From positions 192,001 through 256,000 of the IMG/VR virus record IMGVR_UViG_3300028886_000035: a stretch of 64,000 bases of DNA, one strand, 5' to 3'. The position numbers were made by a program, and so were the translations under genes. This DNA is from a virus (lineage: Duplodnaviria > Caudoviricetes). This document shows, piece after piece, positions 1 to 64,000 of the stretch (within the stretch, counting starts at the first letter, position 1; each line of letters starts with the position of its first letter). The notes beneath the pieces are model-generated. The model ran no database searches and was not told the origin of the DNA. It saw only the letters and a program-made list of their open reading frames with translations.

Positions 1-174
1 AATGTATGAGGATATTGTCTAAATTGTTCAGTAAACCATACAAAATATTTCGTACCACGAATATTGATAACTATCTGATAACGATTTATATATACTTCTG
101 AAAAATAATATTCTTTTTGTATACGCTTTACTTTAGATATATGTTTTTCAGATATAATATTATCTTCTAAAGCA

Positions 175-1056
175 CTATTGTTTATTGTTATAGCTTCCAT
201 GTATATACTCCATTTCTTTTAATTGTTCATACGAATACAACAAAGAATAATTGTTTATCTGTATTGACCATAGTATTTTTGTATGTTCATCATCTGCGTA
301 TATAGCATTTATATTATTACTATATTTAATACCTATATTGTCTAAAATTTCTCGTATATTCAAATCCTCTGTTTTTATATGCAATTCATAATTTATTTCA
401 TCTAATTCTTTTTGTTTTTGTTCCATTGATTTAGATAACATTGAACGTATAAAAAAAACTAATCCATCATATTTTACTTTATTATTTGTATATCCATAAC
501 ATATAACAATATCTTTTTGTTTGAACGATGTATATATATCAACTATACTTTGCAAATATTCTTTTGTTCCCATAATCCCAAAGTCGCAATTACTCCATGC
601 AGTAGCCAATTCAGGATAACGTTTTTTATATAAACTTTGCGATAAAAATAATTCTCTAGGAAACTTATTTATATTAGTATCATAATAATTATATATATAT
701 TCATCTGCACCAATCATATAGTAAAATGTCATATTATATTGTTTTCGTTTCCATATTTGCATTTGATTACTAACATAATGAATTTGTCTACTATCAAATC
801 CAAAAATAGGTTTATATAACAACCTATTTTTTTTATTATAAAAATTTGTTTTTTCATATGATTGTAAAACATAAGGCTTATTATGAAACATAAATGGCGT
901 TAAATGATATAAATTTTGTAAACATTGTATACCTCTTTCATGCTCTGCACAATGACCGCAAGACAAATCCATACCTACAATAATATGTTTATTCGTATTA
1001 TACAAATCATCTGTATATATAAATGTAGGTCTAAAACTTCTTCGCATAATTATCAC
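175..1056 (-). CDS. hypothetical phage protein
   Basis: 293 aa ORF with RBS; no recognisable family motif. Confidence 0.6.
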   Translation of the reverse strand: MIIMRRSFRPTFIYTDDLYNTNKHIIVGMDLSCGHCAEHERGIQCLQNLYHLTPFMFHNKPYVLQSYEKTNFYNKKNRLLYKPIFGFDSRQIHYVSNQMQIWKRKQYNMTFYYMIGADEYIYNYYDTNINKFPRELFLSQSLYKKRYPELATAWSNCDFGIMGTKEYLQSIVDIYTSFKQKDIVICYGYTNNKVKYDGLVFFIRSMLSKSMEQKQKELDEINYELHIKTEDLNIREILDNIGIKYSNNINAIYADDEHTKILWSIQINNYSLLYSYEQLKEMEYIHGSYNNKQ

Positions 1057-1512
1057 CTTACTTAATTATAAAGGATAACTAACAAAAAAGCAAGGGATTT
1101 TGTTCCCTTGCTTTTAATTACATTACTCATCAGAACTGAAAAACGTTACAACCCAAACCTTTATTTTAATTACCTCCTAAAACTTATCTCGTTTAACTAT
1201 ATATAGTATAACAGATATTACTTATTTTATCAATAACTTTTTTATTATAAAATAATTAATAGGACGCAAAAACCGCCTACCATAAATGGTGGCGGTAAAT
1301 GCGAGAGATAAACAAATATAAGTAAGATAACGCCTGTGATTTATGCAACAGTAACCGTTCACGTATTACTACATTACTTAGTTTGCCTTTTGTCGCAAAT
1401 TGGAGGTGAGCGTACAATCGGTAAAGAAACCTGTTTGCATACTTAATAGGTGGTTCAAGCCTACTCACTTGTTTTTGCGTTATACAATTTCAAAGTTTTT
1501 CTTTGTATATTT

Positions 1513-1541
1513 ATTATACCATATTAATTTTTTTTTGTCAA
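1513..1541 (-). promoter_or_regulatory. sigmaA-type early promoter (representative of many similar ones in the window)
   Basis: minus strand TTGACA-17 nt-TATAAT with extended TG. Confidence 0.8.
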
Positions 1542-1770
1542 GAACTTTTTTCTTTTCTAAAACCTCTGTTCTTGATTACATATATATCTTATCACACATT
1601 GTCATAAAAGTCAATGGTTTTTTGAAGTTCTTTTGTTCTTGAAGTATCTGTTTTTCTTTACATATATACTATCACAAACAAACAAGTTTGTCAACATGCT
1701 TAAAGTTTTATATGTAAAATGTTTTATTCTATATAAAAGAAAAAGGACGGTCTTTTGACCGCCCGCCCGA

Positions 1771-2085
1771 TTAGTTCAGATATTCAATCGGGCAATCGTA
1801 TTTTTCTTCAACTGCTTTTTTAATGAAACGAGCAAGTTTCACAGCGTTTTCATTCCTTGCATCCGTTCCGCAATCAGAAAACGCGCCAATGGCTTTTACC
1901 ATTAAAATAATCTCATCATACTGCAAAGAACGATGGTCTTTCTGTAAGGTGGAAATAAATCCATCCGTTAATGGTTTCTGCCCGCTCATACCGCTCGTAT
2001 TAAGAGCATCCGACATGTTACGTGCAAGTTTGACACCCATATCATATTTTTCTTTTTCGTAATTCATCATTTTGTGTTCCTCCAT
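1771..2085 (-). CDS. hypothetical early protein
   Basis: ORF between a promoter and a terminator hairpin. Confidence 0.65.
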   Translation of the reverse strand: MEEHKMMNYEKEKYDMGVKLARNMSDALNTSGMSGQKPLTDGFISTLQKDHRSLQYDEIILMVKAIGAFSDCGTDARNENAVKLARFIKKAVEEKYDCPIEYLN

Positions 2086-2317
2086 TTTCTCTAGTGAACT
2101 GTATCTCTTAACTGTCTATATAATACCATATCACACAATCATTGTCAATACTTTTTATATAAAAATTTTTCTTGATTTTGTGCTTTTAAGTTGATTGACT
2201 TTTTACCATAAAACATTTTACAAAAAAATTTTTAGTACCTGTTATAAAGTTTGACTTTTTGACTATTTAATCAATGGAAAAAGGAAAAAGAGTATTTAAT
2301 ATAAAGAGGTAATAATA

Positions 2318-2722
2318 ATGTTTGGTTTAATTCCTTTTGAAAACAAAGAAATGGATAGTATTTTTAATGATGGATTTTTTGATGGATTTAAGTTTCCACA
2401 AGTACATCAAGATATGAAATGTGACGTAGAAGATACAGAAAAGTCATATATTGTTACTGCGGAGGTTGCAGGTTTTGACAAGAATGATATTAAAGTATCA
2501 ACTAAGGATGACGTTCTGACAATTGCAGTTGAACACAAGGAAGATACAAAGGATGATAAGAAGTATCTTTGTCACGAAAGAAGTTATAGCAAGGTGTCAC
2601 GTAGCTTTAGACTTCCTAACATGAACAAGCAGGATATTAAAGCTAATTTGAAAGATGGTATTTTAACCATTACTGTTAATAAGGACGAAAAACAGGAAGA
2701 TAAGTATATCGCTATTGAATAA
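2318..2722 (+). CDS. small heat shock protein (Hsp20/alpha-crystallin)
   Basis: DVEDTEKSYIVTAEVAG, ERSYSKVSRSFRLP, ANLKDGILTITV motifs. Confidence 0.93.
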   Translation: MFGLIPFENKEMDSIFNDGFFDGFKFPQVHQDMKCDVEDTEKSYIVTAEVAGFDKNDIKVSTKDDVLTIAVEHKEDTKDDKKYLCHERSYSKVSRSFRLPNMNKQDIKANLKDGILTITVNKDEKQEDKYIAIE

Positions 2723-2869
2723 TTAGATATAATAAAAAAGAATAGTACATATAATAAAACTGTTATGATTTATAAAAGAGACTTGCAAAAAAGTCTCTTT
2801 TTTGTTATACTATCAACGTAGAATATTTTTATTCTATGTGTTTTATTATAACAATGAGGTGATGTAATC

Positions 2870-3118
2870 ATGGTTAATTTAATAGAGCAATCTCACAAGC
2901 GTTTGAGTTTGAGAGAGTGCGGAGGTTTAGCAAAGATAGCACAGAAATATCATGCAAGTATTAAGGTTTATAATGATAACAATTCTGCCAATGCAAAAAG
3001 TATATTAAGTGTTTTAGACTTATGTATTTTACCGAATCAAATATTGGTAATTAACATTAGTGGAGTAGATGAACGACCAGCATTTAATGAAATTAAAAAG
3101 TATTTACGCGAATTATAA
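2870..3118 (+). CDS. HPr-family protein lacking His15 (Crh-like)
   Basis: ANAKSILSV (Ser46 motif) and SGVDE retained; the GLHARP site reads RLSLRE. Confidence 0.8.
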   Translation: MVNLIEQSHKRLSLRECGGLAKIAQKYHASIKVYNDNNSANAKSILSVLDLCILPNQILVINISGVDERPAFNEIKKYLREL

Positions 3119-3358
3119 TTAAATAAAACGTAAACGGATAATGTGAAAACACATTATCCATGAATGGAAAGTGTATGCAAGATAGGCATATTTTTTTTAT
3201 GCCTTTTTCACAATGTAAAATGTCTTATCTAATTTTTTACATAAAACATTTTACACTATGAAAAAAGAAGTAGTTTTTAATATGCGCAGGAAAAACAGGA
3301 TTTTTGAATTATACGCTTTTATTTCATTTATATAAAAAACTATTCAAACAAGGGTGAT

Positions 3359-3637
3359 TTGAAAATGATAAATGGAATAAAGGAGGTATTAGAAGCCTCT
3401 AAAGAAATTTGGCGTGAAGATTATATGGATGTGTTTTATAATATGAAAGATAAAAAAGTTTTCTATGTTATAAAACCGTTGAAAGATGTATCAAAACATT
3501 TTTATAACATACGTGAATTTGTTAATATCAATACAGTATTTGTTACGAGCATTTATTCAAATTATAAATTCAATGAAACCATTTTAGAAAATTTGGTTAA
3601 TAAAGCAGTAGCAGATTTTATAAATATACACAAATAA
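3359..3637 (+). CDS. hypothetical protein
   Basis: ORF followed by a bidirectional hairpin. Confidence 0.5.
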   Translation: MKMINGIKEVLEASKEIWREDYMDVFYNMKDKKVFYVIKPLKDVSKHFYNIREFVNINTVFVTSIYSNYKFNETILENLVNKAVADFINIHK

Positions 3638-3676
3638 AACATATAAATAAAAGAGACTAGATAGCTAGTCTCTTTT

Positions 3677-4072
3677 TTATAATCCGCTATATAGTGTAAT
3701 AGGTAAAATTACTTTATGATAGAATAGTTTTTTATATCCATCAATGCAATCTTTTGCGTCATTTTCTTTTTCAAAACGTATTTTTTTATTCATATAATCA
3801 TACGTCCCATTATATTTTCTTATTCTATTATCTGTTCTGTGTTCAGAAACAATGTTATATCTACAAATATTTATCCCGAATAATATATCAATGTCAATGT
3901 AATAAGATATATCATCTTTCTTATAAATAAGGAAGGGATATGTCATTGATGTATACATAAGATATTTTATTATGCGTTTTCTAAAAATGTCTTTTTCTTG
4001 TTCTGTATATGTTTTCCATTTTGTATGTTTCGTATTTTTCTTTACATAGTACTCGATGGTATATCTTTTCAT
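3677..4072 (-). CDS. hypothetical protein
   Basis: 131 aa ORF with RBS. Confidence 0.55.
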   Translation of the reverse strand: MKRYTIEYYVKKNTKHTKWKTYTEQEKDIFRKRIIKYLMYTSMTYPFLIYKKDDISYYIDIDILFGINICRYNIVSEHRTDNRIRKYNGTYDYMNKKIRFEKENDAKDCIDGYKKLFYHKVILPITLYSGL

Positions 4073-4147
4073 AGTTATCCCCCAATACCATTATAACAAA
4101 AATGATTTGATATAAAAAGAGGGAATATATTTTCCCTCTCCTACTCG

Positions 4148-4576
4148 TTACAGTTTTGTCACTTGACCTGTGAAAACATTAATGACTTCTGTACCACCAC
4201 CAAAGGCAGAACGCATTTCTGCTAGTTCTTCTTCACTCGGTTTGTGATTTGCCATTTGTTCACGATAGGATTTAATAAATTCCTCATTAGCCTTTTTCAA
4301 TGCCCTGCTATGTTTGACTAAATCAATATTTCCGTGCATTTTAGTATAGTAGAAACCTGCTACATCCATTGGAGCAATACGCATTTCGTTTGGAAGAATC
4401 CAATATAATACACCATCCTTGACAGTAGATTTATTTGGATTTTTCAATTCTTCTTTCAAGTGCTCTAATTCATCCTTATACGTATCGGGATAAAGGTGAT
4501 AGAATGAAACATAAACCTCGTTCGCTACACTTACCTGTTCTTCAAAAAGTTCTTTCGTCATTTTCATTGTGCTCAC
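4148..4576 (-). CDS. hypothetical phage protein
   Basis: promoter-flanked ORF; C-terminal EMRSAFGGGTEVINVFTG resembles a conserved phage motif. Confidence 0.65.
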   Translation of the reverse strand: MSTMKMTKELFEEQVSVANEVYVSFYHLYPDTYKDELEHLKEELKNPNKSTVKDGVLYWILPNEMRIAPMDVAGFYYTKMHGNIDLVKHSRALKKANEEFIKSYREQMANHKPSEEELAEMRSAFGGGTEVINVFTGQVTKL

Positions 4577-4913
4577 GAACCTTTCTTCAATAGCGTCTGT
4601 TTATCTCTATGGTTATAGTATAGCAAACTATGTGCAATTTGTCAAGCACTTTTTTATATATATTTCGTAGCAAGCAAGATTGTAAAATGTTTTATCAATA
4701 AACAATCTATATTCCGTTTTACTTTATAAACGGCATAAGTATTATGCTATAACCAGCTCGTATAGGCTTACACTTCACCTGTAACGTGCCTTAATAGCAA
4801 AACAGGTATAGTTATATGTATTGACTGAAAAACTGCAAAAGAAAACGCTATCTATGATTACGTGTAGCAAATAAAAAAGCAGGAAGGGTATTTCACCTTC
4901 CTGTTCTATTTTG

Positions 4914-5489
4914 TTATACACGTTCCATGACTTCAAAATCCATCCCTTTCCAATTCGGAATGTTGGCACAAAAACCGTGATTGACAGAACGTAAACCCTT
5001 TGTCTTGCGTTTTCCGAACGGATTGTTATTAACAATACGGAATGTATCTTCTTCACAACCATTCCCAAAGCAAAATGGTTTTTTGAATTTGATAACTGTT
5101 CCCATAGCAAGGGATTTGACCATTTCTTTACGAGAAAGAACCTTATGAACGGTTTCCCTCCACTTTTTTGACCAATCATTGCAAGGCTCACTCTGTTCTA
5201 CGATTTTCATAATTCTTGCAGGGCAGTTATAATAATATGGATTTACTGATTCGTCCATATCCTTATAAGAGAAATTATATTCTTTATCCCTGCTAAAATG
5301 CACCTTGCAAACCATTGCAAAATACTGTTTCTTAGACGGAATGTATACCGCCCGATAATACTCACTCATATTTACGAGTGCGCCTTTACCAATAAACTTA
5401 AAATCGTCACTCTCCATTTCTTTTTCAAAAAAATCATCAATGCTCATACCATAATCCTTGTGAAGTGAAGTCCAACCCATGATAATCAC
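4914..5489 (-). CDS. conserved phage/plasmid protein (DUF6927-like)
   Basis: MGWTS start and YKDMDESVNPYYYNCP motif. Confidence 0.65.
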   Translation of the reverse strand: MIIMGWTSLHKDYGMSIDDFFEKEMESDDFKFIGKGALVNMSEYYRAVYIPSKKQYFAMVCKVHFSRDKEYNFSYKDMDESVNPYYYNCPARIMKIVEQSEPCNDWSKKWRETVHKVLSRKEMVKSLAMGTVIKFKKPFCFGNGCEEDTFRIVNNNPFGKRKTKGLRSVNHGFCANIPNWKGMDFEVMERV

Positions 5490-5773
5490 TTTTCCTTTCT
5501 TTTCTTAAAAATGAACCTTATCTCTTACTGTCTTTATTATATCTGATATGGAACGTTTTGTCAATAACTTTTTTATTCATTTCTTGATTTTTTTTATTCC
5601 CCCCCCTGTCTATGGTTATAGTATATCAAACTACAAGTACTTTGTCAAGAAGTTTTTTATATTTTTTGGCAGAAAAATTTTTGTCATAAAACATTTTACA
5701 ATTTATATACATATACAAAATAGGGAGAAATGATTTTCATTTCTCCCCAATTTGATTTATTTATATCTTTTTT

Positions 5774-5980
5774 TTATTTTTTTTCGGTATCAAAAGTTCT
5801 TAACAACTTTACAAGAAGAAAAGTTGAATTTGTTTTACCAATTCTATACATATTTCCTGTAAATTTGTTTCTTCTTTCAATAAGAAATTCCTCCCCATTT
5901 TTTGTTAAATAATAGCTATAGCTATTATTGGTGTTCAGTTTGTCAACAATATCAAATGCTTTCATTAAGTAGTTATCCAT
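5774..5980 (-). CDS. small hypothetical protein, distant paralog of 7034-7246
   Basis: RBS GGAGGT; similar residue pattern. Confidence 0.6.
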   Translation of the reverse strand: MDNYLMKAFDIVDKLNTNNSYSYYLTKNGEEFLIERRNKFTGNMYRIGKTNSTFLLVKLLRTFDTEKK

Positions 5981-6159
5981 TTTTGATTACCTCCATCAAT
6001 TCATATAATTTGTTTCCATTTCCTTATCTCTGTAAACAGTATAGCATATAGCACTATGTTTGTCAAGATGTTTTTTATATTTTTGGCAGAAAAATTTTTG
6101 TCATAAAACATTTTACAAAAAGTCTATAGAAAAAGCAGGGATACCTCACCCTGCTTTTA

Positions 6160-6603
6160 TTACAGTTCAACAATATCCAATTTATGTGATTTATCTGCTC
6201 TCATACCACAATGAACACCACAAGTCTTTTTATTTTTCAAATTACCTGTATATACGTCAATAATATTACCACAATCACACTTGCAACGCATTTTTGCATT
6301 ATGGAACTTACCACTATCATCATAGTATGCTTTTTGTACAATCGAAATGACAGTTAACGTACCGAATCTACGTCCAATCCATTTGCTCTCATATGCCTTT
6401 TCTTTACAGTCTTTACACATGGTTACGTTACCACTTTTTAGATACTGCAAGGGTACAATAATATGATTTCCACACTCGCACTCGCATTCATACATAGCAA
6501 GTGTTTTACCATGATTTCCAATTTCCTTGTTCTCTACATATCGAACAATAGTCAGTTTACCAAATTTATGACCAACAAAACTATCTACGTCAAATGTTCT
6601 CAT
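6160..6603 (-). CDS. Cys-rich DNA-binding protein with two homing-endonuclease-associated repeats
   Basis: GHKFGKLTIV...CECECGN and GRRFGTLTV...CKCDCGN repeats; no nuclease domain seen. Confidence 0.65.
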   Translation of the reverse strand: MRTFDVDSFVGHKFGKLTIVRYVENKEIGNHGKTLAMYECECECGNHIIVPLQYLKSGNVTMCKDCKEKAYESKWIGRRFGTLTVISIVQKAYYDDSGKFHNAKMRCKCDCGNIIDVYTGNLKNKKTCGVHCGMRADKSHKLDIVEL

Positions 6604-6620
6604 TTCAAAAACTCCTTTTC

Positions 6621-6869
6621 TTAAATATCCTCTAGCGAAACTCCATCTTCAGTCATAGATATTTTTGTTAAAATCCATGACTTATCAATTACCATTGTTG
6701 TATCATCTTTACCTGTATAAACCATAATTATTGGTTCATTACCAAGATTAATGATACTTTTCACAGTAACAATCTGGTCTGCTAAATATTTTCGTTTTAG
6801 TTCTTCTTCTTTAGGCAAATCATTAATTGGTTTAATGACTACAGAATCGCCAATTTGCAAATTCATCAT
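6621..6869 (-). CDS. small hypothetical protein (SH3/KOW-like)
   Basis: LQIGDSVVIK start; RBS. Confidence 0.5.
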   Translation of the reverse strand: MMNLQIGDSVVIKPINDLPKEEELKRKYLADQIVTVKSIINLGNEPIIMVYTGKDDTTMVIDKSWILTKISMTEDGVSLEDI

Positions 6870-7033
6870 AAAAGTCTCCTTATTGTGATTTAATCTTTCT
6901 TAAAAACATTAACCAGCGTAGGTAATCTTTATTTTGTCTCTTTGTTTTATTATATATCATAGATTTTTATTTGTCAAGACTTTTTGTATTTTTTTGTTTT
7001 TGAAATAAAAGCAGGAATTTCACCTGCTTTTAT

Positions 7034-7246
7034 TTAATCACGTTCACTATGATATTTTACCTCATCATAAATTCCTTCAAGTGTAATGCGTAACCTACGT
7101 TCTGTATTGGCAAAAGCAATATCATAACGTTCATCTGTTGGAAGATTAATGCGAACAACCACATAATCTCCTGCAATTTTCGTTACAAGATAATCATTGT
7201 TTTTATCCATAGCATTGATTTTTTCAAGCAAATCGAAAATCTCCAT
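7034..7246 (-). CDS. small hypothetical early protein
   Basis: RBS GGAGGT, own promoter and terminator. Confidence 0.65.
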   Translation of the reverse strand: MEIFDLLEKINAMDKNNDYLVTKIAGDYVVVRINLPTDERYDIAFANTERRLRITLEGIYDEVKYHSERD

Positions 7247-7764
7247 TTGTAACTACCTCCATTAACACTTAAATTCTTGTTTCTATGATTATATAATAAC
7301 ACATGATACAATATTTGTCAAGAGCTTTTGTATATTTTGTTTTTGAAATAAAAGCAGGAATTTCACCTGCTTTTTTAATATGCGTTTTTATGTTCACTAC
7401 AAGACTGCACTTCATTATAAATTCCTTCAAGCATAACGTCAAAATTACATATAAATAAGAATAAATATGTATAATTTTGTTTAGAATTCTAAATTCAAAG
7501 TATCGTTAATGTACTCACCTTAATCTTTTTTCAAGATACGGTATTTTGTTTAATTAATTCTATGTATGTTGTTTTGAATTCTTCGTGGGTTTTGTAAATT
7601 GGAATGAATTTATTTGGTTCAATTTCCTGATGACAGGATTTTTTCAAAACGTTTGAGAGAATCCTGTTTTTTTTAGTTTCAATATTATTTCACCTCCATC
7701 CTGTATTAAATATATGTCAAATTAAACATTTTATGATATATTTGTACAAAAAGTTGCAAAATAA

Positions 7765-7941
7765 TTACTTGTAATATATAATACGTAACATGTTTTCCAT
7801 ATCCACAAAATTATTACAAATTTTGTCTGTTTCAAGATTTATACGCCTAAGTACATAATGTCATCCTGCAAATTTCGTTACAAGATAATCATTGTTTTTA
7901 TCCATAGCAACTAACTTTTCAAGTAAATCAAAAATCACCAT
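7765..7941 (-). pseudogene. degraded paralog of 7034-7246
   Basis: MVIFDLLEKLVAMDKNNDYLVTKFAG*HYVLRRINL, with in-frame TGA at 7861-7863. Confidence 0.75.
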
Positions 7942-8066
7942 TTGCAACTACCACAACAAAAATATTTATCAACTATGTACAGTATATCAAATAATTTTCT
8001 ATATGTCAATAAAAATTGCTATCATAAAACATTTTACAATAAAAAATAGAGGATATATATCCTCTA

Positions 8067-9296
8067 TCACGTTAAATCTTTTGTTTTTTGTAAATATGTT
8101 TCTATTTCGTTCATAGTTATATATCTACCTGCTTTTGTTTTTATCAAACTAATAGGCATATGATTTTTCAAATTAAACATATATCCTTGATATTCTTTTG
8201 GTACTAATTTTTGTACTGACTTCCCATAATCAGATTTATTATTTATATTCTTCACTATATCATAATATCTATATATCATATCACGTTTTATACGCATATA
8301 TGTATATATTTTTTCTGCTTTTTCATTCAAAACAGTATGATATACAGTAGGAACTTTAGCCAACAAATCATCATAATAATCATCTGCTATAGCTTTAATA
8401 ATTGTTTTACTAGATGTTTCATCTGATAGTATATGACTTAATTCCAAATAATCAGTACACTTTAGTTTATATCTATGATTATCAATTGTGATAACCCAAC
8501 CCTCTTTATCCGAACCTTTGTAAGTATCACGATTACACATAACTTCATTGAATGATTTTGTATCTATTTGTGTCATAGGAATATGATACTTATCAGAAAA
8601 TTCTTTTTTAATATACTTATATCCATATTCTATTCCATTTGTGACATTACGTACACCAATCAGATAAATACCCTGTTGTGATTTATCATAGATAACTACA
8701 TGCCTATCATTCAATGAAATATATTCAAAAATGAATGTTTTATCAGGATTATTCATAATCATTTGTTTGTGATTATATGATAGCATAGTTTCTGCTTCTG
8801 CCAATCTAAAATTTTGTTCTTTATCTAATGACCCTGTACCACCTAACACAAAATGATTATCATAATATCTAACAGACAAAAGTGAACCATCTAGTTTATT
8901 TGTTATTTCTACATCTTTTGCATTTTTCAAATATGATTGAATTTTATCAATATATGTTTCTTCAATCTCGCCTATATTGAAAAATTTTCTAAATGGACAT
9001 AATACAATTGTATCTTTTTCTACATCTATTGTAAGACCACGCATTTCACGATAAATAGAATTTTCATTACGATATATATCATTGTCTCCACCTTTAATAA
9101 GTGAATATTTGAATAAATTATATGTTCCATACACAATGATATTTACGCATTTCAAAAAGTTATTATATTTATCTGTATTTAAATAGATACACATATCTTC
9201 TACACTATATGTATCTAGTTTATCTATTTGCTTTTTGTTCATATACTGATATTTTATCTTCATAACATAGTTATATGCTATATTCCAATCAAACAT
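8067..9296 (-). CDS. T4 Rnl1-type RNA ligase
   Basis: PFRKFFNIGE, motif I KLDGSL, TFIFEY, motif IV EGWVI, motif V RYKLK. Confidence 0.9.
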   Translation of the reverse strand: MFDWNIAYNYVMKIKYQYMNKKQIDKLDTYSVEDMCIYLNTDKYNNFLKCVNIIVYGTYNLFKYSLIKGGDNDIYRNENSIYREMRGLTIDVEKDTIVLCPFRKFFNIGEIEETYIDKIQSYLKNAKDVEITNKLDGSLLSVRYYDNHFVLGGTGSLDKEQNFRLAEAETMLSYNHKQMIMNNPDKTFIFEYISLNDRHVVIYDKSQQGIYLIGVRNVTNGIEYGYKYIKKEFSDKYHIPMTQIDTKSFNEVMCNRDTYKGSDKEGWVITIDNHRYKLKCTDYLELSHILSDETSSKTIIKAIADDYYDDLLAKVPTVYHTVLNEKAEKIYTYMRIKRDMIYRYYDIVKNINNKSDYGKSVQKLVPKEYQGYMFNLKNHMPISLIKTKAGRYITMNEIETYLQKTKDLT

Positions 9297-9458
9297 ATTG
9301 TATCACCACCATATACAATCATATCATTTATAGAAATATTTGTCAATCAAAATTTGTAAAATGTTTTATACCAAATCAAATTCCAAATCATAAAACATTT
9401 TACAAATATCATAAAATTAAAAAGGAAAGGTTTCCCCTTCCTTGTACTTTATCAACGC

Positions 9459-9968
9459 TCATAGTGTACTTTCGTGTACTTTCAGATTGTATTTCTCAAT
9501 CAGATTATCTGCTTTGTGTTTCCAAATTTCATGCAGATTATTTTCATAGATATAGATTGCAAGCGTCCCCTTAATCCCTTCATCATCTGCGCCCTTGCAA
9601 AGTGCAATCAACTTTTCTGCTTCATCAACAGACACAAGCAGGTGATTTGCAAGTGCTTTTACGTCATTATTTTTAATGAAGTATGCACCATTTTCCACCT
9701 CATACATTGGGCAACCGTCCACGTCACGAAGATGAAATTCAAATAAATCTGCAATAGCAGGGAACTTGCGTTCCGTATCATGAAGGCAAGCACCAAAGGA
9801 AACAGGATTAGCATAACGCTTATCACGTTTACCTTTTCTCGTGGCTTTCCATGTTTCATGCGTCACGGAAAAATACGGCTTCTGCTTTCCAATCTGATTA
9901 AGCTCTCCAAAAACAGTAATCAGATACCCATTGGAAATTTTGTTTGCGACCTCGTAATTGTTGAACAT
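9459..9968 (-). CDS. hypothetical early protein
   Basis: promoter-RBS-ORF-terminator cassette. Confidence 0.65.
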   Translation of the reverse strand: MFNNYEVANKISNGYLITVFGELNQIGKQKPYFSVTHETWKATRKGKRDKRYANPVSFGACLHDTERKFPAIADLFEFHLRDVDGCPMYEVENGAYFIKNNDVKALANHLLVSVDEAEKLIALCKGADDEGIKGTLAIYIYENNLHEIWKHKADNLIEKYNLKVHESTL

Positions 9969-10259
9969 TGTAATTACTTCCTTTCATACGTGAACCTTAT
10001 CTCTATGGTTATATATTACCACATCTTAGATACTTTGTCAAGAACTTTTTTATTTTTTCTTGGTTACTGTATCTATTGCCTTTCGACACTTATATAGTAA
10101 CACATATCAATATATTTGTCAATAGTTTTTGTATATTTTTTTTGAAAAGATTTTATTCGTATAAAACATTTTACAAAAATCAATATACACAAAATTGTAA
10201 AATGTTTTATACCAAATATTGTTTATCAAAAGAAGGAAGAACTATTTCTTCCTTCTTGC

Positions 10260-10634
10260 TTATTTTGTTTTAGACAAATTATCCCAAAAACTTTGTGACG
10301 GTTTAGCAGATGAAAGAATATAAATATCCAACCCTTCATTATTTCCAACACATTCAAATCCACTAGATTTATATAAATTAACTGCTACTGTATTGTCAGG
10401 TGCTACACACAAAGCATTTGCTCCTTTTTTCAAGCAATAATCAAATAATGTCCTGCCTAATCCTTGACCTCTAAATTGTGGTTCAATTTCTAAATTACCT
10501 ACCCATGTAAGATTATCAGATGAATATTTGTATAAATCTACTGTACCTAAATAAGTAGCCCCGTTATACATATTAATATTCGTTTTATTTCCTTCTTGTT
10601 CTTCTTCAAATTTGATATTAGCTAAACGTTTCAT
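10260..10634 (-). CDS. GNAT acetyltransferase with N-terminal MKRLA tag
   Basis: FRGQGLGRTL acetyl-CoA motif, N..AVNLYKSSGF; RBS supports start at 10634. Confidence 0.85.
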   Translation of the reverse strand: MKRLANIKFEEEQEGNKTNINMYNGATYLGTVDLYKYSSDNLTWVGNLEIEPQFRGQGLGRTLFDYCLKKGANALCVAPDNTVAVNLYKSSGFECVGNNEGLDIYILSSAKPSQSFWDNLSKTK

Positions 10635-10724
10635 AATATTATCTCCTATATAAAACATTTTACATTATTATTATATCGGTATCTACCACTATTTATTATA
10701 TTTATAGAAGGGTGGAATACAATA

Positions 10725-11126
10725 ATGGATAATCCGTATGAAAAATTACAGCCTAAATCATTTACTCTATTGGCAGAACAACAAATAAATGATATTAATC
10801 ATAAAGGGATTATGGGTAAAAATCTATTTATCAAAACATGTATAAATAATATGTATGATTACATAGATGAATTTTATTTTGATTTGTTTACAAATCACAT
10901 AGACATATTTTATTTTATGACGGTTTACGATAATGGCAACGAAAATATTATTGACAAAAAATTAAGAGACATTATAACTAACACATTCATACAAAGTTAT
11001 TTGCATATTGTCAACAATAATTTATTAGATAAAAATATATTCAATCAGTCACTTATAAATAAAACAATCAAACAAGTTTTTGATAACCCTAGAAAAGTAA
11101 ATATGCTTTATAAAAAGAACAATTAA
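10725..11126 (+). CDS. hypothetical protein
   Basis: 133 aa ORF with RBS. Confidence 0.5.
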   Translation: MDNPYEKLQPKSFTLLAEQQINDINHKGIMGKNLFIKTCINNMYDYIDEFYFDLFTNHIDIFYFMTVYDNGNENIIDKKLRDIITNTFIQSYLHIVNNNLLDKNIFNQSLINKTIKQVFDNPRKVNMLYKKNN

Positions 11127-11214
11127 ACCTTCTAAAATCGTTTGTATCACGTTTTAATCAACAAACAGATATAGTTATATACGTTACATAATTTAACTAT
11201 GCTACAATCGAAAT

Positions 11215-11290
11215 TTGACATCCTCCAACGACTGAAGTCGTTGGATTCCTAAGTGACTAACGTTTCTTGCTACCTCCACGGCAGTCTTAA
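11215..11290 (-). mobile_element. IS200/IS605-like end hairpin remnant
   Basis: TTGACA-CCAACGACTGAAGTCGTTGG-ATTCCTA, same frame as elements at 46175 and 61570. Confidence 0.6.
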
Positions 11291-11902
11291 TCATAAAGAA
11301 GCCCCTGCCTTTTTAAACTGGAAAAAAAGAATTCCACCTAAAGCATTTCCTAATACATTAGTTGCTAAGAAAGGAATATTAAAAGTTCCACACGCTGACA
11401 TAAAGAAAAAGTTTGCTACACAGTGTTCAAACCCACAAAATACAAAGACCGTAACGCAGAAAATTACAAGCAAAGAATTCTTTTGAGTTTTCCACTCATT
11501 GACAGCTAAGAAAATAAGAATATTACAAAAGATAGCTTTGCAAAATACCATCAATAAAGTTTCGGACAATTTATTTTGTAATATAGTCGAAACATTGCTT
11601 TCAATTCCACAACCAAGGAAAACTAAAGCACAAAGACCAATTCCAATAAAATTACCGAATAAAACCGTTGCATTATCCTTCAAACTTTTTAACGTAGGTG
11701 TAGAACTGCATACAAAACCTGTAAATAATTTAAAAGCATGAACACATACAGCTAAAAGACCTACTGAGAAAAGGACAGCCCCAATTAATTTATTAGGAGA
11801 CACAGCAAGAGAAATACACCCTATACCAATGCTCCAACCTGCCAAAAAAGAAGAATATATATAAGATTTAAATTCACTCATGCCAATCACTCTTTCTAAC
11901 AA
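11291..11902 (-). CDS. formate/nitrite transporter (FNT) family channel
   Basis: LFTG, KAIFCNILIFLAV, FVFCGFEHCVAN, NVLGNALGG signatures. Confidence 0.9.
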   Translation of the reverse strand: MLERVIGMSEFKSYIYSSFLAGWSIGIGCISLAVSPNKLIGAVLFSVGLLAVCVHAFKLFTGFVCSSTPTLKSLKDNATVLFGNFIGIGLCALVFLGCGIESNVSTILQNKLSETLLMVFCKAIFCNILIFLAVNEWKTQKNSLLVIFCVTVFVFCGFEHCVANFFFMSACGTFNIPFLATNVLGNALGGILFFQFKKAGASL

Positions 11903-11905
11903 ATA

Positions 11906-12406
11906 TTAACCTTCTAATATCTTATCAAAAAGGCAAACTTTTAATGGAATTTGAGAATAATATTCCCAATCATTCATCAGTCTATCAAATTCATCTGCCC
12001 ATTCAGAATATTTACGAATAATCAATAAAACAGGAACATTCTCTCGACAACTTTCCATAACAAATTCTTTTAAATCATCAATATCAACAAATTTATTCAA
12101 AATAGTCTCTGCGTTTCCACTAAAGAAAGTGCCATCATCTTTCATTACATAGAAATCATCATCATAAGAAAAATGCTCATTATCTTTAGAGTCAATAACT
12201 GGTCTAAAAATCTCTGCTTCTGCCTTAGAATAAATTTTCATCATATTTTCGTCTTTTTCAGCTTGAATATTATAAAGCTCTACAACAGCTTCTTTAGGAA
12301 AAGAATCAAATACTTCAGAAAACTTATCTGTATGAGCATCAATTTGTTTTGCTAAATTATTGGAGTAGTCAATTTCTTTTTTGTATTTCTCTTTTAAAAA
12401 GCCCAT
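11906..12406 (-). CDS. hypothetical protein
   Basis: 166 aa ORF in operon. Confidence 0.6.
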   Translation of the reverse strand: MGFLKEKYKKEIDYSNNLAKQIDAHTDKFSEVFDSFPKEAVVELYNIQAEKDENMMKIYSKAEAEIFRPVIDSKDNEHFSYDDDFYVMKDDGTFFSGNAETILNKFVDIDDLKEFVMESCRENVPVLLIIRKYSEWADEFDRLMNDWEYYSQIPLKVCLFDKILEG

Positions 12407-12422
12407 ATTTCAACTTCCTTTC

Positions 12423-12905
12423 TTAACGAAAATATTCAACATAATTATCAATAATATATTTTGTATCTTTATAAATCTCTTTATCAAACTTATTCACTAA
12501 AACAGTTGGTTCATTATCAGAAGGATTTTCCTTCCAATAATCAATGTCTATCCAATCCTCAAATTCTCCCCAAAAAGCATTATAATCTTTTGTTTTACCT
12601 CTGATATCTATAAAATTATCTTCTTCATCTATACAAAAAGAATGAATAAGGCTTTTTTCGTATGAATACACATTTACAATTTTATATCCAAACTGTTTAT
12701 GTAATCTTAATGCAAAAATATTGCAAAATCCATGAAGAAAATCATACAGACTTAATTTATTTTCAGAGTTTGGAATAAAACAAGGTTCTTTATCATTGTT
12801 AATAACAATAATATCTTCCAAAAAAGAAAAATCTGTATTTTTATTATCATTAAATATTACTGCCCCTTCACGATAAAAATCTTGTAATTCCATATCTTTG
12901 AACAT
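12423..12905 (-). CDS. conserved phage protein (GxC..FA / H / DIRG, papain-like triad pattern)
   Basis: HGFCNIFA, IHSFC, IDIRG. Confidence 0.5.
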   Translation of the reverse strand: MFKDMELQDFYREGAVIFNDNKNTDFSFLEDIIVINNDKEPCFIPNSENKLSLYDFLHGFCNIFALRLHKQFGYKIVNVYSYEKSLIHSFCIDEEDNFIDIRGKTKDYNAFWGEFEDWIDIDYWKENPSDNEPTVLVNKFDKEIYKDTKYIIDNYVEYFR

Positions 12906-13104
12906 TGTAACTCATTCCTTTCAATACTGTTTATCTCTATGGTTATAGAATATCACATATATAGCTTTTTGTAAAGATGTTTTTTATATATTTTTGAATT
13001 ACAAACTTTTGAATAAAACATTTTACAAAAGTACATTAAACAAAAATGCAAAATGTTTTATTTTTATATATCAAAATAGGCAGGATATTTCACCTGCCTA
13101 TTTT

Positions 13105-13686
13105 TTATTTCTTGATACGCTTACGATTTTTCAAACCGATACGAAATGAATAACCGTTATCCATAACATATTTCAAGTAGTCTCTTAATTCCTGTTCATT
13201 GTAAATACCTCTTACACAAATCTCTTTTGCAATCATACAATCTGTGTTATCTTTTTCATTATACATGATATAAAGCAAATTGCCTTTATCCACAAACTGT
13301 TTCACACTATCTTTAGCTCGTTTAACGCTATTCCACAAACCATTATAAAAGTCAATAACCTTAATGCTATCACTTGTATGACTTGTGAAAATCTGTGTAT
13401 CTTCTTCATCACCGAACCACTTATCACAAGTATTGACAAGATACTTGTGCCATTGTGCTACCGTCTTAACAGGTTTTTCACCATCGAAAGAAAACCATAA
13501 GCGTTCATAAACCTCCCTTCTTGTTGTATAATTAAACTCTGTACAATTCGATGAACCAATGCACCAAAGTAAAAGAACTTCATCGTTTGAAAGTTTAATG
13601 CCTACACGGTCATACATAATTGAATAACTCATTTCAATTACCTCCCAATCGAACCTGTGAACCTCTTTATGTTTATATATTATCAC
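13105..13686 (-). CDS. hypothetical early protein (likely starts at MSYSI)
   Basis: cassette ORF with RBS GGAGGT. Confidence 0.6.
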   Translation of the reverse strand: MIIYKHKEVHRFDWEVIEMSYSIMYDRVGIKLSNDEVLLLWCIGSSNCTEFNYTTRREVYERLWFSFDGEKPVKTVAQWHKYLVNTCDKWFGDEEDTQIFTSHTSDSIKVIDFYNGLWNSVKRAKDSVKQFVDKGNLLYIMYNEKDNTDCMIAKEICVRGIYNEQELRDYLKYVMDNGYSFRIGLKNRKRIKK

Positions 13687-13912
13687 ATCTTAGATACTTT
13701 GTCAAGAATTTTTTTATTTTATTTCTCTCAAAACATGTTTTGTTTCTATGGTTATATATTACCACATATATATAATATTGTCAACAATTTTTTTATATAA
13801 ATAGATATAATAAAACATTTTACAAACAAACTAGTTCCATTGAAAAAATGTAAAATGTTTTATATCAAAATCATTTAGTAAAGCGATAGGAAATTTCCTA
13901 TCGCTTTACCCA

Positions 13913-14284
13913 TCATATTTGTCTCATTCGTTTATCAACACTTTGCATACATTCAATCGCTTTTTGTCTGATTGATTTCTCATGACCTGTATAATAACGT
14001 TTCAACAATTTATCGTATTGCATACAAAAAAAGTCTTTTTCGTTACTAGTTAATGTCTCCACATCAAAATCAATCTGAACGTTTTTACCGAATTGCTTTC
14101 GCATAATATCAGTAAAGCTAGTTTGCATACCGAATTTGATAAACGTTTGTTCATCGAACAACATCGAACTTGCTCGTCGTTTTACATCTAAGCAATTTGC
14201 ATAGCAACAAACGATAACACTCTGCCCATTGTCGCTCAAGAACTTCAAAACTTGTTGACGAATATGCTTATTATCCATAAGCAC
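13913..14284 (-). CDS. hypothetical protein, paralog of 14558-14911
   Basis: VLKFLSDNG..YANCLDVKR vs VIKFLNDNG..YANYLDLKR. Confidence 0.7.
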   Translation of the reverse strand: MLMDNKHIRQQVLKFLSDNGQSVIVCCYANCLDVKRRASSMLFDEQTFIKFGMQTSFTDIMRKQFGKNVQIDFDVETLTSNEKDFFCMQYDKLLKRYYTGHEKSIRQKAIECMQSVDKRMRQI

Positions 14285-14557
14285 ACCTCCTATTTAATTG
14301 TTAGAGAACTTATTCGGAACAATCTCTCCTGTTCCTTACATTGTACATGATAGCACGCTAGCTACATATTGTCAATGGAATTTGTATAATTCTAATATGC
14401 TTCTAATGATAAATTTTACAGATAAAACATTTTACAAAATATCAGTATCATTGAAAAAGTGTAAAATGTTTTATTCATTTTATAATTTTATCAGATAAAA
14501 CATTTTACAAAAAAAGCAATATAAAAATAGGGAATGAAAAATCATTCCCTATGATAA

Positions 14558-14911
14558 TTATGATATATTATCAATTTTTTTAATCAGTTCTTTTGCATCG
14601 TTGATAACATGACTTTTATCATTATCAAAATACTTTTGTCTTAATTGTTCATACCTAAATTTCAATGTAGCATATTGAACATCATACTTACCATCATTAA
14701 AACATTCTTGCATAAATTGTGTTTCTACTTGTCTACCAAATTTACGTTTCATTGTAGAAATGAAATATTGTTGCATAGCCATATTAACAAAAGTATCGTT
14801 ATCAAATTTAAGCATTTTCTTTCGTTTCAAATCTAAGTAGTTTGCATATCCACCAACAATTAATTTTTCCCCATTATCATTGAGAAACTTAATAACTTCA
14901 TCTTTAAGCAT
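14558..14911 (-). CDS. hypothetical protein, paralog of 13913-14284
   Basis: tandem paralog in its own promoter cassette. Confidence 0.7.
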   Translation of the reverse strand: MLKDEVIKFLNDNGEKLIVGGYANYLDLKRKKMLKFDNDTFVNMAMQQYFISTMKRKFGRQVETQFMQECFNDGKYDVQYATLKFRYEQLRQKYFDNDKSHVINDAKELIKKIDNIS

Positions 14912-15303
14912 ACAAATTACCTCCCTATTAAACCTACTATGATTTTATCAAAAATCCATATATATGTCAAGATAATTTTTTTGTAAAATGTTTTATGTTA
15001 TACTTCTATATAAAACATTTTACAAATTGTTGTTTTGACCTTTTTTTGTAAAATGTTTTATTATATGGCATATGATAATTATTATCAATAATACAATAAA
15101 AGTATATCTTTGAGCAATATTAAAAACTGCTTTTTTTTGAAAATCAAAAATTTAGGTATGGGGGGGTCAAAAAATCAGGAGGGGGGGTAGTATAAATTTG
15201 TTTCAAAAATTAAGTTAATCAATTTATAATAAAATAGCTTAAAAAATTTTTAAAAATTATTTTTTTTCTAATTCAAGAAAATCAGCATGGGGGGGTGGCA
15301 AAA

Positions 15304-16143
15304 TTATACAATTCTTTTAACAAATCTATTTTTATTATTATATAAATATATTTTTTTATATCCAACATCTTTTAATTTATTTATAAGTTTATATAATGAT
15401 ATACCTTGCATAGTTTCAATAAAGGCAAGTTGATTGACTTTATGACCAAACGCACAAGAATGAATATTTATATCTTTTAATTCATTTTTATCTAATCTAA
15501 CTTGTCTTTTATCTGATATAAAATCAATATGATTATTATTACACCAACGCAATAAACATTTTGTATGTGATTCTTTTTGTTTTGTTTCTAAATATATATT
15601 TGGCTTGATATAAATCCATCCATTGTCTCTTGTATCAAAATCTAATTGTCTATTAATTTTAACCACTTGACCTATAGAATCATTATATGTATATAATTCT
15701 TTTATATCTTTAATTTCATTTATATTGCCGAAACCACAATACTTTTTTGTATATAATGGATTATCGCGCATATACTTCATTATATCTTTTAACCAATTGG
15801 TACAAGCATTATTACATATATAATCATTCTCAACATAATTAACTATTAATGAATAAGGTATTTTCTGATTATATTTTTTACTAATTTCAAATTCCATTTT
15901 TTTTGATAGGGGGGTATCTTTTATAAGAGCAAAAAAATGTTTTAGTGAACAATTATTAAATTGATTATATTTTTTCAAATTATAATAAAAAGTTTGATTA
16001 TTTTCTTGATTATTTTCTTTTAAAGCTAAACCATTTTTTAGAATATTATTAAAATTATTTATATCAAAAACAGTATGGAAATAATTTGCAATTTCCATAC
16101 TATCAAAAACATTTTTTATATAATTTAATTTTCTATTTTTCAC
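15304..16143 (-). CDS. hypothetical protein sharing the repeat domain of 32769-35254
   Basis: AFIET..LINKLKDVGYKKIY aligns with AIIET..VINILKKNGAKKVY. Confidence 0.65.
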   Translation of the reverse strand: MKNRKLNYIKNVFDSMEIANYFHTVFDINNFNNILKNGLALKENNQENNQTFYYNLKKYNQFNNCSLKHFFALIKDTPLSKKMEFEISKKYNQKIPYSLIVNYVENDYICNNACTNWLKDIMKYMRDNPLYTKKYCGFGNINEIKDIKELYTYNDSIGQVVKINRQLDFDTRDNGWIYIKPNIYLETKQKESHTKCLLRWCNNNHIDFISDKRQVRLDKNELKDINIHSCAFGHKVNQLAFIETMQGISLYKLINKLKDVGYKKIYLYNNKNRFVKRIV

Positions 16144-16565
16144 TTAATAATTTCCTCTGCATATCCATTATTAATTGTATATACGATTCGTTTAATACCA
16201 ACTTTTTTAATTAGTGTGTAACAAGCATTACATGGTCTACAACATTTTAACCATTTTTCAGTAGCATCACAACGATAAATATACATAGTACAACCATATA
16301 AATCTTCATTTGAATTAACAATTGCAGAAATTTCTGCATGAATGTGATGTTGAAATTTTACATCATTATAATAACTTAAATATCTATCGTAATATTTTTG
16401 TATGGGATGGGTCTTTTTACTATTTTTACCAACAGAAATAATGCGATTTTTCTTTACAATAACTGCGCCTATATGTACAATTCTATGTTGCATAGTTGTT
16501 CTAAAAGTAGATGTTTTAGAAACGGCTTCGGCAATACGCATAAACTTTTTATCTTTTTTTGTCAC
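16140..16565 (-). CDS. zinc-dependent cytidine/dCMP deaminase family protein
   Basis: HAE and PCxxC (HAEISAI, RPCNAC) motifs. Confidence 0.85.
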   Translation of the reverse strand: MTKKDKKFMRIAEAVSKTSTFRTTMQHRIVHIGAVIVKKNRIISVGKNSKKTHPIQKYYDRYLSYYNDVKFQHHIHAEISAIVNSNEDLYGCTMYIYRCDATEKWLKCCRPCNACYTLIKKVGIKRIVYTINNGYAEEIIK

Positions 16566-16673
16566 ACGAACACATATCCTTTTTAAGTTGATTGACTTTT
16601 ATTGATATTATATCACATTATTTTATTATATGTCAATCAAAAAAACTAACCAATATTGGTTAGTTTTTATATA

Positions 16674-17291
16674 TTATTCTTGATTTTGTTCGCTATCGTA
16701 TTGTTGTTTATACCATGTAGCTTTGCCACGAAGTACATTGCCGCCCGTTACAGGGTCGCTATGGTCTGATGTATAATAAGAACTTTCTTCTGTTCCTAAA
16801 TACTGTAAATCCCATCTTTCAACAGTATACTGTGGTCCGTAACAATCATCTTCTGAATATGTATATATTCCATCAATACTATCTGCTGCTTCTCCATGTG
16901 TCATAACATGGTCTGTATCAATCGTAAGCCAAAGTGCGTCTGCTACTTTCCAAATTACTTGTGCCATAACCTCAATTTGGTCTGCCGTAGGAGCATAAGA
17001 GCCTAAATCATTTGTTGTAGCACCATAAGCGCAACAAAGACTAATTCCAATAGCACCACTATTTCTACGCCACGTATGATTTAACACTTCTGATAAATCA
17101 TCTGTAGCTACATAAATAGAACCATCACCTGTAATGTTAATATGGTAATCATCAAAACAAGTATCATAACGTCCTGCTGACCAATGCAAATAAATTTTTG
17201 GTTCACGTCCATACTGACCTGCAATATTCCAAATAGCCTGACGAGCATCAGAAGCCAACTGATAAACTTCATCTAATGTAACTTGTCTCAT
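16674..17291 (-). CDS. N-acetylmuramoyl-L-alanine amidase (Amidase_2), probable lysin
   Basis: IYLHWSAG, YH, HTWRRNSGAIGISL, VMTHGE. Confidence 0.85.
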   Translation of the reverse strand: MRQVTLDEVYQLASDARQAIWNIAGQYGREPKIYLHWSAGRYDTCFDDYHINITGDGSIYVATDDLSEVLNHTWRRNSGAIGISLCCAYGATTNDLGSYAPTADQIEVMAQVIWKVADALWLTIDTDHVMTHGEAADSIDGIYTYSEDDCYGPQYTVERWDLQYLGTEESSYYTSDHSDPVTGGNVLRGKATWYKQQYDSEQNQE

Positions 17292-17403
17292 TATATAACC
17301 TCCGTTTCTTATAAAAGAAACAATTAAAAAAGTTTTTTATCTACAATTAACATATATAAAAAATTAAATAAAATCACGTTTTTGTATACTATACTAATAA
17401 TAA

Positions 17404-18654
17404 TTAAATAGATACAATAATTTTAAAATCCAATTGTACATCTGCATCGTTATATAATGTAATGGAATTTTTACTATTGTATGCTAATGTACAAACACCT
17501 TCTGCATTAATATATTTATTAATAGTACGTGAACCAGATATAGTATCTTTAACAAGTACTTTTATTTGCATGGAATATAAATCCATTGTGCTATCATAAT
17601 TAATAGTGGTATTTCCACCCGCATTAATAGTTTTATCTTGTACATTTACATTTGGTTTTATAACTTTTTTTAAAGCATTAATGGCATTTGTATTATTTGT
17701 AATATTTGTAGTATTTGTATTAATTTTAGGTATAATTATACTATCTATATCATTTTCAACATCGTTTAATTGAGAAGTTAAATCTGTTAATTTTGGATTA
17801 ATTGTATTATTAATTGTATTAACCGCAGATAATGCTTTATTATAAGCATTATTTGTTAAATTGTTAATAGATGATATTGTTGTATTATTTATTGTATTTA
17901 TATCAGATTTTATACTATCAATTTGTGATTGAATACTTCCGCTTGAAGAACTGCCACCAGAACCATTTAATTGTGTATTTAAACTATTTATTTTATTTTC
18001 TAGTGACGTTAAACGACCATCTTGTATTCCATTTTTATTATTAATATTTGTAATACTACTATTTACATTTGTTTTAAATGAAGATAACTGATTTGATAAA
18101 TTACCAATAGATGTTTTATTGTTACTTACATCTATTTTTAATTGATTTATATCAGATTCATCATTAGTTAATCTAGTATTTAAATTGGCTATTTTAGTAT
18201 CTAATCCGGTTCCACTACCTGAACCGCCACCAGTACCGCCAGTATATGTACCACCTGTAGTTGCTTGGTCTATTTTTTTAACAACTGTTGTTAAATTCGT
18301 TAAATTATTTGTTGTATTGGAAATATTTGTAGTGTTGGTATGAACTTGATTTGTAAGGTTTGTTAAATTCGTTGTATTCGTATTTGCTATTTTTGTAGCA
18401 TTATCTATATCTTTACGTATTTTATCTACTTCTGCTTGTATTAAAACAGGTTGTGCGTTTTTTAAAGCAGTTACTTGACTTTTTACTAATGTAATTTCAG
18501 AGTCATTATTAGCTATCAAACCTTTTAATATAGCTATATCTTTTTTATTTTGTTCTGAAACACTTTTGTTCGTATCTATTTGTTCATCATATAAATCTAT
18601 ATCATTATTTGAATCAAGTACAATATTAACGTTTTTACTTTGTAATGTAGCCAA
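17404..18654 (-). CDS. coiled-coil fibre-like structural protein
   Basis: N/T/I heptad repeats with Gly/Ser linkers and a C-terminal beta domain. Confidence 0.6.
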   Translation of the reverse strand: MATLQSKNVNIVLDSNNDIDLYDEQIDTNKSVSEQNKKDIAILKGLIANNDSEITLVKSQVTALKNAQPVLIQAEVDKIRKDIDNATKIANTNTTNLTNLTNQVHTNTTNISNTTNNLTNLTTVVKKIDQATTGGTYTGGTGGGSGSGTGLDTKIANLNTRLTNDESDINQLKIDVSNNKTSIGNLSNQLSSFKTNVNSSITNINNKNGIQDGRLTSLENKINSLNTQLNGSGGSSSSGSIQSQIDSIKSDINTINNTTISSINNLTNNAYNKALSAVNTINNTINPKLTDLTSQLNDVENDIDSIIIPKINTNTTNITNNTNAINALKKVIKPNVNVQDKTINAGGNTTINYDSTMDLYSMQIKVLVKDTISGSRTINKYINAEGVCTLAYNSKNSITLYNDADVQLDFKIIVSI

Positions 18655-18655
18655 T

Positions 18656-19231
18656 TCAATCCACCTCCTTCATCCGTTGTTCTATATACTTAATTTCATC
18701 ATTAATTTTTTCTATATTTACCAATACATCTGATAAACGAATATTATTATTATTTACATTTTCTTCATTGGTAGCTATACGTGCATTAGTCAAAGGAATA
18801 CCATTTTCTTTAAGAGATATAATATCCCAATACATTTTGTCTATATCATCTTTTAATATTTTCAATTCGTTTATGTCATTTTTCAAATTTTTATTTTCTC
18901 TACGTTGACTAATGACAAATTCATTCAATGAATTTTTTATATCTCTTAGCTGAACATCTGTAATGTTTGATTTCATAAAATATTCTTGTATATAATCAAC
19001 AGAATTCATTACTCTAGTAATTTTACTATCTATTCCTTCTACTTGTTCTTTTATAACGCGATATTGTTCTTGTAGCAAATCTATCGCTTCTTGATGTTCC
19101 GTCACTTGTTGTTGTATTACATCTAAAACATTCGGTTCTTGACCATTTTCTTTTGTATCAGGATTGCTTTCATTCTGTTGTTCGTCTTTTTTATATGTAT
19201 CAGAAACTAACATAATATATATCACCACCAA
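18656..19231 (-). CDS. coiled-coil protein
   Basis: heptad pattern; coupled to the fibre gene. Confidence 0.6.
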   Translation of the reverse strand: MVVIYIMLVSDTYKKDEQQNESNPDTKENGQEPNVLDVIQQQVTEHQEAIDLLQEQYRVIKEQVEGIDSKITRVMNSVDYIQEYFMKSNITDVQLRDIKNSLNEFVISQRRENKNLKNDINELKILKDDIDKMYWDIISLKENGIPLTNARIATNEENVNNNNIRLSDVLVNIEKINDEIKYIEQRMKEVD

Positions 19232-19294
19232 TTTTTATTCATCTAAATAATACATATTAAAACTATATAAAAAAATGTTTGTTTTATCTATATA

Positions 19295-19332
19295 AAAAAT
19301 CCCCTGCTCTTTTGAGCAGGGGGGTAGTTGAC
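19295..19332. mobile_element. IS200/IS605-superfamily end-like hairpin
   Basis: CCCCTGCTC-TTTT-GAGCAGGGG followed by GGTAGTTGAC; same tail as 35833 and 36256. Confidence 0.55.
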
Positions 19333-20247
19333 TTAATAGTTATCTTTTTCTTCTTCCATAACACCTGTGTATACCATATAAAACTCGGTATTATCATCAG
19401 TAAAGTCAACCGTTTTAAAGTCGCTTTCATCTATTGCCATTTTTTCAACAATATCCCAATTGTCACCCTTCATAAAGTCTTTTTCATCAATGTCTTTAAT
19501 AACATTACCACCTTTATACCACAAATTCATCTTGCCAAAACTTTCATCCTCTTTCAAGAATACTTTCGTAATAAAAGGTGTGTTTTTCGGAATTGCAAGA
19601 TAGCTGTTACGATTAGCAGGTGTATCCGTCAAGCGATAAAGCATCTGCCCATATGGAAGCTGACGAAGTTCAACAGTACCGTCTGCCTTGCGAATGGGAA
19701 TATACATATAATGAACACAATTAATGTATTCATCATGTTTCAAACACTCAAACTCCATATCACCATTCTTTACCTTCAATTCCACATTTTCTGCATTCTG
19801 AAAATTGGAATTAGAAATGGTAATGGCTTTATGACCTGTAAGTTTCTGTAAAGTCAGTTCCTTTGCGACTTCCTTCTTGATTTCAGAATTGGAAAAATTC
19901 TCTTTGAACGTCTTGTATTTACCACATTCCACAAATCTATTTCCTTCATCATTCAGTTTATACGCAATAACACCACGTTTAGGAACATTAATGCAATAAA
20001 CATCGGACTTACGAGCAAACACGAAACGTTCACACGACGTTGCCCTTGGGTCATCACTAAACATACGACTAAAAAGTGCAGAACGATGAACAGTATTCTC
20101 TGTAATTTTACCATTTGCGTCATAAACCATTTTTTTAAGCTCCGTAAATGCAGGAACTTCAATTCTTGCCAAACGATACATCTGATTATCCATTATTGAC
20201 CTCTCCTTTAATGTCTTAATATTTTCCTTGTACTTATATGTTACCAT
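19333..20247 (-). CDS. hypothetical protein (likely starts at MDNQ)
   Basis: long ORF with own promoter. Confidence 0.65.
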   Translation of the reverse strand: MVTYKYKENIKTLKERSIMDNQMYRLARIEVPAFTELKKMVYDANGKITENTVHRSALFSRMFSDDPRATSCERFVFARKSDVYCINVPKRGVIAYKLNDEGNRFVECGKYKTFKENFSNSEIKKEVAKELTLQKLTGHKAITISNSNFQNAENVELKVKNGDMEFECLKHDEYINCVHYMYIPIRKADGTVELRQLPYGQMLYRLTDTPANRNSYLAIPKNTPFITKVFLKEDESFGKMNLWYKGGNVIKDIDEKDFMKGDNWDIVEKMAIDESDFKTVDFTDDNTEFYMVYTGVMEEEKDNY

Positions 20248-20366
20248 ATTTAAAATGATTTGTCAACACTTTTTTGAATATCTTGTTGAAAAACTTTTAT
20301 CTTTATTATATCAAACATTAAAAAAGTCAATAGAAAAAGGTCACTATATTTCAAGTGACCTATATA

Positions 20367-20654
20367 TTAGTAATAAAGTTTTTTCGTTCCTATTTTTTCC
20401 ATATTGGAATAATCATCATCATATCCCAAATTATCCGTAAAAAATTCATCTACTAAAACTTTAGAAGTAAATTCATCTACAAAACATTCCCCATTGGAAT
20501 TATCCATAGCTAAATATGTACCATTATCCGTTTTTGCTACATAACATTCTCGTGGAATAGAATTTTTATTCATACGATATTTCTGTTCATAATCATTAAA
20601 TTCCTTTTCGGAAATCATTTCATAATCTACACCACTAGAAATATAATTATTCAT
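20367..20654 (-). CDS. hypothetical protein
   Basis: ORF with RBS. Confidence 0.55.
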   Translation of the reverse strand: MNNYISSGVDYEMISEKEFNDYEQKYRMNKNSIPRECYVAKTDNGTYLAMDNSNGECFVDEFTSKVLVDEFFTDNLGYDDDYSNMEKIGTKKLYY

Positions 20655-20669
20655 TTTATATTTTTCCCC

Positions 20670-21050
20670 TTAATTAAAATCTTCATCATTATCTTTTGAT
20701 TGAAGGTTTTCAACAACATCACTTTTTGAATTAAGAATATAGTTTTGAATATCTTCTTTCAACTCATCCTGTTCGTCTGTTGAAAGATTATTATATTTAT
20801 CCTCAAATTCAAAATCTTCCTTGGCTTTAATAATTAAATCCTCAACAATAGAAGTATAAAAATTATCAAACCATTCATCAACAGACGAAAATTTTATTTC
20901 ATCTATTTGTTGATTATCATTAGAAGCTTCATTCCATGCAGAATACAAATCGTTTAATTCATCTGAAATTTCTTCTACTGAAATAAGATTTTTAAAAAGA
21001 GAAAAAACATTATCTGAATTTTCTGTAGCTTTTACCAATCTACGTTTCAT
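20670..21050 (-). CDS. acidic protein with MKRRLVKA tag
   Basis: N-terminal motif; D/E-rich. Confidence 0.65.
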   Translation of the reverse strand: MKRRLVKATENSDNVFSLFKNLISVEEISDELNDLYSAWNEASNDNQQIDEIKFSSVDEWFDNFYTSIVEDLIIKAKEDFEFEDKYNNLSTDEQDELKEDIQNYILNSKSDVVENLQSKDNDEDFN

Positions 21051-21481
21051 TTAAAATTTTCAATTCCTTTCGCTAAATTCTATATCTATTATATTCATAA
21101 AATGAATAAAGCAACAAATAACAGAATTAAGAATAAAGCAACCGTAGCATTAGCGCAAAAACCAACCACCTTAATAATACTTCCCAATCCATCTTTTGTT
21201 GTTTCATATAATTTATGATTTATATCAAGGACAGTATTCGTATGGCTAAGTAAACTATCAATATTATCAAAAGAAAGATTCCCTATAGACACCGCATTAT
21301 CAACAACATTAAAATCTTTATTTGCATTCATTTTGTATTCACCCGCACGTTGTTAATTAACAATAAATATTAAAAAACTGTTTTCTCACCAATATAATAA
21401 TTAACATAATGGCAAATATACATACTTTGGAACTTAATTAAATTAAAGTTTTGATTGAATTAAAATTTATAAAACCATTCA

Positions 21482-22003
21482 TTAACACCATAAATCACGG
21501 AAATGTTTAGCAAATAAATTTAATCCTTCTTGAATAGTTTTATTTTCTTCTTCTGTTATATCCATAGAATCTTTATCATGTATTAGATAAAACGATTGTG
21601 CCATTTTATTTATTGTTTTTATCCATTCATTAAACGCTATTTCACCATCTTTGTATTTATCTATAAAATCTTTCGGGATACCTTGTACATTCTTTGTAAA
21701 GCGTATTAGTATATCACCCATTAACAATGATATACTATTATCCAAATCCCATACAATATCATTCATAGAACGTACTTTTAATTTATCTTGCCTATCATGT
21801 AACAAAAATTTTATACAACTAATATAACGATTTTTAATTTGTTTATTATCTTCTTTGCAATTTTTTAATCTTACTCGTAAAATTTCATTTTTCAATTTTT
21901 CTTGTAAATACTTAAAATGCCACTCATTATATGTAGCACTTGCAATGCTTTCTTTACAATAACCTGTTAATTCTTTCCTATAATTATTTATATTATTCTT
22001 CAT
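21482..22003 (-). CDS. conserved phage hypothetical protein
   Basis: WDLD...EGLNLFAKHFRDLW ending typical of a phage family. Confidence 0.6.
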   Translation of the reverse strand: MKNNINNYRKELTGYCKESIASATYNEWHFKYLQEKLKNEILRVRLKNCKEDNKQIKNRYISCIKFLLHDRQDKLKVRSMNDIVWDLDNSISLLMGDILIRFTKNVQGIPKDFIDKYKDGEIAFNEWIKTINKMAQSFYLIHDKDSMDITEEENKTIQEGLNLFAKHFRDLWC

Positions 22004-22593
22004 TGATTTATACCTACTTACATTTTATTTTATTATTAATGATACATCATTTTCTATTTTTTGTCAACAAAAAAGCAGGTATTTAATGCCTGCTTTTGTT
22101 TTACTTATCCATAGACTGTATCATCATAAAAATATTTACAAAAAAACTAACCAATTAAGGTTAGCTTTTGATTATTTTTTCATATCTCTTTCGATAATTT
22201 CAATACGGCATTGATGGTCGGTAAGTTCCTTCCGAATGATTGGTAAACAGCTTGCGAGATTTTTTACCGTCTTTGCCAATTGAAATAACATAATAAAAAG
22301 GAAAATGTCAATCACTATGAAAATTATAGTTAAAGCAAATAAATTTTCCATTAATAAACTCCTATAACAAATATAATATTGTCTCAGTTAATCCGATACA
22401 ATCTTTCGTTCAATTTGTTGACCACGAATTTCAAAAACATTAAAGTCCAATGGATAATTCATATCAACTAACATGTGTGCGATAGCTACATTATCCATAT
22501 CTTTATATTCAGAAGTTTTTAATTTAGCATTAACAACTTCAATTGTATCTGTTTTTTTAATTTTATTATATTCCATTATAATTACACTCCTTA

Positions 22594-22815
22594 TTAATTA
22601 TATGTGGTTCTAATTTCAGATAATTTCTTTTCTAATTCAAGATAACCATCTAGTGTTTCTTGTGAATGTGAATCTTGTTTTCTTAATTCCTTATCCTTTT
22701 CTTCTGCTTCATCTAAAGCACGTCGTAATCCACATATTATTTCCCAAACTCTATCTTGTGCAAGTACTACTTGGTTCATTACATCTGAATCTGCTTTAAT
22801 TAAACGTGATTTCAT
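22594..22815 (-). CDS. small protein with MKSRLIKA tag
   Basis: RBS and N-terminal motif. Confidence 0.6.
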   Translation of the reverse strand: MKSRLIKADSDVMNQVVLAQDRVWEIICGLRRALDEAEEKDKELRKQDSHSQETLDGYLELEKKLSEIRTTYN

Positions 22816-22925
22816 AACATCATTCCTTCTAGCATAATATTTTTATGTGTAAATTTTTCTATATCATCTTCATATGGTTTTTCATTTTCTTCATAATCAA
22901 ATTTATCATTTTGTTCATAGATTTT

Positions 22926-22969
22926 GCGTTGTTTCCTCCCACGATTTTAATCGTGGGAGGAAACAACGC
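22926..22969. repeat. perfect 20-bp-arm GC-rich inverted repeat
   Basis: GCGTTGTTTCCTCCCACGAT-TTTA-ATCGTGGGAGGAAACAACGC. Confidence 0.9.
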
Positions 22970-23039
22970 TCCTCCTTTTTTTTGTGATATTATTAAGAAT
23001 ATAGAAAATCTTAATTCTGCTCCCTTTGTTAGCTTTTTG

Positions 23040-23330
23040 TCACTTCACAATAGAAGTAAAATTAGACAAATTTTCTATTTTGAATACTATTATATCACGT
23101 ACACTTTTCTTAAACCAGTATAGCGTAGATAGTCTATTAATTACTTTGTATACATATACTAGACTATTTTTTCCGTGATAGTTGACATATACACTTCCAT
23201 TTAGCCATACAAAATCAAACTTTGCAAGTTCCTCTTCTATCTCATTATAGGCTTTACTAGTATCTCCATATTCCTTCTTTAGCTCATTAGAATTAAAATC
23301 AAATGAAATTGCATACATGATTTGATACAC
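23040..23330 (-). CDS. vapD: VapD (Cas2-like) nuclease
   Basis: MYAISFD, AYNEI, NGSVY, WFKKSVRDI..FKIE..SNFT; likely start at 23318. Confidence 0.88.
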   Translation of the reverse strand: MYQIMYAISFDFNSNELKKEYGDTSKAYNEIEEELAKFDFVWLNGSVYVNYHGKNSLVYVYKVINRLSTLYWFKKSVRDIIVFKIENLSNFTSIVK

Positions 23331-23450
23331 TCTCTTTCTATAAATTTATTTTATATATAAAGACTTAGGCTATTCAGCAAGGGATTGTGATATTTCTACC
23401 ACAATCCCACGAATTTATTCGTGGGTTACTGAACTATTGAACAATTTATA

Positions 23451-23939
23451 TTATAATTTCATTCTATGCCATTCGTTATCCCAATATTCTTCTTCTTCTT
23501 TTGCTTCCTTCTTTAGAAGCCAACATTGATAATTATGTTCGCGAACATAATTATCAATATCAGGTAAGCCTGAAGCACCTGCATCATAAACCAATTCTTG
23601 AATATTATCATAAGTATTTGGTTTATCACCCATAGCAACAGATAATAATACAATATTATCCATCATTTCACCAGACACATCATCTATATCGTCATTTGTA
23701 TATTTAGGTAAAATTTCACACAAACATTCATAGAAATTATCGCAATCATCTAATGTTGATAATATTTTTTCTTCGACTTGATAATCTGATATTTCTTCAT
23801 ATGCTCTATCTTTATCAATCAATTCCGTAGCAACTTCACTAGCTATTTCAACGTCCTTTTCTGCTGCTTCGCATAGTTTTAGCACATCTTCCCTAGAAAA
23901 TACAATTGGTTTTTCTTCTTCTGCAATTAATCTTTTCAT
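23451..23939 (-). CDS. acidic protein with MKRLIA tag
   Basis: RBS AAGGAG; N-terminal motif. Confidence 0.65.
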   Translation of the reverse strand: MKRLIAEEEKPIVFSREDVLKLCEAAEKDVEIASEVATELIDKDRAYEEISDYQVEEKILSTLDDCDNFYECLCEILPKYTNDDIDDVSGEMMDNIVLLSVAMGDKPNTYDNIQELVYDAGASGLPDIDNYVREHNYQCWLLKKEAKEEEEYWDNEWHRMKL

Positions 23940-23954
23940 GTAAACTCTCCTTTA

Positions 23955-24251
23955 TTATATTTTTTTAAAATCAAAGCATTTTAATATTTCTTGACTGGTA
24001 TTATTTTGTAATGCATATGCAAATTTACTAGCTATTTGTTCCATTTGCATTTTCGTATCACAAATTTTTATATATGTTTCATTTAATTGTGATTGTATAA
24101 ATATAATTTTATTATAATGTCTATCATGACCAAATCCTAAAAAAAATTCTTCTCCTAATTGGCTTACTGCATTAATATATTTACCGTCAAATAATCCCAT
24201 AATAGACGAACGAGACATATCTAAATCTTGCCATTTTACTTGCAATTTCAT
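23955..24251 (-). CDS. hypothetical protein
   Basis: ORF with RBS. Confidence 0.55.
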   Translation of the reverse strand: MKLQVKWQDLDMSRSSIMGLFDGKYINAVSQLGEEFFLGFGHDRHYNKIIFIQSQLNETYIKICDTKMQMEQIASKFAYALQNNTSQEILKCFDFKKI

Positions 24252-24401
24252 ATACTGTTACCTCTTGAAAATTATATTTACCTATACAAAAAATAACTTT
24301 TAGTTTGAAATATATAATTTTTAATCATACATTTTCTATTTATTATATAAATATAATAGGATAAAAAACTAGCTAATAATTAGCTAGTTTTTTTAAATTT
24401 A

Positions 24402-25461
24402 TTAAAAATGCTTAACACGTTCTTCAACTTCATGACGTTTAGCATTATTCCATGTGGTTAAATCTCCTGTAAGATACATCTTACTTTCATAAAATGGACT
24501 ATTTCTTACCTCTGTGGGTCGTTGTGTTTAGTCTCTGCATTTAGATAAATCACATCATATTCATAAATATGTTTTCTATGTGACTTCAATTTTCCTCTCA
24601 TATGTTCAAATGATTTATTATATTCATTACTCAAAAACCTTGCACATTCAGACATTGATTCAAACTTTTGTTTAAAATTTTCTTTCATTAATATGATAGG
24701 TTTCATTCTTATTTTGCGTGCATTACTCCAATTAGTTAATATTACATTAATCATTTTTTCTGTTAATGCACGATTTTTCATTTGTACACTATGAGTCACA
24801 TATCTTAGATTTGTATATTTATTATTATGCGTGTTTCTGTCAATATGGTCTATTTCATAACCTTCAGGTCTATCGCCAAGCCAACATTCTGCAACAATTC
24901 TATGCATTGGTACTCGATGCACTTTACCTTTTAAATTAACAAAAGCTACATAATAACCATTTTTTGAATGATGATAATCTAATATAATTTTAATATGTTT
25001 CTTGGATTTTACATTTCTCAAAATTGTTCCATCATCATTCACTTCATATAAAAATTGTAATGATTTAATTTTTCTAAACTCACGATTAATATGATTACTC
25101 ATATCTCCCTTGATACCTCCATAATCATTTTTTTATTTCTGAACCTTATTAGGTATCCAATTATGGAAACTGTACTATTCAAAATACATTTACAACAGTT
25201 GATGGGCTTTTCTTACAGGGAATAACCCGTGATACGTCTAATTCTCTCAATTTTTGGTTTATCCTGCACATATTTAATATCAATATCTGCATTCTTTTCA
25301 TCTACTTTAGTAATAGTTACTTTTTCAATTACACCATCTTTTTCTTCTTTTTTTTCTTCTGCATAATTCAAAAAGTTTTCTGCGAACTTTTTATCAATAA
25401 CTGCTTCATCTTCAAATCCATTAAATACAATTGTCTTGTTATCAATCTCAAATTCTTTCAT
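24402..25461 (-). CDS. stand-alone glycyl-radical domain of class III RNR (exons 25461-25225 and 24476-24402)
   Basis: spliced product ...KIERIRRITG|YLTGDLTTWNNAKRHEVEERVKHF matches the NrdD C-terminal RxxGY motif. Confidence 0.9.
24477..25224 (-). mobile_element. group I intron inserted after the radical Gly codon
   Basis: exon ends in U, intron ends in G; GCAGAGACUA and AAGAAAUAGUCC P7 elements; removal restores the frame. Confidence 0.9.
24506..25102 (-). CDS. intron-encoded HNH homing endonuclease
   Basis: MHRIVAECW, EIDHIDRNTHNNKYTNL. Confidence 0.9.
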   Translation of the reverse strand: MSNHINREFRKIKSLQFLYEVNDDGTILRNVKSKKHIKIILDYHHSKNGYYVAFVNLKGKVHRVPMHRIVAECWLGDRPEGYEIDHIDRNTHNNKYTNLRYVTHSVQMKNRALTEKMINVILTNWSNARKIRMKPIILMKENFKQKFESMSECARFLSNEYNKSFEHMRGKLKSHRKHIYEYDVIYLNAETKHNDPQR

Positions 25462-25476
25462 ATCATATCACCTTTT

Positions 25477-25857
25477 TTATGAATTTAAAGTTTTCTTTAA
25501 AGTATTGCTAATTTTTTCTTTAATTTCAGGAGAGGGGTCATTTGCTTTTTTCACATTAAGCAAATCATAATCTTTTTCATACATTTCCGTATATAATTTC
25601 TCTAATTTATCTGCTTCATCTTGTGTACTGCAATCTACAATTGGAAGTATATCTAAATCATCAAAATCATATTTACTAATTTGTCTATCAGGATATGTAT
25701 AGTCCCCTGAATGATGTTGAATTAGTCTACGATGTAATGTATTCGTAGTTTGTCCAATATAAATTACATTATTTGTATTCTTATCTACAATTTTATAGAT
25801 ACAGAATTTTTTCTTATATTCTTTTTCCATATATAATTTTCCTTTTTTACGTCTCAT
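25477..25857 (-). CDS. free-standing GIY-YIG endonuclease
   Basis: CIYKIVD..VIYIGQT..RRLIQH..LE..N. Confidence 0.85.
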   Translation of the reverse strand: MRRKKGKLYMEKEYKKKFCIYKIVDKNTNNVIYIGQTTNTLHRRLIQHHSGDYTYPDRQISKYDFDDLDILPIVDCSTQDEADKLEKLYTEMYEKDYDLLNVKKANDPSPEIKEKISNTLKKTLNS

Positions 25858-26020
25858 ATTTCTCGTCTCTGTTTTTAAAATTTATTTATCCATATTTTTA
25901 ATTACATATAATGAAAACATTATATTAACTAATCCAAAGATAAATGCAATCAAACAATATATAAATGTAACATTCATAATTACATCACCTATTAATTAAA
26001 TAGACTTCCGTAATTTTAAT

Positions 26021-29000
26021 TTACTTATCTGTACAACCACAACCAATATCGCGAATATTTACGTGAATATCTGTATCTTCACGAATTTCTTTATATCCGC
26101 AAATTGGGCAAGTGTCTCCATCAATAACTAATGTATTACCACATGAAGGACATCTGTCTACGGGGTGGTTGACTGCAAAGTAATTCATATTCTTATCGTG
26201 CATATATCTAATAACAGTTTCAAAAGCATCAAGATTTTTTAATGGGTCTCCATCCATTTCCAAATAGCTAATTACACCCGCATTACACAACTCATGATAT
26301 GGAGCTTCAATCTCAATTTTCTTTGCAGCTGAAATAGGATAGTAAACTGGAATATGCATACTGTTCGTAAAATATTCTCTATCCGTTACACCTTTAATAA
26401 CTCCATATTTCTTTCTTGTATCGCGAAGGAACGCACCAGCAGTTGATTCTGCCGGTGTCGCAAATAAACTAAAGTTTAAATGCGTTTCTTTCGCGTACTT
26501 ATCTGTCATTTCACGCATATGTTTAATAATTTCATATCCTAACTTACGCGCTTCTTCTGTTTCTCCATGATGTGAACCAATCAATGCTACAAGTGCTTCT
26601 GCCAATCCACAGAAACCAATTGAAATAGATGCTTGTTTTAATACAGGAGCAATTTCATCTGTCCATTTCAATTGTTCACTTGTATACCAAAGATGTTGTC
26701 CCATCAAGAATGGGAAATTATATACATGACGATGACCAATGCGTTCAAATCTCCAAAGAAGATTTTCTTTGCAAAGTTTCATGTATTTATCCAAAAGTTT
26801 ATAGAACTTTTTAATATCATGGTTTGCATCCAATGCCAACATAGGAAGATTAATGGTATCGAATGCAAAATTACCTCTTGATGAAGTAATTGGTTCGCCA
26901 TTCAAATTCATTTGAGTTTTGGTTCTACAGCCCCAGCGTAGCATTTTCTATATCACTATAGGTTCAGACTATATCACATACCTATAATTATAGGCATCTT
27001 TTCTTTTCCACTAACTCAAAAAGTGTACTCTACTTCCGTAGATAGTCGTTTAGCTTTTATTATTAATAAATGTGTTTAATTGTTTTTCTATATGTAGAAA
27101 CATAAAATTTTTTATTTTTGTAAATAAAATATCCACGTTTTATGATTCCATCTACAGATAAATATGATTTATCATAATAATCTGCAAATTGTTTTCTTTC
27201 ATCAAACTCTCTGATAACATTATTTCTATCTTTATCAGAATATATAATTATTGGACACCATGTTGTTTTATAATGATTTTTATGTACTTTTCTAAGACCA
27301 TTCTTAAATGCATGTTTATCATTTTCAGAACGAGTACACCATTCTAAATTGTCATATCTACAATTTAATTTATTTCCATCAATATGATTAACAACAAGTG
27401 TACTATAATTTATTGGTGGATTACAAAAATAATATGCAACTAATCTATGTATAAAAAATCTTTTATGTGGATTAGATAAACAAACACGTCTATATCCACA
27501 ATTATTTTTGTCTCCGATTAATAATCTTCCATCTTTATTTTTAACTTGTCCAAAATTACTAATTAAATATCTTCCATTATAACCTTTAATTTCTTTCCAT
27601 AGTTCTTGCATATTTCACCATTTATAAATAAATTTAGCACTAGATTACCTTAAAAATTTAAGGTTTCCTTGTTTAGAAAAGTTCTTCGATATACATTTCT
27701 GTATAAAGCCACAGGTTTGTTTATGGTTGCAATCTCAGTTCTATAATCATTTGGATTATAATATTGCATATTGTAAGGTGCGTCTTGATTTTCAAAATTC
27801 GCTTAAATAAATTATATTTCTATAATTCGCAGACTATCTCTTTACATCATATTGATGTATATTGCGCTTCCGCATAATTTTATGCGTACTAGGATTTCTC
27901 CTATAGTCGTTACACTTTATTTATTATTTATAATAAATTTTAGCACGGTATTGCCACTATCTATTAAAAATAGATTTAGGTTCTCTTACGAAGTTGCTTA
28001 AAACTTCTACCGTTTTCACAATATGTTTCTTACATTACTGTAAGCCCCAATGTTGTTTAGGGAACAGACGCTTTGCACTTACACGCATAGCTAATTTAAA
28101 TAAATCGTAATTCGGGTCACCAGGGTCATAACTAATACCCTTTTTAAGTCTAAATATAGTTATCATTTATACCGTTACTTTCGTAATATTTTAACCATTT
28201 CTTAAAGAAATGCGGATTAGACTATCTCTTTACATCATTATGATGTATATTGCACTTCCATATTTTAATAATATGTACTCCGTTCTCACGGATAGTCGTT
28301 ACATTTTAATTATTAATGCTAAAGAAATTCCAACCATGATAAGGTTTAAACAGCTTTTTATCCAATCGCAATTTAACACTACCTGGACTGAAATTATATA
28401 TTTTACAAAAATGTACAATTCCATGAATTATCATTAAATCATTATCTGGTGAAATAGCAATAAAATGTTTTGAATATTGTTCTGTGTTTCTATATTTAAT
28501 ATTTATTTCATTAGATATAAACATACAAGTATCTAAAGAATAAACTTTTTGTGATGGTAATAATCCTTTTTGCTTTATGTCTTTATCCAAACATAAAATT
28601 CCATCATTGAATTCTTTTTCATTATATCCATCAATTTTGGATAAATCTTCTAAAAAATATTCAAAACAATGCCATCTATTACAAACAGTAACACCTAATC
28701 CACCATATGAAGAAAAGTCTTTTTTGTTATGAGAATTATAACATCTACTTAACATATTTCTCCATAATGTGCAAGCGCGTTTATTCATTTTTGATGTTGC
28801 ATTTCCCATATATCCAATCCCATATAATGTTGGATAGAATAAATCTTTAATACAACCTTGATTCAATGCTTGCTTCAAAACAGTTCGTTTGCTATGTGTT
28901 CTTAGAAATTCAATTTCATAATAATGATTACCATTTTTTATATAATCATAATTAATTTTATATTCTAATCCTGTATTCGTTTTAAATATTTTATTCATTT

Positions 29001-31776
29001 TCTCACCTCCATTATATTTTATTTTAGCATTAATAAGTCTTAACACGGTATTACCACTATCCATTTAGGATTTAGGTTCTCTTACGAAGTCGATTAAAAC
29101 TTCTACCGTTTTCACAATATGTTTCTTACTGATTAAAGTAAGCCCCATTTATCTAGGGAAGATGCTCGTCTCGCCATGTCCTAATCCTGCTTCTTGTGCA
29201 AGCAGTAAATGCTTCATAGCTAAACGTCCTTCTTCAGACGTATCTAACCCAAAATTTAAGGAACTAAATGGCACTTGAGAGCCAGCTCTCGAATTATGAA
29301 CAAAAATACAATTAGATGTTAAGAAAGTCTCATTGTCTGCAACAGACATATCATAAACATATTCTTCTTCACTATTACTTTCCGTTACTTTTTCAATAAA
29401 TAATGGATATATATGTGAAGCAGGAATGAATTTATTATCATCAATTGCTTTTGTGTCAATAATTTCTTTTTTTACACGATTAAATTTTGGTTTCCTACCA
29501 TCAATATTACGACTTAATAAATTCTTCAAAAAATCAAAATCATAATAAATATATTCTGCTCGTACATTATTTTGATTTAAATCTTTCAAATTCAAACGAT
29601 TTGCAGTATTAGAATTAAAACTAATATCATATCCATTATATGTTCCATAAGACGTTTTCCTGTTATATGTATTGTGAATATGAGACATTTCATTCATTGA
29701 CAAAATCATTAATTGAATTTGAGAACGTAACGTTTCTGAAACAGTTGTAGCCCCAATATATGTTGGTTTTATACTACCATCACATTTAAAATACCCTTCC
29801 AAAAATGCAGATTGAACTTCTTTTGTTCCAAACATAATTTGCATTGGAATTTTTTTCTCATGTGCATTTCTACCGAAATAATATTTAAATGCGTCCGACC
29901 AAACTTTACCAACATTAAATCTTATATCCTTTGGTTTACCATTAGGCATAGAATATTTATTATATGTTACTTTTTCATTATAGCATTCTTTCATTAATGA
30001 TAACAATTCTTGTTCTTTAGTTTCATCACAAGTGGTAAAGCATAATTGACTATCACCAACAATAGAACCTTCTGCAACATAATACCCTGCCAATTTACCA
30101 AAAGAAGGATTTACTACAATATGATTTTCTGTATAATTTTGTTTTGTACGTGAATGGAATTTATCTAAACTAATATCATTTTTCACATTAAAAACAAAAT
30201 TTCTTGGCATTAATACATTTGGTACACTTTCAGGATAATCTTCAGCAATTTTACCTGCGTTATTAAGATACATTACTTTATGATTGTCTGTTGTCGTAAC
30301 TGATGCTCCTGATGTTGTATGAATTGTAATCAATCTACGATGATTATTTTTTCTTTCAATATCAGTAATATCTTTTAATTCTGCTACACCTGTATTTTGA
30401 TTTAATGAAATAGCCTGATAACGACCTTTTTCATAAATCTCATGTAGTTTACCAATTTGCATTACTTTTAATTCTTCTTCTTGTTTATCATAAACAAAAA
30501 TTGTTGAAGAATATGGTAAACAATGCATCGAATTTAGATTGAAAATAACGCTTTCCATAGCTTGATGTGTTTCTTCTTCTACACGCTTACAAGCCAGCTT
30601 ATAAGCATTTTTAAATAGCTTATTTAATTCTTTATCATCTGTTAGTTTATCAATGTTTTTATCATTTTTATACGTTGGATATTCGTTCTGTTTTTGTTTC
30701 AAAATCTCGTCTACAGTATCTTCTGATACATCAGAAACCATAGCAAGGTTTTTAGCACATTCCTCAAATTCTTTCTTAAAAGAACGTCTTACACCTTCTG
30801 CCATAGCTCTATCAAAGTCCTGAATTGATTGTCCACCAAACATGTTATTCTGCGAAGATTGCAACACGATGCAAGCTAAACTTGCAGCAGAACGAATACT
30901 TTGCGGTTCTCTAATATATGAGCTACCAATTTTAAAACCGTCTTTAAATGTCTTTTGTAAATCCACCTGGAGGCAGTTGAATGTTAGCTCTGAAAAATCC
31001 TTGTCCTCTCACAGTAGACAGTTGTCTATTGCAGATTGACTATATCATCTAAGATAGGCACTTCCACATATTTTTAACATATATGTACTCCATAAATGGA
31101 TAGTCGATTAACTTAATTTACAAAAAATGTAAATGTTAGCACAGGATTCTACTTATATAAAGTCATTCCCTGTTAGCACAATTTCTAAATGTCATTTCCT
31201 ACATTTCCTATACGTAAATTGTACACCTGATATTTTATCAGTTCACCTATTTTTTTATCCACAATAAGATTCATGGATATGAATATATCCTGCTCTATGA
31301 GCATCAATATATCTCTTCGGAATAATGTAATTATCATTAAAGAAATTACTTACTGTTGTCCCATAAATTAACATTGAACCCATTGGTTCATCTGATTGAA
31401 TATTAGCATTACTACGTTTGTAATCTGATTCTTCACCAGATTGAAATGTAATATCCATCATTTTTTTCATAAGTTCTTCATGTGTATCACGAATTTTTGC
31501 GTGTTCCGAACGATAAATAATATACGATTTAGCAGTATGTTCCCAATTTGACTTCATGAGAACATTTTCCACTTCGTCTTGAATACTTTCTACTGAAGGT
31601 GCTTTTACATCTTCAAATTTTTCTTCAATCTGACTTACCATCCCCCAAATAATCGAATTATTCATTCTCTTATCTTTGGAATCATTGTTAGCTTTCTTAA
31701 TCGCATTAAATATCTTATGCGAATCGTAGTCAACAACTTTTCCATTACGTTTTCTTACTTTTTGCAAGTGATTCAC
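26021..31776 (-). CDS. nrdD: anaerobic ribonucleoside-triphosphate reductase, large fragment (exons 31776-31273, 31005-29155, 28163-28059, 27799-27723, 26933-26021)
   Basis: ATP cone; junctions restore HIH|DKDF, IFP|ITIF, LFP|NF, ATM|GCRT; TPAES; CxxC-CxxC zinc site; exons total 3450 nt (1149 aa, 739 aa after intein removal). Confidence 0.93.
26934..27722 (-). mobile_element. group I intron (nrdD intron 4) within the Met codon of ATMGCR
   Basis: U/G boundaries, AACGACUA and GAUAUAGUCU P7 elements. Confidence 0.9.
27063..27611 (-). CDS. intron-encoded NUMOD4-HNH homing endonuclease
   Basis: ELWKEIKGY..YLISNFG; HRLVA; VNHIDGNKLN..NLEW. Confidence 0.92.
   Translation of the reverse strand: MQELWKEIKGYNGRYLISNFGQVKNKDGRLLIGDKNNCGYRRVCLSNPHKRFFIHRLVAYYFCNPPINYSTLVVNHIDGNKLNCRYDNLEWCTRSENDKHAFKNGLRKVHKNHYKTTWCPIIIYSDKDRNNVIREFDERKQFADYYDKSYLSVDGIIKRGYFIYKNKKFYVSTYRKTIKHIY
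27800..28058 (-). mobile_element. ORF-less group I intron (nrdD intron 3)
   Basis: U/G boundaries, P7 motifs; core near-identical to intron 2. Confidence 0.9.
28164..29154 (-). mobile_element. group I intron (nrdD intron 2) carrying an endonuclease ORF
   Basis: U/G boundaries, GUAACGACUA and AGAGAUAGUCU elements. Confidence 0.9.
28306..28998 (-). CDS. intron-encoded HNH-like phage endonuclease
   Basis: WRNMLSRCY, YGGLGVTVCNRW, LDKDI, YSLDTCMF; RBS GGAGGTG before 28998. Confidence 0.8.
   Translation of the reverse strand: MNKIFKTNTGLEYKINYDYIKNGNHYYEIEFLRTHSKRTVLKQALNQGCIKDLFYPTLYGIGYMGNATSKMNKRACTLWRNMLSRCYNSHNKKDFSSYGGLGVTVCNRWHCFEYFLEDLSKIDGYNEKEFNDGILCLDKDIKQKGLLPSQKVYSLDTCMFISNEINIKYRNTEQYSKHFIAISPDNDLMIIHGIVHFCKIYNFSPGSVKLRLDKKLFKPYHGWNFFSINN
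29293..30522 (-). mobile_element. intein (410 aa) with DOD/LAGLIDADG endonuclease in NrdD
   Basis: NSMH|CLPYS ... VYDMSV..NETF..FVHN|SRAG; TDNH block B; LAGYYVAEG and FLEGYFKCDG. Confidence 0.93.
31006..31272 (-). mobile_element. ORF-less group I intron (nrdD intron 1)
   Basis: CAU| ... GAGAG|GAC boundaries; CGACUA and GAUAUAGUC P7. Confidence 0.88.
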
Positions 31777-32148
31777 TCCTTTTGACTTGATAGAAATATT
31801 ATATCATCATTACACAATTTATTGTAGTGATTTTACATTAAAAATTCAACTTTATTTTGCGAAATGTTTCATTTTCAATAAAAAAATAAGCTAAAATTTC
31901 ATAAAAATTTCAACTTTTATATTCTTAGAAACACATGAATAATGTTTGTTTGTGATTCAATCACTAAATTTTTTATATATATTAAACGATTATGTTTAAC
32001 TTATTTATTAATTAGAGATAAAAATGAATAAGGGGTATATTAGTAGATTTTTATAATCGTACAAATGAGCCACAAGACTTAGTTCGCGTTGCAAAAAAAA
32101 CATCTAATAAAAAATTAAAAAGAAGTAGAGAATATTCTCTACTTCTTT

Positions 32149-32664
32149 TTATTGAATTATATCTAATTGAATTTGTTTATGTGAATGAATATACCTAATC
32201 GTTTTATTTAATGTTTCAATTCTATTATTAAATTTTTCATCGTATACATCAAGCTCTTTTTTAATTTGTGATTTTTGTTCTTCTGTCATATCGTCCGTAT
32301 AAACGTCTTTACTTTTTTCAATAAATTCATTATACTTACCTTTTGTAACTAAAGCCAAATCAGATAATTCTTTTTCTGCTTCTTGTGAATCAATATTTCC
32401 ATCATTTAAATTTGAGATAGTATAATTGTACATATCCTTATAAACTTTATTCATAAAATTGTCACAATCTTTAATAAGAATATGTGTTTTATCTAATGAT
32501 TGTGCATCTTTATCCAATTGTTCTTTTTGTTCTTGTAATTCTTGTCTTGTTTGAATAATTTCCTCTTGTTGTTTATTTACCTTTTGATTAATTCCAAAAA
32601 ACACAATACACAAAATCACGAATACACAAACCGCAACAAAATTAATAAATCTTTTTTTGTTCAT
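32149..32664 (-). CDS. membrane-anchored coiled-coil protein
   Basis: N-terminal TM helix followed by a coiled coil. Confidence 0.65.
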   Translation of the reverse strand: MNKKRFINFVAVCVFVILCIVFFGINQKVNKQQEEIIQTRQELQEQKEQLDKDAQSLDKTHILIKDCDNFMNKVYKDMYNYTISNLNDGNIDSQEAEKELSDLALVTKGKYNEFIEKSKDVYTDDMTEEQKSQIKKELDVYDEKFNNRIETLNKTIRYIHSHKQIQLDIIQ

Positions 32665-32768
32665 ATAAACTACCTCATTTCTTTAATTATATTATACCAT
32701 ATTTTACGTTCTAAATCAACCACAATTATTTATTATATTGGTAGATATAAAAAAAGGAGTAGATATAA

Positions 32769-34547
32769 TTGAAACGATTAATTGCGAATAATGACTTGAT
32801 TATTAATATAATTAAAAAATATTTTCCTGATTTTGTTAAGAATGATTATTCAGAAAGTGATATGTATAAAAATATTAATAAAATCATATCTGATAATCAT
32901 ATACAAAATATTTCATCATTCATAAATACAATGAAAAATTATTTTGAACAATGTTTAAAAAATGGATATTGTGATAGTGATATATACAATTTTATAGAAG
33001 AATTAGCAGAAGATAACAACATCAATTATAATTTATTCATACAAAAAGTAAAAGAATGCGGTAATGATTATTCCACATTTACAGAAGATTGTTGTTTTTC
33101 TTTTACCAATTATTTACTTGATAATAATATATTATTTAATGATGTTGGAGAAAGTGAATCATATGATATAGCTTATTGTATAGTATCAGAATTTTTTAAA
33201 AATTCTTCAAAATATCAAACTATATTTAAACCATTATTTAATGAATGTGAAAATCGTATAAAAAATAAAAACAAATTTTCAGATGCCTATGAAGAATTAT
33301 CACAAGTAAAAGATAACATAGGCGATACAATAAAAACTATACAATCTTATGATAATTCTTCTTCAAGATTTGTTATTCTTAATAATAATTATTTACAAGA
33401 TAATTGTGATGACCACATGGAATTATTTGAAAAAATCGCTAACAATTTAGGTTATGATAATTTTCAAGAATTTTGTGAACAAAATCCAAATGCACAATTT
33501 ATAACAGGTAAAATAGAAAATGGGATTGCTATTATTGAAACATCTAGCGGAAAAATTAATGCTAATGCGAATATAAATAATGTTATAAATATACTAAAGA
33601 AAAACGGAGCAAAAAAAGTATATACAAATACAAATAAAGGTAGGGATAATGAATTTATGCGAGTAGCGAAAAGATTAATCAAATTAGCTAATGAAGATAA
33701 TCTATATCTAAAAATGAAAAACTTTATTAACTCATGTATGAAATCAAATAAAGGCACAGAATATATACAAGAGTTGATTAAATCCATGTATAATGCTAAC
33801 GAAGAAATTACATTATCAAACGCCAAACAATTCATACAAGAATATGAACCGATGATTGCAGAAGATATATGCGAAAATGAAATATCACAATATATAGAAA
33901 AAAATAATTTACAGGATGTAGAAGATGATGTATACAACACATTCAATACTCATGCTTTAGATAATATTACAGAACAAGAATTTAATAAAGTATATGATAG
34001 CATTAAATCAAATGGGCAAGAATGTTACAAAGAATTATCGAATAAAAAAGATAATATTGGTGATAAAGTAACCACATCCAATAGTTATGATAATGCATTA
34101 ACACGTTTTGTTTATTTAAATGGACATTTAAAAGTAAAACAAAGTAGCGACCACGGAGAATTATTTGATGATATAGCCAAGGAATGTGGATATTCAAGTT
34201 CATGGGAATATTCACAAGACCCTAAAAATGAAAATGCTACGTTTTGTTCAGGTAAAATAGAAAATAATATAGCAGTAATTGAAGTAACAGAAAATACTAA
34301 AAATCTAAATGAAATAATTTCTGCATTAAAAAAATACGGTGTAAAAAAAGTATATACAAATGATAATAAAATGGGTCACGAAACAAATTTTGAAAGAGTG
34401 GCAAAATTTCAAAAAATTACGAAAAGATTAATTTTATCTTCAGAAAAATATTTATATAATCAAGAAGATGTAGAAGAATTGGTTAATTTTTATAAAGAAC
34501 AGATTTCGAAGCAGAAAAAAAGCATGAAATGTTATACGATATTGTAG
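32769..34547 (+). CDS. repeat polyprotein, units 1-2, with KRLI linkers
   Basis: two homologous units ending in F(M/E)RVAK; MKRLIA, KRLIKLA, KRLILS. Confidence 0.8.
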   Translation: MKRLIANNDLIINIIKKYFPDFVKNDYSESDMYKNINKIISDNHIQNISSFINTMKNYFEQCLKNGYCDSDIYNFIEELAEDNNINYNLFIQKVKECGNDYSTFTEDCCFSFTNYLLDNNILFNDVGESESYDIAYCIVSEFFKNSSKYQTIFKPLFNECENRIKNKNKFSDAYEELSQVKDNIGDTIKTIQSYDNSSSRFVILNNNYLQDNCDDHMELFEKIANNLGYDNFQEFCEQNPNAQFITGKIENGIAIIETSSGKINANANINNVINILKKNGAKKVYTNTNKGRDNEFMRVAKRLIKLANEDNLYLKMKNFINSCMKSNKGTEYIQELIKSMYNANEEITLSNAKQFIQEYEPMIAEDICENEISQYIEKNNLQDVEDDVYNTFNTHALDNITEQEFNKVYDSIKSNGQECYKELSNKKDNIGDKVTTSNSYDNALTRFVYLNGHLKVKQSSDHGELFDDIAKECGYSSSWEYSQDPKNENATFCSGKIENNIAVIEVTENTKNLNEIISALKKYGVKKVYTNDNKMGHETNFERVAKFQKITKRLILSSEKYLYNQEDVEELVNFYKEQISKQKKSMKCYTIL

Positions 34548-35254
34548 ATGAATACTATAATTTATCAAACATTAAAAATAAAATACCAACAAAACAACAA
34601 TTACAATCTTTTATAAAAAATAATTATATTCCTACAGATTCGCTTTCAGATTTTTTGTATAATATTTGTGATAGATTTATATATAAAAATGAAAATCTAT
34701 GTTCAGATTTAGATTATTATAAAGAATTTGAAGATGAAAATGAATTTGATAAAATAGAAACTGAAATGATAATTGAAACAAAAAATGTATTATTAAAACA
34801 TATCATTGATGCATTTACGAATGAAGAAATAAAATCTTGTTGTAACGAACATATTGGAGATAGTTATCAACAATTATATAAACGTAATGATAAGGTTGGG
34901 GATACTATAACACTAAACGATGGATACGATAATATAGATAATCGTTTTGTATATTTAGATGGAGAATATTTAGAAGGAGAAACATCAGACCATATAGAAT
35001 TATTTGAAAAATTATCAAAAAAAATGGGATATGATAACTTTCAAGAATTCTGTGAACAAAATCCTGATGCTAAATTTATTACAGGGAAAACAAAAAACGA
35101 AATTGCTATTGTAGAAACATCTAGTGGGAAAGTTAATGCAAATGCAAATATTAATGATGTTATATCTGTTTTAAAGAAAAATGGCATAAAAAAAATATAT
35201 ACAAATGATAATATTGGAAACGATAATGAATTTATACGAGTAGCAAAAAACTAA
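34529..35254 (+). CDS. third repeat unit, frameshifted from 32769-34547
   Basis: GYDNFQEFCEQNP identical to unit 1; A7 run at 34515-34521. Confidence 0.75.
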   Translation: MLYDIVDEYYNLSNIKNKIPTKQQLQSFIKNNYIPTDSLSDFLYNICDRFIYKNENLCSDLDYYKEFEDENEFDKIETEMIIETKNVLLKHIIDAFTNEEIKSCCNEHIGDSYQQLYKRNDKVGDTITLNDGYDNIDNRFVYLDGEYLEGETSDHIELFEKLSKKMGYDNFQEFCEQNPDAKFITGKTKNEIAIVETSSGKVNANANINDVISVLKKNGIKKIYTNDNIGNDNEFIRVAKN

Positions 35255-35832
35255 TTAAACATAAAAAGAGTGGATATACCCACTCTTTTAATTATCAAAA
35301 TAATTATTATAGTAATGCGGTTTTTGCACTCTGCCAATTACCAATATTCCTTTATCAAAAGGTTTTAATTCCACATCTAAATTAACATCTTGCATATGTT
35401 CAATTTCTTTTCTCATTTCATCTAACTTATCCGCAGATTCAAAATATAAAATTTGATAAATTTTTTGCATTAAGTATAACACTCCCAATTTCTTCTTTAA
35501 CCAAATTATTTACTATCCATTCTTTTACTTGTTTTTCTACATGTATCAATAAACGTATTATTTGTTTTTATTTACTCCTTTTATATATGCACAATTTACA
35601 AGTGCATTTTTGGGAATACATAATCAACTGCTTGTTTTAATGTTTCCATATCATATGACCCACGTTTAATCTGTGTATGGAAAATTTTTTTACCTTCATC
35701 AAAGATTTGAAACGTTAATTCTCTTGTCAAACGAACTGCATATTCTTTTTTGTTAGTATTTACATAAGCAATAATTGAAACTGTTTGTTTATCTTTTGGT
35801 AATTTTAATTCATACATTTTAATATCCTCACA

Positions 35833-36308
35833 GGCAGAAGTCTCCCACCTCATAGGTGGGGGGGTAGTTGACCCAAATTATTTTGCATTATTGATTGCAG
35901 TAACAATATTTGTGATTAGATTAACAATATGTTCTTCACCGCCTACAATATTATCAGGGGTGACAACGGATGCCGCAAGCATCATGTATACTGTCCTTGC
36001 GTTCGGAACTAACGTTACCACAAGACTACATATAATTATAGCTATAATGCAAGTCTTTACATACTTCTTCGTGATTCTTCTATTCTCTTCTTCATCTGGA
36101 CCACCTGCTACTAACACCACTAAACCAGCTATAGAAATTACTAAGACAAAAAGTGATAGAACATGAATCATACTAGCAACATGAATTAAATAAAACCATA
36201 TCGGCGAGATAACTGGTTCCATTTATCTCTCTCCTTTTCTTTTAATATTCTTACGGGCAGAAGTCTCCCCCCCTCAAACGCCAAAGGCGTTAGGTGGGGG
36301 TAGTTGAC
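35833..36308. mobile_element. two directly repeated IS200/IS605-like end hairpins (35833-35872, 36256-36308) flanking one gene
   Basis: GGCAGAAGTCTCCC...AGGTGGGGG(GG)TAGTTGAC occurs twice. Confidence 0.65.
35878..36222 (-). CDS. phage membrane protein
   Basis: MEPVISPIWFYLI; two TM segments; TPDN motif. Confidence 0.7.
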   Translation of the reverse strand: MEPVISPIWFYLIHVASMIHVLSLFVLVISIAGLVVLVAGGPDEEENRRITKKYVKTCIIAIIICSLVVTLVPNARTVYMMLAASVVTPDNIVGGEEHIVNLITNIVTAINNAK

Positions 36309-36314
36309 ATCACC

Positions 36315-36650
36315 TTATCTATAAAACAATTCTTTTTCTACTAAACTATCTATCATTTTTGATACTTGATTATATGCAATATCATCACAAAAATGTGGTT
36401 GACAAAAGTTTTCATCTAATATAGATATTTCTTTTATCCCCATTGTTTTTTTATCAATATCAATTGAAAAAGAAACGTCATAATTATCAGGATAATTAAT
36501 TTTTCTATAAAAATGTAAAACAGGTTCATAATAATTTGTAAATCCATTATGAATAAAATCATCACATGTTTTATTTGGATTTATTTTAATTGTTTCACAC
36601 AACGCAACAAAATCTTTTGAACGTGCATTATCAAGAACATATATATCCAT
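36315..36650 (-). CDS. hypothetical protein
   Basis: ORF with RBS and promoter. Confidence 0.6.
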   Translation of the reverse strand: MDIYVLDNARSKDFVALCETIKINPNKTCDDFIHNGFTNYYEPVLHFYRKINYPDNYDVSFSIDIDKKTMGIKEISILDENFCQPHFCDDIAYNQVSKMIDSLVEKELFYR

Positions 36651-36830
36651 GATATATTTCCCTCCATATATCTTTCTATATATATAATTTTATCATTGAT
36701 AATGTGATTTGTCAATTAAAAAACAGTAAAGAAATTAATCTTTACTGCATTTTAATTATTAGCCTTTTACTTCAGATGTAGTTGTTTCTTCTGTTTTTGG
36801 AGCAGGTGTTTCACCTTTCTTTTCTTCTTC

Positions 36831-37118
36831 TTAAGAAAGACCGACTTCTTTTTCTAAAGCAGTTTTAAAATCTGCCATAGCTTTATCTAAATCTGCTTGT
36901 TCAACTTTTTTAGCTACACCACGGTCAAAACAAACGTCCATAAGAGCACGATATGCCTTGTATACTTCTACATTATCTACATTTTTCTTTTCAACGTAAT
37001 AATGCGATTCATAAATACGTACAGGTTTAATTGTACCTACATTCGGATATTCATATTTTCCTGTAGCAAATACAGGTGTAATTGTATTTACATACGTGTG
37101 CTTTTTTTCATCTGCCAT
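36831..37118 (-). CDS. hypothetical protein, possibly truncated by a nonsense codon
   Basis: in-frame coding-like tail at 36759-36830 after TAA. Confidence 0.65.
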   Translation of the reverse strand: MADEKKHTYVNTITPVFATGKYEYPNVGTIKPVRIYESHYYVEKKNVDNVEVYKAYRALMDVCFDRGVAKKVEQADLDKAMADFKTALEKEVGLS

Positions 37119-37163
37119 TATTATCTACCTCTAATTTTTTAATATAATATTATTAAAACGGAA

Positions 37164-37673
37164 GTGAATGAATTGAAAAAATACCATTTCTATAAAATAA
37201 TTGATAGTACAACAAATCAACCAATTTATATTGGATGTACCTCTCAACAATTAAATAGGCGATTTTGGCAACATAATCACGATATTAAATCCGCAGTATA
37301 TAACAACTATGTTTTAAAAGGGAATAAAAATTTATCAATTAAAGAAATATCATTAACTATAAACAAACAATTTAACTATTCTATTTGCCTAAAATATGAA
37401 GAATTGCTAACATATATTTATGGATATTCGTATAAATTATGTAATCACAATGCAGGTAATTTATTTTATCAAGACTTAAATGACAGTATTTTATATCAAA
37501 AAGTCCATGATTTTTTATTTCATTTAATTGAAAAAGAAATTAGTATTTGCGATATATCAGATTATAATGAAATTATTTCTTATATACAAAAAATCTGTTC
37601 CACTAATGAAACAGATTTAAACATATTAGATGATATATGTTGTGAACAAATATGTGAATTAGAAGATTATTAA
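37164..37673 (+). CDS. GIY-YIG endonuclease-like protein
   Basis: FYKIID..IYIGCT..RRFWQH. Confidence 0.75.
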   Translation: MNELKKYHFYKIIDSTTNQPIYIGCTSQQLNRRFWQHNHDIKSAVYNNYVLKGNKNLSIKEISLTINKQFNYSICLKYEELLTYIYGYSYKLCNHNAGNLFYQDLNDSILYQKVHDFLFHLIEKEISICDISDYNEIISYIQKICSTNETDLNILDDICCEQICELEDY

Positions 37674-37692
37674 TTCATATATTCATCATTTT

Positions 37693-38133
37693 TCAACCAA
37701 ATTTTTCTTTTTTAGCAAGTTCGATTCTTTCATTTAATTTATTGAAAAACTCTTTATCCACGATTCGGATATTATCTTCTTTATTATTGATAATTACATT
37801 TTCTTCGCCAAGTAATGCAATACTCCCAATACGATAAACTTTATCGTTCTTGGGTTTATAAATAATATTTCCTTTAGAAACGTATTCATCCTTTATACTA
37901 TAAACGTAAATTCTTTTCCATTCAGGATTATCTACTATGGTAAGTGAATATTCATCTCCACCATATTTAAACCAATCAGTGCAATATGGATTGAAAAAGA
38001 AACAACCAAAATCTGGTAAGAGGAGAATTATATTATCGAAATTTTTCTTATAGTAGGTAAATACTTTATTGAGAGTATTAATAGCATACTCTTTATCCTT
38101 TATTTCTTCAAATTGAAAATTCAATTCCGACAT
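37693..38133 (-). CDS. hypothetical protein, paralog of 38149-38493
   Basis: TDWFKY..YSLTIV / TDWFRF..YSLTVV; GSIAL shared. Confidence 0.7.
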   Translation of the reverse strand: MSELNFQFEEIKDKEYAINTLNKVFTYYKKNFDNIILLLPDFGCFFFNPYCTDWFKYGGDEYSLTIVDNPEWKRIYVYSIKDEYVSKGNIIYKPKNDKVYRIGSIALLGEENVIINNKEDNIRIVDKEFFNKLNERIELAKKEKFG

Positions 38134-38148
38134 AATATGCTCCCCTTA

Positions 38149-38493
38149 TTAAAAATCGATATCTGTAATTTTAATAGTATATTTATGGTCAGCATTTGCC
38201 TTTTCTTTACAGACTAATGCAATACTCCCGAGGCAATAGCTTTCTTCATTCTCGAGTTTGTTAACATAAACAGTTTTCAACTTACTATCATGAACATAAA
38301 CCACAGTAAGTGAATATACTGCTCCATCAAATCTAAACCAATCTGTAGAAAGAGTATCTATAACTAAAGATTCGTACTTCTGAGAGTTAAGAATTGCATC
38401 ATCAATATTCTCCATATAATATAAAAATACTTTAATGAGAATATTATCCTTATAGTTTTTATCTTTCATTTCTTCAATATATATTTCTGGCAT
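38149..38493 (-). CDS. hypothetical protein, paralog of 37693-38133
   Basis: tandem paralog. Confidence 0.7.
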   Translation of the reverse strand: MPEIYIEEMKDKNYKDNILIKVFLYYMENIDDAILNSQKYESLVIDTLSTDWFRFDGAVYSLTVVYVHDSKLKTVYVNKLENEESYCLGSIALVCKEKANADHKYTIKITDIDF

Positions 38494-39065
38494 ATTTACT
38501 CCCCCAAATCAATAGCAAAATTATGAAAATTTTGTACTTCCATATCATATACATCTTGTTCTTCTCAAATCATTGTCCAAATCACAAATGATATAAATAA
38601 TATATATAAATACCACCAAAAATTCATGAATTTTTACGCTTATAAAAAAATCCTTTCTTTTTAGTATATCCTGATATACTAAAAATTGCAATAGACGCTC
38701 CTATTGCACCTATTAAAATTCCTGAAACAAAATAAATCATATTGTTTCTCCGTTTATACGTTTATACAAATGATGTATATCTATAGATAGATTTCGTTTT
38801 TCTATTTCCAAACGGTTGATTCTATCTTCCAATTTTAAAATTTTCATCTGTTGATTCGATATTAAATTTTGCATATCCATCAATATTTTTCTTAACATTT
38901 TTTTGTTATTTACATTAAATGACTGATAATCTTCCCAATCTTTCAACTGCATAAAACCATTATCCATAAAATTATTTATCTCCATTCTTATACTAAATTT
39001 TCATATATAGTATAGAAAAAATGCTAAGTGAAATTATATTCACTTAGCATTTTTAATAAATAATT

Positions 39066-39779
39066 TTAATGAACAATATGTCCATTTACATCAAATTTAT
39101 AATCATTAACTTCTTGTTGTGCTTGTTCATATCCTTCAGAATCCATATCCATAAGTTCTTGGTCTGAACTTTCAACATAGTGAAGAACAATTTCATCCAA
39201 TACACTAGCTAACCCTTCAGAAAGTTGTTCAACAAGTTCTCTTAGATTGAATGTATGTATTTTTTCATCTTGATATTCTGTAACATCAGATACTTTAATA
39301 TTGGTTTTATAGTCTTGTACTAATCCACTAATCTTAAATTTAACTCCATCTTTTTCAAAACAATCTAATGCATTACTTTCATCTAAATGTTTTGATTGTT
39401 CTTTTGTTTCAAAAGAATTATGAGTACGCTCATTATCAAAAGAAATAAATTCTGTTAAATCAATTCCTGCTTCATTAACTGCTTTCATAAATAATGGATT
39501 TGTACTATCCAATACAAAATCCTTAATATCAACAGAAAAATCAAATGGATTATCTTCACCCATATGTACTTCAAAATTCTCGTCAGGAATACCTGCTTTT
39601 TTCAAATCAACAGTAATAGCATTTAAATCTATAGTAACCAAATCTTCTGCATTCATTTCGTTTAGAATTTCCGCTACTTCATTGACTGCTTGCTCTTTTG
39701 AAGTTTTACTAAGTTCATCATATGTATATTCAGATTGACCTTCTGCAATCAAATAACGCCTTTTATTCATATTATACAA
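39066..39779 (-). CDS. acidic protein with MNKRRYLIA tag
   Basis: YTYDELS..KEQA motif; D/E-rich. Confidence 0.65.
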   Translation of the reverse strand: MYNMNKRRYLIAEGQSEYTYDELSKTSKEQAVNEVAEILNEMNAEDLVTIDLNAITVDLKKAGIPDENFEVHMGEDNPFDFSVDIKDFVLDSTNPLFMKAVNEAGIDLTEFISFDNERTHNSFETKEQSKHLDESNALDCFEKDGVKFKISGLVQDYKTNIKVSDVTEYQDEKIHTFNLRELVEQLSEGLASVLDEIVLHYVESSDQELMDMDSEGYEQAQQEVNDYKFDVNGHIVH

Positions 39780-39843
39780 CCTGCCTTTTTTACAATGTGT
39801 TATCTAATTAAAGAATAGAAGCATACATAAAAAATATTAGATG

Positions 39844-40203
39844 TTACTTATTCATCTTTCTTTTTCTATTTAGTTCATCATTACGTTGTTTTGCTGCTTT
39901 ACCGAATTTATAATGAGAATCAAAATTTACAATAAGAGTATAATCTTTTAAATTAGAAAACTTTTCCACAAATTTATTATCAGGAACAAATTCCCATTTC
40001 TCAATCTGATTATCTTTCATTGTTTCGTTTTGAAGAATCCATTTAGACATTTTATTTGTCCATTGACTCTGCAACCAAATATACCCTTCTCTTTCTTTAT
40101 TGCCATAAAAAAGACTCGGTTTCAATTTACTCGTATAGCCAATGAACTGTTTATTTTCTTTATTCCACTCAAAATTTTTCGTATTAATAACTCTGCTTTT
40201 CAT
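39844..40203 (-). CDS. hypothetical protein
   Basis: RBS and promoter. Confidence 0.6.
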   Translation of the reverse strand: MKSRVINTKNFEWNKENKQFIGYTSKLKPSLFYGNKEREGYIWLQSQWTNKMSKWILQNETMKDNQIEKWEFVPDNKFVEKFSNLKDYTLIVNFDSHYKFGKAAKQRNDELNRKRKMNK

Positions 40204-41174
40204 TGATTACCTCTCCTTACATACAATAACCATCCAACTATTTACAGTTTATCATATATAAATTAATTTGTCAATGATTTTTGTTTATCCTAATAACCAT
40301 ATCCCCATTAGAAATAATACTATCTGTAATATAGTCTAATCTCATTTGACCAACATATTGATATGGAATTTTTAATATTTCAAAGTTTTCAAATACAATG
40401 TGCATTTCTTTAATTTTCATCATTAACACCTTGTAAAGATAATAGGAAAACTCCAAATGTAATAAACATATATGCCAATACATATATTACCATTTGCATA
40501 AACCCGCAGAAATACCATCCAAAGCCAACAATTAACCAAAAAATAATTAGCCACATTAATACTAAAATTACCAACCAATTCATATTACAAACCTTCTTTC
40601 CAATATATATAGAAAAATGGATAACAATTACCAAAACTTTTATGAAAGGAGAAATAAAAGTTATATACTTATACAAGTACTTTGATAATTCGTTATCCAC
40701 AAAAGAACCTTTTGTATGTTTTATTTTATTTGTATCCCGCATACTGCGTCAAGCACCTTGAAAAGTTCTTTTACACATTGGAACAAGAACTGTTTAAAAG
40801 AATGTTTTTATATCCTATAATAATCCAAAACGTATTCTGACATTATCGTTTAACAGTAAAAACGCCAATCCTTACTGTTTCATCAACGTATTTATATATC
40901 GCTATCTATAAATACCGTCCTTTGGCAAGAACTAAAAAGATAGGGAAACTCTTTTTATTGATGAATAGTCTTTTGTGTTTAGACTATCTATAAATTATCA
41001 AAATATAAAAACTTTAATTCTTTAGGGATTTCTTATTCTCGTTTATTCCCTTCATACTAATATTCACCGTTTGCATAAATTCCCTAAGTGAATACAGGCA
41101 CTTATCTGGGTTTCTCACCCACTTCTCTATTATAACATAGATTAAACGGTTTTGTCAATCATTTTCTTGTATTT

Positions 41175-42263
41175 TTAATCAATAACTCTTACTCTACGTG
41201 TATGCAATTTTAAATTTTGCTTGCAATTTTTCCATTGAATAATTTTCTTTTTCTTATTATCAATGTTATCTACATATTTTCGGAAAAAATTATAAGCAGC
41301 ATTAATATCTGCATTTACATAATTATTATCTTTTGTTCGATATAATCCACGATGTACGCGCCTACCAAAGTGTTTATCTCTTTGCTTTACACTTTCATCA
41401 TCATAAAAAGAGCATTGTGAACTATAATCTTCTGCAATACAAGAATACTCCCATTTATTTACTTTGCAAATATGCTTAATGTTTTTTACAAACAAAGACA
41501 TACCAAATGCAGTAATATTGTCTCTTTTATAATCCATTCCCATAAATGTATGATATGACAATGATTTTTTTGTTGGAATTTTACCCATCAAAATAAAATC
41601 TATACCGTTATCAATACAGTATTGTTTTACAATATTTGATGCTTTTTCACAATATGTTCTCAAATAATGATAATGATTGTGCTTTATTTTATCAATCTTT
41701 TTGGATTCAGAATTAATTCCTTGTAAAAAATTAATTTTCTTTAAACAATAATAATCATATGCTTTTAATTTTTTACCATCGACTAAAAACGAATCTCCGA
41801 AACTTGTCACACAAGCTCCCAAATTATCTACCCCAACATCTATAGCAATCATATGATGTTTTCCTGATTTGCCAATCTCCAAGTCTAAATAATATTCCTT
41901 ATTTTTGTACATAATCCATGCAGACAAAATATTTATTTTGTTAGTATCAATATCAAATGGAATAATTAAATTATTTAATTCAATCTGATTATTCGTAAAC
42001 CTATTTGGATTGATATAGATATTACGATACCTGTATTTAACCTCTTTATCTGCCTTTGTAGCTCGTTTAATCGTTCTTATGGCACATTCTTTATGCAATC
42101 GTTCAGGAACAAAATCTAAGTACCTTACAGACGTTTGAAAAGGCTCTTTATGACTTTGTTTCCATAGATATGCTTCATGATATAATTGCGAATTATCTAA
42201 AAGCATATTCTTAATTTGTTGTTTTTGATAATTATCCAAATTTAATTTAAAAAGTTTATGCAA
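41175..42263 (-). CDS. tnpB: TnpB-family RNA-guided RuvC nuclease (orphan, divergent)
   Basis: IAIDVGVDNL, EDYSSQCS, GRRVHRGLY, NADINAAYN; no tnpA and no IS ends adjacent. Confidence 0.85.
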   Translation of the reverse strand: MHKLFKLNLDNYQKQQIKNMLLDNSQLYHEAYLWKQSHKEPFQTSVRYLDFVPERLHKECAIRTIKRATKADKEVKYRYRNIYINPNRFTNNQIELNNLIIPFDIDTNKINILSAWIMYKNKEYYLDLEIGKSGKHHMIAIDVGVDNLGACVTSFGDSFLVDGKKLKAYDYYCLKKINFLQGINSESKKIDKIKHNHYHYLRTYCEKASNIVKQYCIDNGIDFILMGKIPTKKSLSYHTFMGMDYKRDNITAFGMSLFVKNIKHICKVNKWEYSCIAEDYSSQCSFYDDESVKQRDKHFGRRVHRGLYRTKDNNYVNADINAAYNFFRKYVDNIDNKKKKIIQWKNCKQNLKLHTRRVRVID

Positions 42264-42460
42264 AATATTTCACCACCTTACTTTTTAGTTTATCATATAT
42301 ATGCAATGCTGTAAACAAAAAAAGTGGTTAAAGAAGTTCATCTTTAACCATAAATAAAATTATAAGTCAAATAAAAAGGAAGTTTGAAAAGAAATACTTT
42401 TAGAGAGAAGTTTTTCTTTTCATCTTCTATTATATCAAGCCCACATCTATTTGTCAAGAC

Positions 42461-42961
42461 CTAGAAACCATATTTTTCACACAAAGGTTCTAAATCATAT
42501 CTTGCACTTTTTCCTTTAGAAAAATTAACTGCTTTTATTATTGGCATATTTTGTTTCAATATTTGATATACACCTAATCTTTTTATACGCTTACCTAAAA
42601 TAGCATGAGCGTTATTCTGTTCTGCAAGCATTGTTACATAAAGAATACAAAATAATTTAGCTACAACTAAAAAATCTTTCTTATTGTACGTTTCTGCTAT
42701 ATTACGAATAGCTAACCAATGCTGACTATTGATATTTATGCCAACCATATTATAAACTAAAATAAAATCATTATATACTTTATCTATTCCATATTTATCT
42801 GATAATTGTTTCAAGCAAGTAAAATAATCTATATCCTTTATTGCATAGTTATTTAGTTTAAACATAAACCCATCGAATTTTCCTCTGCATTGATAAATAA
42901 ATGAACCGTCAGGAAATCTCAATATCGGTTTTTGTGATTGACCTATCTGAATTTCTTCCAA
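42461..42961 (-). CDS. conserved hypothetical protein
   Basis: GKFD, MLAE, LGKRIKRLGVYQIL. Confidence 0.6.
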   Translation of the reverse strand: MEEIQIGQSQKPILRFPDGSFIYQCRGKFDGFMFKLNNYAIKDIDYFTCLKQLSDKYGIDKVYNDFILVYNMVGININSQHWLAIRNIAETYNKKDFLVVAKLFCILYVTMLAEQNNAHAILGKRIKRLGVYQILKQNMPIIKAVNFSKGKSARYDLEPLCEKYGF

Positions 42962-43012
42962 TATACTTCAACTCCTTTATTTTTATTATAAGATGCTATT
43001 GGTTAAAATGTC

Positions 43013-43057
43013 AAATGATAATTACATAAATGATAATTACATAAATGATAATTACAT
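43013..43057. repeat. tandem repeat AAATGATAATTACAT x3
   Basis: three exact 15-bp units. Confidence 0.9.
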
Positions 43058-43555
43058 ATAACAAAAGAGACAAGGAACTACATCAAACCTTGTCTCTTTC
43101 ATTATGTAGTTTTTGTAAATAAAACCAATACAATAAAATCTTTCGTATCTAGCATAAAGATTTATCATTTCTCGTTTATAGAATTTGTCATGCATTATAA
43201 AAACATATCTGAAAACCACTTGTTACGTATCGACACATTTTTAATATAACGTGTTCTGTTAAACAAGAAATACATGGACCGATAAATCTTCTACAAAAAA
43301 TTCTATCTTCTTGATTTCTATATATATTATACAACAATTCTTTGTATTTGTCAAATAATTATTTTATAAAATAACCTCAGTCATCGCCAAACTGAGGTTA
43401 TTTATATTATTATCTTAATAAAATATTTTACCTTTTTAAACAATGGCAAGATTCGGACTTGCGTTAGCTCTCGCTAAACCACCTTGCGCGAGGTGTACCT
43501 TGCCACTCGTCTCACATTGAAGAATAAAATATTAAACCAAAATAATAACTTTTAC

Positions 43556-43595
43556 AAGACACATTATACCCATAATTCTTTGCTGATAGTGTCTT
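43556..43595 (-). ncRNA. CAGCAA stem RNA, copy 1
   Basis: AAGACAC-TAT-CAGCAA...GTGTCTT. Confidence 0.65.
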
Positions 43596-43621
43596 ATATA
43601 TTTAATTATTTAAATTTTAAA

Positions 43622-43696
43622 TGGAGCTAACGGTAGGACTTGAACCTACAACCGATTCATTACAAATGAATTGCGCTACCTTTGCGCCACGTCAGC
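43622..43696 (-). tRNA. tRNA-Thr(TGT)
   Basis: cloverleaf, CCA. Confidence 0.93.
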
Positions 43697-43697
43697 A

Positions 43698-43772
43698 TGG
43701 CGGGGGTACTTAGAATTGAACTAAGATATGTCGGGTCAAAGCCGACCGCTCTCGCCATTGAGCTATACCCCT
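43698..43772 (-). tRNA. tRNA-Gln(TTG)
   Basis: cloverleaf, CCA. Confidence 0.9.
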
Positions 43773-43780
43773 AATTTAAT

Positions 43781-43857
43781 TGGAGGTGGTACACAGATTT
43801 GAACTGTGGAATAACGGTTTTGCAGACCGTCGCCTTAATCCACTTGGCTATACCACC
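43781..43857 (-). tRNA. tRNA-Cys(GCA)
   Basis: cloverleaf, CCA. Confidence 0.93.
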
Positions 43858-43909
43858 ATTTCCTTTAACAATTATATTGTACCACTTAATACAATGTTTG
43901 TCAAGGATT

Positions 43910-43987
43910 TTATTAGTTTTTGTTTCCCTAATTTTATGTTAGGTACTTATGTCAATCACCACGAAAAGGTACTAATAATAGATTGAC
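43910..43987 (-). ncRNA. HDV-like (theta) ribozyme after tRNA-Gly
   Basis: P1 GTCAATC/GATTGAC, P2 TATTAGT/ACTAATA, P3 ACC/GGT, 7-nt L3. Confidence 0.8.
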
Positions 43988-44060
43988 GGAGCGGTATGTG
44001 AGAATCGAACTCACAATTTCAACTTGGAAGGATGATGTTTTACCATTAAACCAATACCGC
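43988..44060 (-). tRNA. tRNA-Gly(TCC), ends in CC without the terminal A
   Basis: cloverleaf; 3' TCC runs into ribozyme G1. Confidence 0.9.
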
Positions 44061-44064
44061 ATTA

Positions 44065-44138
44065 TGGGTGCAGGAAGTAGACTCGAACTACTAACGAAAG
44101 TTTATGAGACTTCCATGTTACCTTTACAATATCCTGCA
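44065..44138 (-). tRNA. tRNA-Met/Ile2-type (CAT)
   Basis: cloverleaf, CCA; identity class uncertain. Confidence 0.8.
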
Positions 44139-44140
44139 TA

Positions 44141-44216
44141 TGGCTCACCAGGTAGGAGTCGAACCTACGACCCAATGATTAATAGTCATTTGTCCCCCCG
44201 ACTGGACTGCTGGTGA
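44141..44216 (-). tRNA. non-canonical tRNA-Asn(ATT)
   Basis: AATGA-CTATTAA-TCATT anticodon arm; C at position 8. Confidence 0.7.
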
Positions 44217-44217
44217 A

Positions 44218-44304
44218 TGGTGGGCAGAGTTGGATTTGAACCAACGTAGACATAAAGCCACCAGATTTACAGTCTGGCTCCTTTAGCCACTCGGACACCT
44301 GCCC
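44218..44304 (-). tRNA. tRNA-Tyr(GTA)
   Basis: cloverleaf with variable arm, CCA. Confidence 0.93.
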
Positions 44305-44315
44305 ATATTTTAGTT

Positions 44316-44388
44316 TTATCAATTTTAGTTTCCCTTATATCAGGTACTTATGTTATCCACCCCGTAAAGGTATTGATAATAGGATAAC
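44316..44388 (-). ncRNA. HDV-like (theta) ribozyme after tRNA-Glu
   Basis: P1 GTTATCC/GGATAAC starts immediately after CCA; P2 TATCAAT/ATTGATA. Confidence 0.82.
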
Positions 44389-44464
44389 TGGTGACTCCTG
44401 CCGGGCTCGAACCGACGATGACAGGATGAAAACCTGTTGTCTTAACCAACTTGACTAAGGAGCC
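44389..44464 (-). tRNA. tRNA-Glu(TTC)
   Basis: cloverleaf, CCA. Confidence 0.92.
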
Positions 44465-44533
44465 AGATAAATGATTTTTAATCATTTATAAATTTTTCAT
44501 CATTATAAGATTTTCACCTTATTTTGATGATAA

Positions 44534-44610
44534 TGGTCCGCCCCCTGGGACTTGAACCCAGAACCTATCGTGTATAAGACGCTTGCTTCAACCAATTGAG
44601 CTTCGGGCGG
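44534..44610 (-). tRNA. tRNA-Ile(TAT)
   Basis: anticodon loop CTTATAC; CCA; some stem mismatches. Confidence 0.78.
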
Positions 44611-44640
44611 ATTTATAATAAATTTTATATTATCAACATA

Positions 44641-45180
44641 TTATACATATTTAAATGTATATCCATAATAAGATTTTCGTACACCTTTTAAAATTCTATA
44701 TACACTTTGTTCTGCACTATGATAACAAACCCCTAAATTCTTACATAAAAAATCTCTTATCATAGTAGCTATACAATCATAATGTGCTACAAGGTTTCCT
44801 GTTTTATAATTATATACATCAATCTTTTTTGCAATAGGATTTTTACTGCCAATAAAATTTCTTAATGTACTAACACTATGTTGCATATTTTCTTTCGCAG
44901 TAACCCATTCCAAATTACAAGCTCTATTATCAGTTTTTATTCCATTGATATGATTTACTTGTAATCCTTCTTTATATCCTTTACAAAACATATAAGCAAC
45001 AAGTCTATGTATAAAAACAATTTTTGTCTTTTTATTTACATAAAAATTGACATATAAATATCCCTTACCACTAGTAAATACCTTTAATAGTTTATCATTT
45101 AAATCTGTGATAATTCCATTATCGTATATTTTATAATTTGGATATTTTTCATTAATCTTATACATAATTCCATTACCCAT
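44641..45180 (-). CDS. free-standing HNH endonuclease in the tRNA cluster
   Basis: IHRLVA, VNHINGIKTDNRACNLEWVT. Confidence 0.92.
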   Translation of the reverse strand: MGNGIMYKINEKYPNYKIYDNGIITDLNDKLLKVFTSGKGYLYVNFYVNKKTKIVFIHRLVAYMFCKGYKEGLQVNHINGIKTDNRACNLEWVTAKENMQHSVSTLRNFIGSKNPIAKKIDVYNYKTGNLVAHYDCIATMIRDFLCKNLGVCYHSAEQSVYRILKGVRKSYYGYTFKYV

Positions 45181-45191
45181 TTTAATTGTCT

Positions 45192-45265
45192 TATATCAGT
45201 TTTAGTTTCTCTTTTTCAGATACTTATGATAACTACCACGTAAAGGTACTGATATATAAGTTATC
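45192..45265 (-). ncRNA. HDV-like (theta) ribozyme after tRNA-His
   Basis: P1 GATAACT/AGTTATC one nt after CCA; P2 TATCAGT/ACTGATA. Confidence 0.82.
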
Positions 45266-45266
45266 T

Positions 45267-45343
45267 TGGGGTGGTTGACAGGATTTGAACCTGCAATAAC
45301 TAGAGCCACAATCTAGCGCGTTAACCATTTCGCCACAACCAAC
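45267..45343 (-). tRNA. tRNA-His(GTG)
   Basis: cloverleaf with G-1, CCA. Confidence 0.92.
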
Positions 45344-45347
45344 ATAA

Positions 45348-45434
45348 TGGTGCGAATGGAGGGGGTCGAACCCTCACGGTATTACTACCCTGGGATTTTA
45401 AGTCCCATACGTCTGCCAATTCCGTCACACTCGC
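45348..45434 (-). tRNA. tRNA-Leu(TAA)
   Basis: cloverleaf with variable arm. Confidence 0.93.
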
Positions 45435-45753
45435 ACTATACAAAGCTAAGTATATTTAAAATGAATGATGCTCTTGAAAACAAAGATTATATAACACAAA
45501 CATCTTTTATCCAAAGATTCATTAGTTCTTTTACAAAACTTTTGTCGTTATTAGAATCCATGGTTTCTGAGTCAGCAAACCAACCATCTTTATTTTTATA
45601 TATTGTATACTCTCCAAATCCAATATCGCTGGACCATTTAAAAATAATTCCAGAATGCCTGTCATTATTAAATGGAATAACCTCTTCGATTGATAAATGG
45701 ATTGAGTCTACTGGATAATTTCTCATTAAATCCCCCCAAGAAAAATAATAATT

Positions 45754-45840
45754 TGGCGCGAATGGAGAGAATTGAACCCTCACGGTATTGCCACCCTAGG
45801 ATTTTAAGTTCCATGCGTCTGCCGATTCCGCCACACTCGC
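45754..45840 (-). tRNA. tRNA-Leu(TAA), second degenerate copy
   Basis: paralog of 45348-45434; anticodon-stem mismatch, G discriminator. Confidence 0.7.
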
Positions 45841-46039
45841 ATTATTTGATTTTCTCTTTTGTAAGATTTATCTCAACCTTACTTCTTTATTATATCAAAT
45901 CAATCGCTATCTGTCAAGTGCTTTCTTGATTTATTTTTTTTAAGAAGTAAAATATCTTTATCAACCTTACTCATTTATTGTATCATGTATCCAATCATTT
46001 GTCAAGCACAAAATTTTTTAAATACATAAAAAATCTAAA

Positions 46040-46117
46040 TGGTGACACAGGTGAGACTCGAACTCACGACCGTAGACTTAGAAGGTCTATGCACTAATCC
46101 AACTGTGCTACTGCGCC
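46040..46117 (-). tRNA. tRNA-Arg(TCT)
   Basis: cloverleaf, CCA. Confidence 0.92.
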
Positions 46118-46174
46118 ATATTTCTTTCTTACACCTATTATATAAAATAAACATATGTTTAATATAACAGGTAT

Positions 46175-46471
46175 TTGACACTCCCCATGCCTAAAGGCAG
46201 GGAATTCCTAATTCATTGACCGCAGCATCATGTGATTTAATCACATGATATATAGTTATGATAGTTATACTATATATTTTTATGTCTTACGCAATCTCCA
46301 TAGGCTTAGTTTTATACTGATTCCGTAAGCCCTACGGTACAGTTTTTATATTGTTTAAGCTACTGTTTGTTATTTTGTTTATATTATAATACAAAAGTTG
46401 GTGCTTGTCAATACTTAATTTAGTTCTCGCGCCTTATATCCCCAGCCCTAAAGGGCGGGGTTTTACGGCGC
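46175..46471 (-). mobile_element. non-autonomous IS200/IS605-derived element with an internal promoter
   Basis: terminal hairpins CCCCATGCCTAAAGGCAGGG and CCCAGCCCTAAAGGGCGGGG; TTGACA-17-TATAAT at 46411-46383; no ORF. Confidence 0.7.
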
Positions 46472-46769
46472 TTTCGATAAAATTTTTACATATGGTAATA
46501 CACCAAAATCGCCATAGCACAAGCAATTGCACAAACACAAAGGATTACATCAACTGCTCGTTTTGCAAATTGTACCTCTTTTAAAGAAACAAAAACCTGT
46601 TCATTATAATCTTTATGAACTTTTGGCTTAATATCAGTTTCTTTAATCATTCTTTTATACCTTCTTTCTATGGATTCATTTCCTCAAAACAAAAAGCACG
46701 ATAATTTAATCACCATATTATCGTACTTTTGTTAAAGGAGAACTGCCAAGAAATCAGAAATTCAAACAC

Positions 46770-46824
46770 AAGACACATTATGATTTCCTATCAATAATCA
46801 ATAAATGATTGCTGAAAGTGTCTT
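46770..46824 (-). ncRNA. CAGCAA stem RNA, copy 2
   Basis: AAGACAC-TTT-CAGCAA...GTGTCTT; promoter at ~46889. Confidence 0.65.
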
Positions 46825-47195
46825 TACTTGTATGAAATACTTCCTGCATTTCATACTTATATATTATCACATTTAATCTCATTTGTCAATATCAGATAAC
46901 ATATTTCCTCCTTTCGCTAAAGTTACAAATGCTTGTCGTATTCGACCACACTAGGTTAACTGTTCCTACCTATCAGAGCTGTTTACAGAACCTACTTAGA
47001 GCCTAGAACTAGGGTATCATTCTAGGGTAAGATAACATAAACAACGTAGTACTAACATCATATACCATAAACTTTCTTTATCTTCATCAAAATTATTATA
47101 GTAATTTTTTGCTGAAACTCTATATTTTTTATCAAAAGGAGGTGGAAGGTGTGGCTCCTCTCATGACTGAAGTCACGAGTCTCCGCCGCACCTGT

Positions 47196-47654
47196 CTATG
47201 AATGCCTTATATCCATTTCCTCGTATGCTTTCCAGTTGAATACGATAAGTTTATTCAGGAACTCTTCAATCTTATCAATTAGCCTTTCTATGTTGCTATT
47301 AAGGCAAAAAGAAAGTGGCGAGATTTTTGCGCGGAATTCTGGTGTCGCATGTTCATCATTATCATAAAAACAATCGAGCCTACATTTTTTCGCCATGGCG
47401 AGTACATTATTTCTTTCTTCTGGAATTAAACAGATAGAATTATGGATACAGAAATCATCGTCTTGTAAGATAAGCGTATCCATATCATCTTCAAGGAGAA
47501 GAACTATCGACATACCATCGCCGTCAAGCCAATATCTATATGGAAATACGATGATAAAACCATCATTAATTGATTCAATCTGATAGTTCGTATACATTTT
47601 AAGACATTGTTTGATAGGCTCAAGTTTTTTAGCTTTCGCTTCTGCCAGATACAT
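47196..47654 (-). CDS. hypothetical protein (DUF1828-like)
   Basis: FPY..DGDGMSIVL..ILQDD pattern. Confidence 0.5.
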   Translation of the reverse strand: MYLAEAKAKKLEPIKQCLKMYTNYQIESINDGFIIVFPYRYWLDGDGMSIVLLLEDDMDTLILQDDDFCIHNSICLIPEERNNVLAMAKKCRLDCFYDNDEHATPEFRAKISPLSFCLNSNIERLIDKIEEFLNKLIVFNWKAYEEMDIRHS

Positions 47655-48150
47655 ATTCTCACCTCTTTTACTAGCAGTCCTTTTTAGTCTCCCAGTATGA
47701 GTTAATCTTTTTTCTCTACTTTTTGATATGCTTCAGCGATTGATACGATTCCTCTTTTTCGAAGAATTTTCTCTTCTTCATCTGCAAGATACTGAGAATA
47801 CCAACCGAACTTATCATATGAATCAATTTTTTTGCAAAAAGTCTTTCCGCATCTTCTACATTTCGAGACTTTATATATGCTGATTGTAGCATACATATAT
47901 CCAACATCAATACTATATGCAATGATTAATTTATCTAGTAATTCATGGTCAAAGAAAAAGCAGTACATTTTATTGATAGTATCTTTAATTTTTGTGAGTA
48001 TCAGAAGTGCTCCCCTTTTCTACGTTTTCTAAATCTTCTTTTACGTCCCGGCAATAGAAGATTCACACGAGTAATGATGTGCTCCATAAGTTCTTTGTAT
48101 TTTTCTCATCTGTGAAATAGAAATACGAAAAACAAACTGCATAGCAATAA

Positions 48151-49149
48151 TTAGCCATTGCTTTCATCTTCTTTCAAAAATAAATCCTCCGTGTATCTCA
48201 ACTCTGGTCTTTTTTCTTTATATTCTTTTTCTAGCTGAATATGATATTCTTCATTATTATATTCAAGGCGTATCGGGTCAAACAAGAAGTATGGATACGT
48301 TGATGCAACTTCCTTACCATCCTTATACAAGCAAACTTCGATGAAACCATCACCTTCCAACGTCATAGATGGTTTTACCCTAACGGTGAGATAATTGTCA
48401 AATTCTCCCCACACAGCCTTATATCCTCCATCCATAAACCCTGTTGGATTTCTCCAATCTTTAAGGGTTTCTTCGTCTACTGTTATCGTCAAATCGTGAA
48501 TGATTTTGCTTGGCTTATTCTCCTGTTCGTGTTTCTCTGGCATTTTGTCATTATTGGATACTTTTTCTTGTCGGCGAATATGTGCTTCTCCTGACAGCCT
48601 AGGCTTATCGCTTCTAATCAGAGTTAATTCATACTCATCACAAGTATTGGGGTCAGTAACCCTCCATGTCTCTTGAAAATGCTCATAGTATTCTGTCTTG
48701 ATGAATTCGTCATTTTTACCGAATAAACTAAATGTGAAATCATCTTCTAACTCAAATGTCGGTGTAAAACCGATAACGACCTCATACCCGTTATCAAATG
48801 TCGCGCAAATACTTTTTACGCTTCCAGGATGTAAATATGCTGTCGGAGAATGATGAAGCAACGTTCTGCAATCCTCTTCTGTTACATAGATGGTTTTTTT
48901 ATATTTTTTAGCTATTCTCTTTTTTCTCTGTACTTCTAGCTTCTCTGAGACATAAATCAAGTGATTAATATTTATTTCAGTTTTCTCAAAGTCGCATTCA
49001 TTGTGAGAGTAATATGGGCAAACCCTACACCCATTAATTGAATAATCAGTTGAATGACATTCTTTGACAACTACACTATCTAATTCATCGTAGATTTTCT
49101 TTAACTTTTCAACTGTATTCATTCTTCTTCTCCTTTCAAGAATAAGCAT
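48151..49149 (-). CDS. hypothetical protein with a duplicated internal domain
   Basis: CRVCPY..C; two similar beta-rich segments. Confidence 0.6.
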   Translation of the reverse strand: MLILERRRRMNTVEKLKKIYDELDSVVVKECHSTDYSINGCRVCPYYSHNECDFEKTEININHLIYVSEKLEVQRKKRIAKKYKKTIYVTEEDCRTLLHHSPTAYLHPGSVKSICATFDNGYEVVIGFTPTFELEDDFTFSLFGKNDEFIKTEYYEHFQETWRVTDPNTCDEYELTLIRSDKPRLSGEAHIRRQEKVSNNDKMPEKHEQENKPSKIIHDLTITVDEETLKDWRNPTGFMDGGYKAVWGEFDNYLTVRVKPSMTLEGDGFIEVCLYKDGKEVASTYPYFLFDPIRLEYNNEEYHIQLEKEYKEKRPELRYTEDLFLKEDESNG

Positions 49150-49623
49150 ACTGTTCTCAAAACGAGTGCCAACTGTAACATCTACATCGATGGTGATGTC
49201 TTTGCTGCCACAATATGGGCAGCAGTTTTTTTTGTCGTTTTCATAATAAATCCTCTATATAGCACGCCTTTCAAGCGTCTTTTTGCTTTGTAAATTCTTT
49301 CTTCTTCCATGCGTTGCTTCCCCAATGTGCTCCGTGTTTATGCACGATAGAGAATATATGCTCCAAGGGATACTTGTAAAGCCAATCTCCTTCTCTAATA
49401 ACGAGTAGACCACCTTTTGTATAGATATTGTCTACGTTTTTGAATACTTTTTCAGCAGTTGCATCCATAAAAATTACACGTACTTCCATTATTACACCCC
49501 GTTCTTATTTCTAATAATACTAATTGCAATATTTATATAATTCATAATTTTATATCTCAAATGTCTAGTCAAGTCAACTCTATTATAAATAAGTGTTTTT
49601 TGTCTTTTATAGTCTCCACCTTA

Positions 49624-50184
49624 TTAAAACCACATATCAATATCACTATATGTAATTCCTTTTTTATTTGATAATCTGTTCTTAATAATTTCATCAAGTA
49701 CAAGTGTCTCATAATTATTATGTGTTGCGATACTAACCTCTGCTCCAAGATACCGCAATGCATTATTACCTACTTCTGTAATAATACAAGCAGAATTAGG
49801 TGCAATAATTTTAGATAACTTTTCTAAAAATAGCTTATAGTTTGGAGTTGGATAAAATAACTTGCTATCATAATGCTCAATGTCCTCTACATACCCTAAT
49901 ATTTGTGTATAACCACCAAAAGCATGTTTCATATTTTTACCAGTGTATACTTCGTCACTTTCAGCCTTATCTGCAATTTTATGCCAAAACTCTATTCTCT
50001 CGTCATTATCTCCAACAACAATATGTTGCTTAAATTTTTCATATTCAAACTCATCGACTACATAAAAATAAGAAGAACGAGTTACACAGTTATATTTAGC
50101 CATAAAATTAACTCCTTTTGTACTTTTATTTAACCAACAATCGTCGCTTCCCCTGTAAGTAGCCCAATAAGAACACTGTCCCAC
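49624..50184 (-). CDS. conserved phage hypothetical protein (likely starts at MAKY)
   Basis: RSSYFYV..EVG..LRYL motif. Confidence 0.6.
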   Translation of the reverse strand: MGQCSYWATYRGSDDCWLNKSTKGVNFMAKYNCVTRSSYFYVVDEFEYEKFKQHIVVGDNDERIEFWHKIADKAESDEVYTGKNMKHAFGGYTQILGYVEDIEHYDSKLFYPTPNYKLFLEKLSKIIAPNSACIITEVGNNALRYLGAEVSIATHNNYETLVLDEIIKNRLSNKKGITYSDIDMWF

Positions 50185-51035
50185 AAATCATAATACATAG
50201 CATGGACTCTAATTCCGCTTTTTTCAAAGTATGCCTTATAGCGTCTACCTCCACATTCAACAGTAAACTCTTCATTTAGTTTTTTATTGAATATCTCCGC
50301 GACTTGTTCCATCTTATTCGTTTGACCACATTTAATATATGTATTCTCCTCCAACGGACAATGCCATGCCCAAGTTTCTGCTCTATACATTTTTCTATCT
50401 CCTTTTGTTTATCATACAATAGGCTCATAATCTAATGGGAAGTTCTCACCCTTACCCAAATAAGTATAAGTTCTTTCACCAGTATAATATTTATTTAAGG
50501 AATCTCTTACTTTTTTACTATGCTCTAACATTTGTTTATTTTTCTCAATCTTACGCTTACGTGATTCTGTCATGGATTTAGGTTCATGTTTAGGAATTTT
50601 GTGTTTTTCTAACTCACTATTAATAAGCTCTTTCATTCTATTATCTGTAGAATTTTGACAACCGATATAAACACCATTTATAAACATCTTAACTCCATAA
50701 GAACTATTGACCAGCTTACAGTCAAACTCAGCCTTATATTGAACTTCCATTTTTATCTATCTCCTTTTCTTTTTATACTTGAGTTACATCAAAAATATTA
50801 AAATGTAATAGAATATCTATCTTTACTACTTTGCAATTATATTGCCATTAGCATTTTATTTCACCTATTTTGATTTAATTGTATCACTATTTGTGAAAAT
50901 AGTCAAGAGTTAATATTGGTCATCCCCAACTTTCGCTACTCGGATAGCCTAACGGCTACCTCGTAGCTTAGAAGTGGGGGTATTCTCTTCCAATAAAAAA
51001 AGACTTCATAAATATGAAGTCTTACCAATTTCAAA

Positions 51036-51111
51036 TGGTGAACCTGGTGGGATTTGAACCCACGACACCCTGATTAAAAGTCAGGTGCTCTACCAACTGA
51101 GCTACAGATTC
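51036..51111 (-). tRNA. tRNA-Lys(TTT)
   Basis: cloverleaf, CCA; terminator follows. Confidence 0.95.
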
Positions 51112-51117
51112 ATTTAC

Positions 51118-51198
51118 TAGACACATAGATTAATATGTTACCATATTAAAATTTAAAAATCATCATTTTTTAAATTCAAAGATTGCTGGCTGTGTCTA
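51118..51198 (-). ncRNA. CAGCAA stem RNA, copy 3
   Basis: TAGACAC-AGC-CAGCAA...GTGTCTA between tRNA-Leu and tRNA-Lys. Confidence 0.65.
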
Positions 51199-51226
51199 AA
51201 TATATATAATTATGAAATTATATTCT

Positions 51227-51313
51227 TGGTAGCGGATTTCGGACTTGAACCGAAAAGATATTTCTATCGGCAGATTTTGAGTCTGCTACGTTTGCCAATT
51301 TCGCCAATCCGCC
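51227..51313 (-). tRNA. tRNA-Leu(CAA)
   Basis: cloverleaf with variable arm, CCA. Confidence 0.9.
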
Positions 51314-51320
51314 ATTTAAC

Positions 51321-51497
51321 AAGACGCATAAATCACTTGTGATGTGCAATAAGTGTTATAGGTTATATATTGTATTGAAAGGAGAGATACAATATAATTA
51401 TTACGTTAAAGTCAAATCTTTGAAATGAGTAAGCAGACTTTTCGTAAAAACATTTAATATGTTTTAGTATTATGTAAATGATTGCTGATTGCGCCTT
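51321..51497 (-). ncRNA. CAGCAA stem RNA, copy 4
   Basis: AAGGCGC-AAT-CAGCAA...GCGTCTT; promoter at 51556-51528. Confidence 0.62.
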
Positions 51498-51646
51498 TAC
51501 ATTTATATAATATCTTTCAACAAAGACATTATAACAAATATATATTCAATTGTCAAGAAAAAAATTTGAATGTGATACAAGATTTTTTTGATTTATCCTT
51601 ATCACAGTATTTATCTTATCATACATACGAACATTTGTCAAGCAAT

Positions 51647-62427: not shown

Positions 62428-62949
62428 TCATTTTTCATTCATCACATTCAACATAGCATTGATATAATCACTCATTTCATTCATATCTTTTTCATTAAAT
62501 GCTTCTCTGAAAAGATTATGGAATTTCTGATGATTATGTTTTGGATATTCCCACGAACTCAAACGAGGACGAACTTTATCCGAACTCGTATTCGTTTTAT
62601 CTGTATTAACTGTGTTATTAGAAATAGAAGGTTTAATTGCTTTCTCAAATGCTGAACGGTTCTTTTTTACATCTTCAAGCATTTCATTAAGAAATCCCTT
62701 GTAAGAATCATCTTCGTTTTCTTTTACTGCTACGAAATTAACAAGTTTGCTAAATACATTTGCAGAAAGAACTACTTTATCATTTGGAATAGATGGAACA
62801 AAATCCTTTTGCTTCTGCTCGTATTCCTTTTCTTTTTTCATTTCATATTTGCTAATATAATCCATAATCGTATTGAACTCAATGCTTTTCAACTGGTCAA
62901 CATGCTTATTGATAATCTCCATAATGTCATTATAATTCTGATTTTCCAT
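62428..62949 (-). CDS. hypothetical protein
   Basis: RBS GGAGG. Confidence 0.6.
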   Translation of the reverse strand: MENQNYNDIMEIINKHVDQLKSIEFNTIMDYISKYEMKKEKEYEQKQKDFVPSIPNDKVVLSANVFSKLVNFVAVKENEDDSYKGFLNEMLEDVKKNRSAFEKAIKPSISNNTVNTDKTNTSSDKVRPRLSSWEYPKHNHQKFHNLFREAFNEKDMNEMSDYINAMLNVMNEK

Positions 62950-62992
62950 AGTTAATATCCTCCATAGATGTTTTCTTTATACATATAGTATA

Positions 62993-63544
62993 TCATTCTT
63001 TATCTGTTTTGTCAACATCATTTTGAATGTTTTCTTTAGTTTCTTTTTCTATATTCTTTTTCACGTTTGCAACAATATCATCTACAAACGTTTTTGCACG
63101 TTGAAGTTCCATACAAGATTCTTGAATAAACTTTACAATCTCATTGTAATACATAGATACAATCAATTTTGTTGGTTTTTCAACATGACTTGCGAACCAA
63201 GTTTCATCTACTTCAATTACACTAATATGATTTTTATTTTCCTGTGAAAAATTCACAAGTGCAACCCAATTTGTATTCTCTTTACTTGAATATTCTGTTT
63301 CATAAAACACGTCTTTATTCACGAAATCAAATACAATATATACATTATATGTATCAGAATGTAATACACGTAATTTAATTTTTGTATCTACACCACTCAT
63401 AAAATCAAGTTGTTTCATCAACTCATTTTTAATAACCAATGCAGAAATATTTAAATCATCAGAATCATAATAATTTGAATGTATAACATAACGATAAAAA
63501 TCATTTTGTTTAACGTCCAATTTAATTGTATAAACATTACTCAT
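62993..63544 (-). CDS. hypothetical protein
   Basis: coupled to the upstream nusG-like gene. Confidence 0.6.
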   Translation of the reverse strand: MSNVYTIKLDVKQNDFYRYVIHSNYYDSDDLNISALVIKNELMKQLDFMSGVDTKIKLRVLHSDTYNVYIVFDFVNKDVFYETEYSSKENTNWVALVNFSQENKNHISVIEVDETWFASHVEKPTKLIVSMYYNEIVKFIQESCMELQRAKTFVDDIVANVKKNIEKETKENIQNDVDKTDKE

Positions 63545-63995
63545 TGACTAAATCTCCCTCAATTGTAGTATCAAACATATGATATTTTGCTTGTTTCTCA
63601 TTTAGTTTTTTTAGTTCTTCTTCTGAAAATCCTTCAGGAGCATATTCCTCTTTAATTTTATCAATATCGTATTGTGTAAGACATTGTGGAATTCCACCTA
63701 CAGTTGGGATAACTGCAACACCTGTTGTACCTCTAAGTAAATTCCAAATACGCTCTGTCAGAATACATTTAATAAATACATAGTTTGAAAAAGCACCTTT
63801 TACTTTATGAATTTTATCCTTTTTAGTACCATCAACAAGCGTAACTTGTTTTTTTGTATACTTAATTGGAATATAATAATCACTAATATATTTTTCCAAC
63901 TCCGTACCTTCAACGGCTTCTTTTACATTTTGAATATACTTAGCTTCATAGTTAAATTGTGTAACAACAGTATACCATCTATATTTATTCGGCAC
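63537..63995 (-). CDS. NusG-family NGN-domain protein (no KOW domain seen)
   Basis: RWYTVVT..YE, YIP, FSNYVFI, IWNLLRGTTGV, PQCL. Confidence 0.82.
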   Translation of the reverse strand: MPNKYRWYTVVTQFNYEAKYIQNVKEAVEGTELEKYISDYYIPIKYTKKQVTLVDGTKKDKIHKVKGAFSNYVFIKCILTERIWNLLRGTTGVAVIPTVGGIPQCLTQYDIDKIKEEYAPEGFSEEELKKLNEKQAKYHMFDTTIEGDLVNE

Positions 63996-64000
63996 ATTAC

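Follow-up and report, generated by a model that had tools for sequence, protein, structure and literature searches.

Three tRNA-adjacent elements of a large phage as a putative variant of HDV-like theta ribozymes

Theta ribozymes and the three phage elements

The recently discovered theta ribozymes of gut Caudoviricetes are minimal HDV-like ribozymes that accompany tRNAs (Kienbeck et al. 2024, Nat Commun 15:1559, PMC10879173). Their motif is strict, with a P1.1 of two pairs and a P4 reduced to a minimum, and four tRNA/theta pairs underwent Mg2+-dependent cleavage that was abolished by a C-to-U exchange. Genes for CCA-adding enzymes are 250-fold enriched in theta-bearing phages, and CCA is encoded by only 4.5% of theta-linked tRNAs (PMC10879173). 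More broadly, HDV-like ribozymes (HDV genomic and antigenomic, CPEB3, drz; RF00094, RF00622, RF02682) fold as a nested double pseudoknot and cleave 5' of the first P1 nucleotide. A U and CG are conserved in their L3, and their catalytic C starts J4/2 and is followed by N-A-A. The elements described here share the fold and these conserved residues, and the same cleavage site is predicted for them.

By reading the sequence of a 281-kb phage, we found three small folds of the HDV type within the 64,000-nt stretch of DNA analysed (the window), all on the minus strand and each directly 3' of a tRNA gene. Putative ribozyme 1 (43911..43987) follows tRNA-Gly; it was seen in the sequence, scored 70.4 bits with CM R1 (E about 2e-11 to 3e-11) and gave a weak Rfam match. 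Its P1 pairs 43987-43981 with 43957-43951, its P2 pairs 43977-43971 with 43917-43911, and its P3 pairs 43970-43968 with 43960-43958 around L3 (43967-43961). Its further parts are a J1/4 of AUAAGUA (43950-43944), the P4 hairpin (43943-43927), GAAA (43926-43923) and the candidate catalytic C (43922). Putative ribozyme 2 (44317..44388; CM R1 score 74.7 bits, E about 2e-12 to 4e-12) follows tRNA-Glu-CCA and ends 12 nt before tRNA-Tyr. Putative ribozyme 3 (45194..45265; 63.8 bits, E about 3e-10 to 7e-10) follows tRNA-His-CCA and one further A. When we searched the phage's own genome with the CM at E <= 1, only these three copies were recovered, and no degenerate copy appeared in the 69-nt Ile-Glu spacer or in the Thr, Leu, Arg and Lys trailers.

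All three elements share one order of parts: P1 (7 bp), J1/2 (3-4 nt), P2 (7 bp), ACC, UUUWCGK, GGU, P1' (7 nt), AUAAGUA, the P4 hairpin, GAAA, C-W-A-A-A and P2' (7 nt). In every copy P1 and P2 pair at 7/7 positions, P3 at 3/3 and P4 over 3-5 bp, and the helices succeed each other as in the HDV nested double pseudoknot (P1, P2, P3, P1', P4, P2'). The sequences of P1 and P2 are unrelated from copy to copy, with complementarity kept. A first-pass annotation of this DNA had reported three homologous elements behind tRNAs, with fully covarying 7-bp P1 and P2, a P3 of ACC/GGT, an L3 of TTTWCGK and GAAACWAAA before P2'; each of these features was recovered in 3/3 copies.

The same annotation had likened the elements to theta ribozymes, and the comparison stands: fold order, P3, L3, J4/2 and placement at the tRNA end agree with the published theta descriptor fields (PMC10879173). 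Both share the order P1-J1/2-P2-P3-L3-P3'-P1'-(P1.1')-P4/L4-J4/2-P2', with 7-bp P1 and P2, a P3 of ACC/GGU, an L3 of U-N-N-W-C-G-U and a J4/2 of C-U/A-A-A-(N), the extra nucleotide being optional. At the level of descriptor identities, the theta fields RCC, U..WCGU, GGY and C-N-A-A-(N) correspond here to ACC, UUUWCGK, GGU and C-W-A-A-A. In both, moreover, the predicted cut falls 0 to +/-1 nt from the 3' end of a phage tRNA and the phage encodes a CCA-adding enzyme.

Covariation in a family of viral relatives

To place the elements among their relatives, we searched for the conserved core. The pattern ACCTTTNCGNGGT-N7-ATAAGT, present three times in the window against 0.00 expected from 100 shuffles (none of which contained it), hit 60 IMG/VR loci, the conserved core recurring in about 57 virus loci, and at least 6 of the 7 P1 pairs could form in 64/71 core-pattern matches. 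CM R1, which was built without P2 and P1.1, gave 84 hits in a census of the pattern-seeded loci, 69 of them distinct.

Covariation across this family establishes the fold. Overall, 89.7% of cells were paired as compared with 56.6% in shuffles, none of 500 shuffles reached this value, and shifting the partner by one to three columns lowered pairing to 34-50%. P1 was paired at 97.5%, with four to five pair types per position, P3 at 100% and P4 at 98.4%, while P2 reached about 72%, register slips notwithstanding. Compensatory changes occurred at every pair of P1 and P4, and double-sided changes at 19 of 21 pairs. These counts already refute the notion of chance or a repeat artefact, in which three duplicated spacer copies would have no RNA function, and we give it next to no credence. 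The region is indeed AT-rich and about 60% of positions are common to the three copies, as such duplication would have it; yet the helices differ wholly between copies with their complementarity kept, and the 69 distinct relatives covary.

Among bacterial assemblies, 29 loci had pattern hits. Six of these, gut-associated, passed the CM, whereas the 23 without a CM match are probably chance occurrences; the pattern alone therefore does not satisfy the CM, which also speaks against an artefact. The subfamily is widespread and virus-enriched. For Bacillus phage G, the nearest cultured relative by tRNA BLAST, no CM hit was obtained within the 24 kb around its tRNA cluster.

The family differs from other HDV-like ribozymes in its first P1 pair, canonically a G1-U37 wobble. 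This pair is C-G in 30 members, G-U in 15, G-C in 13 and A-U in 10, and G1-C in the three copies here. Since many members open with C1-G or A1-U, the G1 rule of HDV does not hold for the family overall.

P1.1, the P4 module and the candidate catalytic site

Differences from theta ribozymes concentrate in P1.1 and P4. The theta P1.1 consists of CC/GG, UC/GA or GC/GC, whereas the family has a single pair followed by U/U. This pair joins L3 position 3 to the first nucleotide after P1', is formed in 100% of members and covaries (UA 57, CG 9, GC 2); in 67/69 members U/U replaces the second canonical pair. In all three copies here the P1.1 fields read UU and AU, that is, one U-A pair and U/U, so none fits the two-base-pair field of the theta descriptor, and every theta ribozyme that has been tested has a stronger P1.1. 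Alternatively, a U could be bulged out and the L3 U pair with the purine after it. A weak, one-pair P1.1 also occurs in the CPEB3 ribozyme.

The short theta L4 of 5-8 nt, a field that was made shorter as the theta motif was refined, is replaced here by a true P4 hairpin of 3-5 bp (far longer in some relatives), seated on an essentially invariant AGUA...GAA(A). The distance from the P1.1' field to the catalytic C is accordingly 20-25 nt, versus 5-8 nt in the listed theta examples. The only variant of the P4 base in the family is AGUA/AAA. To our knowledge, an AGUA/GAA module at the base of P4 has no counterpart in other HDV-like ribozymes. The arrangement is that of the sarcin-ricin or loop E (bulged-G) motif, 5'-AGUA-3', a closing helix and 5'-GAA-3', here placed within P4 directly before the candidate catalytic C; a three-dimensional form of this kind is predicted from sequence. 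AGUA/AAA is likewise compatible with a sarcin-ricin motif (PMC1865062). The first-pass annotation had rightly suspected a variant of theta, and our comparison sharpens that view: P1.1 is not absent but consists of one covarying Watson-Crick pair beside U/U, and the P4 hairpin is a second distinguishing part.

The candidate catalytic C opens J4/2 at 43922, 44328 and 45205 (minus strand) and is followed by AAA or UAA. When P2' was placed by complementarity alone, AAA-C-N-R-R stood directly before it in 33 of 37 distinct hits, and A, G or U took the place of the C in 0/37. The C opening J4/2 is therefore essentially invariant in the family.

At gathering score, none of the Rfam ribozyme families (HDV, hatchet, twister, pistol or others) was reported; the only ribozyme match at E <= 10 was HDV-F-prausnitzii, with 18 bits against a gathering score of 44 and in the Gly copy only. 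Taken by itself, the nested portion of these AT-rich sequences folds with no unusual stability (z of -0.6 to -1.5 against shuffles). Nested MFE folding gives back P1 and P4, and is otherwise uninformative because a pseudoknot is beyond its scope. These results could be taken to mean that the elements have an HDV-like fold but do not cleave themselves, serving as structured spacers (for example, exonuclease stops, recognition sites for processing proteins, or protective 5' structures for the downstream RNA) while host RNases make the tRNA 3' ends. Such a reading would draw on the missing Rfam match, the marginal predicted stability, a P1.1 reduced to one A-U pair and U/U, and the classic use of AGUA/GAA as a protein-binding and tertiary-contact motif (PMC1865062). 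However, active HDV-like ribozymes show the same conservation of the J4/2 C and its C-N-A-A, of the U...CG of L3 and of P3. Moreover, the first P1 nucleotide lies at a tRNA 3' end in 20 distinct members, a position that a spacer does not need, and canonical theta cores hold the equivalent place beside other tRNAs on two loci that we read (L006 and L032). We thus regard inactive spacers as decidedly unlikely.

Canonical CC/GG theta cores were present on three loci that also carry the variant, including these two. The core ACC-UUUACG was not found in the parts of the theta supplementary tables that were searched, nor did a literature search yield a phage ribozyme of HDV-like fold whose P1.1 is unusual. 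We read the elements as a new structural variant that very probably cuts tRNA 3' trailers. The work of theta ribozymes apparently also falls to a second, widespread build, whose P1.1 is a single pair and whose P4 has a base of sarcin-ricin type. The published theta descriptor probably misses this build by its two-pair P1.1 field. As Rfam misses it too, both the number and the range of tRNA-linked ribozymes in large phages are probably underestimated. The subfamily also offers natural tests of how small a P1.1 can support an HDV-like active site, and of the role of a bulged-G module next to a catalytic C.

tRNA ends, their proposed healing and the downstream genes

The best explanation, which we consider likely, is that the three elements are self-cleaving HDV-like ribozymes of theta type within a tRNA operon, trimming the tRNAs upstream of them, whose ends are then healed. 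Transcribed as part of the operon, each element would adopt the P1-P2-P3-P1.1-P4 fold of a nested double pseudoknot, and the C opening J4/2, together with Mg2+, would cut the phosphodiester directly 5' of G1. The upstream tRNA would be freed with a 2',3'-cyclic phosphate, and the ribozyme would remain attached to the downstream RNA, be it the spacer with the promoter region, the precursor of tRNA-Tyr or the HNH mRNA.

The predicted cuts lie 5' of G 43987, 44388 and 45265 on the minus strand. The gene for tRNA-Gly(UCC), on the minus strand like the next two (43988..44060; ARAGORN, and Rfam with 68 bits), ends in U73-C74-C75, its position 76 being G1 of putative ribozyme 1. The genes for tRNA-Glu(UUC) (44389..44464) and tRNA-His(GUG) (45266..45342, with G-1 at 45343), both found by ARAGORN and Rfam, encode CCA. 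The predicted cut falls exactly after A76 of tRNA-Glu, while in tRNA-His an extra A (45266) separates CCA (45269-45267) from it. The cleaved ends would thus be U73-CC, A73-CCA and C73-CCA-A. All three cuts fall within the +/-5 nt of a tRNA 3' end that theta ribozymes observe (offsets 0, 0 and +1 from the ARAGORN ends). The first-pass placement of the cuts (Gly-CC, Glu-CCA and His-CCAA) agrees with the tRNA ends of ARAGORN and Rfam. The annotation had also seen in this cut the reason for the missing terminal A of tRNA-Gly, which is consistent with the encoding of CCA by 14 of the 15 phage tRNAs, tRNA-Gly without A76 being the sole exception, and with a phage CCA-adding enzyme.

This phage differs from the theta setting in two respects. 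Theta-linked tRNAs rarely encode CCA, whereas those here do, and neither a suppressor tRNA nor a sign of recoding was found. A suppressor tRNA had been reported as missing from the window, and this extends to the whole 281-kb genome, whose genetic code is standard. A standard code, encoded CCA and predicted cuts at -1, 0 and +1 together set the proposed tRNA trimming by ribozymes apart from stop-codon recoding.

After cleavage, the tRNA ends would be healed, trimmed and rebuilt, with A76 of tRNA-Gly most likely added by the CCA-adding enzyme of the phage or that of the host. The phage encodes a CCA tRNA nucleotidyltransferase (G000:277606-278916), as do two of five other ribozyme-bearing records; the co-occurrence is therefore suggestive but not universal. 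A CCA end with a cyclic phosphate cannot be charged until it is healed, so a cut after an encoded CCA would seem a waste if there were no healing enzyme at hand; no such enzyme was securely identified in this genome. We looked for an RNA ligase of PF09414, a family enriched in theta phages, and found none in this genome. A kinase-HD protein of 481 aa (54279-55724) had been proposed as the healing enzyme, and only weak hints of this were obtained. Its P-loop AAA_33 domain passes the cut-off, but its HD domain scores 17 bits against a cut-off of 22, and the several HD models that match residues 257-330 are all below threshold. As it also had no significant PDB match and no homologue in the five other ribozyme-bearing phage records, we rejected it as a dedicated healing partner and treat the link as a hypothesis only.

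We deem it unlikely that the elements are a distinct, regulated class of ribozymes with a docking site in P4, whose cuts after an encoded CCA, or one base to either side, would leave a charge-blocking 2',3'-cyclic phosphate and so gate the activity of tRNA-Gly, tRNA-Glu and tRNA-His through dedicated end healing and CCA repair. Under such gating, the CCA-adding enzyme, and perhaps the kinase-HD protein, would act as repair agents, and AGUA/GAA would dock a protein or make a tertiary contact, so that cleavage would be regulated rather than always on. In this phage, the healing step, in which the cyclic phosphate must be removed before charging, can be tested directly.

The genes downstream could point to another use of cleavage. 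Putative ribozyme 3 is followed after 13 nt by the ATG of an HNH endonuclease ORF of 179 aa (44641..45180, minus strand; Pfam HNH_3, E 9e-12), whose BLAST matches are phage HNH endonuclease genes, and the cut by this element would part tRNA-His from the HNH mRNA. A site resembling a sigma-70-type promoter (TTGACA-17-TACAAT plus an upstream TG; 43876..43904, minus strand) starts 7 nt past putative ribozyme 1 and lies upstream of tRNA-Cys. With 11/12 consensus matches, it is a consensus match only; it suggests that this element marks the end of one tRNA unit. Active ribozymes might accordingly be selected for segmenting the operon, freeing the HNH mRNA, uncoupling units and leaving a structured leader with a 5'-OH, the tRNA 3' end being a by-product that the host trims again. 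In keeping with such selection, 49/69 distinct members have no detectable adjoining tRNA, and the offsets of -1, 0 and +1 imply that exact CCA registration is not enforced. In recoded phages, the ribozyme of members without an adjoining tRNA lies 160-250 nt downstream of the suppressor tRNA.

Set against this, the predicted cut lies few nucleotides from a tRNA end in the three copies and in 17 further distinct relatives; in these 20 of the 69 members, no more than 5 nt separate the start from the tRNA 3' end, and 0 or -1 is the usual offset. The distance between the predicted cut and the downstream gene, by comparison, is not fixed. In addition, the tRNA-Gly gene has lost its A76 in favour of G1, so that ribozyme and tRNA end are tied together. 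We thus find selection for segmentation with the tRNA end as a by-product very unlikely; tRNA maturation, the role we favour, and segmentation are not mutually exclusive. It does count against tRNA maturation that the element is absent behind six further tRNAs of the array, none of which has another tRNA directly adjoining it. The span 43910-45265 as a whole holds the three elements, four tRNAs and, between them, the HNH gene.

Three ribozyme-like elements in the phage tRNA array

The phage record (281,186 bp, 28% G+C, rated 98% complete; the window covers bases 192001-256000) carries 15 tRNA genes in the whole genome, all inside the window and on the minus strand. Candidate HDV-like ribozymes start directly after three of them: tRNA-Gly (element 1, 43987-43911, minus strand), tRNA-Glu (element 2, 44388-44317, minus strand), and tRNA-His (element 3, 45265-45194, minus strand). 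In all three, P1 (7 nt), J1/2 (3-4 nt), P2 (7 nt), ACC, UUUWCGK, and GGU are followed by P1' (7 nt), AUAAGUA, a 3-5 bp hairpin, GAAA, C-W-A-A-A, and P2' (7 nt). The core between the helices is identical in the three copies, and P1/P1' and P2/P2' are perfectly complementary within each copy, with helix sequences unrelated among copies. The core pattern occurred three times in the window and in none of 100 shuffles. The structural description in the first-pass annotation held in all its details.

When the discriminator was placed with the Rfam tRNA model, 14 of the 15 tRNA genes proved to encode CCA directly after it. The sole exception is tRNA-Gly, whose discriminator is followed by C-C-G, this G being G1, the first P1 nucleotide of the ribozyme. 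Cleavage immediately 5' of G1 is predicted to leave tRNA-Gly ending in CC, tRNA-Glu ending exactly in CCA, and tRNA-His ending in CCA plus one A, in agreement with the offsets of -1, 0, and +1 and the missing terminal A of tRNA-Gly reported earlier. The reported absence of a suppressor tRNA from the window also held, and applies genome-wide.

The tRNAs lacking a ribozyme mostly lie 1-8 nt from the next tRNA. Downstream of the ribozyme-bearing tRNAs are a promoter-like site (TTGACA-17-TACAAT, a consensus match at 43904-43876, minus strand), a ribozyme followed by tRNA-Tyr, and an HNH endonuclease gene. A covariance-model search found neither a ribozyme nor a degenerate copy at six further tRNAs with long trailers; placement of ribozymes where no tRNA directly follows is only a partial rule.

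Several other features of the array were recorded. Upstream of tRNA-Leu at 45840 lie two more promoter-like sites of sigma-70 type, both TG-extended and close to consensus (45889-45917 and 45977-46005, minus strand; 12/12 and 11/12 consensus matches), which suggests host-type transcription of tRNA units. ARAGORN detected a tRNA-Asn with anticodon AUU (44141-44216, minus strand; loop C-U-A-U-U-A-A). An A at tRNA position 34 is unusual except in tRNA-Arg(ACG); in a phage of 28% G+C, it would read AAU via a plain Watson-Crick pair. In tRNA-His, an encoded G-1 pairs with C73 and a U1-C72 mismatch tops the acceptor stem (45271 and 45342-45343, minus strand). Immediately downstream of the array are an OrfB_IS605 (TnpB-like) ORF (41175-42263, minus strand) and a DUF7004 protein (42461-42961, minus strand).

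A covarying, virus-enriched family

A 17-base core pattern, free of P1, P2, P4, and J4/2 sequence, matched 60 IMG/VR loci. In 64 of 71 matches, the 7-mer just upstream was complementary to P1' (at least 6/7 pairs) and the same architecture followed downstream. A covariance model built from 16 members and restricted to the nested helices P1, P3, and P4 yielded 84 matches (69 distinct) across the window and pattern-matched loci, among them divergent members without the exact pattern. In the covariance-model alignment, 89.7% of cells were paired versus 56.6% when shuffled, none of 500 shuffles reaching the observed value; sliding the partners by 1-3 columns reduced pairing to 34-50%. Pairing was 97.5% in P1, where each of the seven positions showed four to five pair types, 100% in P3, and 98.4% in P4. 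P2, which was outside the model, still paired at about 72%, even though the varying J4/2 length (4 or 5 nt) shifts its register and the P3-proximal position is often A/A, a trait shared with published theta sequences among those listed. The first P1 nucleotide is C or A rather than G in many relatives, and forms a G1-C pair in the three window copies.

As a control, bacterial assemblies contained the pattern in 29 loci, only 6 of which matched the covariance model; the pattern alone therefore does not satisfy the model. The family is strongly virus-enriched. Locus L006 (IMGVR_UViG_3300029797_000018) holds, within an 11-kb stretch, 20 tRNAs, at least six subfamily members, and one canonical theta-type core, and could serve as a compact, naturally occurring test set.

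Core architecture compared with theta ribozymes

A typical theta entry in the supplementary tables reads P1, J1/2, P2, ACC, T, CC, ACGT, GGT, P1', GG, GTAACG, CTAA, P2' (PMC10879173). Relative to the entries listed there, the window elements share the descriptor fields with two changes, in P1.1 and in L4/P4. The P1.1 fields are UU and AU in place of CC and GG, in line with the first-pass annotation, to which the U-rich L3 with no G-C P1.1 looked like a variant. Across the family, the third L3 nucleotide and the one immediately 3' of P1' were U-A in 57, C-G in 9, and G-C in 2 members, with no exception; the model left both columns unpaired, and invariant neighbours anchor each of them. Given this covariation, P1.1 appears to be present, reduced to a single Watson-Crick pair. 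The adjoining positions are U and U in 67/69 members, and may either form a U/U opposition or leave one U bulged while the L3 U pairs with the next purine (A; G in some).

The second change puts a true hairpin in place of the short theta L4, and the resulting P4 field greatly exceeds in length that of every theta example listed. Invariant AGUA flanks the hairpin 5'; GAA (43/49 pattern-derived members) or AAA flanks it 3' and is followed by A and then by the candidate catalytic C. The sarcin-ricin loop has the order AGUA-hairpin-GAA. AGUA/GAA and AGUA/AAA are two of four sequences compatible with this bulged-G motif (PMC1865062), and we infer that P4 is seated on a sarcin-ricin-type module.

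This C precedes N-A-A, an arrangement shared with HDV and theta ribozymes. When P2' was located purely by complementarity, AAA-C-N-R-R stood directly 5' in 33/37 distinct matches, and no base other than C occurred at the catalytic position in any of the 37; an analogous decoy control was used in the theta study (PMC10879173). Weighing against activity, P1.1 of the window elements, a single A-U pair, is weaker than in all theta ribozymes tested, the folding energies of the nested helices are unexceptional, the best Rfam HDV model score on the elements is only 18 bits, and many relatives have C or A in place of G1. By predicted fold and active-site residues, the elements are HDV-like ribozymes and candidate self-cleavers, and would work in the manner of theta ribozymes. 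The two-pair P1.1 common to all theta examples listed is lacking here, the family core was not found in the portions of the theta supplementary tables searched, and a literature search found no account of such a build. The elements are thus best read as a putative altered build of a known type of ribozyme, with a one-pair P1.1 and a P4 hairpin. In contrast to the emphasis of the published theta work, this phage uses the standard genetic code and lacks a suppressor tRNA, and 14 of its 15 tRNA genes encode CCA.

Putative role in tRNA 3' end maturation

Among the 69 distinct members, 20 start no more than 5 nt from a tRNA 3' end, the usual offset being 0 or -1, with eleven isoacceptor types upstream. 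Predicted cuts fall after the discriminator of CCA-less genes in some members and after the encoded CCA in others. Three loci that carry this subfamily also have canonical CC/GG theta cores; in the two inspected (L006 and L032), these adjoin other tRNAs, which argues that both builds serve one purpose.

In vitro, cleavage by theta ribozymes requires Mg2+ and the catalytic C, and CCA-adding enzymes are 250-fold enriched in theta-bearing phages (PMC10879173). Outside the window, the present phage encodes a 436-aa CCA tRNA nucleotidyltransferase (PolyA_pol head plus RNA-binding domains; best NCBIfam match PRK13299; no HD domain detected), an enzyme also encoded in 2/5 other ribozyme-bearing records. 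In the most likely mechanism, each ribozyme would cut itself 5' of G1 during transcription, the tRNA would be released with a 2',3'-cyclic phosphate end, and healing, trimming, and CCA repair would follow. The offset spread of -1, 0, and +1 fits an end rebuilt later, for which an exact cut would be unneeded.

A 481-aa protein (54279-55724, plus strand) has an above-threshold P-loop kinase domain at its N-terminus (AAA_33, with weak matches to polynucleotide kinase as well) and an LLHDVGK motif at its C-terminus, together with sub-threshold HD matches. The HD-Pnk family has the opposite domain order, and this protein may be an RNA end-healing enzyme of reversed arrangement. No homologue was found in five other ribozyme-bearing phages.

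The most frequent family member (P1 CUCUCAA or CUCCUAA; C-G as the first pair) is carried by IMG/VR contigs of 100-280 kb (loci L003, L004, L007, L014, L021, L024, L026, L032, L035, L041, L055, L057, and L059). A suppressor tRNA (anticodon UUA or CUA) lies 160-250 nt upstream of it, no detectable tRNA adjoins it, and GCGGUGCCU-N-UA always precedes it. This family member may represent the 3' end of an unannotated structured RNA in recoded phages.
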